DNA of 64,000 nt from contig CAVYSY010000038.1 of NCBI GenBank assembly GCA_963771175.1, forward strand, positions 128,001 through 192,000, written 5' to 3'. Every line of letters begins with the position of its first letter. Positions within the stretch are counted from its first letter, which is position 1. Positions 1 to 64,000 of this stretch are shown here, in pieces. Position numbers and translations under genes: made by a program. This DNA comes from an uncultured delta proteobacterium (GTDB lineage Bacteria; Myxococcota; Myxococcia; Myxococcales; Myxococcaceae). The notes beneath the pieces are model-generated. The model was not told the DNA's origin and did not search any database. It saw only the letters and a program-made list of their open reading frames with translations.

Positions 1-178
1 CTTCAAGCCCTTCTTCACCACCAAGGCCACCGGCACCGGCCTCGGCCTCGCCATCGTCCAGCGCACCCTGGCCGCCCACTCCGGACGCATCACCATCGAG
101 TCGCCTCCCGGCGGCGGCACCACCTTCCGGCTCGTGCTCCCGCTGCTCCCAGAGGCCGTGGCCATGCAGGCGGAATAG
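1..178 (+). CDS. Sensor histidine kinase, C-terminal HATPase fragment (5' end outside window)
   Basis: Frame 2 reads [21 protein letters not shown]...[11 protein letters not shown], the F and G2 boxes of HATPase_c; TAG at 176-178. Confidence 0.9.
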
Positions 179-444
179 CCAGGGCTCGCTCTCCCGCCTG
201 CCGTTTGGCGCCCGTCCTGTCCGGTAGCGCACGCTCCGGCGCCGCGCGGGGCTCACCATCCATTGTTTGTCAAGGCATTCCTCCGGCGGACCCTGGCCAT
301 CGGCGAACCGGGACAGTAGAACGACGAATCCCCAGGCATCGTTCCGTTGCTCGGCGTGGCCGGCGCCCCAGTCGTGGCCTGGGTTGAAGGCATCCATGGC
401 GCCGGACCTCCGAGCCCCCATCCCGTCTTCCGGGAGGTGTCTTG

Positions 445-1470
445 ATGCGTCGTCTGCTCGCAGGAAGTGTCGCGGTGTCCGCGCTGATGCTGGGGGGAAG
501 CGCCCAGGCCTCAGGGGCGTGTGGCTGGACGTCCGCCGGCTGGAACGCCCCCAACGGGGCGGTGGTGTTCAACCGCGGCCCCGGCCCCATCCGCAACGTG
601 CTGGACGCCATCGGGGAGTACCGCACGCACTCGATGCTCTCGCATGGGCCGGGCGCGGGCGTGTCCCACGCCACCATGAAGACCCCGAAACAGACGGACT
701 GGCCGGGCGTCTGCACCAAGCCCATCAACGGCGGCGAGCTCCAGTACGGCTACCCGGGTCTCGAGCAGGTCAACCAGGGCGGCATCTACCACTACATCTA
801 CGAGGAGGGCGCCGCCGCCGAGTGGACCGGCTGGCAGCAGGGAGACCCCGCCCAGGCGGCCCTCATCGGCGACTCGCTCTGGTTCAACCACCCGTACGTC
901 AGCGACGTCTCCCGGGTCGACTCGGGCCAGTACCTCGACCGGCCGGTGCGCAACGGCTATCGCGTCAACTACTCGCTCTTCCAGTACAAGGACCTGGAGA
1001 CCACCCATCTGATTCCGGGCGGCGGGGCGAACGAGGGCATCGTCTGCTCCACCTTCATGGCCTACGCGCACAACTACGCGGGCCGCGGACAGGTGACGCC
1101 GTACACCTACTCGCACGAGCAGATCGCCAACGCGTCCAACTCGCTCTACACGGGCGTCTACAACGAGTGCAAGGAGTCGCTCGGCTGGTTCACCAACGCG
1201 CTCCTCACCGTGGCCTGCCCCTTCTACAACGTGTGCGGCAACGCCGGTAACCAGGTGGCCAACTGCATGTCCACCAACCGCTGCGACACCTCCGATGGCA
1301 AGTACTGGAGGGGCGTGCGCGACGACCCCAACACCACCGCCACCTCCCTCAGCCCGGATCGCATCGGCGGATGGGGCGTCCACCCCATCAACAACACCGT
1401 CTGGGGCCCGGACTACTCGCACCAGCTCCAGTGGAACTCGGGCGGCAACGTCTACGGCTGCTGGCAGTAA
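445..1470 (+). CDS. Secreted Cys-rich protein, possible permuted papain-like (NlpC/P60, YiiX/YebB-type) enzyme
   Basis: GGGAGG RBS; signal peptide ending AQA; GAVVFNRG...THSMLSHG followed about 140 aa later by IVCSTFMAYAHNYAG (His before Cys); strong GC3 bias. Confidence 0.7.
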   Translation: MRRLLAGSVAVSALMLGGSAQASGACGWTSAGWNAPNGAVVFNRGPGPIRNVLDAIGEYRTHSMLSHGPGAGVSHATMKTPKQTDWPGVCTKPINGGELQYGYPGLEQVNQGGIYHYIYEEGAAAEWTGWQQGDPAQAALIGDSLWFNHPYVSDVSRVDSGQYLDRPVRNGYRVNYSLFQYKDLETTHLIPGGGANEGIVCSTFMAYAHNYAGRGQVTPYTYSHEQIANASNSLYTGVYNECKESLGWFTNALLTVACPFYNVCGNAGNQVANCMSTNRCDTSDGKYWRGVRDDPNTTATSLSPDRIGGWGVHPINNTVWGPDYSHQLQWNSGGNVYGCWQ

Positions 1471-1491
1471 TCACGGAGAGGAGCCCACGCG

Positions 1492-2907
1492 ATGACGTCC
1501 ATCCCCGAGAACCGCTCTCAACGGCCCTGGCGCCCGGTGCTGCTGCTCTCGCTGCTCGCCCTCGGGGGACTCGTCGGCTGGCTCCTCTCCCGGGAGAGGC
1601 CGGCGCCGGACGCCCCCGCTCCCCAGACGCGCACCCGGGGTGCCTCCGAGGACGCTCCGTCCCCGGCCCTGGCCGCCGCGCCGAAGTCTCCGGAGGCCGC
1701 TCCCGCCGCCGCCGCCAGGCCCGCTCCGCCCATCGTGGATGAGATTCAGGTGGAGAAGCAGGAGGTGTGCTCGGGCGAGGAGAACCTCATCTCCGTGCGC
1801 GCCCACACCCCGGACGGCAAGGACGCGTACCTGCACTACACCGTGGGCAGCGGCACCGGCCAGCGCATGCCCCTGCGCGTCTGGCGCAATGACGACGGCA
1901 CCTACGAGATTCCCACCCTCACGGTGTTCACCCAGGACAACGTGGCCGTCACCGTCCCCATCCCCACCTACCAGGTGAAGGAGTGCGAGCCCGAGCGGCT
2001 CGTCCATGTCATGTCGCGGCGGCAGCCCAACGCCGAGGACGACTTCGAGTTCCTCGCCAAGGTGGTGGAGCGGCCCGCGCGCCCCGGCCAGCCCGCGCTC
2101 AAGCCCTTCGTCCCCGCGCGCTACGTGTGGACCTTCGACGACGAGCCCGCGGAGACCACCACCCAGCCCGTCGTCTCGCACTCCCTGCTGGGCAAGACGG
2201 GCGTGGACAGCATGTACACGCAGCACCTCGTCCGCGTGGACGTCTATGATGCCGCGGGCCAGAAGGTGACGGGCCGCTCCTCGCTCCAGGTGCTCAACAC
2301 CGCCTTCGAGAACTTCGACAAGAAGGGCATCGTCACGATTCTCACCGTGGGCACGCCGCGCTTCCCCGTGCTCGACGAGGACGGCGTGGTGCGGCAGAGC
2401 TTCCGCCTCTACCACCGCTTCCGCGGGCCGGTGCGCCTCACGAAGGTCACCACCATCCGCGCCTTCCAGGGCAACAAGGAAGGGCCTCCGCCTCCGGAGC
2501 AGGTGGACGACGCGTCGCTCCCGGTGAGCGAGGTCCCCGAGGGCAAGGGCGCCGAGGTGAAGGTCACCTTCGACACGAAGGCCGAGCCCGACGTCTTCGC
2601 CATCACCTACGCGCTGGAGGGCGTCAGCGCCGACGGCCACCCCGCGCGCGGCACCTTCTCCCTCATGCGGCCGCCTCCCAAGCCCACCCGGGAGAACAGC
2701 AACCCCGTCACGGACCCGGTGCTGCTCGCCAAGGTGAAGCGCGCGCGCGAGCTCCTCAAGCAGGAGTTCGTCACCGACGAGGACCTCTTCCGCCTGGAGC
2801 GCGAGGGCAGGTTCGCGGACCTGAAGGTCGACGCCTCCCAGCAGCCCGCCCAGGCCACGCCCGCGAGCGGCACGTCCACGGGCCGTCCCCGCAACCCCGG
2901 GCGGTAG
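1492..2907 (+). CDS. Membrane-anchored exported hypothetical protein, beta-rich (possible PKD/Ig-like segment)
   Basis: GAGGAG RBS; N-terminal TM helix, Pro/Ala linker, YVWTFDD motif; 21 bp downstream of previous gene. Confidence 0.75.
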   Translation: MTSIPENRSQRPWRPVLLLSLLALGGLVGWLLSRERPAPDAPAPQTRTRGASEDAPSPALAAAPKSPEAAPAAAARPAPPIVDEIQVEKQEVCSGEENLISVRAHTPDGKDAYLHYTVGSGTGQRMPLRVWRNDDGTYEIPTLTVFTQDNVAVTVPIPTYQVKECEPERLVHVMSRRQPNAEDDFEFLAKVVERPARPGQPALKPFVPARYVWTFDDEPAETTTQPVVSHSLLGKTGVDSMYTQHLVRVDVYDAAGQKVTGRSSLQVLNTAFENFDKKGIVTILTVGTPRFPVLDEDGVVRQSFRLYHRFRGPVRLTKVTTIRAFQGNKEGPPPPEQVDDASLPVSEVPEGKGAEVKVTFDTKAEPDVFAITYALEGVSADGHPARGTFSLMRPPPKPTRENSNPVTDPVLLAKVKRARELLKQEFVTDEDLFRLEREGRFADLKVDASQQPAQATPASGTSTGRPRNPGR

Positions 2908-2987
2908 CCCCGGTGGGAGGGCGAGGAAGCGGGCAAGGTGGCGCCCCCATGGGGAAAGCGCCATGCTCTCTCCCACGGAGGTAGTCC

Positions 2988-3461
2988 ATGTCCCTCTTCG
3001 ATGCCGTGGCGGCCGGTGACCTGGCCCGCGTGCAGGTGCTGCTCGACAGCGGCGCCGACCCCAACCCCTTCGACGACGAAGGCCGTACTCCCCTCATCGT
3101 CGCCGCCGAGAACGGCCACGAGGCGCTCGTGCGCGCCCTGCTCGCCGGTGGCGCCGACCCCATCCTCACCGATCGCATGGGCGAGACGGCCCTCGGCAAG
3201 GCCGCCGCCCACGGCCACGCCCGCGTCGCCGCCCTCCTCTACCCGCTCGCCTCCGAGGACGAGCAGATGATGGCCCGCTCGCTGCTCAAGCTGGGCACTG
3301 ACTTCTTCAACCTCCCGAGCGAGCCGGCTCCGCCCCCGGACGAGTTCCGCCGCAAGCTGGCCTCCGCGGGCGCCTACGTCGCCGGGAAGCTCGGCGACAA
3401 CGCCCCCACCGAGCGGCTGGAGCGACTGGCGCGCGCGGAGAAGAACGCCAAGAAGCGCTGA
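2988..3461 (+). CDS. Ankyrin-repeat protein
   Basis: GRTPLIVAAENGHEALVRALLAGGADP and GETALGKAAAHGH repeats; GGAGG RBS. Confidence 0.9.
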   Translation: MSLFDAVAAGDLARVQVLLDSGADPNPFDDEGRTPLIVAAENGHEALVRALLAGGADPILTDRMGETALGKAAAHGHARVAALLYPLASEDEQMMARSLLKLGTDFFNLPSEPAPPPDEFRRKLASAGAYVAGKLGDNAPTERLERLARAEKNAKKR

Positions 3462-3673
3462 GGCCGTGCCGCTACAGGTTTTTCGGGAGATCGCGCGACA
3501 ACGTCCGGTTTTCAGCACGCACTCCGCCCGTCGGTGAACATCTCCACGGGCCGGTTTCCGGCGAGTCCCGCCACTCCGTGCGATTATGCCGCCACTGTCC
3601 GGTGCGGCTCTGTGAGTCGCATGGTTCCAAATGGTCCCCGCTGTACGGGACCGTCATGAGTGGGGGGACATGC

Positions 3674-4225
3674 ATGTTGATGACGGATGAGCGCGGAGTG
3701 TTCGGCAACGCCTTCCACGGTCTCTTTCAGCTTGCACACGGGAGGCTCTCCTTGGGAGCCCGCAGTGCCCTCGGACGCATGGGGCTGCAGCTCGACTGCC
3801 AGCCCCAGTCCTTCTACCCGCTGTCCGTCTGGCGCCCCTCGCTCGACATCGTCGTGCGCGAGCTCTACCCCAACCTCCAGCGCGACGAGGCCCTGCGCCG
3901 GCTCGGCCAGCAGATGGTGCTCGGGGTGAGCGAGACGGTGCTCGGCCGGGGGATGCTCGCGCTCGGGCGCGCGCTCGGGCCTCGCCGGCTGCTCATGCGG
4001 ATGAACCACAACTTCCGCAACGCCGACAACTACGTGCAGATGCAGCTCACCGAGCTGTCCCCCACCGCCTATGAGGTGTGGATCAACGAGACGCTCGGGA
4101 TGCCCTCCTACTACCAGGGCATCCTCGAGGCCGCGCTCGGTGCCACCGGCGTGCGCGAGCCCCGCGTGCGGAGCGTGCGCGTGGAGGGCGGGAGCGCCAC
4201 CTACCACGTCGAGTGGTGCGCATAG
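3674..4225 (+). CDS. DUF2378 / TIGR02265-like myxobacterial protein
   Basis: YPLSVW, EALRRLG, LGPRRLL, YYQGILEA and C-terminal YHVEW resemble this family; start (3674 or 3680) uncertain. Confidence 0.8.
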   Translation: MLMTDERGVFGNAFHGLFQLAHGRLSLGARSALGRMGLQLDCQPQSFYPLSVWRPSLDIVVRELYPNLQRDEALRRLGQQMVLGVSETVLGRGMLALGRALGPRRLLMRMNHNFRNADNYVQMQLTELSPTAYEVWINETLGMPSYYQGILEAALGATGVREPRVRSVRVEGGSATYHVEWCA

Positions 4226-4226
4226 C

Positions 4227-4874
4227 TCAGTGGGGCAGGAGGCTCGCCGCCCGCTGCAACACGCCCCGCCAGCCCGAGAGCCGGATGTCCTCGCACTCCT
4301 CGCGCGCCAGGGCCCAGCAGCCCTCCTTCGGGTCCGCGGTGAGCTCGTGCGTCGAGCCCGCGGGCGCGCTGCTCCAGTCCCCCGCCTCCAGGAACCGGCC
4401 CCGGTCCCATGCGCCGCCCGCCACCACCAGCGTCTCCTCCCCGCCCCGGTGCGCGTGCCTCGGGAAGCGAGCCCCCGCCGGCAGGTGGACCAGGTAGAGC
4501 GCGCACCCGCCCGATTCGTCCCTCAGCAGGCGGGACACCCGGCTGCCCTCGCTCAGCAGCGAGTGCCACCGCCAGTGCTCCGGTGGCGGCAGCTCCGCCA
4601 GCAGCGCGGGGGGCAGGGGCAGGCCTTCCACGGGCCTCGGTTGCTCGCGTCGGGACGCCTCCTCCCAGACGCGGCCGAAGAGGTCCGGCGGCACGGGCGC
4701 CTCGGGCACGGCCTCCAGCACGGTGCCTCCGGCGGCCCCCAGGCGACCTGCCCGCCGGGCGCAGTCATCACAAAAGGAGAGATGCGTCTCCACCAGAAGG
4801 CGCAGTGGCACGTCCGCGGCTCCCGTGGCGTAGGCCAGCAACCGCTCGGTCGAGGGATGGTTCGCAGGCTTCAT
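4227..4874 (-). CDS. chrR: ChrR-type anti-sigma factor (zinc anti-sigma domain plus cupin)
   Basis: HP...LLAYATG...HLSFCDDC (HxxxCxxC), cupin PRHAHRGGEETLVVAG; directly downstream of the ECF sigma factor. Confidence 0.88.
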   Translation of the reverse strand: MKPANHPSTERLLAYATGAADVPLRLLVETHLSFCDDCARRAGRLGAAGGTVLEAVPEAPVPPDLFGRVWEEASRREQPRPVEGLPLPPALLAELPPPEHWRWHSLLSEGSRVSRLLRDESGGCALYLVHLPAGARFPRHAHRGGEETLVVAGGAWDRGRFLEAGDWSSAPAGSTHELTADPKEGCWALAREECEDIRLSGWRGVLQRAASLLPH

Positions 4875-4878
4875 CGCT

Positions 4879-5400
4879 TCACTCCGTCAGCAGGGCGCGC
4901 ATGTGCAGCAGGGCCATCCGGACTCGGGACTTGAAGGTGCCCAGGGGCACGGCGAGCGCCGTCGCCGCCTCCTCGTGCGTGTAACCCCCCAGCACCGCCA
5001 GCTCGACGGCCTGACGCTGCTCCGGGCTCAACCCGTCCAGCGCGCGTGCGAGGCTCATCGATAGCTCGGGGTCCGCCCGCACCAGTTCCCGCAGCGGCTC
5101 CTCCGCCTCGGGGGGCGCGGGCGCCTCTCCCGACTTCCGACGGCGCCACCGGTCCACCAGCTTGTGGCGCGCGATCATGTACATCCACGCCAGGGGCGTG
5201 CCGTGCTCGGGCCGGTAGCTGGACGCCTTCTGCCAGATGGCGGTGAAGACGTCCTGCACCACGTCCTCGGCGAGCGCGCGATCCCTCGTCACGCGCAGCA
5301 CGTAGCCCAGCAGTCGGCCCGCGTGCCGCTCGTAATAGGACTGGAAGGCATCCTTGCTGCCGCGCGCGATGGCGCACAGCAGCACCCCATCCTCCGCCAT
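4879..5400 (-). CDS. ECF sigma factor (RpoE-ChrR type)
   Basis: LAEDVVQDVF, WMYMIARHKLVDRWR, region 4 VPLGTFKSRVRMAL; GGAGGAG RBS. Confidence 0.92.
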   Translation of the reverse strand: MAEDGVLLCAIARGSKDAFQSYYERHAGRLLGYVLRVTRDRALAEDVVQDVFTAIWQKASSYRPEHGTPLAWMYMIARHKLVDRWRRRKSGEAPAPPEAEEPLRELVRADPELSMSLARALDGLSPEQRQAVELAVLGGYTHEEAATALAVPLGTFKSRVRMALLHMRALLTE

Positions 5401-5455
5401 GGCTCGACTCCTCCGGACGCACGCGCGCCGCGCGCCGCCCGGGTTCAGAGGCCAT

Positions 5456-5482
5456 TACGGAAGACAGGGTGGAGTTGGATGA
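5456..5482 (-). promoter_or_regulatory. Putative autoregulated ECF promoter
   Basis: Minus strand TCATCC-N16-CCGTA about 55 nt upstream of the ECF start; resembles the TGATCC/CGTA motif of RpoE-ChrR systems. Confidence 0.5.
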
Positions 5483-5494
5483 GTCGGAACGACA

Positions 5495-5521
5495 GGGGAG
5501 GTTGCCTGCCCGCACCTCCCC
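5495..5521 (-). terminator. GC-rich hairpin after the hydrolase gene
   Basis: GGGGAGGT...ACCTCCCC inverted repeat 15 nt past the stop at 5537; no clear U-tract. Confidence 0.35.
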
Positions 5522-5536
5522 CGAGGGACGGACGAG

Positions 5537-6492
5537 CTAGTCGTTGAACTTGCCAGCACGCGCGTCCTCGAAGGGCACGCGGTGCTTGAGGTACGTGTCC
5601 TGGAGCATGTGGTTGGCGACGAGGTTGATGCCGCCGTCGCCGAAGCGGTGCACCACCGCGTCCTTGCCCGCCTTCTTGAGGAAGGCCAGCGGATCCACAC
5701 TGCCACCCAGGCCGAAGAGCGAGGGCACCATGTCCCGGTTGTTCACGTAGTGCACGTACTTGGGCCCATCCGGGTAGGTGGCCGCGGCGGCCCCGAAGGT
5801 CTCCACGTTCACCCGGCTCATGGTCTTCTCGACCTCGGCCTTGGACATCCCATCTTCGATGCGCAGCCGGTTGTAGACGTCCTTGAGCGCCCGGCTGGTG
5901 ATGAGGCCGCCCTGGCTGTAGCCCATCAGGTCCACCGACCGGCCCGCCTTCAGCTCCGAGTAGACGGTGTCCGCCAGCGTGTCCACCGCCGGGTTGCGGC
6001 CCTTGTCCAGCTTGTCCTTCACGCACTGGGCCAGGTCGCTGATGAAGCCCTCGGTGGAGTTGTGGATGCCGATGGTGCGCGCCCCCGACTTGTCGGCGAT
6101 GGCCTGGAGGTCGCTCGACTGCGCCTCCTTGGGCGTCATGATGCCGTTGACGTAGATGATGGTCTTCGTCGGGTTGGGGTTGTTCTTCGGCATCACCGCC
6201 GGAATCTGGCTCAGCGGCGTGCCCGGCGGGAACGTCTTCCCGTTGGCGCCCACGAACTGGCCGTCATGCACCCGGTCCGGCGGCTTGCTGCCACCCAGCA
6301 GGCTCGTCACCTGCCGCACCGGCCCCGACTCGAAGGCGTCCACGCCCTGCTTCACCACCTTGGCGCCCTCGGCCACCGCGTTCTTCACGGTGTTGACCGC
6401 GGCGTTCGCGGTCTGCTGGGCTTCTCGAGGGTCTGACGCGCGCCCTGGCCCACGTGGGACAGGGGGTTGCGGTTGCGATCGATGGTGCTCAT
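5537..6492 (-). CDS. Alpha/beta-hydrolase-fold (lipase-like) protein; one frameshift near 6420
   Basis: AGGAG RBS plus ATG at 6492 (MSTIDRNRNPLS...TLEK) joins the long frame (AQQTANAAV...) after a 1-nt shift; YVNGI, nucleophile elbow GYSQG, VETFGAA, candidate D and H (RDMVP, ANHML). Confidence 0.78.
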
Positions 6493-6615
6493 GGGGGCTC
6501 CTACGAATTGTCCGTTGCTCCATTCTCCCACGAAGCGGTGCGGAAGTTGCGTACCCCCCGCACTTTTCTGGCACGGTACCGTCCCCCTCTCTCCCTACAC
6601 GAAAGGAAGAAATCC

Positions 6616-6882
6616 ATGAGCGCGAAGCGTCTTCTGTCGTCGGCGGTGCTCCTGTCGGGCCTGCTGGCCCTCGCGGCCTGCGGCAGTGCCGAGATTGGCG
6701 AGGAGTGCGACAAGACGGGCAGCACCGACGAGTGCGTCGAGGGCGGCGTCTGCGACACCCTCGGCGGCGGCAGCACCACCCTGCAGTGTCTGAAGATCTG
6801 CACCGCGGACACCGACTGCCCCTCCACCCAGTCCTGCACCGGCGTGAGTGGCAGCAACCTGAAGGCCTGCCACAACAAGTAG
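6616..6882 (+). CDS. Small disulfide-rich lipoprotein
   Basis: AAGGA RBS; lipobox LAAC; eight further Cys in about 65 aa. Confidence 0.8.
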   Translation: MSAKRLLSSAVLLSGLLALAACGSAEIGEECDKTGSTDECVEGGVCDTLGGGSTTLQCLKICTADTDCPSTQSCTGVSGSNLKACHNK

Positions 6883-7034
6883 GAATTCCGGCTCCGCGCG
6901 CGTGGCCGCTCTGACGGTGCGGGTGGGCTCGATCGAACCCATCCTCAAGCGGCAAGCAGCCACGCGCGCCGGGGTGAGTGCTCCTCGGGGCTTCCCGAAT
7001 GGCTACATCAATCCCAGGAGGAAGGGGTAAAGCC

Positions 7035-7451
7035 ATGCGTGAGAGCATTCTGGCGGCGATGATCTCGGCCGTGTCCTGGGGGGCGATGGGCACCGCCCTC
7101 GCGCAGCAGGGCAACTACCCGCTACAGCAACCCATGGCCGGCAGTTACTACCAGCAGCAGCCCATGGCCGGGAGCTACCAACTCCAGCAGCCCATGGCCG
7201 GGAGCTACTACCTCCAGCAGCCCATGGCGGGGAGCTACCAACTCCAGCAGCCCATGGCCGGGAGCTACCAACTCCAGCAACCGATGACTGGCAGCTACTA
7301 CCTCCAGCAGCCCATGGCGGGGAGCTATTACCTCCAGCAGCCGCTCATCGGCAGCGACTATGTCGAGCCGCTCTTCGACAACGACGTCTACGACATCAAC
7401 GAGCCCTACGTCGGCGGCTACGACCTCTATCCCCTTGACGCATCGGAGTAG
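7035..7451 (+). CDS. Secreted tandem-repeat protein (QQPMAGSYxL x8)
   Basis: Signal peptide ending ALA-QQ; in-frame 10-aa repeats with synonymous third-position variation; acidic Tyr-rich tail. Confidence 0.75.
   Translation: MRESILAAMISAVSWGAMGTALAQQGNYPLQQPMAGSYYQQQPMAGSYQLQQPMAGSYYLQQPMAGSYQLQQPMAGSYQLQQPMTGSYYLQQPMAGSYYLQQPLIGSDYVEPLFDNDVYDINEPYVGGYDLYPLDASE
7125..7364 (+). repeat. 30-bp coding tandem repeat, 8 units (last one degenerate)
   Basis: CAGCAGCCCATGGCCGGGAGCTACCAACTC-like units starting at 7125, 7155 ... 7335. Confidence 0.95.
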
Positions 7452-7702
7452 GAGGACCCCAAGGGTCAGCAGCCGAGCCGCTCCGTCATCCGCGTCTCAA
7501 CTCCGTGAGGGACGCTTCGCTCGAGCCTCAAGCCATCCGGCTGGCGTGAGGGGTGCGGTGGGGCTGTCACTCGAACCTCCCCCGGGAAGGGGACGGGCCC
7601 TCCCATGGCCGCCTGCCCTGCCTTGGCATGCGCGGGTGGAAGACGCACCTTCATCAAGCCTCACCCGTCCCGAAGACCTGGAGAGGGCGGAAGGAGAGCA
7701 TC

Positions 7703-9391
7703 ATGGAAGGCAGCCCACCTACCGGATGGCAGGCAATGGAGGCTGCGCCCGCAACGGCGACCGAGGTCGAGCACCCCCTGCCCCCCCGCACCCACTCCTT
7801 GAAACAGTTCATCCTGCGACTCCGCGACGCCAATAGACGCGGAGGCCCCGAGGCCATCGAGCAGGTGCTGCGCGAGGGCAGCCTGCACCGGCGCGCGGTG
7901 GAGCCCTTCGCCCTGCGGCGCGAGGGGCGCTACACGCGCACGCTCGTGTACCGGGACGAGGACTTGGAGGTGCTCGTGCTGGGCTGGGGCCGCGACGCGC
8001 GCACGCCCATCCACGGGCATGACGGCCAGGAGTGTTTCCTCACCACCATTACCGGGGAGCTGGAGGTGGCTGACTACCGCCTCATCGCCGGAGGCCAGGA
8101 GCCCGGCTATGCGCTCGTCGAGCGCGTCGGCCCCCGCCGTACGCTGCTGCCCGGCGCCATGGACCACCGCGGCCCCGAGGCGGAGCTGCACTCGGTGCGC
8201 ACCGGCGCGCGCAGCGGCTACGCCATCTCCCTCCACGTCTATTCCCGGCCCATCGACACCTGCCTGGTCTACGACCCACGCCGTTCGAGTTGCGACCTGC
8301 GCAAGCTTCATTACGACCGGGTGATGCGCCTCGTCGACCCCCCGCCCCCCACCGCCTCCCCTCGTCCCCAGGAGACGCCCGCCTCCCGCCCCGGACTCGT
8401 CTCCCGGGTGTGGCGCTCGCTCTTCCGCCGCGTGCAGGAGGTGAAGGAACTGCTGGTGCCCGCGAAGGTGGGCGCGGACTCGGCGAAGATCGCCGTCTCG
8501 AAGGTGGAGCACCGCTACGCCAACAAGGTGGTGGCGCTGAGCAACGTCAACCTCAACATCCGCTCCGGCGAGTTCGTCTGCCTGTTGGGGCCCTCGGGCT
8601 GCGGCAAGTCCACGCTGCTGTACGCGCTGGCGGGCCACATCGCCCCCACCGGGGGCACGGTGCGCATCGACGGCAAGCCCATCCACGGCCCGGGTCCGGA
8701 GCGGCTGCTCATGTTCCAGGAGCCGGCGCTCTTCCCGTGGCTCTCCGTGCGGCAGAACATCGAGTTCGTGCTCAGCGCCCGAGGCCTCTCCAAGGCCGAG
8801 CGCCGCGAGCGCGCGAGCCGCTACATCCACTACGTGCAGCTCTCGGGCTTCGAGAACACGCTGCCGCACGAGCTGTCGGGTGGAATGAAGATGCGCGCCG
8901 CGCTCGCCCGCGCGCTGGCGGTGGACTCGCCGGTGCTGTTGATGGACGAGCCCTTCGGCTCGCTGGACGCGCAGACGCGCCTGCACATGCACGAGCTGTT
9001 GCAGCGCGTGTGGCTGGAGACACACAAGACGATTGTCTTCGTCACCCATGACGTCACGGAGGCGCTGGTGCTGGCCAACCGGGTGGTGGTGATGGCGCCC
9101 CGGCCCGGCCGCGTCCTGAAGGACCTCGAGGTGCGGCTGCCCATGCCGCGAGGCCCCGACGACGTGGCGCTGGTGGGACTGGCGCGGCAGATCCGCGTGA
9201 TGCTCCGCGAGAGCGAGTCCATGGGCGGACCCGGGCCCGGTCTCCGGGAAGAGCAGGGGGCGCACCATGAAGGCCTGGCACCTGAGTCAGAAACTGCTGT
9301 TCCTCGCGGGGCTCCTCGCGGTGTGGGCCCTGCTCGCCCGGTTCGGCCCGTGGCCCCACCACCTGTTCCCGGGTCCGAAGGCGGTAGCTGA
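7703..9391 (+). CDS. Cysteine-dioxygenase-like cupin fused to nitrate/sulfonate/taurine-type ABC ATPase
   Basis: AAGGAG RBS; YTRTLV, TPIHGH, LHSV, AISLHVYSRP (CDO-type motifs); then Walker A GPSGCGKS, LSGGMK, LLMDEPF, FVTHD in the same frame. Confidence 0.85.
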   Translation: MEGSPPTGWQAMEAAPATATEVEHPLPPRTHSLKQFILRLRDANRRGGPEAIEQVLREGSLHRRAVEPFALRREGRYTRTLVYRDEDLEVLVLGWGRDARTPIHGHDGQECFLTTITGELEVADYRLIAGGQEPGYALVERVGPRRTLLPGAMDHRGPEAELHSVRTGARSGYAISLHVYSRPIDTCLVYDPRRSSCDLRKLHYDRVMRLVDPPPPTASPRPQETPASRPGLVSRVWRSLFRRVQEVKELLVPAKVGADSAKIAVSKVEHRYANKVVALSNVNLNIRSGEFVCLLGPSGCGKSTLLYALAGHIAPTGGTVRIDGKPIHGPGPERLLMFQEPALFPWLSVRQNIEFVLSARGLSKAERRERASRYIHYVQLSGFENTLPHELSGGMKMRAALARALAVDSPVLLMDEPFGSLDAQTRLHMHELLQRVWLETHKTIVFVTHDVTEALVLANRVVVMAPRPGRVLKDLEVRLPMPRGPDDVALVGLARQIRVMLRESESMGGPGPGLREEQGAHHEGLAPESETAVPRGAPRGVGPARPVRPVAPPPVPGSEGGS

Positions 9392-10031
9392 GAGCCTCTT
9401 CGCCATGGCGCGGGATGGCCGGCTGTGGAACGCCATCACGCGCTCCCTGGGGCGGCTCGCGCAGGGCTACGGCATCTCGGTGCTCATCGGCGTGCCGCTC
9501 GGCCTCGCCATGGGGCGACTGCGCTTCGTGCGGCGGTTGCTGCGCCCGCTGGTCGTGGGCCTGCAGGCGCTCCCCTCCATCTGCTGGCTGCCCCTGGCGC
9601 TGCTGTGGTTCGGCCTCACCGAGACGTCCATCATCTTCGTGGTGGTGATGGGCTCGGTGCTGGCCATCGCCATCGCGGTGGAGGACGGCGTCATGGGGGT
9701 GGACCCGCTGATGCTGCGCGTGGCCTCCACCTACGGCATCCGCGGCCCGCGCTTCTACGGCGGCGTGCTGCTGCCCGCGGCGCTGCCCGGCATCGTCACC
9801 GGCCTCAAGCTGGGGTGGAGCTTCGCCTGGAGGGCCCTCATGGCCGGCGAGCTGCTCTACGTGTCCGGCGGCCTGGGCCAGCTCCTCACCATGGGCCGCG
9901 AGCTGATGGAGATTCCCCAGGTCATCGCCGTCATGGTCTGCATCATCCTCGTGGGCACGGTCATCGACCGGGTGCTCTTCCAGACGGTGGAGCTGCGCGT
10001 GCGGCGCCGCTGGGGACTGGCGACGGGCTGA
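9267..10031 (+). CDS. ABC transporter permease (SsuC/TauC/NrtB family)
   Basis: LFPGPKAV, LQALPSICWLPLALLWFG, LPAALPGIVTGLKLGWSFAWRALMAGEL. Confidence 0.92.
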   Translation: MKAWHLSQKLLFLAGLLAVWALLARFGPWPHHLFPGPKAVAESLFAMARDGRLWNAITRSLGRLAQGYGISVLIGVPLGLAMGRLRFVRRLLRPLVVGLQALPSICWLPLALLWFGLTETSIIFVVVMGSVLAIAIAVEDGVMGVDPLMLRVASTYGIRGPRFYGGVLLPAALPGIVTGLKLGWSFAWRALMAGELLYVSGGLGQLLTMGRELMEIPQVIAVMVCIILVGTVIDRVLFQTVELRVRRRWGLATG

Positions 10032-10093
10032 CAGTCACCCCGCACTCCAGTCCATGTGCGGCGAGCCCCGCCCCACCCCACCCTGAGCGGCCT

Positions 10094-11113
10094 ATGCGTA
10101 TCGGGTTCCTCGTCGCGAGTCTCGCCGCCCTCTGTCTGGCGGTGACCGGGTGCAAGAAGGAGCAGGCGGCGAAGCAGGCCGGCGGTGGGACGGAGCAGCG
10201 CCCGCTCCGGGTGGGCTTCTTCCCCAACATCACCCATGCGCAGGCCCTGGTGGGCAACGCCTCGGGGACCTTCCAGCAGGCCGTGCCCGGCATCGAGCTG
10301 AAGATGTTCAACGCGGGACCGGCCGCCATGGAGGCGCTCACCTCCGGCTCGCTCGAGGCCTCGTACGTGGGCACGGGGCCGGCCATCAACACCTTCCTCA
10401 AGGCCGGGCGGGAGCTGCGCATCATCGCCGCGGCGGTGGACAGTGGCGCGGTGCTGGTGACGAAGACGGCGCGCGGCCCGGCGGAGCTCAAGGGCAAGAC
10501 GCTGGCCAGCCCACAGCTCGGCAACACCCAGGACATCGCGCTGCGGCACTGGCTGGGCCAGCAGGGATTGAAGGTGGGGCAGGACGTCACCGTCACCCCG
10601 CTGTCCAACCCGGACATCCTCGGCCTCTTCCTCAACGGCAAGATTGAAGGGGCCTGGGTGCCCGAGCCGTGGGGCGCGCGCATGGTGGCCGAGGGCGGTG
10701 GCCATATCCTCGTGGACGAGCGCGACCTGTGGCCACAGCGGCGCTTCCACACCACGGTGCTCGTCACCACCCGGAAGACCCTGGAGGAGCGGCGCGAGCA
10801 ACTGAAGAAGCTGGTGCGCGCCCACGTGGAGCTCACCCGGCAGTGGCAGCAGCAGCCCGACGCCTTCGTCGGCCGCGTCAACGACGCCTTCGCCAAGGTG
10901 ACCGGACACCCCATCTCCGAGCCCGTGCTGAAGGATGCCTTCACCCGCCTGGAGCCCGCGCTGGACGCGGTGCCCGCTCAGCTCCAGACGGCCGCCGAGC
11001 ACGCACAACAGCTCGGCTTCATCCCCAGCTCCGACCTGAAGGGGCTCGTGGACGACTCCCTGCTGCGCGAGGTGATGGCCGCTCCGAGCGCGGCTCCGGA
11101 CGCGGGGCCGTGA
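10094..11113 (+). CDS. ABC substrate-binding lipoprotein (SsuA-like aliphatic sulfonate family)
   Basis: Lipobox VTGC; GFFPNITHAQALVG, FNAGP, PQLGNTQD, WVPEPW. Confidence 0.9.
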   Translation: MRIGFLVASLAALCLAVTGCKKEQAAKQAGGGTEQRPLRVGFFPNITHAQALVGNASGTFQQAVPGIELKMFNAGPAAMEALTSGSLEASYVGTGPAINTFLKAGRELRIIAAAVDSGAVLVTKTARGPAELKGKTLASPQLGNTQDIALRHWLGQQGLKVGQDVTVTPLSNPDILGLFLNGKIEGAWVPEPWGARMVAEGGGHILVDERDLWPQRRFHTTVLVTTRKTLEERREQLKKLVRAHVELTRQWQQQPDAFVGRVNDAFAKVTGHPISEPVLKDAFTRLEPALDAVPAQLQTAAEHAQQLGFIPSSDLKGLVDDSLLREVMAAPSAAPDAGP

Positions 11114-11135
11114 GCCACCTACACGGAGGAGGGGC

Positions 11136-11444
11136 TCAGCTCAGCTTCGGCGGGACGCGGTAGATTTCCTCCACGTCGTCGTGGTTGAAGAGCCCCATCG
11201 CCTCGCGCTGCACGATGAGCGACCACTGGCGGTACTCGGCATCACGACGCTTCTCGGTGTACTCCGCGAGCTTCTTCTCGCGCGCGGGTCCTGGCGCCAT
11301 CGCCTGCACCTGCTGCCCGAGCTGTCTCAGCTCGGTGAGCTGACGCTCCAACCTGTGCCCCAGGGCCTTGAGGCTGTTGGCTGCCTCGGCCCGCAGGGCC
11401 ACTTCGATGGCGAGTGTTCCACCGATGGGTGCCTTGCTGGACAT
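11136..11444 (-). CDS. Small helical hypothetical protein (DUF6665-like)
   Basis: E-A-SL--LG, WSLIVQREAMGL, YRVP motif pattern; high GC3. Confidence 0.7.
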   Translation of the reverse strand: MSSKAPIGGTLAIEVALRAEAANSLKALGHRLERQLTELRQLGQQVQAMAPGPAREKKLAEYTEKRRDAEYRQWSLIVQREAMGLFNHDDVEEIYRVPPKLS

Positions 11445-11499
11445 GCGCTCGATTTGGGGCCGGAAACGAGAGCGGGTTACGGTTCCAGCCCAGTCTCTC

Positions 11500-14400
11500 A
11501 TGACCGCCAAAAAATACCTTCATCTCTTCCTGGTCATCGGAGGCGTCCTCGGAGCTCTCGTGCTCGGCGGCGCGCTCCACTTCGTCACCGGCCAGCCGAG
11601 GGACTGGGCTGGCTGGTCCGTGTTGCTCCTCGGCACGCCCCTGCTGCTGCTGGTGACGAGTCAGCTCTTCTGGTGGGTGTGGGGGGCGAAGCGGGTCAGG
11701 GCGCGCACCCGCTTCTTCACCCAACTGGCCGAGGGAAACCTCACCCACACCGCCTATGGCGGCATGGAAGACCAGCGCGAGGTGCGCCGGCTCATCTACT
11801 CCCTGCGCCGCGCGCTCAGCCAGGTGCAGCGGGTGACGGGCAACGTGCGCCGCACCTGCCAGGGCGTGTCCGAGGAGGTGCGCGTGCTGCTGGAGGCCGC
11901 GCGCCGGCAGGGCGGGGCGGTGGAGCGCTCGCGGGAGTCGGTGGAGAGCATGGGCCAGAGCCTCCAGTCCGCGGGCAAGCGCATGACGCACCTGGAGACC
12001 TTCTCCCGGGAGACGGCGGGCTCGCTGCTCGAGATGTCCGAGCGGCTCGGACAGGTGGCCGAGGCGCTGCTCGCGCTGGACGACTTCTCGCACCGCACCA
12101 CCCAGCAGGTGCAGGCCATGAGCGAGCGGCTGCACCATATCGCCTCCTCGGGCGACGAGCTGGTGCGCTTCGCCAGCGAGGCGGAGGCCTTCGTCCAACT
12201 GGTGCGGACCGGCATCGACGCGGTGCGCCTGCGCGCCACGGAGACGAATCAGCTCGCCCACGACGTGACGGCCACCGCCGAGCGCGGCGAGGTGCTCGTC
12301 ACCGAGTGCGTCCAGGGCATGTACCGGGTGGAGGAGACGGTCCGCAAAGCCGCCGAGCTGGTGGACTCGCTCGGGGTGCGCTCCACGCAGATTGGCCGCA
12401 TCGTCGACGTCATCCAGGAGATCGCCGACCAGACGAACCTGCTGGCGCTCAACGCGGCCATCATCGCCGCGCAAGCCGGTGAGCAGGGGCGTCCCTTCGG
12501 CGTGGTGGCGGACGAAATCCGCGGCCTGGCCGAGCGCACCGCTCGCTCCACGCGGGAGATCGCCACCATGGTGGGCGGCGTCCGCCGGGAGGTGGACACG
12601 GCGGTGGCGCTGGTGAAGGAGGGCCGCGAGCAGGCCGGCACGGGTGTGCTGTTGGGAGACCGGGCGGCCGAGGCGCTGAAGGAAATCCGCACCATCACCC
12701 AGCGAACCTTCACGGCGGTGGAGGCCACGCTGACGGAGACGAAGCGGCTGGAGGCCCAGGGCTCCACGGTGGTGGAGGCCAGCCGCCGGGTGGCGCGGCG
12801 CGTGGACGACGTGACGCGAGAGGCCATCGCGCAGGCGGGGCACGGGCGAGAGCTGGTGCACCAGACGCAGCAGATGGCGAAGCTGGCACAGGAAGCCTCG
12901 CACAAGGCGGAGGGCCAGTCGCGCACGGGCCGGGACCTGTCCAACGCGGTGGTGCGACTGAACTCGGCCATCGAGGAGATTCGTTCGGCGCACGGCGTGC
13001 TGATGCGCGGGGACACGGCCATCGGCGAGGAGGTGGCGCGGGTGCGCGAGGACGCGCTCCAGGTCCTCCGCATCGGCGACGGACTGAGCCGCACGGTGGA
13101 GCAACTGGCCCACGAGGCGGCCAGCCTGGACGGCGAGGTGTTCCGCTTCCGGCTGCCGGCGCCACGCTCGGGCGGCACGCTCCGGGCGGGCATCCACCAG
13201 TCGACGTTCCTCAACACGCAGGGTCGATTGGATCCACTCTTCGGCGTGGAAATGCAGCTCGTGGAGATGAGCTGCGGCGTCTTCTCCAACCTGCTGCGGC
13301 TGGAGGACGGCGTGCTGGTGCCGGACCTGGCCGAGCGCTGGGAGGCGGACCCCTCGGCGCGCCGCTACCGCTTCTACCTGCGCCAGGGCGTCCTCTTCCA
13401 TGACGGGCAGCCCCTGACGGCGCGCGACGTGAAGCGCCACTTCGAGCGGCTGCTGGACCCGACGGTGAAATCGCCGGAGCGCGGCCTGCTGGAGGACGTA
13501 GAGGGCGCCAAGGCGTTCGCGGCCGGCAAGGCGCGTGAGGTGACGGGCATCGAGGTGCTGAACGACCTGACGCTCGACATCCGGCTGGAACAGCCCAAGG
13601 CCTTCTTCCTCCAACTGCTGGCGCAGACGGCCGCGGCGGTGGCCCGGCTGGACGCACAGGGCCAGCTTCAGGGCACGGGTCCCTTCCGGCTGGTGGACAT
13701 CGGGCCGACTCGCGTCGTGCTCGAGCGAAACCCCACCTATTGGCGCCGCGAACAGCCGCTGTTGGACCGGCTCGAGTTCCACATCCATGGGTCGCGCGAG
13801 GAATCCATCACGGCGCTGCGACAAGGGACGGTGGACCTCGCCTCGTACCTGCACGCCACACACGTGAAGCGCCTCGAGCAGGAGGGGCACCTCCAAGTCG
13901 TGCCAGGCACCACGCCCTCCACCTCGTTCCTGGGCTTCAACCTGCGAGAGGCACCGTACAACGACGTGCGCGTGCGCCAGGCCATTCGGGCGGGACTGGA
14001 CCTCCAGGGGTTGGTGAACGGCTTCCACGCGGGGGCACGCCTGGCCAGGACGCTGACACCGCCGGAGCTGCTGGACAGCTCGGGTCTGCCCGAGCCCCGC
14101 ATGGACCTCGACCTGTCCGTGCGCCTGCTGCACGAGGCCGGAGTGCGGCGGCTCCCCGTGACGCTGTACCAGACGGTGGGACGCGACACCTCGGCGGAGG
14201 ATGCCGTCCTCTTCCGCCCGCTGCTGGAGGCGGGGCTGGTGGAGCTGCGGCATGTGGAGGTGAGCGCGGAGGAGTTCGCGGAGCGGCGGCGCGAGGGACG
14301 GCTGCCCGTCTTCCGGTTGCACTGGGTCGCCGACTTCCCGGACCCGGACAACTTCCTCCACTTCCTGCTGAGCTCCCAAGCGCAGGGGGTGTACCCGCTG

Positions 14401-14646
14401 AGCTACCGCAACGAGGAGCTGGACACGCTCACCGCGGAGGCCCGCATCAGCATCGACCCGGAGCAGCGCAAGCAGCACTACCAGCGTGCGGAGAAGCTCG
14501 CCCAGCAGGACTGCCCCATCATCCCGCTCTTCCATCCCCGCGTGTACGCTGCGACGAGCGGCCGGGTGCAGGGACTTCGACTGCACCAGACGCCCCCCCA
14601 GGTGCGCTTCGAGGAGCTGTGGTTGGACGCGATGGAGGAGTCATGA
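11500..14646 (+). CDS. Methyl-accepting chemotaxis protein with C-terminal family-5 (peptide/nickel) solute-binding domain
   Basis: Two N-terminal TM helices, HAMP-like segment, IADQTNLLALNAAIIAAQAGEQGRPFGVVADEIRGLA; then PDLAERWE, FHDGQPLTARDV, GTGPF, VRVRQAI, WVADFPDPDNF. Confidence 0.92.
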   Translation: MTAKKYLHLFLVIGGVLGALVLGGALHFVTGQPRDWAGWSVLLLGTPLLLLVTSQLFWWVWGAKRVRARTRFFTQLAEGNLTHTAYGGMEDQREVRRLIYSLRRALSQVQRVTGNVRRTCQGVSEEVRVLLEAARRQGGAVERSRESVESMGQSLQSAGKRMTHLETFSRETAGSLLEMSERLGQVAEALLALDDFSHRTTQQVQAMSERLHHIASSGDELVRFASEAEAFVQLVRTGIDAVRLRATETNQLAHDVTATAERGEVLVTECVQGMYRVEETVRKAAELVDSLGVRSTQIGRIVDVIQEIADQTNLLALNAAIIAAQAGEQGRPFGVVADEIRGLAERTARSTREIATMVGGVRREVDTAVALVKEGREQAGTGVLLGDRAAEALKEIRTITQRTFTAVEATLTETKRLEAQGSTVVEASRRVARRVDDVTREAIAQAGHGRELVHQTQQMAKLAQEASHKAEGQSRTGRDLSNAVVRLNSAIEEIRSAHGVLMRGDTAIGEEVARVREDALQVLRIGDGLSRTVEQLAHEAASLDGEVFRFRLPAPRSGGTLRAGIHQSTFLNTQGRLDPLFGVEMQLVEMSCGVFSNLLRLEDGVLVPDLAERWEADPSARRYRFYLRQGVLFHDGQPLTARDVKRHFERLLDPTVKSPERGLLEDVEGAKAFAAGKAREVTGIEVLNDLTLDIRLEQPKAFFLQLLAQTAAAVARLDAQGQLQGTGPFRLVDIGPTRVVLERNPTYWRREQPLLDRLEFHIHGSREESITALRQGTVDLASYLHATHVKRLEQEGHLQVVPGTTPSTSFLGFNLREAPYNDVRVRQAIRAGLDLQGLVNGFHAGARLARTLTPPELLDSSGLPEPRMDLDLSVRLLHEAGVRRLPVTLYQTVGRDTSAEDAVLFRPLLEAGLVELRHVEVSAEEFAERRREGRLPVFRLHWVADFPDPDNFLHFLLSSQAQGVYPLSYRNEELDTLTAEARISIDPEQRKQHYQRAEKLAQQDCPIIPLFHPRVYAATSGRVQGLRLHQTPPQVRFEELWLDAMEES

Positions 14647-15614
14647 GAACGAAGCCCCGAGTCCTGCTGGTCGGTGCGGGGGCCGTAGGACAGGTGTTTG
14701 GGAGGTATCTCCAGGCGGCCGGGTGCGACCTCGCCTTCCTGGTGAAGGAGAAGTACGCGCAGGAGGCCCGGCGGGGCTACACCCTCTACGAGCTCGGCAT
14801 CCTCGAGAAGGACCCGGAGCCGGTGGCGTTCTCCGGCTTCGGCGTCCACACCTCGGTCCAGGAGGTCGCGGCCCAGAGGTGGGACCAGGTCTGGCTCTGT
14901 GTCTCCTCGACGGCGCTTCGCTCCGGCAACTGGGTGAGCGAGCTCGCCCGAGCCACGGGAGAGGCCACCTGGGTCATGCTCCAGCCCGCGCTCGATGACC
15001 GCGACTGGCTCCTGCAGTGGGTTCCCGCGGAGCGGCTCGTCTCCGGCATGATTCCCTTCATCAGCTTCCACACGCCCCTGAAGCCCGGAGACCGGGTGTC
15101 GAGGCCGGGCACGGCGTTCTGGATGCCTCCGTTGGCCCAGGGCCTCTTCAGCGGGCCCCCGGAGCGGCTCCAGCAGGTCATCCGGACACTGCGGGCCGGC
15201 GGGTATCCGGCCCGGCGCGACCGCGATGTGACCCGGGCCGTGGCGATTCCCTCCGCGGTGCTGACCGTCTTCGTGGAGGGATTGGAAGCGGCGGGATGGA
15301 GCTTCGAGCGGTTCCTCCAGCGCGACTCCCTGGAGCGAGTCCATCAGGCCATGAGGGAGGCGGTCGGGATCGCCGCCTGGCGCACGCAGGGGAACGCCTC
15401 CGCCCTGCTCCCGCTCCTGCGCCCCGCGCTCTTCAAGCTGCTCCTGCCCATCGCCGCCCAGGTCGCGCCCTTCGACCTGGAGACCTATCTGAAGGTCCAC
15501 TTCACCAAGGTCGGAGAGCAGACCCGATTGATGATGCGGACGTACATCGACCTGGGGAGGACCGCCGAGCTGCCGGTCGAGCACCTTCAAGCCTCGTCTA
15601 CCACCCGGTGCTAG
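14643..15614 (+). CDS. Ketopantoate reductase (PanE/ApbA)-like oxidoreductase
   Basis: Rossmann motif VLLVGAGAVG; ATGA overlap with the MCP stop. Confidence 0.75.
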   Translation: MRTKPRVLLVGAGAVGQVFGRYLQAAGCDLAFLVKEKYAQEARRGYTLYELGILEKDPEPVAFSGFGVHTSVQEVAAQRWDQVWLCVSSTALRSGNWVSELARATGEATWVMLQPALDDRDWLLQWVPAERLVSGMIPFISFHTPLKPGDRVSRPGTAFWMPPLAQGLFSGPPERLQQVIRTLRAGGYPARRDRDVTRAVAIPSAVLTVFVEGLEAAGWSFERFLQRDSLERVHQAMREAVGIAAWRTQGNASALLPLLRPALFKLLLPIAAQVAPFDLETYLKVHFTKVGEQTRLMMRTYIDLGRTAELPVEHLQASSTTRC

Positions 15615-15623
15615 CATCACCCC

Positions 15624-16628
15624 ATGCGCGCCGCGAACGACCCCACCGTCGGCAGTGAAGCAGGCCCGACCGAACCGAAGCAGGAGCCGGTCCAACAGCC
15701 CTCCACCGCCGAGGACGCGAGCGCCGTCCAGAAGGTGACTCAGGGACTCACCACGCTGCCTCCGGCACCCACGGCCTCCGAGGAAGCACTCCCTCCCGAG
15801 ACACCGAACACCCTCGTGGTCTCGGATGCACGCACCAACCCCTTCGAGCCGGGACAGCCGGAGCGGGGCGGCGCGGAGCTCGCTGATGCACTGGGCGCGG
15901 AGCTGGCCGCCCGGGTCGACCATGCCCTGTCCGGAGAGGTCTCGAAGGAGCTTCAGCAAGAGCTCGCGGCGCTGGTGACACTCATCCCCGGCACGCGGGA
16001 GCATCTCGGCTCCGAGCAGCTCCAACTCCTGCGCTCGGCCGTGCGGGCGCTGCTGGGCGAGAAGCCGAACTTCACCTACGCCCGAGAGCTCAAAGGCGTG
16101 CTGCAGAAGTCCATCCGGGACAAGACGTCCCCACTGCGGCTGTCCCTGTGGCAGAGGGAATCGCCATCCATCCTGGTGGTGATAGGGCTCGGGCTCTTCG
16201 CATACCTGGTCGCGCCGCTCGCCCTGTGGGTGATGCCGAGACTGATTCAATGGGGCGGGCGCTCCCCCGGGGCGGGCCTGAGCATCGAGGATCTCGTCCT
16301 CATCACCGTCATCGGGGCGCTCGGGAGCGTCACCAGCATCATGGTCCGGCTCCAGGACTTCGACGCTCGCGCCAACATCAAGCCCGGCGTCCTGGTGCTC
16401 TTCGGCTTCTTCAAGCCCATCATCGGGATGTTCTTCGCCCTGTTCAGCTACACCCTCTTCAACGCGGGCCTGCTGCCGGCGGTGCAGATTCCCGAGGGCA
16501 AGGACATCTACTTCTACATGACCCTCGCCTTCATCACCGGGTTCAGCGAGCGGTTCGCCGGGGACATCATCTCCCAGGTGCAGCAGCGGGCCCTCCCTGG
16601 CATCACCCAGAGCGACAACAAGCTGTAA
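15624..16628 (+). CDS. Multi-pass membrane hypothetical protein
   Basis: Low-complexity N-terminus, helical region, then about 4 TM segments (GALGSVTSIM, KPIIG, AFITGFSERF). Confidence 0.75.
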   Translation: MRAANDPTVGSEAGPTEPKQEPVQQPSTAEDASAVQKVTQGLTTLPPAPTASEEALPPETPNTLVVSDARTNPFEPGQPERGGAELADALGAELAARVDHALSGEVSKELQQELAALVTLIPGTREHLGSEQLQLLRSAVRALLGEKPNFTYARELKGVLQKSIRDKTSPLRLSLWQRESPSILVVIGLGLFAYLVAPLALWVMPRLIQWGGRSPGAGLSIEDLVLITVIGALGSVTSIMVRLQDFDARANIKPGVLVLFGFFKPIIGMFFALFSYTLFNAGLLPAVQIPEGKDIYFYMTLAFITGFSERFAGDIISQVQQRALPGITQSDNKL

Positions 16629-16795
16629 CGTCGTGAGCTGGGACGAATCCGACGGTATCAAGAAGGGCTCGGAGGCGAATGATGCCTTCCGGGCCCGGCT
16701 GCGCGAGAACGGGCTACGGTGAGCCAGCGGTCGTATGGCCCTAGGATGCGAAGAATCCCAGTCCCCCGTGGCTTGCACGGGGAAGGAGAACAGCC

Positions 16796-17522
16796 GTGAC
16801 CCGGGTACTTCTCATTGCGCTTCTGATCGGCCTGGGATGCTCGACAGCCCAGCGCCTCGACGACCCCCACATCTGGCGGCACGCGTCCGACGAGAGACCG
16901 GACAGCATCCCGGGTCCCCTGAAGAACTTCGGATCGTTCGATTCTCCTTCGGACGCACTCAAGGCAGCCTGCCCGCTGATCCTCTCGAAGCCGAACGCAA
17001 CCGTCGTCCACCTCCAGCAGAGAGACCCCAAGCTGGCCCTGCGAGTCTCCACCGAATACTGCGCCTGGCTCTACTACACTCCAGAGCATAAGTACGAATT
17101 GAGCATGCTGACGGACGTGGCAGCACCAGGGAGCGCTCTGCAAGGAGAAGCAACCTGCCTGCTTCCTCCGAATGTGGACGACCCTCGATACGCGCCGAGC
17201 AGCATCAAGTACATCATCCTCCTCCACAACCATCCTTTCTCGAGCGAGATCTCCAAACCGGACGTCAATTTCGCCATTGCCATGGCGAATGCACATGCAC
17301 TGACCGTAGAGGCGGGAGGTAGAACAATCCCTCTCGCCGTCGTCGCGTTCTTCTCGAACTCGAAGGAAGCCAGAATCCCACCTGTGATGGCTTCTACCAG
17401 TACATTCCGGCGACCAGTGAGTTGCTGAAGTGGACAAACACGGCGGGCGAATGGGAGGAAGGAGAAGATTGGCACGGTCAGTTGGACCAGTGACAACGAG
17501 CCCACCATCATCGAGGGAATAG
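16796..17522 (+). CDS. Lipoprotein with JAB/MPN-like metal motif; frameshifted near 17370 and 17455
   Basis: AAGGAG RBS, GTG start, lipobox GLGC; TEYCAWLY and HNHPFSSEISKPD; continues in shifted frames as NPTCDGFYQYIPATSELLKW...KEKIGTVSW. Confidence 0.65.
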
Positions 17523-17555
17523 CACCTTCCCACCAAACTCTTTCGAGGATGCTGT

Positions 17556-18100
17556 ATGAAGATGCGATGGATTTCTCTCGTGCTCGCCGTCACACTCATG
17601 GGATGCGGTTACTTGCGGCAGGCTTCTTCATCCCGACGCGCCGACGGAAGATGACAGGTCCGTTGAATTTCCAGATTCTTGACCATGTTGCTGTCACGGT
17701 CGGGGCACAGGGGAGCTGTATGAACTGGACGGCGAGATGCTTCGAGCTCTCGTCATTGCGTCCAATGATTATCTTCCCTCCGGACACCAGGGATTTACCT
17801 TGTCCGGACAGGAAGGAGGCACAGTTCTATCGGGTCATCCGCCAGGGCAAGCATCATCTTCGTCTTGATCCACGAGAACTTCGTATACTGCGGTCACCAG
17901 TATCCGGTACGGGCTGGGCGAGGATGATGTACGCCATCAGCACGGACGGCCGCATTCTCCGACGACTCGTCGGGGACCAGACCTCGAAGGCCCCATCGAG
18001 CCGGAAACCCCGGATGCTGGACGCCGACGGATCAGCGCCGAACCCGGCGTCTCCTCTAATTCGAAATGTGCAACCCACGGCGGGACGGGGGAACTGTTCC
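17556..18100 (+). pseudogene. Multiply frameshifted lipoprotein gene (3' end approximate)
   Basis: GAGG RBS; MKMRWISLVLAVTLMGC lipobox; protein-like segments scattered over frames (LYELDGEMLRALVIASND, DLPCPDRKEAQFYRVIRQG, IIFVLIHEN, YAISTDGRILRRLV). Confidence 0.55.
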
Positions 18101-18198
18101 CTTCGCGACAGTCACAGCGCTCGTCACCGCCCACGCGGCGGAGTTCCCTCACGGTGGGGGCCCACGGAGGAGACGCGGGATGAGGAAGGGCTCGCGGC

Positions 18199-19551
18199 TC
18201 ACTGCCAGAGCCGCTTGTACCAGGGCTCCTGCTCCTTCTTGCCCCCGGCCTTCTTCGCCTTCCCTGGCGCATCGTCCCCCATCTTCTTCGTGATGGTGCC
18301 CAGGTCCCAGCCCGTGAGCTCCGCCAGCGTCTCCGCCTCGGTCTGATGACGCTTGTCCAATTCGGCGAGGTACTGCTTCCCGGCCTCGCACTGGAGCGGG
18401 CCCTTGAAGGCGTGGCGCAGCACGTAGCGCGCCTGGAAGTTCTGCCGGTCGTTCGTCGTCTGGAACACCAGATCCTCGGGGAAGTGCTCACCGTCGTAGC
18501 GCGCGTGCAGGCGCGTGAGCACCGTCTGAGAGCCACCGCCCATGCCGTTGGGGTCCTGCTCGTCCAGCCAGAACACACCGAGCCCCTTGAGCTCCTCGGG
18601 AGTGAGCGGATCCGCCGCGCACGGGTCGCACCAGCCCATGTCCCAGACGTACTCGGTGAAGATGGCGCGCTTCTCCTCCTTCTGGTGCGCCTTCTCGAAG
18701 AGCGCCGGGTAGAACTTGGAGAACTCCCCCTTCACGTACACGGGGATGTCCATGTCGCTGGGCACCTTCACCGTGCGGTAGTTGGAGGACTCCACCCGCC
18801 CGGTGCGCGTCAGGGCGTAGATGACCAGGTCCTGCGGCCCTCGCCCGTTGGCCATCCCCAGGCGGATGGGCAGCATGAACTTCTTCGACTCGTAGGCCAT
18901 CTGCAGCGGCCGCAGGTAGTTGAAGCCCGTGGCCTTCTGCTCCTTCAGGTTCACCTTGGCCACGAAGAACTTCATGTCCTGCTTGATGTACGGCTCCAGC
19001 GCCTTCGAGGCGCGCGGCGGAATCTTGTAGCCGCTCTCGCGCAGCCACGTCTCCAGCCCCGAAGACTCCTTCGCCGACAGGATGAGGATGTCGTACTCGC
19101 CGATGGTGTACTGCGCCTCCACCGTCACGCCCAGGCTCTTGCTCCGAGCCCTGTCCATCCCCGCCCCCGCGGGCGCGGCCGCCGTTGGCGCCATCTCCAT
19201 CATGGGCGGAGGAGGCGCACACGGGTCCTCGTCGAAGTACTCCACCAACCTCGGCGCGGAGTAGGCGTCCACCCGCTCGATGTACTTGCGCTCGCCCACG
19301 TGGATCTGCTCGCGCTTGAGCACCACGGGCACCGGCACCACCAGGGCGAATTCGGTGAGCTCTCCCTTGTAGTCGTTGGACATGGTGAGCACGGTGCGCT
19401 CGCCGTCGCGCACCATCACCACCTGAGAGGCCTCGTTGAAGAGGCTCGTATCGGCCTTGCCCACGTAGAAGCCACAGAAGGCCTCGGCGGCGGGCGCGGC
19501 GAGGGTGAGGAGGCCGGCGGTCAGGCCGGCTGCGAGGAGGCGGAGGCGCAT
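18199..19551 (-). CDS. DUF2330 family exported protein
   Basis: Signal peptide then AFCGFYVGKADTSLFNEASQV; FMLPIRLGMAN, EYVWDMGWCDPCAADP, NFQARYVLRH. Confidence 0.88.
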   Translation of the reverse strand: MRLRLLAAGLTAGLLTLAAPAAEAFCGFYVGKADTSLFNEASQVVMVRDGERTVLTMSNDYKGELTEFALVVPVPVVLKREQIHVGERKYIERVDAYSAPRLVEYFDEDPCAPPPPMMEMAPTAAAPAGAGMDRARSKSLGVTVEAQYTIGEYDILILSAKESSGLETWLRESGYKIPPRASKALEPYIKQDMKFFVAKVNLKEQKATGFNYLRPLQMAYESKKFMLPIRLGMANGRGPQDLVIYALTRTGRVESSNYRTVKVPSDMDIPVYVKGEFSKFYPALFEKAHQKEEKRAIFTEYVWDMGWCDPCAADPLTPEELKGLGVFWLDEQDPNGMGGGSQTVLTRLHARYDGEHFPEDLVFQTTNDRQNFQARYVLRHAFKGPLQCEAGKQYLAELDKRHQTEAETLAELTGWDLGTITKKMGDDAPGKAKKAGGKKEQEPWYKRLWQ

Positions 19552-20372
19552 GCGTTGTTCCTTTCCGGTGCCTTGCCTTCCGGCCAGTTGAAGCGGCTGG
19601 CGGGCAGGACACGGTCGATGAGGGGAGTGAGGGGAGAAGCCAGGCAGAGCGCCCAGATGAGCGCGTTCTGCCACCAGAGCCCGTGCAGGAAGAAGAAGGC
19701 CAGCCCGGCCACGAAGGCGGCGTAGAGGATGCGCCCCACGCGGTGGTCCGGCGTCGTCTTCGGATCCGAGATCATGAAGAAGGTGAAGAGGATGAGGCCG
19801 CCCGCGGAGAGCTGGTGCTGGAGGCTGGCCCAGGGAGCGCCCAGGTAGAAGATGCGGGCGGCCTTGAGCAGCACCCAGGTGCCCAGGAAGGCCAGGCTCA
19901 CGTCCGAGCGGAACGAGCGATGGGCCACCGCCAGACCGAAGGCCGCGAACCACCCCAGCAGCGCGGCGCTGTGCCCCCACTGGCTGGGCGAGCACCACGC
20001 GTGCGTGGTGAGCAGCATGGCCACCACCAGCCCCAGGTTGGTGGGGTTGAAGAGGTGCTTGCCGCGCACGCGCAGGACGAACTTGCCGGAGATGGCCACC
20101 GCGGCGGCGAAGGGCCCCACCCAGAAGGCGTCGGTGCGCAACAGCAGCGACAGCCCCAGCGAGGTGATGAGCGGCGAGAGGTACCCCACGGGCGGCGCTC
20201 GGAAGAGGCGCGTCATGGCCCACTGCGTCGCGCACGCGGTGAGGGCGATGAGCGGCGGCTGCCAGGGGGGAACATCGAACCCCAGTGCCAGGAGTCCCGC
20301 CACCAGGAAGGAGGCGAGGAAGGCAATCTGGAGGGAGCGCGGATCGCGGGGGAGCGCGGCGGCGAGCGACAT
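19521..20372 (-). CDS. Stand-alone RnfD/NqrB-like membrane protein
   Basis: SPLITSLGLSLLL, KHLFNPTN, FFMISDPKTTP motifs; overlaps the DUF2330 start. Confidence 0.82.
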   Translation of the reverse strand: MSLAAALPRDPRSLQIAFLASFLVAGLLALGFDVPPWQPPLIALTACATQWAMTRLFRAPPVGYLSPLITSLGLSLLLRTDAFWVGPFAAAVAISGKFVLRVRGKHLFNPTNLGLVVAMLLTTHAWCSPSQWGHSAALLGWFAAFGLAVAHRSFRSDVSLAFLGTWVLLKAARIFYLGAPWASLQHQLSAGGLILFTFFMISDPKTTPDHRVGRILYAAFVAGLAFFFLHGLWWQNALIWALCLASPLTPLIDRVLPASRFNWPEGKAPERNNACASASSQPA

Positions 20373-20510
20373 GCCTCCCATCAACGCCCGAACTCGCGAA
20401 AAGTTCTACCGCTCGGCCCGAGCATCCGCCCAGGAGACGACGGACGCGCCCGGTAACGCCCCTTGGCGCCCTCGCCACCGCTATCTTCCGCGCCTCCGAG
20501 GTGATGACCC

Positions 20511-21122
20511 ATGCAGACCAAGGCCGCTCCCCCCATCACGCACCTTCAAGGCCGGCGCACCCTCCCCCTCATCGAGGCGTATTTCGAGCTCAACCACCTC
20601 AAGCAGCTCTACCGGCAGGGATGGCTGCGCGTCGGCCTCTCCAAGGAGAAGTGCGAGAGCGTCGCCGAGCACTCGTTCGGCGTCGCGCTGCTGTGCCTGT
20701 TCCTCGCCGACAGCTACTTCCCCGAGGCGGACGCCTCCAAGGTGGTCCGCATCGCGCTCCTGCACGACCTGGGCGAGGCCTACGTCGGAGACATCACGCC
20801 CCATGACAAGGTGAGCCGAGAGGAGAAGCTCCAGGCCGAGCAGCAGGCAGTGGAGCGCATCCTCGCCAAGCTACCGCGTGGTGCCGAGTACGTCGCACTG
20901 TGGGAGGAGTACGAGCATGGCACCTCCTTCGAGGCCCGGCTGGTGCGTCAGGTGGATCGACTGGAGATGGGACTGCAGGCCACCATCTACGAGCACCAGG
21001 ACGCGGGCGACCTCTCGCAGTTCTTCACCTCGGTCCACAAGGCACTGGAGACGCCCGAGTTGAAGGCGGTACTCGCCGAGCTCGAGAAGCTGCGGCCCGG
21101 CACGCCGGCCCCCGGGGCCTGA
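20511..21122 (+). CDS. HD-domain hydrolase (HDDC2/YfbR-like nucleotidase)
   Basis: LKQLYRQGW, ESVAEHS, ALLHDLGEAYVGDITP, DRLEM. Confidence 0.9.
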   Translation: MQTKAAPPITHLQGRRTLPLIEAYFELNHLKQLYRQGWLRVGLSKEKCESVAEHSFGVALLCLFLADSYFPEADASKVVRIALLHDLGEAYVGDITPHDKVSREEKLQAEQQAVERILAKLPRGAEYVALWEEYEHGTSFEARLVRQVDRLEMGLQATIYEHQDAGDLSQFFTSVHKALETPELKAVLAELEKLRPGTPAPGA

Positions 21123-21261
21123 GTCACGCGCGTTTCACGGATGTCAGCAGGGAGAGCGAAGGAGCGCGGGTCATCGGGGGCAGGTGGGGTCGGCCCGCGT
21201 AATGGATTTCGGGGCGGACGCCCTCATCGGAGGGAGCCTCGTCCCAGGCTATCCTGGGGGC

Positions 21262-23064
21262 ATGCAGGTGGGCGCGGGCAGAGATGAGGCCGCGGCGATT
21301 CCGGTCGCCGCCGAAGCGGTGACACCACGGGCTGAAGCCCCCCCCATGGCACTCACCGTGCGCGCACTCGGGCTCGGCAGCCTCATCGGCGCGCTGATGT
21401 GCCTGTCCAACCTCTACGTGGGATTGAAGACGGGCCTCGCCTTCCCCGCGGCCCTCATCGCCTGCGTCGTCGGGCTCGGCCTGCAGGGAGCGCTCCTGCG
21501 GCTCAGCCCCTCGCGCTTCGGCCCCGCGCTCAGTCTCCAGGAGACGAGCGCCATGCAGTCCACCGCCTCCTCCGCGGGCTACTCCACCGGGGGAACCATC
21601 ATCTCCGCCAGCGTGGGCTACCTGCTGCTCGCCGGCCACCATCCCCCCGCCTGGGCGCTTCTCCTGTGGACGTTCCTCGGCTCGGCGCTCGGCGTCGTCC
21701 TCGCCCTGCCCCTGCAACGTGCCTTCATCCGCCGCGAGCCCCTTCCCTTTCCCACCGGAATCGCCGCGGCCGCGGCCGCTCGGGCGCTCCACTCGGGAGA
21801 CGCGGCGGGGAAGCGTGGGGCGCGAGCGCTCGGACTCGGGGCGTTCGGGGCAGGACTCCTGGCGTTCGCGCGTGATGGCCTCCAGCTCCTTCCCGCCACG
21901 CTCGCGCTCCCAGGAGCCCTGCTCGGCGTGCCCCTGACGAGCCTGTCCTTCGGCATCGACCTGGCCCTGGTGCCGCTGGGCACCGGGATGCTCGTGGGCC
22001 CTCGCATCGGGGCCTCGCTCCTGCTCGGCGCGCTCGTGTGCTTCGGAGGGCTCGCCCCCTGGCTGCACGGGCGCGGGCTCCTCGCGCGGACGGACTTCTT
22101 CGGCGTGCTCGAGTGGAGCATGTGGCCGGGGGCCGCGCTGGTGACGAGCGCCTCCTTCACCCACCTCGCGCTCCAGCGGGGACTGCTGCGCCGCACCCTG
22201 GGGGCGCTCCTCGGCGCGGGCCCGTCCGGGGATGAAGTGCCCGACGCGGCGGATGTTCCGCGCTCGTGGTTCCTCGCCGGGACGGCTCTGCTCACCCTGG
22301 GGCTCGTGGCGGTGGGCGCGGTGGCCTTCGACATCCCCGCTTCGCTCGGGCTGCTGGGGGTGGTGCTCTCCTTCGCGCTCGCCGCCGTCGCGTGCCGGGC
22401 GACGGGCGAGACGGACATCACTCCCTCCGGACCCATGGGGCAGGTGGCCCAGCTCGCCTTCGGCGTGCTCCTGCCGGGCAACACCCTGGCCAACACCCTG
22501 GCCGCCAGCCTCTCCGGCAACATCGCCTCCTCCAGCGCGGACCTGCTCACCGATGTGAAGGCCGGGCACCTCCTTGGAGTCGCGCCCCGGCAGACCTTCC
22601 TGGCGCAGCTCTGGGGTTGTGTCGTCGGCTCGGCCCTCATCGTCCCCGTCTTCTTCCTGCTCGTTCCGGATACCTCGGCCATCTCCGAGGAGCGCTTCCC
22701 CGCGCCGGGCGGGATGTTCGTGGCCGGAGTGGCGCGCGTGCTGGCCACGGGTCTCGGGAGCCTGTCGGAGGCGGCGCGCTGGGGAGCCCTCGCCGGAGGT
22801 CTCGTGGGGGTGGCGCTCGTCCTCCTGGAGCGCTCCGCGCCCGAGCCGGTGCGGCGCTTCCTCCCCTCCCCCATCGCCCTGGGGCTCGCCTTCGTGCTGC
22901 CGGCGTCGGCCTCGCTGTCCATCTTCCTGGGCGCGGTAGCCGCGGCGCTCCTCGCGAGGGTACGGCCCGCGTATGCCCTCGCCGCCACTGTGCCGCTGGC
23001 CTCGGGGCTCATCGCCGGGGAGAGCCTGGTGAGTCTGGCCGTCCTGCTGCTCGCGCCGTCCTGA
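21262..23064 (+). CDS. OPT/YSL family oligopeptide transporter
   Basis: NLYVGLKTG, LPFPTG, RATGETDITP, DLLTDVKAGHLLG, SGLIAGESL; start uncertain. Confidence 0.9.
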   Translation: MQVGAGRDEAAAIPVAAEAVTPRAEAPPMALTVRALGLGSLIGALMCLSNLYVGLKTGLAFPAALIACVVGLGLQGALLRLSPSRFGPALSLQETSAMQSTASSAGYSTGGTIISASVGYLLLAGHHPPAWALLLWTFLGSALGVVLALPLQRAFIRREPLPFPTGIAAAAAARALHSGDAAGKRGARALGLGAFGAGLLAFARDGLQLLPATLALPGALLGVPLTSLSFGIDLALVPLGTGMLVGPRIGASLLLGALVCFGGLAPWLHGRGLLARTDFFGVLEWSMWPGAALVTSASFTHLALQRGLLRRTLGALLGAGPSGDEVPDAADVPRSWFLAGTALLTLGLVAVGAVAFDIPASLGLLGVVLSFALAAVACRATGETDITPSGPMGQVAQLAFGVLLPGNTLANTLAASLSGNIASSSADLLTDVKAGHLLGVAPRQTFLAQLWGCVVGSALIVPVFFLLVPDTSAISEERFPAPGGMFVAGVARVLATGLGSLSEAARWGALAGGLVGVALVLLERSAPEPVRRFLPSPIALGLAFVLPASASLSIFLGAVAAALLARVRPAYALAATVPLASGLIAGESLVSLAVLLLAPS

Positions 23065-23218
23065 ATCGGTGACAGGGGCCCGCGCCACCAGCGGCCGAGC
23101 CTCCGAGCACTCCGTTGGCGGGCACCTGCTCGCGTCACCTCCGCTGCCAGGAGAGCAAGCCGCCAGCGCCCCGGGATGAGGCGCGCCGTGACTAGCTTTG
23201 GAAGCCAGGAGGTGTGCC

Positions 23219-24320
23219 ATGGAACGTTCGACCCGACGCATCCTCGCCGGGGCGGGAGTGGGGATTCCGCTCGTGGCGCTGGGTGCGCGGCTGTGGTCCA
23301 GCCCGGGCTCCACGCCGCCCATCCAGGATGAGCGGGGCGAGCCCCTGTCCGAGGGCATCGCCTCGCTGGAGCAGGTCCGGCTCGGGGGCGTGGACCAGTG
23401 GCTGCTGTTGCGCGGGCGGAGCGTCCACAACCCGCTGCTGCTCTACCTGTCCGGAGGCCCGGGCGGGCTCCGAGCTGGCCTGGGTGCGTCACTTCAACGC
23501 CCCGCTGGAGGACCACTTCCTCGTCGTGCAGTGGGACCAGCGCGGCGCCACCAAGTCCTACGCCGCCGTGAAGGACCGCGACGAGCTCACGCTGGACCAG
23601 TACATCTTCGACGCGAGCGATCTGCTCGAGCTGCTGACCACCCGCTTCGACCAGCAGAAGGTGTTCGTCGTCGGTCACTCGTGGGGAAGCGTCCTCGGGG
23701 TGCTGCTGGCCCAGCGCCGTCCCGAGCGCATCCACGCCTATGTCGGCCTCGGCCAGCAGGTGAACTTCCTGGAGAACGACACCGTCAGCCACCTGCGCGC
23801 GTACGAACTCGCGGCAAGGTACAGGGACGGCAAGGCGCTCGAGCAACTGGAGCGCCTCGGCCCGCCGCCCTACACGGGCCCGGACATGATGCAGCGGTAC
23901 ATGACGCTGGTATCGCTCGCGAACCGCCACGCCGGCCGCCGGAGGGTGGTGCCCGAGATGCTCTCCTCGGTGCTCAAGGCCCCCGAGTACTCGCTGCGCG
24001 ACAAGGTCCACATGTTCCTCGGGCCGCGTGACACCTTCCCGCTCGTGTACCCCCAGCTCGCCGGCATCAACCTGGAGGCGCAGGTGCCCCGACTGGAGGT
24101 GCCCGTCTGGTTCATGCTCGGGCGCGAGGACTTCGTCACGCCCTCGGAGATCGCCGCGCGCTACTTCGACAGGCTGGAGGCACCGCGCAAGACGCTCGTG
24201 TGGTTCGAGCACTCCGGGCACTCGCCCCAGTTCGAGGAGCCGGGGAAGTTCAACAGCGTGCTCACCGAGCAGGTGCGCGCCGTGGCCTCCGAGACGCGGC
24301 CCGAGGCCGTACTCCACTGA
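23219..24320 (+). CDS. Alpha/beta hydrolase (proline iminopeptidase-like); frameshift near 23465
   Basis: LYLSGGPG, then shifted frame WDQRGA, GHSWGS, FEHSGHSPQFEEP; AGGAGG RBS. Confidence 0.85.
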
Positions 24321-24332
24321 CGCACTGTCCCG

Positions 24333-25019
24333 CTACGCCCGCCTGGCCGAACGGCGCACCTCGTTCACCAGGCGGTGCGCGTGCCGGGTCGTCTCGGGCT
24401 CGCGGTAGCGGGTCGTCACCCGCAGCACCAGCTCGACCGCCGTGGGCAGGTCCATCAGGTGCCCCGGCGACACGTAGACCGGCTGCACCCCCCTGCGCGT
24501 GCGCACCGCCATGCCCACCACCTCGCCCTGGTGGAGGAGCTCCGCCGTCGAGCCCCGTTCCTCGCCCAGCGGCCCGTGCTTGCCCACCAGCAGCGACTTG
24601 GCGCACCCGATGGAGGGCACGCCGAACAGCAGCCCGCCGTGACACGCCAGCCCCAGGCGCCGGGGGTGCGCCGTTCCCTGCCCGTCGAAGATGAGCACGT
24701 CCGGCCTCACCTCCAGCCGCTTCCACGCCTCCGCCAGCACCGGCAGCTCGCGGAAGGACAGGAGCCCCGGCACGTAGGGGAAGCCCAGGCGCACCGCGGC
24801 GCTCGCCTTCGCCACCGGCTCCAGCGTCCCCGCGTCCAGCACCACGAAGCCGCCATACGCGGTGTCCTCTCCGCGCATGGTGGAGATGTCCGCTCCCGCC
24901 ACGCGCTCCACCTTCAGCCCGCTCGGCGGATGCAACACCAACCGCTCCCGCAGCTCGCGCTGCAGCGCCACCGCCTCGCTCGGCGTCACATCCCATCCAT
25001 GCAGAGGATTCAGCTTCAT
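24333..25019 (-). CDS. nfi: Endonuclease V
   Basis: AGADIS, FPYVPGLLSFRE, DGQGTAHPRRLGLACH, GCAKS, YREPETTRHAH. Confidence 0.96.
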   Translation of the reverse strand: MKLNPLHGWDVTPSEAVALQRELRERLVLHPPSGLKVERVAGADISTMRGEDTAYGGFVVLDAGTLEPVAKASAAVRLGFPYVPGLLSFRELPVLAEAWKRLEVRPDVLIFDGQGTAHPRRLGLACHGGLLFGVPSIGCAKSLLVGKHGPLGEERGSTAELLHQGEVVGMAVRTRRGVQPVYVSPGHLMDLPTAVELVLRVTTRYREPETTRHAHRLVNEVRRSARRA

Positions 25020-25090
25020 CCGCCCTCCAAGGCCCGCGCGACCCTCCTTCTGGAGTCCGCCGCGCCATCCTACCTTGGAGATCAGGTCCC

Positions 25091-25657
25091 TTACACCTCG
25101 ATGAACCGGGTGCCGGTGATGCCCTCCGCCTCCATGGCCTGCTTGAGGTCCTCGGAGACGATGAGCGCCACCGGCCAGCCCCAGGGGCGGAAGATACGAG
25201 CGTCCCCCACCTTCGTGGGGTCGATGCGCATGCCCGCGACGACCCGGTACTCGCCCACCTTGTCCGGTTGCCCGTTCTCGGGCTTCCAGTACCGCACCTC
25301 TTCACAACGAGCGTCGTCGATGCAGCGGATGACGCGGAGGGTATTGAGGATGAAATAGGGCCCGCTGTGGCCCTCCACCTGGGCAGGAAGGAACTGAACC
25401 TCCTGGACGCCCATGCGTTCGAAAAGATGGACGACACGGCCATGCACGACCACGAGCGCCCAGGTCCGCGAGGCTGAAGTCGAGTTCACACCCGGGAAGA
25501 GGACACGGGAAGACAGGAGCTTCGATTGCACTTCAAGAACGCGGCTCTCGGTGAATTGCCAGGGGTCCACCTCCTCGCCATGCTCGTCGACGGGACTCTG
25601 CAGCACCCAACGTCCAGGGATGCGCATGTCGCTGTAAAGCTCGAAATAGCCAGTCAT
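25091..25657 (-). CDS. Imm11 / DUF1629-like immunity protein
   Basis: GRWVL..P.DEHGEEVDPWQF, VQFLPAQVEG, CIDDARCEE, MRIDPTKVG, RPWGW, LIVSE; probable compensated frameshift pair near 25460-25510. Confidence 0.8.
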   Translation of the reverse strand: MTGYFELYSDMRIPGRWVLQSPVDEHGEEVDPWQFTESRVLEVQSKLLSSRVLFPGVNSTSASRTWALVVVHGRVVHLFERMGVQEVQFLPAQVEGHSGPYFILNTLRVIRCIDDARCEEVRYWKPENGQPDKVGEYRVVAGMRIDPTKVGDARIFRPWGWPVALIVSEDLKQAMEAEGITGTRFIEV

Positions 25658-25847
25658 TGCCCGCGCTCTTGATTCAATCTCAAGACTCAAAGAACCATGC
25701 CCAGACGCAGCCACCAGAAGGCCTTCTTCATGTCCTGGCGAGCATGCATGGCGGCCCGCTGCCACACCAGTGACCCGGGAGAGGTAGACTCCAACGGTCC
25801 CGGTCGCCGCGGCCCCCCCACCGCGCCCGGACCAGCAGGAGGAAGCC

Positions 25848-28221
<2,374 letters not shown>

Positions 28222-28230
<9 letters not shown>

Positions 28231-28972
28231 TCCAGCACCCGCACCACCACGCCCGTGATGTTGTCGGTGCCTCCACGGTTGTAGGCCTCGGCGACGAGTC
28301 GCTCGGCCATCTCCTGGGCCGAGCCCCCCTGCGCCAACAACGGGACCATCCGCTCCGGAGGCACCGGCTCGTACAGGCCATCGCTGCAGAGCACCAGCAC
28401 ATCACCCGGCTGCATGGGGACGCGCTGACAGTCCGGGTCCACGCTGGCATCCATGCCCACGGCGCCCGTGAGCGAGTTGCGGTGCATCGCGGCGAAGGGG
28501 TTGTTCGTATCGAACCCCGCCTCCTCCATCTCCGCGAGCACGGTGTGATCCCTCGTGAGCCGCCGCAGCTCGCCGCCCCTCACCAGGAAGGTGCGGCTGT
28601 CTCCGAGATTGCACACGATGGCGTCCCCGTCGCACAGCAGGACCGAGGTGATCGTCGAGGCCATCATCGAGAGCTTGCCGCTCTGCTGGGAGCGCACCGC
28701 TTCGTGGGCCTGACGCACGGCCTGGACGATGAGACTCTCGCCCCCACCGCCCAGCCTCCCGGAGCAGGCCCGGCTGGCCGCTGGCCCACCTGGGAGGTCA
28801 GGAAGTCAGCCACCGTGCACAAGACGAGCTGACTGGCCACCTCTCCGCCTTCATGTCCGCCCAGGCCATCCGCAACCGCGAAGAGGCCCAGTTCGGGCTT
28901 CTGGCAGAAGGAGTCCTCGTTGTTTGGCCGGCGGCCTACGTGCGTGGCCGCTCCGCTGTCGGTTCGAGACAT
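28222..28972 (-). CDS. PP2C-family Ser/Thr phosphatase; frameshift near 28750, end approximate
   Basis: THVGRRPNNED, VADGLGGHEGGEVAS, NLGDSR, LCSDGL, GGTDNIT. Confidence 0.88.
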
Positions 28973-29118
28973 GTCGGTCCCGGGAGGTGTCGAAGCAAAG
29001 ATGCTCATCCCGCGCGCGAGTCTCGACCTGAGCGACTACCTGGCCAAGGAGATAACGCCTCCCTGGCCCTCCGCTTCCCAGGCACAGGAGTTTCTCAGTG
29101 CCCGGGAAACCCACGCCT

Positions 29119-30834
29119 TCACGGCGCCGGCGCGACCGTGGGCTTGGGCTCGGGCTTCTGCGCCGGCTTCACCTCGGGCTTCGGCTCCGGCTTCGCCACG
29201 GGCTTCGGCTCGTGCCGGCATGACGAGGCGCGGACCGGCGTCCTTCGACGATGTGCCGGTACCAGGAGTCCGGATACTTGCGGGTGGTTCACCTTGCCCT
29301 TCTCGTCCCGGACGTTGCCGTCGATGTACTTCACGAGCAGCTGCTCGCCCAGCTGGCGCCAGCGGGTGTGCACCTTGTCGCCCTGCTTCTCCGAGTACTC
29401 GGTGAGGTAGTCGCGCGCCTGCTCCGGCGTGCTCTTGTACAGCTCCAGCGCGGCCTTCTCGATGTCCGCCTGGTCCGCGAGGAACTGCCCCTCCAGCTCG
29501 CCCTGCACCTTCTGGACGTCGACGATCATGTCGCTCTAGCGCGAGTAGGCCTAGTTGGCGACCCAGTTGAACACCCAGAAGGCCGAGTCCCAGGAGAACT
29601 CGCCGCGGCTGGCCACGCCCGTGCGCGAGGTTCTTCGGCGCCTGGCGGATGCCCGCGTACATCGGCATGTAGACGGTGGTGTAGGTGTCGTCGACGCCGA
29701 ACCAGAGCACGCCGCCGATGGGGCGCCGGCAGCCAGGCGCGCATCTGCGCCACGAAGGAGAAGCCGGTCTGCTGCGTGGAGATGGCGCGCTCGTGGACGT
29801 ACTTCTTGCCGTCCACCTTCCACGTCATCGGGCGCCAGCGGTAGGGCACGGCGTACGGCCCGGCGCCCACGTCCTTCGTCATGTCGAGCGGGGTGCCCTC
29901 GAAGTGGTCGCGCATCAGCGCCATCACGTCCTGCACGGCGAGCTTCTTGTCCGGCTTGACCCACAGCGGCAGGCGCTTGTTGGGCGCCGAGCCATCCACG
30001 TACTCCGCGCCCAGCTGCCAGCGACGGCGCCGCGCGGCGGAAGATGCTCCACACGCGCGCCTCGCAGAAGCGCGCGCCCTCGAAGTCGAGCGGGTCGTAG
30101 GTGTCGGCGAAGCTGAAGTCCTCGTCCGCGCCCGGTGAACCAGCCCTTCTCGCGCGCGAAGGAGATGACGTCCTTGCGAGTAGAGCGCGTTCTCCGGGTC
30201 GTTGAGCGGGAACTGGCGGATGCGCGACTGGTTGGCGTGCGCCGAGATGTACCCGTCGGGCACCCGGCGGGCCACCCACACCGCGCCCTTCTGCCCCTCG
30301 CCCTTGCCGATCATCTCCAGAATCCACACCTCCTTGGGGTCGGCGATGGAGAAGGACTCGCCGGTGGAGGCGTAGCCGTACTCGGCCACCAGGTCGGTCA
30401 TCACCTGGATGGCCTCGCGGGCCGTCTTCGCGCGCTCCAGGGCGATGTACATGAGCGAGCCGTAGTCGACGATGCCGGCCGGGCCCTCCAGCTCCTTGCG
30501 GCCGCGTGAAGGTGGTCTCGCCGATGGCGACCTGGTGCTCGTTCATGTTGCCCACCACCGAGTAGGTGACGGGGGCCTCCTTGATGCGGCCGAGGAACTT
30601 GCCCGTGTCCCACTCGAAGATGTCGCGCTGGGCCCCGGCCGCGTGGCGGCGCGCGGGGGTGTAGTACAGCTCGCCGTACAGCTCGTGCGAGTCGGCGGCG
30701 TAGGTGATGAGGGTCGAGCCGTCGGCCGAGGCGCCCTTGGTGACCAGCATGCTGGTGCAGGCGAGCGCGGCGGGGGCGACCAGCCCCGCCGAGACGGCCA
30801 GGGCCGGGAGGAACTTCGAGAAGGGTCGGATCAT
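29119..30834 (-). CDS. Peptidase family C69 dipeptidase (exported Ntn hydrolase); several frameshifts and two in-frame TAG
   Basis: Signal peptide then CTSMLVTKGASADGS; GNMNEHQVAIGETTF, ISAHANQSRI, HERAISTQQT, SAFWVFNWV; EPKP-rich tail. Confidence 0.88.
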
Positions 30835-30949
30835 GGCGGCGGATGCTACCAGGGCGACCGTCAATGCCACCTTTCTGAACACGCCATGCATCCCACCCCA
30901 CCGGGCAGGGGGCCGAGCGGAGGGTGGCCAGAACCCGACCACGGCCTAG

Positions 30950-33046
<2,097 letters not shown>

Positions 33047-33068
33047 GCACACGCTCGGCCGTCCGCCT

Positions 33069-33414
33069 TCAGCCCCGCTCGATGCGCAGGAGGTCCTCCA
33101 GCCGCACCGCGGTGCAGGCGACCGGGTGGATCTCCGAGATGCTCCAGTCCTCCAGCGACTGGGCGTCGATGAGGACCTCGGGCTTGGGGAGGAAGCCCCG
33201 GAAGCAGCCCTCGAGCCCCAGCTCCGTCGCCACCCGACGGGCGTGCTCGGCGCCGTGGCGGCTCCACAGGTACATGCCCGCCCCCTTCTCGGCGCAGCTC
33301 GCGCACCCGCTTCACCACCCGCTCCTGGGAGATGCGTTTGTCCGCGGTGCTCGGGACCAGCGTGTCATCGGCGTCGAGGTAGATGGCCGCACAGGGAACG
33401 ACGGGGGAGGTCAT
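33069..33414 (-). CDS. Small HAD-like hypothetical protein; frameshift near 33280
   Basis: IYLDADDTLV motif, then shifted frame YLWSRHGAEHA...FLPKPEVLID. Confidence 0.65.
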
Positions 33415-33637
33415 GACGGGGGGAAGATGGCACCGCCCGGAGCCCTGTCCAGAGACGGGAGGTGGGCCGCTCCCCGGGCACCCGGCCAGCCTCCTCTACT
33501 ATCGCTCGTTGCTCGCATGAGGGCAGGTTGTCGGCGTGTTTCCGTGGGACTCCCCGGACAGGCGGCTCACGGCTGACAATCGGGGGGAATGGGGACGAAG
33601 CTCCCCGGTCCAGCTCCAGCCACCTTTCGAGGCCACG

Positions 33638-35274
<1,637 letters not shown>

Positions 35275-35290
35275 GCGCCCCGACCCCAAG

Positions 35291-35315
35291 GGAGGCCCGG
35301 TGATGCCGGGCCTCC
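35291..35315. terminator. Hairpin between convergent genes (likely bidirectional terminator)
   Basis: Perfect 10-bp stem GGAGGCCCGG-TGATG-CCGGGCCTCC between stops at 35274 and 35326. Confidence 0.7.
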
Positions 35316-35325
35316 TTCGGAGGAA

Positions 35326-35718
35326 TCAGTGCTTCAGCCCCGCCACATGGGTGGTGGGAAGGCTCTCCATCCCGTGGGCGAGCTGGAAGGTGTAGCGCAC
35401 GCGGGGCGCCGACTTGAGGCCCCCCACCACCTTGAAGAGGAAGTAGCCGCGGTCCACGTTGTCCGGGTCCGGCGTCACCTGCACATGGAGCAGGTCGGTG
35501 GTGTCGAGCACCATCTCCCCCACCATCCGCTTGCCAAGGATGAGCTGCACCACGGGTGCGCCGTTGTCCTCCGCGAAGAGGGCCCAGTGGAGCGCCTCGG
35601 CGTCGTAGAGCCAGAACTCTTCCGTGCCGACGCTGAGGACGCAGTTGGTGTGGTCCAGGACCCAGTCCCAGAAGCGCTCGAAGGGGAGTGTGCCCCCCGT
35701 CTCTGTCTCAATCGCCAT
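35326..35718 (-). CDS. Hypothetical protein
   Basis: 130-aa ORF with coding-like GC3; co-oriented downstream of the kinase. Confidence 0.7.
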   Translation of the reverse strand: MAIETETGGTLPFERFWDWVLDHTNCVLSVGTEEFWLYDAEALHWALFAEDNGAPVVQLILGKRMVGEMVLDTTDLLHVQVTPDPDNVDRGYFLFKVVGGLKSAPRVRYTFQLAHGMESLPTTHVAGLKH

Positions 35719-35777
35719 GCCCCCCACATAGCGCAGGTCGGGGGGTGATGGGCGACGGAGAGGGGCCTATATCGGCC

Positions 35778-37154
35778 TCACGTCATCAGCCACACCACCA
35801 GGAAGCCCGCCGCGAGCGCGACGAGGAAGAGCCCCGCGGTGAGCCACACCCTCCGGGATATCCCAGCGCCAGGGAGGGGCCCCTCCTCCTCGCCGCCCTC
35901 CTCGATGGCCCGCACCAGCCCGGACTCCTCGCCCTGCTGCGCCACGTCGAAAGCCACCCGTACCTCGCGAGAGGTCGGAGGCTCGGCCTGGGACTCGGCG
36001 GAGCCCGGCGTCGCCTGCGGGGCGTCCTCCATCAGGACCACCTCCGCGGACGGCACGAAGTCCGCCGGGGCATCGAGGGCCCGGTGCTCGAAGGCCAGCG
36101 CGGTGGGAGGCGCGAAGGTCGGCAGCTCCTTCTCGGTGAGCGGACGACGGAGCTTCGACTTGCCTCGCACCAGCTCCCCGAGCACGCCGTCCTCCACCGC
36201 CTTCTCCCGCGCGAAGGCCTCGCCCATCAGCCGCGCCAGGTCCGCATCCCCCACCCCGGGCGCGTACTTCTCCCGCAGGGCGCGCAGCGCCGCCCCGAGC
36301 GCCCTCGCATCCAGGAAGCGTGCCTCGGGCTCGGTGGCCAGCGCCTTCAGCACCACCGCGTCCATGTCTGGCGGCAGGTCCGCCTGGTGGCGGCTGGGCG
36401 GTTCCCACTGGGGGTACGCCGCGCGGCGCCAGCGAGCGACGACATCGCCCTTCTGCGCCTGCGTCTGCGCCTGCCAGGCGAGCAGCTCCCAGAGCACCAC
36501 CCCCGTGGCGTACACGTCCGCCCGCCGGTCCACGCGCAGCTTGCGCGCCTGCTCCGGCGCCATGTACGCGATGCTGCCCATCACCACGCTCGGCGCCGTC
36601 TGCGCCTCCTTCAGCGTGGACTGCGCCGCGCCGAAGTCGATGATTTTGACCTCGCCGCCGTAGGAGATGCACACGTTGGCCGGCGACAAGTCCCTGTGCA
36701 CGAGGTGCAGAGGCTGGCCGTACTCGTCCGTCACGTCGTGGGCGTACGCCAGCCCCTCGCACATGCGCTCGCCGATGAGCAGCACCAGCCCCCGGGGCAA
36801 CACCCGCCCCTGCTGCCGCAGGCGCCAGGCGAGCCGGTTGAGCGTCTTGCCCGCCACGTACTCCATGGCGAGATAGAGCTCCCCGGCCACCTCGCCCATG
36901 TCCCACACGCGAGCGATGTTGGGATGGGACAGGCGCCGCACCACCCGCGCCTCGTCCCGGAAGCGGGCGAGGAACTGCGGGTTCCCCGCCAGGGAGGGCA
37001 GCACCTTCTTCACCACGCAGGCGCGGCCCGGGCTCTCCTCGCGCGCGAGGAACACCTCCCCCATCCCCCCGTACCCGATGCGCCGCACCAGGGTATAGGG
37101 ACCGAAGGGGAGGGACCCCGGGCGCTCGGGCGCCGGCTCAGGCACCCTGTCCAA
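35778..37154 (-). CDS. Ser/Thr protein kinase with C-terminal TM anchor
   Basis: IGYGGMGEV, VVKK, HRDLSPAN, DFG, YMAPE, DVYATG; start overlaps the hemL end. Confidence 0.93.
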   Translation of the reverse strand: MDRVPEPAPERPGSLPFGPYTLVRRIGYGGMGEVFLAREESPGRACVVKKVLPSLAGNPQFLARFRDEARVVRRLSHPNIARVWDMGEVAGELYLAMEYVAGKTLNRLAWRLRQQGRVLPRGLVLLIGERMCEGLAYAHDVTDEYGQPLHLVHRDLSPANVCISYGGEVKIIDFGAAQSTLKEAQTAPSVVMGSIAYMAPEQARKLRVDRRADVYATGVVLWELLAWQAQTQAQKGDVVARWRRAAYPQWEPPSRHQADLPPDMDAVVLKALATEPEARFLDARALGAALRALREKYAPGVGDADLARLMGEAFAREKAVEDGVLGELVRGKSKLRRPLTEKELPTFAPPTALAFEHRALDAPADFVPSAEVVLMEDAPQATPGSAESQAEPPTSREVRVAFDVAQQGEESGLVRAIEEGGEEEGPLPGAGISRRVWLTAGLFLVALAAGFLVVWLMT

Positions 37155-38433
37155 GCGCCCGGAACGCCTTGCGAGCCGCCTTGAGGATGTGCGCCACCTC
37201 GGGCTCGTTGATGGCCAGTGACAGGAACGCCGCCTCGAACTGGCTCGGCGGCAGGTACACGCCCTCGTCCAGCATCACCTGGAAGAAGCGGCTGTAGCGC
37301 GCCGTGTCGCTCTTCTTCGCGCTCGGGTAGTCGAACACCGGCCCCTCGGTGAAGAAGACGGTGAACATGCTGCCCACGCGGTTGATGGTGACGGGGACGT
37401 TGGCCTCCTTCGCCTCCGCGCGCAGGCCCGCTTCAATCTCGCGGCCGATGAAGTCCAGGCGCTCGTACACGCCCGGGGCGCGCAGCGCCTGGAGGCTCGC
37501 GAGGCCCGCCGCCACCGCCACCGGGTTCCCCGACAGCGTGCCCGACTGGTACACCGGGCCCTCGGGGGCAATCTTCGACATGATGTCGCGCCGCCCGCCG
37601 TAGGCCGCCAGCGGCATGCCGCCACCAATCACCTTGCCGAAGGTGCTCAGGTCCGGACGCAGGCCGTACACCTCCTGCGCTCCGCCGCGCGCCAGCCGGA
37701 AGCCCGTCATCACCTCGTCCAGGACGAGCAGCACCCCGTGGGCGCGGCACAGCGCCTGGAGTCCCTGGAGGTAGCCCTCCTCGGGGATGAGCACGCCCAT
37801 GTTGCCCACCACCGGCTCGATGATGGCGCAGGCGATGTCCTTGGCCCGCTGCGTGAAGAGCTTCTCCACCGCCCCCAGGTCATTGAAGGGCGCCGTCAGC
37901 GTGAGCTGCGCCACCGCCGCGGGCACGCCCGGCGAGTCCGGCAGCCCCAGCGTCTCCACGCCGCTGCCCGCCTTCACCAGGAAGGGGTCGCCCGCGCCGT
38001 GGAAGCAGCCCTCGAACTTGAGGATGTAGTCGCGGCCCGTGTAGCCGCGCGCCAGCCGGATGGCCGCCACCGTGGCCTCGGTGCCACTGGAGACGAGCCG
38101 CACCTTCTCCACGCTCGGCACCGTGGCGCAGATGAGCTCGGCGAACTGCACCTCCAGGTCCGTGGGCGCCCCGAAGGTGGTGCCCCGGCGCGCCGCCTCG
38201 GTGACGGCCTCGATGATGGGCGGGTAGGCATGGCCCAGGATGAGGGGACCCCAGCTCCCCACCAGGTCCACGTAGCGGTTGTCATCCACGTCCGTCAGCC
38301 ACGCGCCCGCGCCCTCCTTGAAGAAGACGGGCTCACCGCCGACCCCACGGAAGGCACGCACCGGGGAGTTCACTCCGCCCGGAATGCGCTCCTGCGCGCG
38401 AGAGAAGAGGGCCTTGCTCTGCGAGTGGTTCAT
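37138..38433 (-). CDS. hemL: Glutamate-1-semialdehyde 2,1-aminomutase
   Basis: IPGGVNSPVRAF, SWGPLILGHA, SGTEAT, DEVMTGFR, GKVIGGGMP, GTLSGNP, PSQFEA. Confidence 0.97.
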   Translation of the reverse strand: MNHSQSKALFSRAQERIPGGVNSPVRAFRGVGGEPVFFKEGAGAWLTDVDDNRYVDLVGSWGPLILGHAYPPIIEAVTEAARRGTTFGAPTDLEVQFAELICATVPSVEKVRLVSSGTEATVAAIRLARGYTGRDYILKFEGCFHGAGDPFLVKAGSGVETLGLPDSPGVPAAVAQLTLTAPFNDLGAVEKLFTQRAKDIACAIIEPVVGNMGVLIPEEGYLQGLQALCRAHGVLLVLDEVMTGFRLARGGAQEVYGLRPDLSTFGKVIGGGMPLAAYGGRRDIMSKIAPEGPVYQSGTLSGNPVAVAAGLASLQALRAPGVYERLDFIGREIEAGLRAEAKEANVPVTINRVGSMFTVFFTEGPVFDYPSAKKSDTARYSRFFQVMLDEGVYLPPSQFEAAFLSLAINEPEVAHILKAARKAFRALGQGA

Positions 38434-38692
38434 GTGCGCTCCATAGCACGCGACTTGCGGCGCCACCGGCGTCACCCGTTCATCACCGGCAGCCTGCTTG
38501 ATTCCCGGCAGGGCTAGAACTACACCGCGCCGCACTTTCGTGTTTTACGGCTTATGGGTGGGTGGAGGAACTTTCGGTAGCGGCGGTTCTAGCCTTTCCC
38601 GGGCGGGCGGGTCCACCTGCGGGCCCGGCGAGCGCCAGGCATCGGCGAGGGCTGGGGTCCCCTCCCCAACCCAACACCGCACGGGGAGGAGC

Positions 38693-39445
38693 ATGTTGGA
38701 CATGAAACACAGTGGAAACGGGACGCGGAGCACCTTGAAGCTGGCGGGTTTTCTCCTGGTGCTCGTGGCGGCCCTCGGTGCCCAGGCGGAGCCGCCCTCC
38801 TCCAAACTCCCTGGCCGTACGCCGGACTCCAAGGAACCCTGGGGCGCTTTTCTTGGCCGGGCCGCACATGAGGCCATTGGCAACGAGTACATCGTGCGGC
38901 ATCCCACCCATCGCGTCTTCCTCAACACCGTCAATCTCTACGACATTGTGAAGCAGGGGAAGTTGGGGGATCCCAAGCGTCTTTCGGAGTTCGTGAGGCG
39001 CTTGCGCCCGGACATCACCGATACCCGCGCCCTCGTGCTGTTCGAGATCAAGCCGGACGATGAGGAGTCGCGCAGGGAAGGGAGAGAACAGGCGGGGCGC
39101 TACCTGGCGGCTCTGAATGAGGCCGTCGAACCTGACAAGAAGCTCGTGGGAGGCACCGGCTTCGAGGGGTCGCTCTTCCTCGAATTCGAGAACGGGGGAG
39201 CACTCTGGCAGTTGTCCTGGCGCACGCCAGAGCCCGGAGTAACGCTGTACCGCTGGAGCTACCGGCGCAAGCAGCCCAATGCTTCCTGGAAGGAGCAGGC
39301 GGCCCAGAAGGCAGAGGAATTGCCCAGGGAAGAAATAGCGCAGCGCGATGAGTTGGCCGAGCAGGCGATCCGGGCTGCCTATGAAGGGGGCGAACATCCC
39401 AAGGGCTTCCAGGGCCAGGTCTACCTGCCCGTGGACTGCCGCTGA
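38693..39445 (+). CDS. Exported protein with PD-(D/E)xK restriction-endonuclease-like motif
   Basis: Signal peptide (AQA); GRAAHEAIG...RPDITD...FEIKP...GREQAGRY. Confidence 0.65.
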   Translation: MLDMKHSGNGTRSTLKLAGFLLVLVAALGAQAEPPSSKLPGRTPDSKEPWGAFLGRAAHEAIGNEYIVRHPTHRVFLNTVNLYDIVKQGKLGDPKRLSEFVRRLRPDITDTRALVLFEIKPDDEESRREGREQAGRYLAALNEAVEPDKKLVGGTGFEGSLFLEFENGGALWQLSWRTPEPGVTLYRWSYRRKQPNASWKEQAAQKAEELPREEIAQRDELAEQAIRAAYEGGEHPKGFQGQVYLPVDCR

Positions 39446-39532
39446 GCGGGCGGGAGGCGTCTGCTGCCCTCGGAGCGCGCGAAGTGCCTGGCGATTGAGG
39501 AGCATCTGACCGCTGTGGTAGGGCGAAAAGCC

Positions 39533-40333
39533 ATGACCACGGAACAGTCCCCGGTGCTCGAGTTTCCAGCGTGGCTCCACGGCTCCACCGCCGCCATCCT
39601 CCGCAAGGCGAGGGCCGAGGGCCACTGGTGGGCCCGGGAGTACCTCAAGACCGGTTCCTTTCCCCAACCCCGGCAGATGCGCCAGGTGCCTCCCGGCGAG
39701 GTGCTGGTGGTGCGATCAGCGGCCGAATTCGACTCGACCCGCACACGCTGGTGGGTGCACCTGTTCGGCGAGGTCTTCATCAACTTGGATGAAGGCGTCC
39801 CGGAGGAGGAGCACCAGCACATGAGGGAGTCCTTCGAGTCCTTCTGCCTGAGCACGCCTTGGGGCGCCCTCTATTATGCCGTATCCTCACCCTCGCCGCA
39901 GAGCGCTGAGCGCATGGCGAACCGGCTCGCCTCGGTGCTCCGCTTCTGGGACGTGCTCCAGGGCCCTCGCTACGCGTTCTGGCTCGGTAAGAAGTACACG
40001 CTGGAAGAGCTCATGGAGGATATCTACGGCAAGACCCTGGAGGCCTGGTGCCCCGGAGGCCCGGCCTCGGTCCGCGAGCACCTGGCCCAGACGGTGGAGC
40101 GCATGTCTCGCGCTACCCGAGAAGAGTGCATGGAGGCCGTGCTCCGGGTGATTCCTGTCCTGGTGGAGGTGGACACCGATTTGAAGCACCGCGAGGTTCT
40201 CTGTGACCCGGGCTTTCTGCGTGAGCGCCTCTCCGCGCTTCCCCCGAAGAAGTTCGAGGATTTCTCCAGCGCCGACAAGTACGCGGTGACAGGGCAGTTG
40301 TGGGACTGGGACAGGGAGTTGGGGCGGCATTAG
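39533..40333 (+). CDS. Hypothetical cytoplasmic protein, candidate partner/immunity protein
   Basis: Trp/Glu-rich 266-aa ORF with no signal peptide, 87 bp after the REase-like gene. Confidence 0.65.
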   Translation: MTTEQSPVLEFPAWLHGSTAAILRKARAEGHWWAREYLKTGSFPQPRQMRQVPPGEVLVVRSAAEFDSTRTRWWVHLFGEVFINLDEGVPEEEHQHMRESFESFCLSTPWGALYYAVSSPSPQSAERMANRLASVLRFWDVLQGPRYAFWLGKKYTLEELMEDIYGKTLEAWCPGGPASVREHLAQTVERMSRATREECMEAVLRVIPVLVEVDTDLKHREVLCDPGFLRERLSALPPKKFEDFSSADKYAVTGQLWDWDRELGRH

Positions 40334-40448
40334 CATCGACGCCCTGCAGGAGATGAACATCATTCCCCCAGAAGACTTTGACGCGCTAAACGCGAAACAC
40401 GGAATCGACTAATCAGACAGCATCGAAAAAACAATCCCAGCGGGAGTC

Positions 40449-41513
40449 ATGTTGAAGGCCCAGCGAATGCAGTCGTCCACCGCTCGATGCTGGCGCCTCG
40501 TCCCCGCGTTGCTTGCCGCGCTCGGAGCCACTTCCGCCTCCGCCGTCGATGAGCGTCCGATCGCCGAGCCGCGCCTGCCCCAGCTCACATGCTACGCGGG
40601 CTACTTGAAGCTCGAGGCGCCGCACGGGCTCGCGGGTGTGCGTGCCGCCATCCAGCAGGCCCTTGCCCGGAAAGACCAGGCCGCGCTGCGCTTCCTGGAG
40701 GAGCGGCTCACCGAGGTCATCGGCGGGGATGCCAATGCCGCGCTCCAGGCGATTGAGTGGGCCCACGCCGCACAAGAGCCCGAGATGTCGCTCTATCTGC
40801 GCGCGGTGCGCGAGACGGAGGCCGTGCGCGCCCCGAAGGTGGTGGACCGGCTCGTCACCCTGGCCGAGGGACACTCGGCTCCCAGCCATCAGGCGGGCGC
40901 GTTGATTGCCCTGGAGACACAGCACCGGCTTGAGCCAGCCCTGCTGGAGCGCCTCACCACGCTGGCCAAAAAGGACACGCTCGCCACCGGTGTGGCCATG
41001 CACACGGTGCGCACCATCGGCCGGGTGATGGACAACGACTTCAAGCGCACCGGCAGCTTCGACCCGTACATGGGCAAGCTGCTGGAGGTGGCGCTCGACT
41101 CCACCGAGGCCGACGTGCGGAGCCTCGCCCTCGAGATGGGCACCTACCCGGAGGCCCGTATCGAAGGGAAGTCGCTCCAGCAGATGGCGAAGCTCCTGGC
41201 CGAGGACCCCGACCCCGGTGTGCGCGAGATGGCGGCGCTGGTGATGTCCTCGGGACGGGATACGCAGGCCGTGCTCGACGCATTCCGCGAGTCCTTTCCC
41301 CGGGAGAAGAACCTGTGCGTGCGCTGGGCGCTCGTGCGCTACGCGGTGCGAGCCGCGGGCCCCGAGGCCCTCCCGCTGCTCAAGGACTTCGCGAGGCGGG
41401 ACGCGCGCTTCCAGCGGGACTACGCCGAGTTCAAGGCGCTGTATGACGCGGGCCAGGTCGACTTCAACCGCGTCTGGCTCGGCAAGGCCACCCACCACCG
41501 CTGCGAGGGATAG
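40449..41513 (+). CDS. Exported HEAT-repeat-like protein
   Basis: Signal peptide (ASA); helical repeats such as EADVRSLALE, DPDPGVREMAALVM. Confidence 0.75.
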   Translation: MLKAQRMQSSTARCWRLVPALLAALGATSASAVDERPIAEPRLPQLTCYAGYLKLEAPHGLAGVRAAIQQALARKDQAALRFLEERLTEVIGGDANAALQAIEWAHAAQEPEMSLYLRAVRETEAVRAPKVVDRLVTLAEGHSAPSHQAGALIALETQHRLEPALLERLTTLAKKDTLATGVAMHTVRTIGRVMDNDFKRTGSFDPYMGKLLEVALDSTEADVRSLALEMGTYPEARIEGKSLQQMAKLLAEDPDPGVREMAALVMSSGRDTQAVLDAFRESFPREKNLCVRWALVRYAVRAAGPEALPLLKDFARRDARFQRDYAEFKALYDAGQVDFNRVWLGKATHHRCEG

Positions 41514-41516
41514 GCG

Positions 41517-42646
41517 ATGAGCACGGGAGCGAAGAAGACCTGGGTGGGGGTTGGCGTGGTGCTGCTCGCCGCGCTCGTGGGCCTGCTGCTGTGGCGAGCT
41601 GCCCCCTCGGGCGGAACCACGGACGAAGCGAGGGACACCGTGGCCGTCCAGGACCCGGCGAGCACGGGCGAGGGGCGCGGCGACACGTCGGCTCCGACCT
41701 CGCCCCCCCGAGCCCCCCACCCGAGGACCTGCTGCGGCCGGTGCCGTGCGAGTTGGACTCGCTGGTAGAGGAGTACCGCCAGGGCAAGGGCTCGCCGGCA
41801 TACCGGCGCCATGTGATGGAGCAACTGCGCGGCCTCCTGGAGACGCTGCCGCCGGAGCATTTCTGGGCGAAGGTGGAGGCGGAGCAGGACGCGGAGGTGC
41901 TGGAGCCCCTGTCTGCGCTGTGGGTGATGCGATTCAACCTGACGGGCGACCGGGGCGTGCTGGAGCGGGTGCTGACCAAGGCCGCGCGCGAGTCGGACCC
42001 GAAGCGCCGGGCGGCGATGGTGCGCTCACTGAGGGCCTCGGGCGAGCCGGCCAGCGAGGTGCTGGCCAGGGCCGAGTCCACGCGCCACGCCTACCGCGAG
42101 TGGGTGAAGGACGCGGCCCCCGAGGTGCGCGAGGCGGTGGTGGGCAACCTGACGGAAGAGGCCGCGCGCAACTTCGGTCGCTTCCAGGGTGTGGCGGAGG
42201 AGGCGGTGGCGCTTGCCTCGGAGGCGGGAGACCCGAAGACGGCGGCGGGGCTGCTGGGCGCGTCGTCCATCGAGGCGGCGCGGACGCCAGCGGTGGACTC
42301 GGTGCGCCAACTGCTCCAGGGCTCCGAGCACCCCGAGGTGCGGGAGGCCGCGGCGAAGGCGCTGGGCACGGTGTCGGTGAGCGAGTCCGAGCGGACGATG
42401 CGGGCGCTGACGGCTCGCTATGCCATGGAGAGCTCGCACGCGGTGCGCGGCGCCATCCTGGAGAGCCTCGCGCGCCTGGGCCTGTCGAACGCCGTGCCGG
42501 TGCTGCGCGAGCTGAAGGGCGTGGACCGGGAGCTGGACGGGGAGATCGACACGTGGCTCGCGCTGCTGGCCTCCCAGCCGCAGACGTGGAACCTGCTGCT
42601 GCGCGACAAGCAGGCGCTGGAGCACCGGCGAGGCCAGGGCGGCTGA
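41517..42646 (+). CDS. Membrane-anchored HEAT-repeat protein; frameshift near 41715
   Basis: N-terminal TM in ORF 41517; body in ORF 41591 with PEVREAVV, PEVREAAAKALG, HAVRGAILESL. Confidence 0.75.
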
Positions 42647-42682
42647 GCCCGAGGCCCAGGACAGAGCACTCGCGGGAAATCC

Positions 42683-42701
42683 CCTCTCCCGGCGGGAGAG
42701 G
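42683..42701. repeat. CCTCTCCC-N3-GGGAGAGG intergenic hairpin element
   Basis: Perfect 8-bp stem; related degenerate copy at about 52978-53003. Confidence 0.55.
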
Positions 42702-42749
42702 ATAGGTTGAGGCTCTCGCCGTCCCGAGCTTCCCACCCGAGGTCCCGCC

Positions 42750-43679
42750 ATGCTCCATCTCACCCAGCGCCGGAAACTGACCTTGCAGGCCCCCGAGACA
42801 CCGGGCGGCCAGGCCCATGTGTCGGCCGCGAGCGGGCTGGTGCGCGCCGGGAATTGGCTCCACGTCGTCGCGGATGACTCGCTCTTCCTGGCCACCTTCC
42901 CCGCCGAGGGAGAGGCTCCGGGACAGCTCCTGCGCCTCTTCCCGGGGGAGCTGCCGCTGGAGCCCGAGGTGCGCAAGGCTCGCAAGCCGGACCTGGAGGC
43001 GCTCTGCCTGGTGAGGGGACTCACCTTCGCGCCACACGGAGCGCTGCTGGCGGTGCCCTCGGGGAGCACGTCGGCGCGGATGAAGGGCGCGCTGGTGCCA
43101 CTGGCGGCGGACGGGAGCCTCGGCGGCGAGGTGCGCGAGGTGGACTTCACCAGCCTGTACGCCCAGCTCACGCGCGAGCTGGGTCCGCTCAACGTGGAGG
43201 GCGCGGCACTGGCGGGAGCACGCCTGCGACTGCTCAACCGGGGAAACGGAGACCAGGGCGCGGACGCGGTGGTGGACCTGGACGCGGGCCGGGTGCTGCG
43301 CACGCTGGAGGCGGGAGAGCCCCTGAAGCCGGACGTGGTGCGCACGGTGCGCCGCTGGGAGCTGGGCCGGGCGGGCCACGTGCGCCTGTCCTTCACGGAT
43401 GCCGCGCCGCTGCCGGACGGCCGCATCGTCTTCACCGCCTCCGCCGAGGACACCCGAGACGCCTACGCGGATGGCGCGGTGATGGGCTCGGCGGTGGGCG
43501 TGCTGGCGCCGGATGGCTCGCCGCTGTTCCTCGATGGAGTGGACGCGAAGGTGAAGCTGGAAGGCGTGGAGGTGCGGGTGGAGCGCGGCCGCATCCACCT
43601 GCTGCTCGTGGCCGATGCGGACGACCCGGCCATGGCCGCGCCCCTGTTCGAGACCGTGCTGGAAGGCGTGCCGGGCTAG
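42750..43679 (+). CDS. Hypothetical protein (DUF6910/DUF3616-like)
   Basis: VSAASGL, VADDS, KPDLEAL, LNVEGA, KLEG, LVADADD motifs. Confidence 0.75.
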   Translation: MLHLTQRRKLTLQAPETPGGQAHVSAASGLVRAGNWLHVVADDSLFLATFPAEGEAPGQLLRLFPGELPLEPEVRKARKPDLEALCLVRGLTFAPHGALLAVPSGSTSARMKGALVPLAADGSLGGEVREVDFTSLYAQLTRELGPLNVEGAALAGARLRLLNRGNGDQGADAVVDLDAGRVLRTLEAGEPLKPDVVRTVRRWELGRAGHVRLSFTDAAPLPDGRIVFTASAEDTRDAYADGAVMGSAVGVLAPDGSPLFLDGVDAKVKLEGVEVRVERGRIHLLLVADADDPAMAAPLFETVLEGVPG

Positions 43680-43701
43680 GGGAAGCGGGGCCTACCCGGG
43701 C

Positions 43702-44644
43702 TCAGTCGCCGTGGTCGCGGGCGGCTTCCTCGGCCGAGCCGCCGACGGCTTCCACCGAGTTCCGGGGGGGATGGCGGAGGTTGTGGTCGAAGGCCGACTT
43801 GCGGTCGAGACCGTCCGGCGTCGTCGCGGCGATGCGGCGGCGCGCCCGGGTGATGGCGTCCTGCACCATGGCCGGGTCCGGGTGGTTCTTGAGGGCCTGC
43901 ACCCAGGTCTCGATGGCCTTCTCGTTGTCCCCGGACTCGGCCTTGATCTTTCCCATCTCGAAGGTGGCGTGAGGGGCCAGCTCCGAGTCCGGGAAGCGGG
44001 CGATGAGGTCCGCGTACGTGCGCGAGGCCTCCTGGCGGAAGCGCGCCACCTCCGGCGTGCCGGGCTGCGACTGCACCGACTGCATGTGCAGCGCCTGGGC
44101 CTGCAGGTAGATGGCGTCGTCCACGAAGGCGCTGGTGGCGAAGCGCTCGGCCAGCTTGCGCGACTCCAACACGCACTGCTGGTAGTCCTGCAGCTCGAAG
44201 TACAGCTTGGCCACCTGGTAGTGGAGCTCGGCGCCCTGGGGCGGGTTGCGAGCCAGCGCGGCGGTGAGCTGGTCGATGGAGCCACGCAGGTCGCGGAAGT
44301 GGACGCGCAGCAGCTCGGCGAGCACCACGCGGCCCTCCAGCGCCTCGGGAGACTCGGGGCACTGGGCGATGAGCTCCTTGTAGACGCTCACGGCCTCCTT
44401 CACCTTGCGCAGCTCGAGCCGGTAGACGTCCGCGGCTCCCTTGAGGGCACGGGCCTTGAGCACCTGGGCCTGCGGGGACTCGTCCAGCCGCAGCGCATCG
44501 AGCGCCTTGCGGTACTCCACGAGGGCCTCGTCGGGACGCTTCTCGAAGGTGGCGTCGCGAGCGCAGCTGCATGTGGTCGGTGGCGCTCTCCCGGCGACAG
44601 CCCGGGGCGAGCACGAGGGCCAGGGCGAGCACCAGACGCCGCAT
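43702..44644 (-). CDS. TPR-repeat lipoprotein; frameshift near 44560
   Basis: MRRLVLALALVLAPGC lipobox; TPR-like helices (YKELIAQCPESPEA, YADLIARFPDSELAPHA). Confidence 0.82.
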
Positions 44645-44904
44645 CAGCAGGACTCCGGAAGGGGGGAGATGAGGACACACTCGGTGTCCAGGCAGCGCAC
44701 GCACTCCTGCTGATTGCCGGTGTCGGCAACGCACAGGGACACGCGGGAGGAGCGAGGGCAGTCCTCGGCGGCGGTGCACCGGTAGACACCCCCATTGGGG
44801 TTCGGCACTGGCACCGGCTCGAGAATGCACTCCTCGCGAGTGTCGCAGCCGGCGAGCCCGGTCACGATGGCGAAGAGGACGAGTGCTCCAATCCGGGGTC
44901 TCAC
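44644..44904 (-). CDS. Small Cys-rich lipoprotein
   Basis: Lipobox LAGC; eight further Cys; TGA overlaps the next ATG. Confidence 0.75.
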   Translation of the reverse strand: MRPRIGALVLFAIVTGLAGCDTREECILEPVPVPNPNGGVYRCTAAEDCPRSSRVSLCVADTGNQQECVRCLDTECVLISPLPESC

Positions 44905-45010
44905 GACCCAGGTTTCTAGCCGGATTTGGCGCCCTCGTCACGGAAGCCGGTGCCCGCCCGCCCGCATCCCGGGCGACTCTCGGGAAAACGCCGGCCCCGC
45001 CGCGGTGCGG

Positions 45011-45403
45011 CTAGTTGTTGCTCACGCGCTCCACCCGCCCCGAGGAGGTGAGCATCGCGGAGTCCACCGCGGCCATGCGGCGGCGCCGGTGCATCCGCCG
45101 GGCCTTCTCCTCCTGCTTCTCCAGGTGCTTCGCAATCCCCAGCAGGTGCTCGTCCGCCACGCGGCACTGGATGGCCGATACCTCCTGGTGCCGCCGCCCC
45201 AGCTCCTGCCACAGGTGCATCGTCGCCTGGTTGCCCAACAGCCGCGTCTCCACCTCGTCGAGCGCCGCGTCCATGCGCGCCTCCTCGGCCTGGAGCTCCG
45301 CGAGGCGGGCCTCCGCCTCGTCCGGGGGCGCTCCGCACCCGCTCGACAGACACAGCACCATCGCCGCCAGCCCGAGCCCCCAGTGCCGCGTCCCGCCTGC
45401 CAT
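45011..45403 (-). CDS. Coiled-coil lipoprotein
   Basis: Hydrophobic leader with SSGC lipobox; helical body. Confidence 0.7.
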   Translation of the reverse strand: MAGGTRHWGLGLAAMVLCLSSGCGAPPDEAEARLAELQAEEARMDAALDEVETRLLGNQATMHLWQELGRRHQEVSAIQCRVADEHLLGIAKHLEKQEEKARRMHRRRRMAAVDSAMLTSSGRVERVSNN

Positions 45404-45575
45404 CACCCACCTCGAAGTCCGGTGCGTTGGATTGCCCACACGTCCGCGGGCCCCCGGTCAGGCGTCCCGCGCGTGGCGCAACCTAGGGAGCACCTCCCCA
45501 CCGGGCAACCTCCCCCCGGGGCAGCTCCCCTCTCGGACTGTCAGCGGCCGACGCTCGGCCCTTCCTCCGGGGCGC

Positions 45576-46085
45576 TCAGGGCGCCTGCCGGTGACGGAGA
45601 ATGAACTCACACACCTCGCGCGCCGCGCCGAAGCCCGCCGGCCGCTGCGCCACGTAGTGCACTTGCGAACGGACCTCGTCCGGGGCCTCGGGCGGCGCCG
45701 CCGAGAAACCCACCGCCTTGAGCAGCGGCAGGTCCACCAGCTCGTCCCCCATGTAGCCGCACCGGTCCGCCGTCACCTTGAGCAGCGCCAGCAGCTTCTC
45801 GAAGTGCGCCACCTTGTCCTGGCTGCCGAAGTGCACGTGCTTGAGGCCCAGCGACTGCATCCGCATCTGCGCCGAGAGGCTCTCGCCACCGGAGATGGCC
45901 GCCACCTCCAGCCCCGCCTCCTGCAGCCGCTTGATGCCCATCCCGTCGCGCACGCTGTACATCTGCGTCCACCCCGAGTTGGGCACCCAGAAGATGCGCC
46001 CGTCGGTGAGCGTGCCGTCGATGTCGAAAATCATCACCGACAGGCGGCTCACCCGCCCCTTGAGCGACTCCAGGTCCTGGTTCAT
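45576..46085 (-). CDS. kdsC: KDO-8-phosphate phosphatase (HAD family)
   Basis: FDIDGTLTDG, SVRDGMGI, YMGDELVD, GFGAAREVCE. Confidence 0.9.
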   Translation of the reverse strand: MNQDLESLKGRVSRLSVMIFDIDGTLTDGRIFWVPNSGWTQMYSVRDGMGIKRLQEAGLEVAAISGGESLSAQMRMQSLGLKHVHFGSQDKVAHFEKLLALLKVTADRCGYMGDELVDLPLLKAVGFSAAPPEAPDEVRSQVHYVAQRPAGFGAAREVCEFILRHRQAP

Positions 46086-46095
46086 CCGCGGGCGC

Positions 46096-47145
46096 CTACT
46101 TCGGCACGGCCTTGAGCACGGCCTTGCCGTCCTTGATGACGACCTTGAACTCCACCGATTTGGCCCCGTGCTGCTTCATCAACTCCGGCACCTGCTTGCG
46201 CAGCGAGGCGGCCACCGAGTCGAAGTTCATCTTCGAGGTGTCCTCCTTGTTGCGGCGCTTGGCGGACACGTAGGCGTCGTAGACGGACTTCAGGCTGTCG
46301 TCGGTCAGGCCACCGGCGCTGCTCGCCGACGGAGGACGCGCCGCCGCCACCGCCGGACGAGGACCGGTCGCGGGAGGCCGGGCCACGGGCGGCACCGCGG
46401 GGGCCACGGGCGGCACCACCGGGGCGATCGACGGCAGGGGCGCGGAGCCCCGCGGCGGCCCCAACACCGGGGCCATGGGCGGCACCAGCGGCGCCACCGA
46501 GGGCACCAGCGGCGCCACCGAGGGCACCAGCGGCGCCACCGAGGGCATGCCGCCCCGGAACGGCACGGGCTCGAGCGACGCCATGGCCGGCACCGGCGGA
46601 GGGGGCGGCTTCGGGGTGGACGACAGAATCTCGTCCACCTCGTCCACCTCGAAGTCGGTCTCCTCGGGCAGCTCCACCGCGCCCTGGGAGCGGGCCTTGG
46701 CCGAGGCCGGCTTCTCGCCGCGGCGCTTCACCTTGGCGAGGTCGCGCTTGTAGGTGCCGTTCTCGATTTCCTGCAGCGTGCGCAGCCACAGCCGCTCGTA
46801 GGTGACGAACTTGCTGTGGATGGACTGCACGCGGAACTTGGCGCCGGTGTTGCGCACGAAGCTGTTCTTGAGCTTCTCCACCCGCTTCTTCAGCGCCTCG
46901 TGCGTCCGTGCGGGCGGGGTGCGCTCGAGCCCCAGGAAGTAGTGCTCGTAGGTCACCTTCAGGGCGGCCAGCTCGGCCTCGATGGCGTCGCACTCCTGGG
47001 CCGCCATCTCGCTGCCCGACTTCGTGGGCATGCCGGACTTCGTGTCCCCCTGCAGCGCCGCCAGCTTCGCGGTCGACTTCGCCGACGCGCCAGACCTGGT
47101 GGCGGTGGGGTTCTTCGTGGACGACTTCGAGGGCTCGTACGCCAT
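46096..47145 (-). CDS. Myxobacterial protein with MXAN_5187-like C-terminal domain and Pro-rich linker
   Basis: YEHYFLGLER..P, EIENGTYKRD, C-terminal VEFKVVIKDGKAVLKA. Confidence 0.8.
   Translation of the reverse strand: MAYEPSKSSTKNPTATRSGASAKSTAKLAALQGDTKSGMPTKSGSEMAAQECDAIEAELAALKVTYEHYFLGLERTPPARTHEALKKRVEKLKNSFVRNTGAKFRVQSIHSKFVTYERLWLRTLQEIENGTYKRDLAKVKRRGEKPASAKARSQGAVELPEETDFEVDEVDEILSSTPKPPPPPVPAMASLEPVPFRGGMPSVAPLVPSVAPLVPSVAPLVPPMAPVLGPPRGSAPLPSIAPVVPPVAPAVPPVARPPATGPRPAVAAARPPSASSAGGLTDDSLKSVYDAYVSAKRRNKEDTSKMNFDSVAASLRKQVPELMKQHGAKSVEFKVVIKDGKAVLKAVPK
46481..46543 (-). repeat. 21-bp coding tandem repeat x3 (SVAPLVP)
   Basis: GGCACCAGCGGCGCCACCGAG repeated three times exactly. 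Confidence 0.9.
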
Positions 47146-47186
47146 GGGCTCCTAGAGTGTCCCCAAGACGCGGCCGCTTATCAACC

Positions 47187-48503
47187 TCAGGCCGGGCTCG
47201 GTGTCGGCCCGACGCCAGCCGCCTCGCCCGCCCGGCGGATCCGCCGGTACAGCAATGTCGCACCAAAGGTGAACATGCACAGGGAGATGAACTGGCTGGT
47301 GGAGATGTTGTACCAGGCCTCCAGGGGAACGGAGTCGGCCAGCCCCCGGGCGCCCAGCGAGTTGAGCAGCCCGTTGAGCGTTCCACGCTCCGTGTCACCG
47401 CGCAACAGCTCCACCGAGGTGCGCAGCACCGCGTAGCACATCAGCCACAGGGCGAAGATCTGCCCGTGGAAGCGCCGGAAGCGCCGCGAGTACAGCAACA
47501 CCAGGAAGAGTACGAGCTGGCCGATGGACTCGTAGATTTGAGTGGGGTGGATGGGCAGCGTGGTGCCGTGCTGGGCCACCCACTCGGAGATGCGCACCGC
47601 GCCGGGAGCCGACTGGTGGAGGATTTCACCGGTGGCCTCCACCACGTAGCGGGAGTCCTGCGCCTGGGACTGGAAGGCGAGGCTGGAGGTGCCGCCGAGC
47701 CGCCCGAAGAGGTCCTTGGCCACGCTGACGCCGGGGAAGTTCACCGCGAAGCGAGTGCCGGCGGCGGTGACATCGCCCCAGCAGCACCCGGCGGAGAAGC
47801 ACCCGAGCCGCCCCAGGCACTGGCCCAGCGACACGGTGGGGATGGCCAGGTCCGCCAGCCGCAGGAAGTCCATGCCGTGCTGCCGCGCGAAGACGTAGGC
47901 CGCGAGCGCCGCGCCGATGAGGCCGCCGTAGAAGACGAGCCCGCCGCCCAGGGAGAACACCTGCGTCCAGTCGCGCGCGTAGTCCTTCCAGTTGACGAGC
48001 ACGAAGAGGACGCGGCTGCCCACGAGCCCGCCCACCAGGATGTAGAAGGACAGGTCCATGAACTGCTCGCGCTTGCGAGGACCCTCGGTGTCCACCCACT
48101 GGCCGCCGCCCTGGGCATCCGGCACCCACGTCAGCTTGCGCCACTCGTCCTGCGCCAGCCGCGAGCCCACCGCCACCGCGGTCATGAAGCCGGAGGCCAG
48201 CAGCACCCCGTAGGTGTGGATGGGGATGCCCTCGCCCTTGCCACCCAGGAAGGCCCCCGCGGGCAGCGCGTACCGCAGGCCGAACGACGCGATGGCCGCG
48301 CCGATGGCGCCGTAGATGAGCGCGCGCATCATCCGCTGGTCCGTCGTGGCCGGCGCGGGCTTCTCGCCCGGAGCCTTGGGAGTGCCCTCGGCGCCCTGCC
48401 AGCCGTTGTAGGCGATGTACGCCACCGCCGCGAGCGCCAGGGCGTACAGGATGAGCTGGGACCAGAGGGACGTGAAGGTGAAGTGGACGAGGACGGGAAG
48501 CAT
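47187..48503 (-). CDS. lgt: Prolipoprotein diacylglyceryl transferase
   Basis: HTYG, GLVFYGG, LGRLGCF..GCCWG, HPTQIYE, R..VELLRGD. Confidence 0.95.
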   Translation of the reverse strand: MLPVLVHFTFTSLWSQLILYALALAAVAYIAYNGWQGAEGTPKAPGEKPAPATTDQRMMRALIYGAIGAAIASFGLRYALPAGAFLGGKGEGIPIHTYGVLLASGFMTAVAVGSRLAQDEWRKLTWVPDAQGGGQWVDTEGPRKREQFMDLSFYILVGGLVGSRVLFVLVNWKDYARDWTQVFSLGGGLVFYGGLIGAALAAYVFARQHGMDFLRLADLAIPTVSLGQCLGRLGCFSAGCCWGDVTAAGTRFAVNFPGVSVAKDLFGRLGGTSSLAFQSQAQDSRYVVEATGEILHQSAPGAVRISEWVAQHGTTLPIHPTQIYESIGQLVLFLVLLYSRRFRRFHGQIFALWLMCYAVLRTSVELLRGDTERGTLNGLLNSLGARGLADSVPLEAWYNISTSQFISLCMFTFGATLLYRRIRRAGEAAGVGPTPSPA

Positions 48504-48615
48504 GGGCAGGGACCGTTACGGACGCGAGGCCGCGCAGGTTACCCCGTCACGGCGTCGCTGCGGGTGGGGGAGACGACCCGGGAGCCGGGCCGTCAGGAGG
48601 GGGAGCGACCCGCCG

Positions 48616-49233
48616 TCAGGAGCGGACCTCGGCCGACTTCTCCTCCTTGGGCGCCTCCTTGCGCACGAAGGCGTCCACCAGGAGCAGCCCCACGCCCACC
48701 ACGATGGCCGAGTCGGCCACGTTGAAGGACGGCCAGGTGGCCTTGTCGTACCAGTGGGCCTCGAGGAAATCGATGACGAAGGCCCGGGCAATCCGGTCGA
48801 TGTAGTTGCCGATCGCCCCGCCCAGCACCAGCGGCAGGCCCCACCGCGCCCACTTCTCCTGGGGGTCCTTCCCGCTCAGCTTGCTGAAGTACCAGGAGAT
48901 GAGCACCACCGCGCCGATGCTCACCACGTGGAAGAGGGGCCCGCGCACGTTGGGCGGCAGGGTGCGGAACATGCCCCAGGCGGCGCCCGGGTTCTCCGCG
49001 TAGCGCAGGCGGAAGAAGGACTCGGAGACCTCGATGTGGCGCTTGGGCCGGTAGTGCAGCCCATCGTACCCCAGGGGTGGGGGCTCGCCGTACATCGCCG
49101 ACAGCCGCTCGCCGAGCGTGGGCCGGTCATCGAAGCGCGTGGTGAGCTCGCGCACGACGAGGTACTTCGTCCACTGGTCGAGGACGATGACGCCGAGCGC
49201 CACCGTCAGCAGGAGGAGGTATTTGCGGGGCAC
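48616..49233 (-). CDS. lspA: Lipoprotein signal peptidase II
   Basis: DQWTK, NPGAAWG, GAIGNYIDR, VIDF, FNVADSAI. Confidence 0.95.
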   Translation of the reverse strand: MPRKYLLLLTVALGVIVLDQWTKYLVVRELTTRFDDRPTLGERLSAMYGEPPPLGYDGLHYRPKRHIEVSESFFRLRYAENPGAAWGMFRTLPPNVRGPLFHVVSIGAVVLISWYFSKLSGKDPQEKWARWGLPLVLGGAIGNYIDRIARAFVIDFLEAHWYDKATWPSFNVADSAIVVGVGLLLVDAFVRKEAPKEEKSAEVRS

Positions 49234-49243
49234 ATGGGGCGGC

Positions 49244-49864
49244 TTACACCACCTGCCCCCCCGGCGTCACGGATTCCACCGGCCGGCGCGCCCGCAGGGA
49301 GTCGAGCAGGAGCAGGCCCACTCCCACGCAGATGGCCGCGTCGGCCACGTTGAAGGTGGGCCAGCGCATCCCCGGCTGGTTGCGCCAGTGCCAGTCGATG
49401 AAGTCGATGACGTAGCCCCGGAGGAGCCGATCCACGAAGTTGCCCAGCGCCCCGCCCGCGACGAGCGCCAGGGCCCAGCGCACCATCCGCTGCTCGGGGG
49501 CCAGCTTCACGTACATGGAGAGGATGAAGCCGAGCGCCACCAGGCTCACCAGGTGGAAGAAGGGCTGGCGCACGGACTCGGGGAGGTTGGCGAAGAGGCC
49601 CCAGGCGGCGCCCGGGTTCTCCACGTAGCGGAAGTGCCAGTAGTCCTCGATGAAGCGGTGGGGCGCCGTCGGCCGGCGGTGCAGCCCGCCCAGGAACGGC
49701 GCGCCGTCCGGGTCTTGCTCGGCGAAGAAGCCCTGCACCCGCGCGAGGCCGGTCCGCCCCTCCAGGGAGTCCGTGAGGTGGCTCACGGCCAGGTACTTGG
49801 ACACCTGGTCGGCGGCGAGGGTGGCGAGGCCCACGAGAATCAGGACACGAAAACGGTGCACCAT
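49244..49864 (-). CDS. lspA: Lipoprotein signal peptidase II (second tandem paralog)
   Basis: DQVSK, NPGAAWG, GALGNFVDR, VIDF, FNVADAAI. Confidence 0.95.
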   Translation of the reverse strand: MVHRFRVLILVGLATLAADQVSKYLAVSHLTDSLEGRTGLARVQGFFAEQDPDGAPFLGGLHRRPTAPHRFIEDYWHFRYVENPGAAWGLFANLPESVRQPFFHLVSLVALGFILSMYVKLAPEQRMVRWALALVAGGALGNFVDRLLRGYVIDFIDWHWRNQPGMRWPTFNVADAAICVGVGLLLLDSLRARRPVESVTPGGQVV

Positions 49865-49965
49865 GGGACCCTGATCTCTATCTTGGGCATGGGAGGCTGA
49901 CAACCCGGCCCGGCATACGGGCGATCAGCCAGTGGGTTGGCTCCCCGGACGCCTCCAAGTGGGGC

Positions 49966-50352
49966 ATGGTGAGGACGATGCAGACTGTTGAGCCGCCCGT
50001 GATGCCCAATCCGAACGAGACTCCCTCCGCCCAGGCCGTGGCGGCCCCCAAGCCGTCCCTCATGGAGCGCCTGCAGGCCTTCATCACCCGGTACGGGATG
50101 CTGGCCCTGGTGGTGCACTACGCCATCTTCGGCCTCTGCCTGGGCATCTTCGCGCTCCTCATCCGCTCGGGCTTCCAGTTGGAGGGAGCCGGCGGCGCGG
50201 CGGGCACCTTCGCCGGTGCCTACGCCGCCTGCCAGGTCATCAAGATTCCGCGCTTCGCCGCCACCTTCGCGCTCACGCCCGTGCTCGACAGGCTCATCCG
50301 GCGCCTGCGGAAGAAGGGCCCGGCGTCGAGCGACGACCCGCCCCGCGCATGA
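49966..50352 (+). CDS. Small membrane protein (DUF1279/FAM210-like)
   Basis: RYGMLALVVHY, AYAACQVIKIPRFAATFALTP; start uncertain. Confidence 0.65.
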   Translation: MVRTMQTVEPPVMPNPNETPSAQAVAAPKPSLMERLQAFITRYGMLALVVHYAIFGLCLGIFALLIRSGFQLEGAGGAAGTFAGAYAACQVIKIPRFAATFALTPVLDRLIRRLRKKGPASSDDPPRA

Positions 50353-51098
50353 AGCAGGTGACGGTCCGCTTCTACGGCTCGCTCAACGACTTCCTCGCCC
50401 CCGAGCGGCGCGGCGTCGAGTTCGTCCACCCCCTCAGCGGGCCGTGCTCGGTGAAGGACCTCATCGAGTCGCTCGGCCCGCCCCACCCCGAGGTGGACGT
50501 GGTGCTCGTGGACGGACAGGCGGTGGACTTCTCCCACCGCGTCGAGGACGGCCAGCGCCTCGCCGTCTACCCCGTCTTCACCTCCATCGACGTGACGCCG
50601 CTCGTGCGCGTGGGGCCCCCTCCCCTCTCCGAGCTCCGCTTCCTGCTCGACGTGGGGCTCGGCCGGCTCTCGGGCCTGCTGCGCATGCTCGGCTTCGACA
50701 CGCTGTGGCGCAATGACTTCGCCGATGACGAGCTCGCGCGGCGCTCCCGGGACGAACAGCGCATCCTGCTCACGCGGGACCTTGGCGTGCTCAAGCGCTC
50801 CGAGGTGGTGCACGGGTATTTTCCGCGGGAGACGGACCCCTCGCTGCAGCTCGTCGAGGTGGTGCGGCGCTTCCGGCTCTCCGAGCACATGCGGCCCTTC
50901 ACCCGGTGCATCGCCTGCAATGCCTCGCTGTCCGCCGCCTCGCCCGAGGAGGTGCAGGGGCGCGTGCCGGAGCGGGTGCGGGCCACGTTCTCCCGCTTCC
51001 AGCAGTGCCCCGAGTGCAAGCGCGTGTTCTGGGCCGGCTCGCACCACGCTCGCATGCAGGTCATCATCGACAAGCTGCGCGAGCTGGAAGCGCAGTGA
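50349..51098 (+). CDS. Mut7-C RNase with N-terminal ubiquitin-like domain and Zn ribbon
   Basis: RFYGSLNDFL, VKDLIESLG.PHPEV, RFLLDVGLGRL, LLTRD, RCIACN, CPEC.RVFWAGSH. Confidence 0.92.
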   Translation: MKQVTVRFYGSLNDFLAPERRGVEFVHPLSGPCSVKDLIESLGPPHPEVDVVLVDGQAVDFSHRVEDGQRLAVYPVFTSIDVTPLVRVGPPPLSELRFLLDVGLGRLSGLLRMLGFDTLWRNDFADDELARRSRDEQRILLTRDLGVLKRSEVVHGYFPRETDPSLQLVEVVRRFRLSEHMRPFTRCIACNASLSAASPEEVQGRVPERVRATFSRFQQCPECKRVFWAGSHHARMQVIIDKLRELEAQ

Positions 51099-51116
51099 CA
51101 GCACCCCCGGGTGGAT

Positions 51117-52334
51117 TCAGAGGATGCGGCGCGAGCGCGGGTAGCTGCCGAGGACGAGCAGCTCGCGGCAGTGGGCGCGGGCGCGCTCGATGGTGGCGGC
51201 CATGTTCGGGTCATCCCGGTGCCCGAGCGCATCGAGGAAGAACGTATACGTCCAGTTCTCCCCCCGCCCGCGCGGGCGCTTGTCGATGTGCGAGAGGTTG
51301 ATGCCGGCGGACTGGAAGACTCCGAGCACCGAGGCCAGGGCACCCGGCGCGTCGTCCGTGGTGAACATGATGGAGGTCTTGTCATCGCCCGTCGGCCGGG
51401 CGTTCTGCCGGGCGATGATGACGAAGCGGGTGACGTTGTTGGGGTCGTCCTCGATGCGCGCGAAGAGGACGTTGAGCCCGTAGAGCTGCCCGGCGAGCGT
51501 CGTGCCGATGGCGGCCGCCCCCGGCTCGGCACCAATCTCCAGGGCCTTGCGGCACTCCTCGACGGCGATCTGCGCGGCGCGCGAGCTGCTGGCCGCGGGC
51601 ATCAGCTCGACGCCGGGGTACTGGGTGCTCAGCCAGTTGCGGCACTGCTGGAAGATCTCCGGCTTGGAGTGGATGCGCCGCACCTGGCGGGGCTGGCAGT
51701 TGGCGAGCAGGGCGTGGTGGATGGTGATCTGCACCTCGCCGTAGATGGAGATTTGATGGGCGTTGGCCTTGAAGGCGTCGAGCGTCTCCACGATGCCGCC
51801 GCCGAGCGAGTTCTCGATGGGGACGAGCCCGTAGTTGACGTGCCCGCGGCGCACCTCGGTGAAGACACCACCAATCTCGTGCAGGTCCTCGTAGTCCACG
51901 GAGGCGCCGAACTGCTTCACGGCGGCGGCGTGCGAGTGGGAGCCGGGCGGCCCGAGGTAGCCGATGCGCAGCGGCTGCTCGAGGGCGAACGAGCCGCTCA
52001 TCATCTCGCGGTAGATGCCCTCGATGGTCCGGTCGGGCAGCGGCCCCTTGTTGGCAGCCAGGACCTTGCGGAGCACCTCGGCCTCGCGGTGGGGGGCGTA
52101 GACGGGGATGCCCTGGGTGCGCTTGGTCTTGCCCACCTCGACGACGAGGCTCGCCCGCTCGTTGAGCAGCCGGACCAGGCGGTCGTCGAGCGCGTCGATC
52201 TTCTTGCGCAGCTCCTGGAGCTGGGCCGGATCCTGAGTCGGCTCGGCGGGCGGCGCATTCGGAGGGGCGACGGGCGCGGTGCGAGTGCGCTTACGGGCGG
52301 GGGGGCTGCTCCTCTTTCCGCTCTTCCTGGCCAT
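51117..52334 (-). CDS. pheA: Chorismate mutase / prephenate dehydratase
   Basis: LRKKIDALDDRLVRLLNERA, YLGPPGS, VPIENS, NVTRFV, ACT domain. Confidence 0.95.
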   Translation of the reverse strand: MARKSGKRSSPPARKRTRTAPVAPPNAPPAEPTQDPAQLQELRKKIDALDDRLVRLLNERASLVVEVGKTKRTQGIPVYAPHREAEVLRKVLAANKGPLPDRTIEGIYREMMSGSFALEQPLRIGYLGPPGSHSHAAAVKQFGASVDYEDLHEIGGVFTEVRRGHVNYGLVPIENSLGGGIVETLDAFKANAHQISIYGEVQITIHHALLANCQPRQVRRIHSKPEIFQQCRNWLSTQYPGVELMPAASSSRAAQIAVEECRKALEIGAEPGAAAIGTTLAGQLYGLNVLFARIEDDPNNVTRFVIIARQNARPTGDDKTSIMFTTDDAPGALASVLGVFQSAGINLSHIDKRPRGRGENWTYTFFLDALGHRDDPNMAATIERARAHCRELLVLGSYPRSRRIL

Positions 52335-52477
52335 CTCGCTCCTTCAACAAGGGGCCCATGTTACCAGCCGTTCGAACCCCCTCGGAAGTAACAACCCGAG
52401 TTCGAATCACACTGGAAGCCGAGCACCCTTCCAGGCAGCCTGAGCTCCGCACCACGAGCAGACCCGGAGGGGAAGAG

Positions 52478-52825
52478 ATGCCGAAGCGACCTGAGCGTGA
52501 CCTCGAGAAGGGCTATCCGCGCAAGGAGTTCGTCGCCAAGTTGAGGAGACTGGCGGATGCCATCGAGGCCGGTAAGTCCTTCAGCATCCAGGTCGCGGGC
52601 GAGCGCCTGCACATCCCCGCGGATGCGCTCTTCAATATCGAGCACGAGCGCGAAGGGAACGTGGACGAGCTCGAGTTCCAATTGCGATTCCCCGCGCCCA
52701 TGGCGACCCGCGCGAAGACAGCGAAGAGGGCCTCGGCCAAGAAGAGCCCCGCGCGGATCCTCCTGCCCAGTGGGGCAACGGAGGACGAAGGCCCGAAGCC
52801 CAAACAGAGGAAGGGCCGGGGCTGA
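52478..52825 (+). CDS. Amphi-Trp domain protein with basic tail
   Basis: FVAKLRRLADAIE, IQVAGERLHIP, IEHERE..ELEFQ; GGAGG RBS. Confidence 0.8.
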   Translation: MPKRPERDLEKGYPRKEFVAKLRRLADAIEAGKSFSIQVAGERLHIPADALFNIEHEREGNVDELEFQLRFPAPMATRAKTAKRASAKKSPARILLPSGATEDEGPKPKQRKGRG

Positions 52826-52871
52826 GCCCTCCGAAGAAAGTCCGTGCAGGAGGGGGCCTCCGGGCGCGGTC

Positions 52872-52908
52872 TTCAAAAACCTGTCCGACAGTCGGACAGG
52901 TTTCTGAA
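52872..52908. repeat. Long intergenic palindrome (REP-like)
   Basis: TTCAAAAACCTGTCCGAC-A-GTCGGACAGGTTTCTGAA, 18-bp arms with one mismatch. Confidence 0.85.
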
Positions 52909-53036
52909 AAGTGCGCCCGGGAGGTGGGTCCAACCACCAAGGCCCGTGGTGGGGAAGAGCCCGAGTCCGGAAGTGACCCCCTCCCCCCATCAGAGGGAGA
53001 GGGCTTTGACGCTGATTCAACCCGCGAGCAGGGAGC

Positions 53037-55932
53037 TCAGCTCAGCGCTTCCTGGCACTTGTCGCAGACGGGGGCGCCACCGGCCACCTTCTCCGAGTAG
53101 GTCCAGCAGCGCGGGCACTTCTCGCCCTTCGCGGGGAGCACCTCCGCCTTCACCTCCTCGCCCAGCACCTGCGCCACGTTCAGCGCCTGCGCCTTCTCCC
53201 CTGCCCCGTCCGCCAGCTCCACCTGGCTCACGATGAGCAGCCCCGGCAGGTCCGCCACGTTCGCCTGGAGGAAGTCCTTCGCCTTGCCGCTCGCGCTCAG
53301 CACCACCCGCGCCTCCAGCGACGAGCCGATCATCTTGTCCCGACGCGCCGCCTCCAGCAGGCCCTGCACCGCGCCGCGCACCGCGAAGAGCTTCTCGTAC
53401 CGCTCCGACAGCGCCGCGTCCGGCTTCACCGCCGGCTCCGGGAAGTCCGTCAGGAAGACGCTCTCCGCCTTCGTCCCCGGCAGGAACTGCCACGCCTCGT
53501 CCGCCGTGAAGCTCATCACCGGCGCCAGCAGCTGCAGCAGCACCGTCGCCACCTCGTGCAGCACCGTCTGCGCGCTCCGCCGCGAGTGGCCCGTCGCCTT
53601 CGTCGTGTAGAGCCGGTCCTTCAGGATGTCGAAGTACACCGCCGACAGGTCCGCCGCGCAGAAGTCCACCACCGTCGCGTACACGAGGTGGAACTCGTAG
53701 GCCTCGTAGGCCTTGCGCACCCGCGCCACCACCTCGGCCAGCCGGCCCCGCGCCCACGTGTCCAGCGGCAGCAGCTCGCTCGGCCGGCACCGCGTCCTTC
53801 GCCGGGTCGAAGTCGTACAGGTTGCTCAGCGCGTAGCGGATGGTGTTGCGGATCTTCCGGTAGCCCTCGCTCAGGCCCTTCAGAATCTGGTCCGACAGGC
53901 GCACGTCGTTGCGGTAGTCGCTCGAGGCCACCCACAGGCGCAGCACCTCGGCGCCGTACTGCTGGATGATCTTCTCCGGCGCCACCACGTTGCCGCGGCT
54001 CTTGGACATCTTCTCGCCCGCGCCGTCCACCACGAAGCCGTGCGTGAGGCACGCCTTGTAGGGCGACATGTCGCGCGTGCCCACCGCCACCAGGATGGAC
54101 GAGTGGAACCAGCCGCGGTGCTGGTCACTGCCCTCCAGGAAGAGGTCCGCCGGAACCCGCTGCCGCCGCGCCGACACCGCGCTGAACGCGCACGCCGAGT
54201 CGAACCACACGTCGAGGATGTCCGTCTCGCGGCGGAACTCCGTCTTGCCGCACTTCTGGCACGCGAAGCCCGCGGGGAGGAACTCCTTCACCGGCGTGCG
54301 GTACCACACGCCCGCGCCCTCCTTCTCCACCGCGTCCGCCACCTTCTCCATCAGCTCCGGAGAGATGACCGCCTCCTCGCAGCCCTCGCAGTACGCGATG
54401 GGGATGGGCACGCCCCAGCGTGCGCTGGCGGCTGATGCACCAGTCCGGACGCGTCTCCAGCATGCCCCGGATGCGGCTGTGCCCCCACGAGGGCACCCAC
54501 TGCACCTTGTCCACCTCGTCCAGCACCTGCTGGCGGAACGTCTTCTCGCCCTTGAGCGGCTTGTCCAGCGGGATGAACCACTGGTACGTCGCGCTCGAGG
54601 ATGACCGGGTTGTGGCAGCGCCAGCAGTGCGGGTAGCTGTGCTCGACCTTGTCCGACTTGTCGTTGAGCAGCACGCCCTTCTCGACCAGCGCGTCGATGA
54701 TGATCGGGTTGGCCTCGAAGACCCGCTTGCCCGTCAGCCACTCGCCCACGGTCTCGTCGTAGCGGCCGTCCTGGCGCACCGGGTTGTAGATGTCGAGCCC
54801 GTACTTCAGGCCGACCTCGTAGTCCTCCTGGCCGTGCCCAGGCGCCGTGTGCACCAGGCCCGTACCGGCCTCCAGCGTCACGTGCTCGCCCAGGAGAATC
54901 TTGCCCCTGCCGCTCGTAGAAGACGTGCTGGTAGGTGCAGCCCTCCAGCTCGTCGCCGCGCGCGTAGGCGATGATGCGCTCGGGCTCCACCAGCGCGGCC
55001 GCCGACACCTCACCGCCCGCCACCTTCACGTTCTTCACCGCCAGCTCGTCCGCCTTCACCTCGGCCAGCACCTTGGGCAGCAGGTCCTTGGCCACGCAGA
55101 TGACGCGGTCGCCGAGCGCGTAGAACACGTACTCGTACTCGGCGTTCATCGCGATGGCGAGGTTGGCCGGCAGCGTCCACGGCGTCGTGGTCCAGATGAC
55201 GAAGGAGACGTTCTTGCCCTTGAGCTTCGGCACCCGCTCGGCCACCTCGGGGCCCGCGGGGAAGGCCACGTACACCGACGGGCTCGCGTGGTCCTCGTAC
55301 TCCACCTCGGCCTCGGCCAGCGCCGTCTGGTCGTAGAGGCAGAAGTACACCGGCTTCTTGCGCCGGTAGAGCATGCCCCGGCGCGCGAAGGTGGCCAGCT
55401 CGCGCAGCTCCTGCGCCTCGAAGGAGAAGTCCAGCGTGCGGTACGGGTTCTCCCAGTCGCCGAGCACGCCCAGGCGCTTGAACTCGGTGCGCTGGATGTC
55501 GATGAACTCCAGCGCGTACTCGCGGCACTTCGCCAGGAAGTCCTCGCGGTCCAGGGTGCGCTTGTCGATCTTCTTGTCCTTCAGCCGCTTCTCCACCGCC
55601 TGTTCAATCGGCAGACCGTGGGTGTCCCAGCCGGGGATGTAGTCGCACCGGCGGCCGGACAGGTTGCGGTACTTCACCACGATGTCCTTGAGGACCTTGT
55701 TGAGGGCGTGGCCCGCGTGGATGTGGCCGTTGGCGTACGGGGGCCCATCCGTCAGCACGAAGGGCTCGGAGCCGTCACGCCGCTCGAGAATCTTCCCCCA
55801 AATCCCCCGCTCCGCCCACCAGCCGAGCATCTTGGGCTCGAGCTGGGCCAGATTCCCCTTCATGGGGAAATCCGTCTTCGGGAGGTTGACCGTGTCCTTG
55901 TAGTCCTTAGGGGGTGCGCCGGTGTCGCTCAT
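53037..55932 (-). CDS. ileS: Isoleucine--tRNA ligase; frameshifts near 54905, 54595, 54420, 53785
   Basis: [58 protein letters not shown]-terminal CPRCW...CDKC. Confidence 0.97.
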
Positions 55933-56083
55933 ACCATCGGGCCGTAACACGGGCCCACAGGCGCTTCAATCCGCAAACCGCTCCCGGAGTCCCGGCGGCG
56001 ACGGTGTGGCCCCCATCGCCAAGAAGGCCCCGCCACGACCGGGAGTCCGAGCCCCCCTCCCCCGGGCCGTCGTTCCGGCCTTC

Positions 56084-57061
56084 TCAGTCGCAGTCCAGGG
56101 GCACCGGGGCGGACTCCGGCAGGCCGAAGGAGGCCGGCTCCACCCCGCCCCCGGCGTCATGGCACGAGAGCGTCGCGTCGCCGGAGATGGCCCGGTACAG
56201 CACGCACGAGGCGCGCTCGATGAAGGGGGCCTGCCGCCGCCAGTAGTCCTTGCCCCTACGGGCCAGCAGCGCCACGGCGTAGCGGTCTCCCCCGGGCACT
56301 TGCACCACCCCCACCTCGGTGAGGGTGTTGTACACGGCATCATCCGAGCAGCACCCGGGCGGCAGCCACCCCGCCTTGTGCATCAGCGTCGCGCGAGCGG
56401 CCTCGGGCAGCAGCGCCCCCATCCACCCGCCGCAGCCGGTGCGCGGGGTGAGCGTCATCCACTGGCGCAGCGCCCGCGTCTCCGCAGTGCCGAGCAGCTC
56501 GCCCCTGTCCAGCCGGGTGAGGACGTCCACCACGTCCCGGGCGGTGAAGTAGTTGTCGTCGCCCATCTCCCGGGGCGAGTTGGTGGCCGTGCGCGGCGTG
56601 CCGTACCGCCACCGGGTGAGCGCGGTGTGCTTCAGCCCCAGCTCGCGGTACCAATCATTGACGGCGTCCGCGCCGATCAGGTCGATGACCTCACCCGAGG
56701 CGACGTTGTCCGAGGCGCGGAAGATGGGCTCGGCATGGGGGACCACCCGCTCGGAGCCCACGCGCGCGAGCGCCGCCGCCACCCAGAGCACCTTCGCCGC
56801 GCTGGCCGAGACGTGGGGCACCTCGTCCGCCACGCCCGCGTACTCGCCCGTGCGGAGGTTGCGCACGGCGATGGCCACGTCCGAGCCGGGCGTCAGCAGG
56901 GCCGCCTCGGAGGAGAGCCGCGTCACCACCTCCCGCAGCGAGGGCGCCGGAGCCGCCATGGGCTCGGGGCGGACCTCGCGCCTCACACAGCCCGGCGCGG
57001 CCAGCAGCCCCACCACCGTCCAGCACCCCACCGCGACACGGCACCACCCGGCGCGACTCAA
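56084..57061 (-). CDS. Serine beta-lactamase/PBP-fold hydrolase lipoprotein (class A-like)
   Basis: GAGGAGG RBS plus TTG; lipobox APGC; SAAK (SxxK), SDN, HKAG motifs. Confidence 0.82.
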   Translation of the reverse strand: MSRAGWCRVAVGCWTVVGLLAAPGCVRREVRPEPMAAPAPSLREVVTRLSSEAALLTPGSDVAIAVRNLRTGEYAGVADEVPHVSASAAKVLWVAAALARVGSERVVPHAEPIFRASDNVASGEVIDLIGADAVNDWYRELGLKHTALTRWRYGTPRTATNSPREMGDDNYFTARDVVDVLTRLDRGELLGTAETRALRQWMTLTPRTGCGGWMGALLPEAARATLMHKAGWLPPGCCSDDAVYNTLTEVGVVQVPGGDRYAVALLARRGKDYWRRQAPFIERASCVLYRAISGDATLSCHDAGGGVEPASFGLPESAPVPLDCD

Positions 57062-57110
57062 GCCAGCTCCTCCTCGCGAATGAGCCTCGAGGGGAGACCC
57101 CGAGGGGACG

Positions 57111-57809
57111 TCAGGGCTTGCCCGTTTCGGGCCTGGGAGACAGCACCTCCTCGGTGGTGGTGCGGCGCATGACGATGACCACCACGCGGCCGGCCGGGCC
57201 CGGGCGAATCGCCACCCGCAGCTCCTCCCCATTCCGGCGCCACGTGCCCTGCGACGTCTCGGTGAAGCCCGCCGCGCGCAGCTCCGCCAGGTAGAACTCC
57301 CGCACCTTCGCCTGATCCGCCGTCACCGTGTACGTCAGCGAGCGAGCCCCCTCCATGTCGCTCTGCATCACGTCCTTCCCACCCGGGAAGACGGGGGCGA
57401 AGGTGCTCTGCTCCTTGCGCGCCTGGCCCAGGTTGGCCTCGCCCAGCACCACCGTGGTGGTGCCGTCCGGGTTGGGCTGCAGGATGAAGGTGTAGGAGAT
57501 GAGCCGATCCGTATCGAGCGCGGTGAGCTGCGGCTCCTTCAGCCGCTGGGTGCGGTGGGCGTCCGGAGGGATGTAGAAGCCGGCCGCCTCGAAGCGGTTC
57601 ACCAGGTGCTGGACGATGACCTCGGGCTTCTCGGTGCTCCGCACCGAGCGCAGCTTCACGGGAATCCCATCGGCCCGCATCACGCCCGGCACGTCCACCG
57701 ACTCCACCACCCGGGGCACGTCCCAGGTGAAGGTCGGCCGCTGCGCGGACGCGACGCCCGCGCCCAGCAGCGAGAGGGCCAGCACCCACGCTCGAGCACT
57801 CAGTTGCAC
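57111..57809 (-). CDS. Exported hypothetical protein of the Tad minor-pilin cluster
   Basis: Signal peptide (ASA); start overlaps the upstream pilin gene end. Confidence 0.75.
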   Translation of the reverse strand: MQLSARAWVLALSLLGAGVASAQRPTFTWDVPRVVESVDVPGVMRADGIPVKLRSVRSTEKPEVIVQHLVNRFEAAGFYIPPDAHRTQRLKEPQLTALDTDRLISYTFILQPNPDGTTTVVLGEANLGQARKEQSTFAPVFPGGKDVMQSDMEGARSLTYTVTADQAKVREFYLAELRAAGFTETSQGTWRRNGEELRVAIRPGPAGRVVVIVMRRTTTEEVLSPRPETGKP

Positions 57810-58733
57810 TGGGTCCCCAGGAAGCAGTCGCCGCGATTGTTATAGGAGTCGTCGTACGGCGTGGTGGGGCTGTTGGCGCCCGGCGTCGTCACCCAGTCAT
57901 TCGGATCGCTATCGCCGCCTGGCTCGCTCTCCCGGAAGTCGCCCATGCCCCGGAAGCTCATCCAGAACTTCCCCGGGTCGATGGGCGCCGTGCCCACGAT
58001 GGTCTGCGCCAGATTCTCCGAGGCGCCATTCACCGTGTTGTGCGCGTCGTACACCTTCTTCGTGGAATCGTAGTAGGCCGAGTTGTCACAGTTCAACAGG
58101 ACGCACTCCCGGGACTCGTCGCTGCCGGCCAGCCCCCAGTCATCCAGGAGGATGCCGTAGGCCCCTGCACAGTTGCCACCCTTCGCCCGGCCCGTGCCAC
58201 ACACGGTGAAGGCCTTCAACGCGGAGTGGGCCACATCGAAGAGGGCACCCGAGCCCTCGTCCACGAAGTTGCGGGGGATGTTGATGGGGGTCATCTGCGC
58301 GCTGGAGGAGCAGCGCATGCCGCCCGTGTCCTTGTAGACACCATTGGTGGTGTTGCTGGGCTTGAAGGAGATGTCCCCAGCCTCCTCACAGGTGACGTTC
58401 AGTTGATCGGCCGAGGTGAAGACCTGGACAATCTTCTCGCGCCCCTCCCGCGAGGTGCGCCCGTCGAAGTCCTTGTATGCGCTCGGTGGCGTGCCCGCCC
58501 GCCGCGCCGATGGCGTTTTGCAGGTCCGCGAAGTTGCCCGGCAGCTCGTGCATCTTCGCGCTGGTGGTGTCCCACAGGGCGCTGGTGGACGCCTCCTGCA
58601 CCTTGAGCGAGAGGTAGCCCACCTCGGCGAAGTGGATGCCGAAGATGAACACGGTGACGAAGAGGAGCACCCCGAGCGCCATCTCCACGGTGCCCTGGCC
58701 TCGCTGCTGCCCGCCGCGGTGTCGCGTCACCAT
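57800..58733 (-). CDS. TadE-like minor pilin; frameshift near 58480
   Basis: Prepilin motif RGQGTVEMALGVLLF, followed by a Cys-containing C-terminal domain in the shifted frame. Confidence 0.82.
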
Positions 58734-60335
58734 GCCGAGTATCCTTTGTCCTTGAGGGCCTCGTAGACTTCCTGGGAGAACGACGCGGACTCGCCGAGCA
58801 CCTTCCCGATGTCCTGCTCGCCCTGCGTGTCCACCTGGGCCGAGACCAGCGTGGCGCGCCAGAAGGGATTGAGGAAGTTGGGCGGCTCCCGCCAATGGTC
58901 GCCCTCGCGCTTGTAGTAGGTGATGCCCGCCGAGAGCGCCGTGGCCTTGGAGATGTCCGTGCCCCCGTTGTCCGGGGAGAGCTGGATGCCGCGGTTGTCG
59001 AACTCGGTGCCCGCGCCCGAGCTCGAGACGCGGAAGCGGAAGAAGAGGTTCCAGGGGTCTCCCTTCCCGTCCGGACGCTTCGAGTAGTCGCGCTGGATGA
59101 CGGCGTAGCTCTTGGGCTGGCCCCAGTTGTTGCCGGAGTCGGCCACCAGATTGAAGTTGTAGTCCATGTGCGACGGCCAGATGCCGGGGCACTTCGTGCA
59201 CGTGCCCATGGTGTGCGGCTGCGCGTCGTTGTCACTCCCGCCGGTCCATTCGTGCTCGTCCGAGGTGTCCCCCTGGTGGTTGCTGCGCACGTGGGCCTTG
59301 GGCGAGGACGTCCCCGGGACCATCGGCGGGCACGGGGCCTGGCCCCGGCCAAAGAGGAGGCCGAGGTTGCCGTGGTCGTCCCCCCACAGCTCGGTGCCGT
59401 CGATGGTCTGCGCCGAGTGCGTCTGGCTCCCCTCGGCCGGGAAGTAGCTACTGCCTTCGTTGGTGAGGTTCGTGATGAGGTCCCGCTGCGGCAGCAGTTG
59501 CTGCAGCTTCATCCAGATGAAGGCCGCCTCCCCGCGCCCGGTGACGAAGGAGAAGCCGCGGCTGCCCATGGCGGCGTAGATGAAGTGCTGCTTGTTCCCC
59601 GCGTCGCGGCGCGTGCAGGCGGCACCCTCGCCCGAGCAGTTCTCCTCACCGGCGATCTCCTGCTTGATGACGCTCTTCAGCGCGTCGTTCGACAGCGCCT
59701 CGAGCTCCTCGCCAAACGCGGCGCCCTTGTTGGCCTCCTTGACGATGCTGCCGGACAGCGTCGCGTTGTTCAGGTCGTTCTCGAGCTGGTCGTAGAGGGT
59801 CCGCTGCTCGTCGGCGATGGAGGAGATCTGCAGCCCGCGGGCCTCCAGGCCGGCCGCCCGGTCCAGCTGATCCCACTTCTGCCCGAGCTTCTGGTCCTCC
59901 TGCTCCAGCTTGTCCTGCGCATCGGAGATGTCCGACATCGCCTGGGTGGAGCACTTGCACAGCTTCGCGCACATCGCGTTGGTGACAGCGCAGGGGCAGC
60001 TGGCCGCGGCGATGGCCGCGTACACCCCCATGGGCATGTTGTAGGCCTCTCGCGCACCGTTGATGGTGGCGCGGTAGTAGCTGCTCCAGGAGATGAGGCT
60101 CTCCACGCCAGCCATGGCCACCATGTGGCCCATCAGCGCCCGGTTCATCAGCGGAGATGGCGTTGAAGGTGCGCGCGGTGGCCACCGCGTTGGAGTAGGC
60201 GGCGGCGTCCGCCACCGTCTGCAGCTCCATCTTCTCGCGAGCCTTCATGCCGATGGAGAGCGTCATCGTCACCATCAGCACCAGCAGGAGCATGGTGAGG
60301 GCGAACAGCACCATCGTCTGGCCTCGGCGTCTCAT
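58727..60335 (-). CDS. TadG-like (Tad domain) large minor pilin; frameshift near 60150
   Basis: RGQTMVLFAL..., KMELQTVADAAAYS.A...AR.FN; C-terminal AGITYYKR, HWREPPNFLNPFWRATL. Confidence 0.85.
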
Positions 60336-61141
60336 CACAGGCCCTCCGGCGTGGGCTCACAGTTCTGCTGTTCGAAGAATTCCTTGCGCGCCGGCGTCAT
60401 CATCCGCATGCCGTAGGTGGCCTGGATGGGGTAGACGTACTTGCCGGACATCACCTTCTCCTTCAGCTCGTCCTGGATCAGCACGTCCAGGTTGACGACG
60501 GGCTGTTCGCTCTGCGACCAGCCCGCCTGCTTGTCCGTCACCATCAGCGGGTTGACGTAGTTGTAGTCCTGCAGCCCCAGGTGGGCGAGCAGCATCCGGC
60601 TGATGACCCAGTCCGCGAAGGGGATGCGCAGCCGGTACCAATAGATGAGGCGCACCTCCAGGCGTTTGGCGCTCGCGCCGTCGCCCGTGGGGGTGTCGAA
60701 GTCGATGTCCTCCGGCGAGGGCACGGAGCCGGCGCGCGGGTACTCCCGCACCAGCCAGAAGACGGGCCCGTCGTTGCCCAGGTCCCGGCCCGGCTCGTAC
60801 TTCGGCGAGGGGTTGTTGCGGGGATCCGGCCCCAGGCGCGCGGCCCAGGCGTCGGCCAGCTTTTGCGCCGCCGAGCCCCCACCCGGCCTCAGGAAGGGCT
60901 CCACCGTGGGCAGCAGCCCGGCCATCGCCGCGTGGATCATCGGCTTGCAGTTGCCGTGCTGGCGGCTACCGGCCCGCACCGCCTGGAACGCCGCGTATTC
61001 GGCCATGATGCGGCCCTGCAGCATCATGAAGAGCTGCAGCGTGCCCAGGATCAGGAAGACGACCAGAGGCAACGTCAACGCCGCCTCCACCGCTGCCTGT
61101 CCGGACTGACGCCCTTGGACGTGGAACTCCTTGGAACGCAT
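60335..61141 (-). CDS. TadE-family minor pilin
   Basis: SGQAAVEAALTLPLVVFLILGTLQL, EYAAFQAVRAG. Confidence 0.88.
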   Translation of the reverse strand: MRSKEFHVQGRQSGQAAVEAALTLPLVVFLILGTLQLFMMLQGRIMAEYAAFQAVRAGSRQHGNCKPMIHAAMAGLLPTVEPFLRPGGGSAAQKLADAWAARLGPDPRNNPSPKYEPGRDLGNDGPVFWLVREYPRAGSVPSPEDIDFDTPTGDGASAKRLEVRLIYWYRLRIPFADWVISRMLLAHLGLQDYNYVNPLMVTDKQAGWSQSEQPVVNLDVLIQDELKEKVMSGKYVYPIQATYGMRMMTPARKEFFEQQNCEPTPEGL

Positions 61142-61235
61142 ACATGTGGTTGTTCCACTCCCTCCGGAGCTTTCCCATCGGTCAACTGGACGGGGGTGCT
61201 CGCCAGGACGCTGGGGGAGGGTCCCCCCGCATCCC

Positions 61236-62684
<1,449 letters not shown>

Positions 62685-62753
62685 TATTTCCGATGATAGC
62701 AAACACGGCCGACGCGGCCCGCCCCCTGCTCGTGATAGGCTCGTCACCCTTCC

Positions 62754-63785
62754 ATGCCCGCCAAGAAGGACTCGTCCAAGAAGGCGTCCGCCAAGGCACG
62801 CCCGAAGGCCCCCGCGCGCCCCATCGAGCCGCCGCCCGCCTCCTCGCCCCCCCCTCGCCGGGCCCGAGCGAAGAAGACGGTGGTCATCCTCTCGCGCAAG
62901 CGGTCCCTGTACTCGACGCGGCGGCTGGTGGAGGCCATCAAGCAACGCGGGCACCGGCCCCTGGTGCTGGACACGCTGCGCTGCACCATGGTGCTCGCCC
63001 CGGGCAACCCGCACATGAGCTACCGCGGGGTTGAAATCAAGGGCGTGGACGTGGTGATTCCGCGCATCGGCGCCTCCATCACCGGCTACGGTCTGGCGGT
63101 GGTGAACCAGTTCGAGATGATGGGGGTGCCGGTGCTCAACGGCGCCTCGGCCATCTCCCAGAGCCGGGACAAGCTGCGCGCGCTCCAGCTGCTGTGCCGG
63201 AGCGGGCTCGACGTGCCCCGGACGGTGATGGCGCATGACCGCAGCAACGTGCGCAAGCTCGTGGAGGAGGTGGGCGGGCTGCCCATCATCATCAAGCTGC
63301 TGCGCGGCACCCAGGGGGTGGGGGTGATGATCGCCCACACGCTCCAGGAGGTGCAGACCATCCTCAACACCTTCTGGGACCTGGGGCAGGAGGTGGTGCT
63401 CCAGGAGTTCGTCGCCGAGAGCAAGGGCCAGGACGTGCGCGCGCTGGTGGTGGGCGACAAGGTGGTGGGCGCCATGCGGCGGCGGGCGAAGAAGGGCGAG
63501 TTCCGCTCCAACATCCACCGCGGCGGCGAGGGCAGCCCCATCGAGCTGCCACCCGCATATATCGAGGTGGCGGTGCGGGCCGCGCGGCTGGTCGGGCTGG
63601 AGATCGCCGGCGTGGACATGCTCGAGGGCCGCGCGGGCCCCCGGCTGATGGAGCTCAACTCCAGCCCCGGCTTCGAGGGCCTGGAGCGCGCGACGCAGCA
63701 GGACATCGCCGGAGCGATGATCGACCATGCGCTCGCCTTCTCGGCGGCACGCACCGCGGCCACCGGTCCGCGGCAGGTGGTGTGA
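62754..63785 (+). CDS. rimK: RimK-family ATP-grasp ligase
   Basis: LYSTRRL, IPRIGASIT.YG, SRDKLR, GTQG.GV, FRSNIHRGG, ELNSSPG. Confidence 0.9.
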   Translation: MPAKKDSSKKASAKARPKAPARPIEPPPASSPPPRRARAKKTVVILSRKRSLYSTRRLVEAIKQRGHRPLVLDTLRCTMVLAPGNPHMSYRGVEIKGVDVVIPRIGASITGYGLAVVNQFEMMGVPVLNGASAISQSRDKLRALQLLCRSGLDVPRTVMAHDRSNVRKLVEEVGGLPIIIKLLRGTQGVGVMIAHTLQEVQTILNTFWDLGQEVVLQEFVAESKGQDVRALVVGDKVVGAMRRRAKKGEFRSNIHRGGEGSPIELPPAYIEVAVRAARLVGLEIAGVDMLEGRAGPRLMELNSSPGFEGLERATQQDIAGAMIDHALAFSAARTAATGPRQVV

Positions 63786-63920
63786 CGCACGGCGCCGCGC
63801 CCGTGGAGCAGGCGGGCAGACGAGCCTCTTGCCTGGTCCTTATGGGAATGGGCTCGAAATTCAAATGTCGGAGGGGATTGGCAGTGGGAGCGTGGGCTTC
63901 GTAATCTCTGCGCCGCTCAC

Positions 63921-64000
63921 ATGAAGCTCCTCCCCAAGCCGCTGCAGATCACCGTCTACCAGGATGTGTTGTGCGCCTGGTGCTACCTCGCGGACGTGCG
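63921..64000 (+). CDS. DsbA/FrnE-family thiol oxidoreductase (5' fragment)
   Basis: MKLLPKPLQITVYQDVLCAWCY with CxxC; runs off the window. Confidence 0.75.
   Translation, partial: MKLLPKPLQITVYQDVLCAWCYLADV

Follow-up and report, generated by a model that had tools for sequence, protein, structure and literature searches.

A cysteine-dioxygenase-type cupin fused to the ATPase of a TauABC/SsuABC-like importer in myxobacteria

The window analysed here is a stretch of 64,000 nucleotides from an uncultured delta proteobacterium of the Myxococcaceae (assembly GCA_963771175.1, contig CAVYSY010000038.1). It hosts a gene in which a cupin and the ATPase of an ABC importer share one reading frame, followed by genes for a permease and a substrate-binding protein:

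7703..9391, + strand: fusion gene, 562 aa, with cupin, linker, ABC ATPase and C-terminal tail (open frame, both Pfam domains, orthologues)
7790..8338, + strand: cysteine-dioxygenase-type cupin, residues 30-212 (CDO_I, PDB sequence matches, AF2/Foldseek, dN/dS)
7937..8263, + strand: catalytic span with Y77, R79, H104, H106, C111, H163, S176, H178, Y180 and C187 (HMMER alignment to rat/mouse CDO)
8339..8488, + strand: linker, residues 213-262, a variable Pro-rich spacer and then an amphipathic basic helix with an LLVP motif (pLDDT, dN/dS, alignment)
8489..9217, + strand: ABC nucleotide-binding domain, residues 263-505 (ABC_tran, NCBIfam, Foldseek)
9218..9391, + strand: disordered C-terminal tail (pLDDT about 30), the last 125 nt shared with the permease gene in another frame
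9267..10031, + strand: permease, 254 aa (BPD_transp_1, E 5e-21)
10097..11113, + strand: substrate-binding lipoprotein, 338 aa, with a signal peptide ending LAVTGC (NMT1_2, E 1.5e-39)

An earlier note, made from the sequence alone, had proposed a cysteine-dioxygenase-like cupin, a linker and a complete ABC ATPase in a single unbroken frame with a good ribosome-binding site, followed by a permease and an SsuA-like binding protein. The Pfam, motif and structure evidence agrees with this anatomy. The open reading frame 7553..9391 (+) is free of stops over its whole length, GC3 in the fusion frame is 0.88, the ATG at 7703 is preceded by GGAGAG 6 nt upstream, and orthologues align from residue 1. 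Since no stop codon separates the cupin from the ATPase, translation of the one necessarily runs on into the other. The same note held that a stop or indel in the linker, in reads or in close relatives, would split the gene in two. Nothing of this kind breaks the frame: 15 of 17 same-genus genomes carry the whole frame without a stop, in one (G011) it is divided between two contig ends, and one genome that is 73% complete (G007) has no fusion frame. More distant fusions are likewise without a stop in the frame. A sequencing check of the linker gave the same answer, as a 10.6-kb contig of run X1, which may be the source sample, covers 7600-9400 gap-free with 13 differences, and the linker shows an indel only in one X2 contig, where 6 nt are missing and the frame is kept. 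The fusion is neither chance nor misassembly. One contig from RNA run X20 covers only 8746-9400, with none over the cupin; its 62 differences indicate that it stems from a relative, and it is uninformative on transcription either way. A promoter/terminator scan turned up nothing promoter-like, and its count of terminator-like sites did not exceed chance (1 found, 1.5 expected).

The cupin belongs to the cysteine dioxygenases. CDO_I (PF05995) matches residues 70-192 at 44 bits against a cut-off of 23 (E 2.3e-11; 46.7 bits in the genome search), and mammalian CDO1 heads the PDB sequence matches (E 1.7e-10). The AF2 model of the domain (pLDDT 91.3, pTM 0.82) has the fold of rat, mouse and human CDO1 (e.g. 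2b5h, 2atf and 6bgf); the first 22 Foldseek ranks listed are all mammalian CDO, with TMt 0.79-0.84 and 21-23% identity in the structural alignment. Both carry the 3-His site, the substrate binders Tyr58/Arg60, the Ser-His-Tyr network and the Cys93/Tyr157 positions, the catalytic residues listed above aligning, in the same order, with rat Y58, R60, H86, H88, C93, H140, S153, H155, Y157 and C164. The two motifs picked out earlier are therefore placed exactly: the HGH of the 3-His set is H104-G105-H106, with H163 as the third ligand (rat H86, H88 and H140), while SLHVY is residues 176-180, its S176, H178 and Y180 forming the second-sphere network. R79 stands at the rat R60 position, which is Gln in enzymes of the 3-mercaptopropionate dioxygenase (MDO) type, with Y77 at Tyr58, making this an Arg-type domain; a passage of PMC8050391 describes Arg versus Gln at this position as a determinant of cysteine specificity. 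Both residues of a putative thioether cross-link are present, C111 (Cys93) and Y180 (Tyr157). The dN/dS of the cupin is 0.18, against 0.21 for the ATPase domain. Judged from sequence, a complete active-site set under purifying selection favours an active enzyme.

The setting is different from that of mammalian CDO1, a soluble monomer of 200 aa, in that the cupin is here one domain of a 562-aa transporter ATPase. The bacterial CDO and MDO enzymes (B. subtilis CdoA, 4qm8/3eqe; P. aeruginosa and A. vinelandii MDO, 4tlf and 6xb9) are of the same family and likewise belong to a bacterial setting in which cysteine or thiols are catabolized to sulfinate and sulfite. However, they are weaker matches (B. 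subtilis sequence E 0.001; MDOs TMt 0.69-0.74) and stand-alone enzymes, whereas the fused cupin is Arg-type rather than Gln-type and has Cys at the cross-link position. Bacterial forms are described, in a passage of PMC8050391, as using an unmodified Tyr.

Directly after the cupin lies the Pro-rich stretch DPPPPTASPRPQETPASRPG. Here pLDDT falls below 50 at residues 214-232 and 237-248 (AF2, full model pTM 0.51), dN/dS rises to 0.50 and length varies across the alignment, and the linker of about 50 residues is predicted to be flexible and disordered. This predicted disorder argues against a rigidly docked regulatory domain. The helix and LLVP motif that follow are also the N-terminus of cupin-less relatives, the Anaeromyxobacter-type ATPases.

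The ATPase domain has every expected motif. ABC_tran matches residues 279-418 (Pfam, E 7.4e-32), and the translation contains Walker A GPSGCGKST (8588-8614), the signature LSGGMKMR, Walker B LLMDEP and the H-loop THD; Walker A, Q-loop, LSGG signature, Walker B, D-loop and H-loop are all present and invariant in alignment A3. These motifs and the closest folds place it in the NitT/TauT family, the best Foldseek matches being NrtC/D and CmpC/D (TMt 0.85-0.88, 37-40% identity). The best NCBIfam matches are SaoA, TauB and NtrCD, and the scores stay far under the equivalog cut-offs (SaoA 230/360, TauB 228/357, ntrCD 208/292, SsuB 176/395). As it lies under every one of the TauB, SsuB, SaoA and NrtC/D cut-offs, the ATPase is not assigned to any named transporter. 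At its C-terminal end the frame overlaps the permease gene by 125 nt, a feature absent from the earlier note, and codons 522-562 have a dN/dS of 1.9 with a dS of 0.07, so the constraint there comes from the permease frame.

The permease has SaoP, SsuC and TauC as best NCBIfam matches, all under their cut-offs. The binding protein matches NMT1_2 at 137 bits and falls half a bit short of the SsuA family model TIGR01728 (163.0 bits, cut-off 163.5); its closest solved relative is E. coli TauA (E 3e-13), for which a passage of PMC6906117 gives the ligand residues as Gln30, Gly61, Gly79, Glu106, Thr132 and Asp205. All three components belong to the same ABC family as E. coli TauABC(D) and SsuABC, with TauB, SsuB, SsuC and TauC among the best matches. 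The difference, beyond the low equivalog scores, is that the oxygenase is a cupin fused to the ATPase and not a separate TauD or SsuD. Neighbouring genes scanned within the window (an ECF sigma factor, a ChrR-like cupin, DUF2378, an ankyrin protein, an ApbA-like protein and an MCP-SBP_bac_5 protein) give no hint of a sulfur pathway; one neighbour has a weak DUF6665 match of 23 bits, below the cut-off of 27.

The fusion makes up about 41 protein clusters, all of them from Archangiaceae or certain Myxococcaceae MAGs. The genome of the window has no CDO_I match besides the fused cupin, and the same holds for the 16 other Archangium genomes with a match. The full rat-CDO active-site set is kept in 31/31 Archangiaceae-type fusions and in 9/14 more distant ones. 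Across the 45 fusion sequences, the three-His iron site is intact in 41, the second-sphere set of Ser-His-Tyr and Cys111 is complete in 40, and R79 and H106 are invariant. In four sequences (P0039, P0044, P0045 and L013) the Tyr and two of the three His ligands are gone, and one (P0035) lacks the second-sphere His and Cys; each retains the domain and the operon. The metal-ligand losses represent two lineages and, as far as sequences can tell, their retention of the domain favours a role independent of catalysis. Fused cupins share 26-64% identity across genera, and in a tree one branch, of only moderate support (73/89), sets the 16 fused cupins apart; the persistence of the fusion across genera together with this grouping suggests selection on the linkage itself. 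No longer fused form was found among proteins of 985-2810 aa searched with the cupin region, which is weak evidence. A 251-aa protein (P0129) that includes a portion of the linker helix could be a truncated fusion.

The gene neighbourhoods of relatives point towards sulfur oxidation. At a distant fusion locus (L030) the gene of a sulfite-dehydrogenase-like Mo enzyme stops 1 nt short of the fusion gene, and such an enzyme is also paired with three stand-alone cupin relatives, 4 of 80 loci in total. A NAD_binding_9/Pyr_redox_2 flavoprotein adjoins the cupin in 20 of the 80 (3 fusions and 17 stand-alone Eremiobacterota genes), and one of the same type adjoins a further stand-alone cupin (L102). 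Such neighbours would favour an active enzyme. An Atlas search for the FAD partner returned generic names only, with Lactamase_B+NAD_binding_9 fusions among the structural neighbours, and we do not count it as support. In Archangium no gene of a downstream pathway is part of the operon, and the FAD and sulfite-dehydrogenase homologues lie on other contigs. The related Myxococcus and Corallococcus cupin genes are stand-alone and distant from transporters. A NitT/TauT transporter was found beside none of 66 stand-alone cupin loci, so the fusion is without independent gene-neighbourhood support, and no separate cupin gene lies directly upstream of a NitT/TauT ATPase in the 80 loci or in L102-L108. 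The genes of two cupin-less orthologous operons (L014 and L015) gave no substrate hint.

The earlier note knew of no description of this architecture and suggested an architecture search. The fusion proteins are already in NCBI and UniRef, where both Pfam domains are precomputed but the name given is just ‘ATP-binding cassette domain-containing protein’. Our literature search, by title and abstract, found no paper on a fusion of a CDO cupin with an importer ATPase, and in a 2023 review of transporter regulation neither ‘cupin’ nor ‘dioxygenase’ occurs. The fusion is a conserved, lineage-restricted joining of two well-known families that is apparently absent from the literature. To our knowledge, enzymes covalently joined to an ABC importer ATPase are rare, and extra domains have so far been regulatory and C-terminal.

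What might such a protein do? We tentatively prefer an active thiol dioxygenase, held on a tether, whose substrate is the compound brought in by the importer, although our confidence in this stays somewhat below even. The polypeptide would combine a mammalian-like, Arg-type Fe(II) thiol/cysteine dioxygenase, on a flexible tether, with the N-terminus of a TauABC/SsuABC-like importer ATPase. The lipoprotein would capture a small organosulfur compound that resembles cysteine, itself a thiol or able to yield one, and the permease and ATPase dimer would take it in. The two dioxygenase domains at the cytoplasmic face could then oxidize the thiol with O2 to a sulfinate, which would pass to sulfite and sulfate or into carbon metabolism. 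In the tauABCD and ssuEADCB operons, the oxygenase for the imported compound is co-transcribed with its transporter. Transport-coupled oxidation would parallel this logic, with the oxygenase here covalently joined, and the predicted linker disorder and the pTM of 0.51 fit a tethered rather than a docked domain. A passage of PMC13689094 describes the route of bacterial CDOs from cysteine via cysteine sulfinate to pyruvate and sulfite. Several points speak against this reading. The closest likenesses of the binding protein are to TauA, SsuA and NrtA, whose ligands are sulfonates or oxyanions rather than thiols, and catalysis would leave inexplicable the five degenerate cupins that keep domain and operon. 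The missing pathway gene in the Archangium operon and the stand-alone cupins without a neighbouring NitT/TauT transporter also count against it.

The sulfonate-type binding protein and the lineages with lost metal ligands speak for the main rival, a regulatory sensor, which is possible but on balance doubtful. The cupin would bind cysteine, and possibly O2, at the iron site and gate the ATPase by trans-inhibition like the domains of MetN, ModC and NrtC, catalysis being secondary or lost. Cysteine is the end product of sulfur assimilation, and with a binding protein that resembles sulfonate binders it would be the pathway product, not the cargo. The invariance of Arg79, the counterpart of the carboxylate-binding Arg60, and of His106, in lineages that lost other metal ligands and the Tyr as elsewhere, also fits a ligand-binding role. 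Extra domains of importer ATPases are typically regulatory, according to a passage of PMC10710835; in MetNI (the C2 domain) and ModBC, the same source states, transport is halted when the ATPase-fused domain binds a metabolite from the cytoplasm. Among solved structures, the ATPase domain comes closest to NrtC and CmpC of the cyanobacterial nitrate and bicarbonate importers (8wm7, 8w9m and 9u9z), NitT/TauT proteins that also have a fused extra domain. However, that domain is C-terminal, SBP-like and regulatory, and those of MetNI and ModBC have other folds and dimerize, again at the C-terminus, beneath the ATPase domains. Here an N-terminal cupin with an enzyme active site sits behind a poorly conserved, length-variable linker that is predicted to be disordered. 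Nor would ligand sensing alone need the Ser-His-Tyr and Cys111 set that 40 of the 45 fusions keep, and the neighbours of relatives are sulfur-oxidation enzymes.

A more specific version, rather unlikely in our estimate, is an allosteric gate derived from a thiol dioxygenase, in which iron-bound cysteine, with O2, at the CDO site controls the sulfur-importer ATPase. Uptake would then be tied directly to the cytoplasmic cysteine pool and to oxygen, which is also required for sulfonate desulfonation. The ligand-loss lineages would be pseudoenzymes that sense the ligand only via the invariant Arg79, and the cupin, as an enzyme-derived regulatory domain at the N-terminus, would be a first among ABC importers and a bacterial counterpart of thiol-dioxygenase sensors.

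Less probable again is that the dioxygenase merely oxidizes general cytosolic cysteine, as detoxification or catabolism, and that the fusion only ensures joint production close to a sulfur importer, the enzyme's action not being directly coupled to the cargo or the ATPase cycle. The long linker, if flexible, would allow independent action, and the related Myxococcus and Corallococcus genes stand apart from transporters. With no second CDO_I match in these genomes, a general cysteine-dioxygenase role, if any, falls to the fused cupin, and a passage of PMC13689094 reports that CDO shields Bordetella from excess cysteine. Simple co-expression does not, however, sit well with a fusion kept across genera on one branch side, or with degenerate cupins that persist in the same architecture.

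An artefact, in which an error of sequencing or assembly merged two genes, or in which the ATPase is made only from an internal start and the upstream frame is untranslated, is already close to refuted: one RefSeq annotation of the Melittangium boletus gene gives a 321-aa ATPase only (P0036) and long spurious open frames do arise in high-GC genomes, but the 15 full-length orthologues, the distant fusions without a stop, the GC3, the low cupin dN/dS, the cupin's lack of a stop codon, the concurring contig and the in-frame linker indel all stand against it.

The fusion implies a joint function of a cysteine-type dioxygenase with a TauABC/SsuABC-like importer, which would give a substrate class to an uncharacterized NitT/TauT branch in soil myxobacteria. 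It also offers a system for two questions. Are organosulfur import and the first oxidation step physically coupled? Or can a thiol dioxygenase serve transport as a sensor of cysteine and O2? The cupin relatives, in turn, point to a bacterial CDO clade with both the cross-link Cys and Tyr in Myxococcota, Eremiobacterota, Bacteroidota and Acidobacteriota, features that the literature consulted treats as eukaryotic.

The earlier note had described a cupin, a linker and an ATPase in one frame, followed by a permease and an SsuA-like binding protein, and the frame, Pfam and NCBIfam results agree with this description throughout. The features are as follows, with residues numbered in the fusion protein.

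7553..9391 (+): single, uninterrupted open frame
7703..9391 (+): fusion gene of 562 aa, ATG at 7703 with GGAGAG 6 nt upstream
Residues 70-192: CDO_I domain (Pfam, 44 bits against a cut-off of 23)
Residues 279-418: ABC_tran domain (Pfam, E 7e-32)
9267-10031: permease (BPD_transp_1), 3′ of the fusion gene
10097-11113: substrate-binding lipoprotein (SBP) of the NMT1_2 family, downstream in the operon

Orthologues align with the fusion protein from residue 1 onward when translation starts at 7703. The SBP scores 163.0 bits against the SsuA_fam model, for a cut-off of 163.5; among solved structures, E. coli TauA is closest to it (E 3e-13). In Archangium the operon is self-contained, and the scanned flanking genes do not suggest a sulfur pathway. 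The Archangium genome bin that hosts the window comprises 9.8 Mb in 58 contigs and is 82% complete.

Judged by alignment residues and by the match of its AF2 fold, the cupin is an Arg-type cysteine dioxygenase (CDO) domain with a complete second sphere, in which the Cys–Tyr pair of the thioether cross-link is present. Counted along the CDO alignment, rat Y58, R60, H86, H88 and C93 correspond to Y77, R79, H104, H106 and C111 of the fusion, and rat H140, S153, H155, Y157 and C164 to H163, S176, H178, Y180 and C187. The rat numbering is consistent with the variant names in PDB titles, and we take rat H86, H88 and H140 to be the iron ligands. The codons for C111 and Y180 lie at 8033-8035 and 8240-8242. 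The closest sequences of solved structure are mammalian CDO1 chains (E 1.7e-10), whereas B. subtilis CdoA is matched only at E 0.001. Modelled by AF2 (pLDDT 91.3, pTM 0.82), the domain matches rat and human CDO with a TMt of 0.79-0.84; bacterial 3-mercaptopropionate dioxygenases are lower, at 0.69-0.74. Across 15 distinct Archangium orthologues, dN/dS averages 0.18 in the cupin and 0.21 in the ATPase domain, and reaches 0.50 in the linker.

The Cys-Tyr cross-link is presented in a JBC paper (PMC8050391) as a feature of eukaryotic CDOs, while bacterial CDOs use an unmodified Tyr. We observe a bacterial clade of CDO homologues with a Cys at the rat C93 position and an equivalent of Tyr157. In GTDB, with one genome per species, 213 stretches from Myxococcota, Eremiobacterota, Bacteroidota and Acidobacteriota encode such cupin relatives, found with a pattern that itself requires the Cys at the rat C93 position. 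In an alignment of 45 sequences, conservation of this Cys reaches at least 90%.

The full-length AF2 model, built from a 40-sequence alignment (pLDDT 77.9, pTM 0.51), has two confident domains, at residues 30-212 and 255-505; pLDDT falls below 50 at residues 1-25, 214-232, 237-248 and 509-562. The structures nearest to the ATPase domain are NrtC/NrtD and CmpC/CmpD, with a TMt of 0.85-0.88 and 37-40% identity. The NCBIfam equivalogs SaoA, TauB, NtrCD and SsuB all score far under their own cut-offs, so the cargo cannot be named from the ATPase. Anaeromyxobacter and relatives have the nearest cupin-less ATPases, with 63% identity across the ATPase part. These start with the same amphipathic basic helix and LLVP motif as make up the second half of the fusion linker. 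As these elements are common to the cupin-less N-termini, the cupin and a variable Pro-rich spacer were added ahead of an existing N-terminal extension. At the other end, the last 41 codons of the ATPase frame overlap the permease gene by 125 nt (9267-9391). Among the Archangium orthologues these codons have a dS of 0.07 and a dN/dS of 1.9, and the C-terminal tail therefore looks like read-through across sequence that the permease frame constrains. A similar tail is found on the cupin-less Anaeromyxobacter ATPases.

A cupin-only search of 1.84 billion representatives gave 994 matches at E <=0.001. The nearest relatives are stand-alone proteins (180-250 aa, identity up to 47%) and longer ones (600-900 aa) in which 3-5 cupins stand in tandem. 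Examples of the latter are P0123, P0127 and P0143, with CDO-type cupins and a low-GC, eukaryote-like composition. In the protein collection 41 clusters (at least 500 aa) have the cupin-ATPase architecture, and named proteins from Archangium, Vitiosangium, Cystobacter and Melittangium are among them. Among the 80 best loci of the 213 GTDB stretches, 14 host ATPase fusions, in Archangium, Vitiosangium and Myxococcaceae or unclassified MAGs. Stand-alone cupin genes account for the remaining 66, from Myxococcus, Corallococcus, Pyxidicoccus, Eremiobacterota, Bacteroidota and Acidobacteriota, and a NitT/TauT transporter lies within none of these 66 loci. Within the order, 74 of 201 sampled genomes have a cupin relative at E <=1e-15. 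A maximum-likelihood tree of 82 cupins has a branch (support 73/89) to one side of which all 16 fused ones fall, a topology compatible with a single origin of the fusion without establishing it firmly.

Neighbouring genes in relatives encode enzymes of sulfur redox chemistry, as would fit an active dioxygenase in a sulfinate/sulfite pathway. In one locus (L030) a sulfite-dehydrogenase-like molybdenum enzyme (Oxidored_molyb and Mo-co_dimer domains) ends 1 nt ahead of the fusion gene; its top NCBIfam matches are SoxC, SorA and SorT, all under their cut-offs. In L028, L032 and L055 the same enzyme lies ahead of a stand-alone cupin, giving 4 of the 80 loci. A NAD_binding_9/Pyr_redox_2 flavoprotein adjoins the cupin in 20 of the 80. 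Next to three fusions (L026, L027 and L029) its gene is divergent; the 17 stand-alone Eremiobacterota cupins (within L058-L094) have it directly downstream, except in L065, where it is upstream; in L102 it is divergent from a stand-alone myxobacterial cupin. Homologues of both enzymes are found on other contigs of the window's genome. The structural neighbours of the flavoprotein in the Atlas include cyanobacterial Lactamase_B and NAD_binding_9 fusions.

What might the fused cupin do? We tentatively consider that it oxidizes the imported cargo, a reading to which we give a little less than an even chance. Several features favour an active enzyme: a complete active site that is under purifying selection, the CDO fold, the sulfur-oxidation neighbours and a tether-like linker. 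To these is added that the fused cupin is the sole CDO_I match of the window's genome and of all 16 other Archangium genomes that gave one. That the enzyme acts on the cargo directly is suggested only by analogy with tauABCD and ssuEADCB, where the oxygenase for an imported compound is encoded within the transporter operon. Two observations weaken it: the SBP resembles binders of sulfonates and oxyanions, and none of the 66 stand-alone cupins lies beside such a transporter.

A cupin that senses cysteine or O2 and gates the ATPase is the less probable reading, and we regard it as rather unlikely. NrtC, MetN and ModC provide precedent (PMC10710835). Two further points in its favour are that sulfur assimilation ends in cysteine and that some lineages have degenerate cupins. 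Against this, the cupin is placed N-terminally, and the linker is disordered and poorly conserved.

We tabulated 45 fusion sequences, the 41 clusters and 4 locus translations, which are partly redundant. Every one of the 45 has R79 and H106, and the ten active-site residues are kept in 31/31 Archangiaceae-type fusions; 9 of 14 distant fusions retain the 3-His site, Arg, Tyr and Cys. The changes are C111S, H178Q and Y77V in P0035; H104Q, H163Y and Y180H in P0039; and H104Q, H163Q and Y180E/D in P0044, P0045 and L013. The L013 fusion (6088-7677, minus strand, genome G019) still has its permease and SBP operon, and a search of G019 gave no CDO_I match. In P0039, P0044, P0045 and L013 the cupin is a candidate pseudoenzyme domain: two of the His ligands and the catalytic Tyr are gone, yet the ATPase, permease and SBP operon is retained. 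That at least two lineages have kept a seemingly dead domain argues for a further role, one without catalysis.

It is improbable that the cupin is active in an overflow or co-expression role uncoupled from transport. An artefactual fusion is scarcely credible: 15 of 17 same-genus genomes have the whole frame without a stop at 80-84% identity, one (G011) has it divided between two contig ends, and another (G007, 73% complete) gave no match. The uninterrupted frame described in the earlier note is also seen in public sequencing runs. A 10.6 kb contig from one run, which may be the source sample, covers 7600-9400 with 13 differences and 0 gaps, and other runs gave only one linker indel, a 6-nt deletion that keeps the frame. 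No stop codon ends the cupin, so its translation runs on into the ATPase.

The fusion proteins are already public, with both Pfam domains in precomputed tables, and the named ones are annotated only as ‘ATP-binding cassette domain-containing protein’ or ‘ABC transporter’. We found no publication on a fusion of a CDO cupin with an ABC transporter, in a library with few subscription journals, so that a mention elsewhere is possible. Titles and abstracts from that library concerning myxobacteria, types of bacterial CDO, the Cys-Tyr link and fused domains gave no description of it, and a 2023 review of transporter regulation has 0 occurrences of ‘cupin’ and of ‘dioxygenase’. The novelty lies in a lineage-restricted architecture; both of the joined families are well understood.

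Some other genes in the window deserve a mention. A 157-aa ORF at 6978-7451 (+) has no Pfam match and hosts a 30-nt tandem repeat (7.3 copies, 7125-7342) that encodes peptide repeats of the type QQPMAGSYY(L/Q). A large ORF at 5537-7114 (-), with an approximate start, likewise has no Pfam match and carries a GYSQGG motif like the nucleophile elbow of lipases and esterases. The pair at 4227-5400 (-) consists of an ECF sigma factor (4879-5400) and, after it, a ChrR-type cupin protein (4227-4874), which is probably its anti-sigma factor. Finally, the 1092-aa protein encoded at 11368-14646 (+) has an MCP domain (residues 295-468) and a C-terminal SBP_bac_5 domain (650-1005), an order that seemed unusual.
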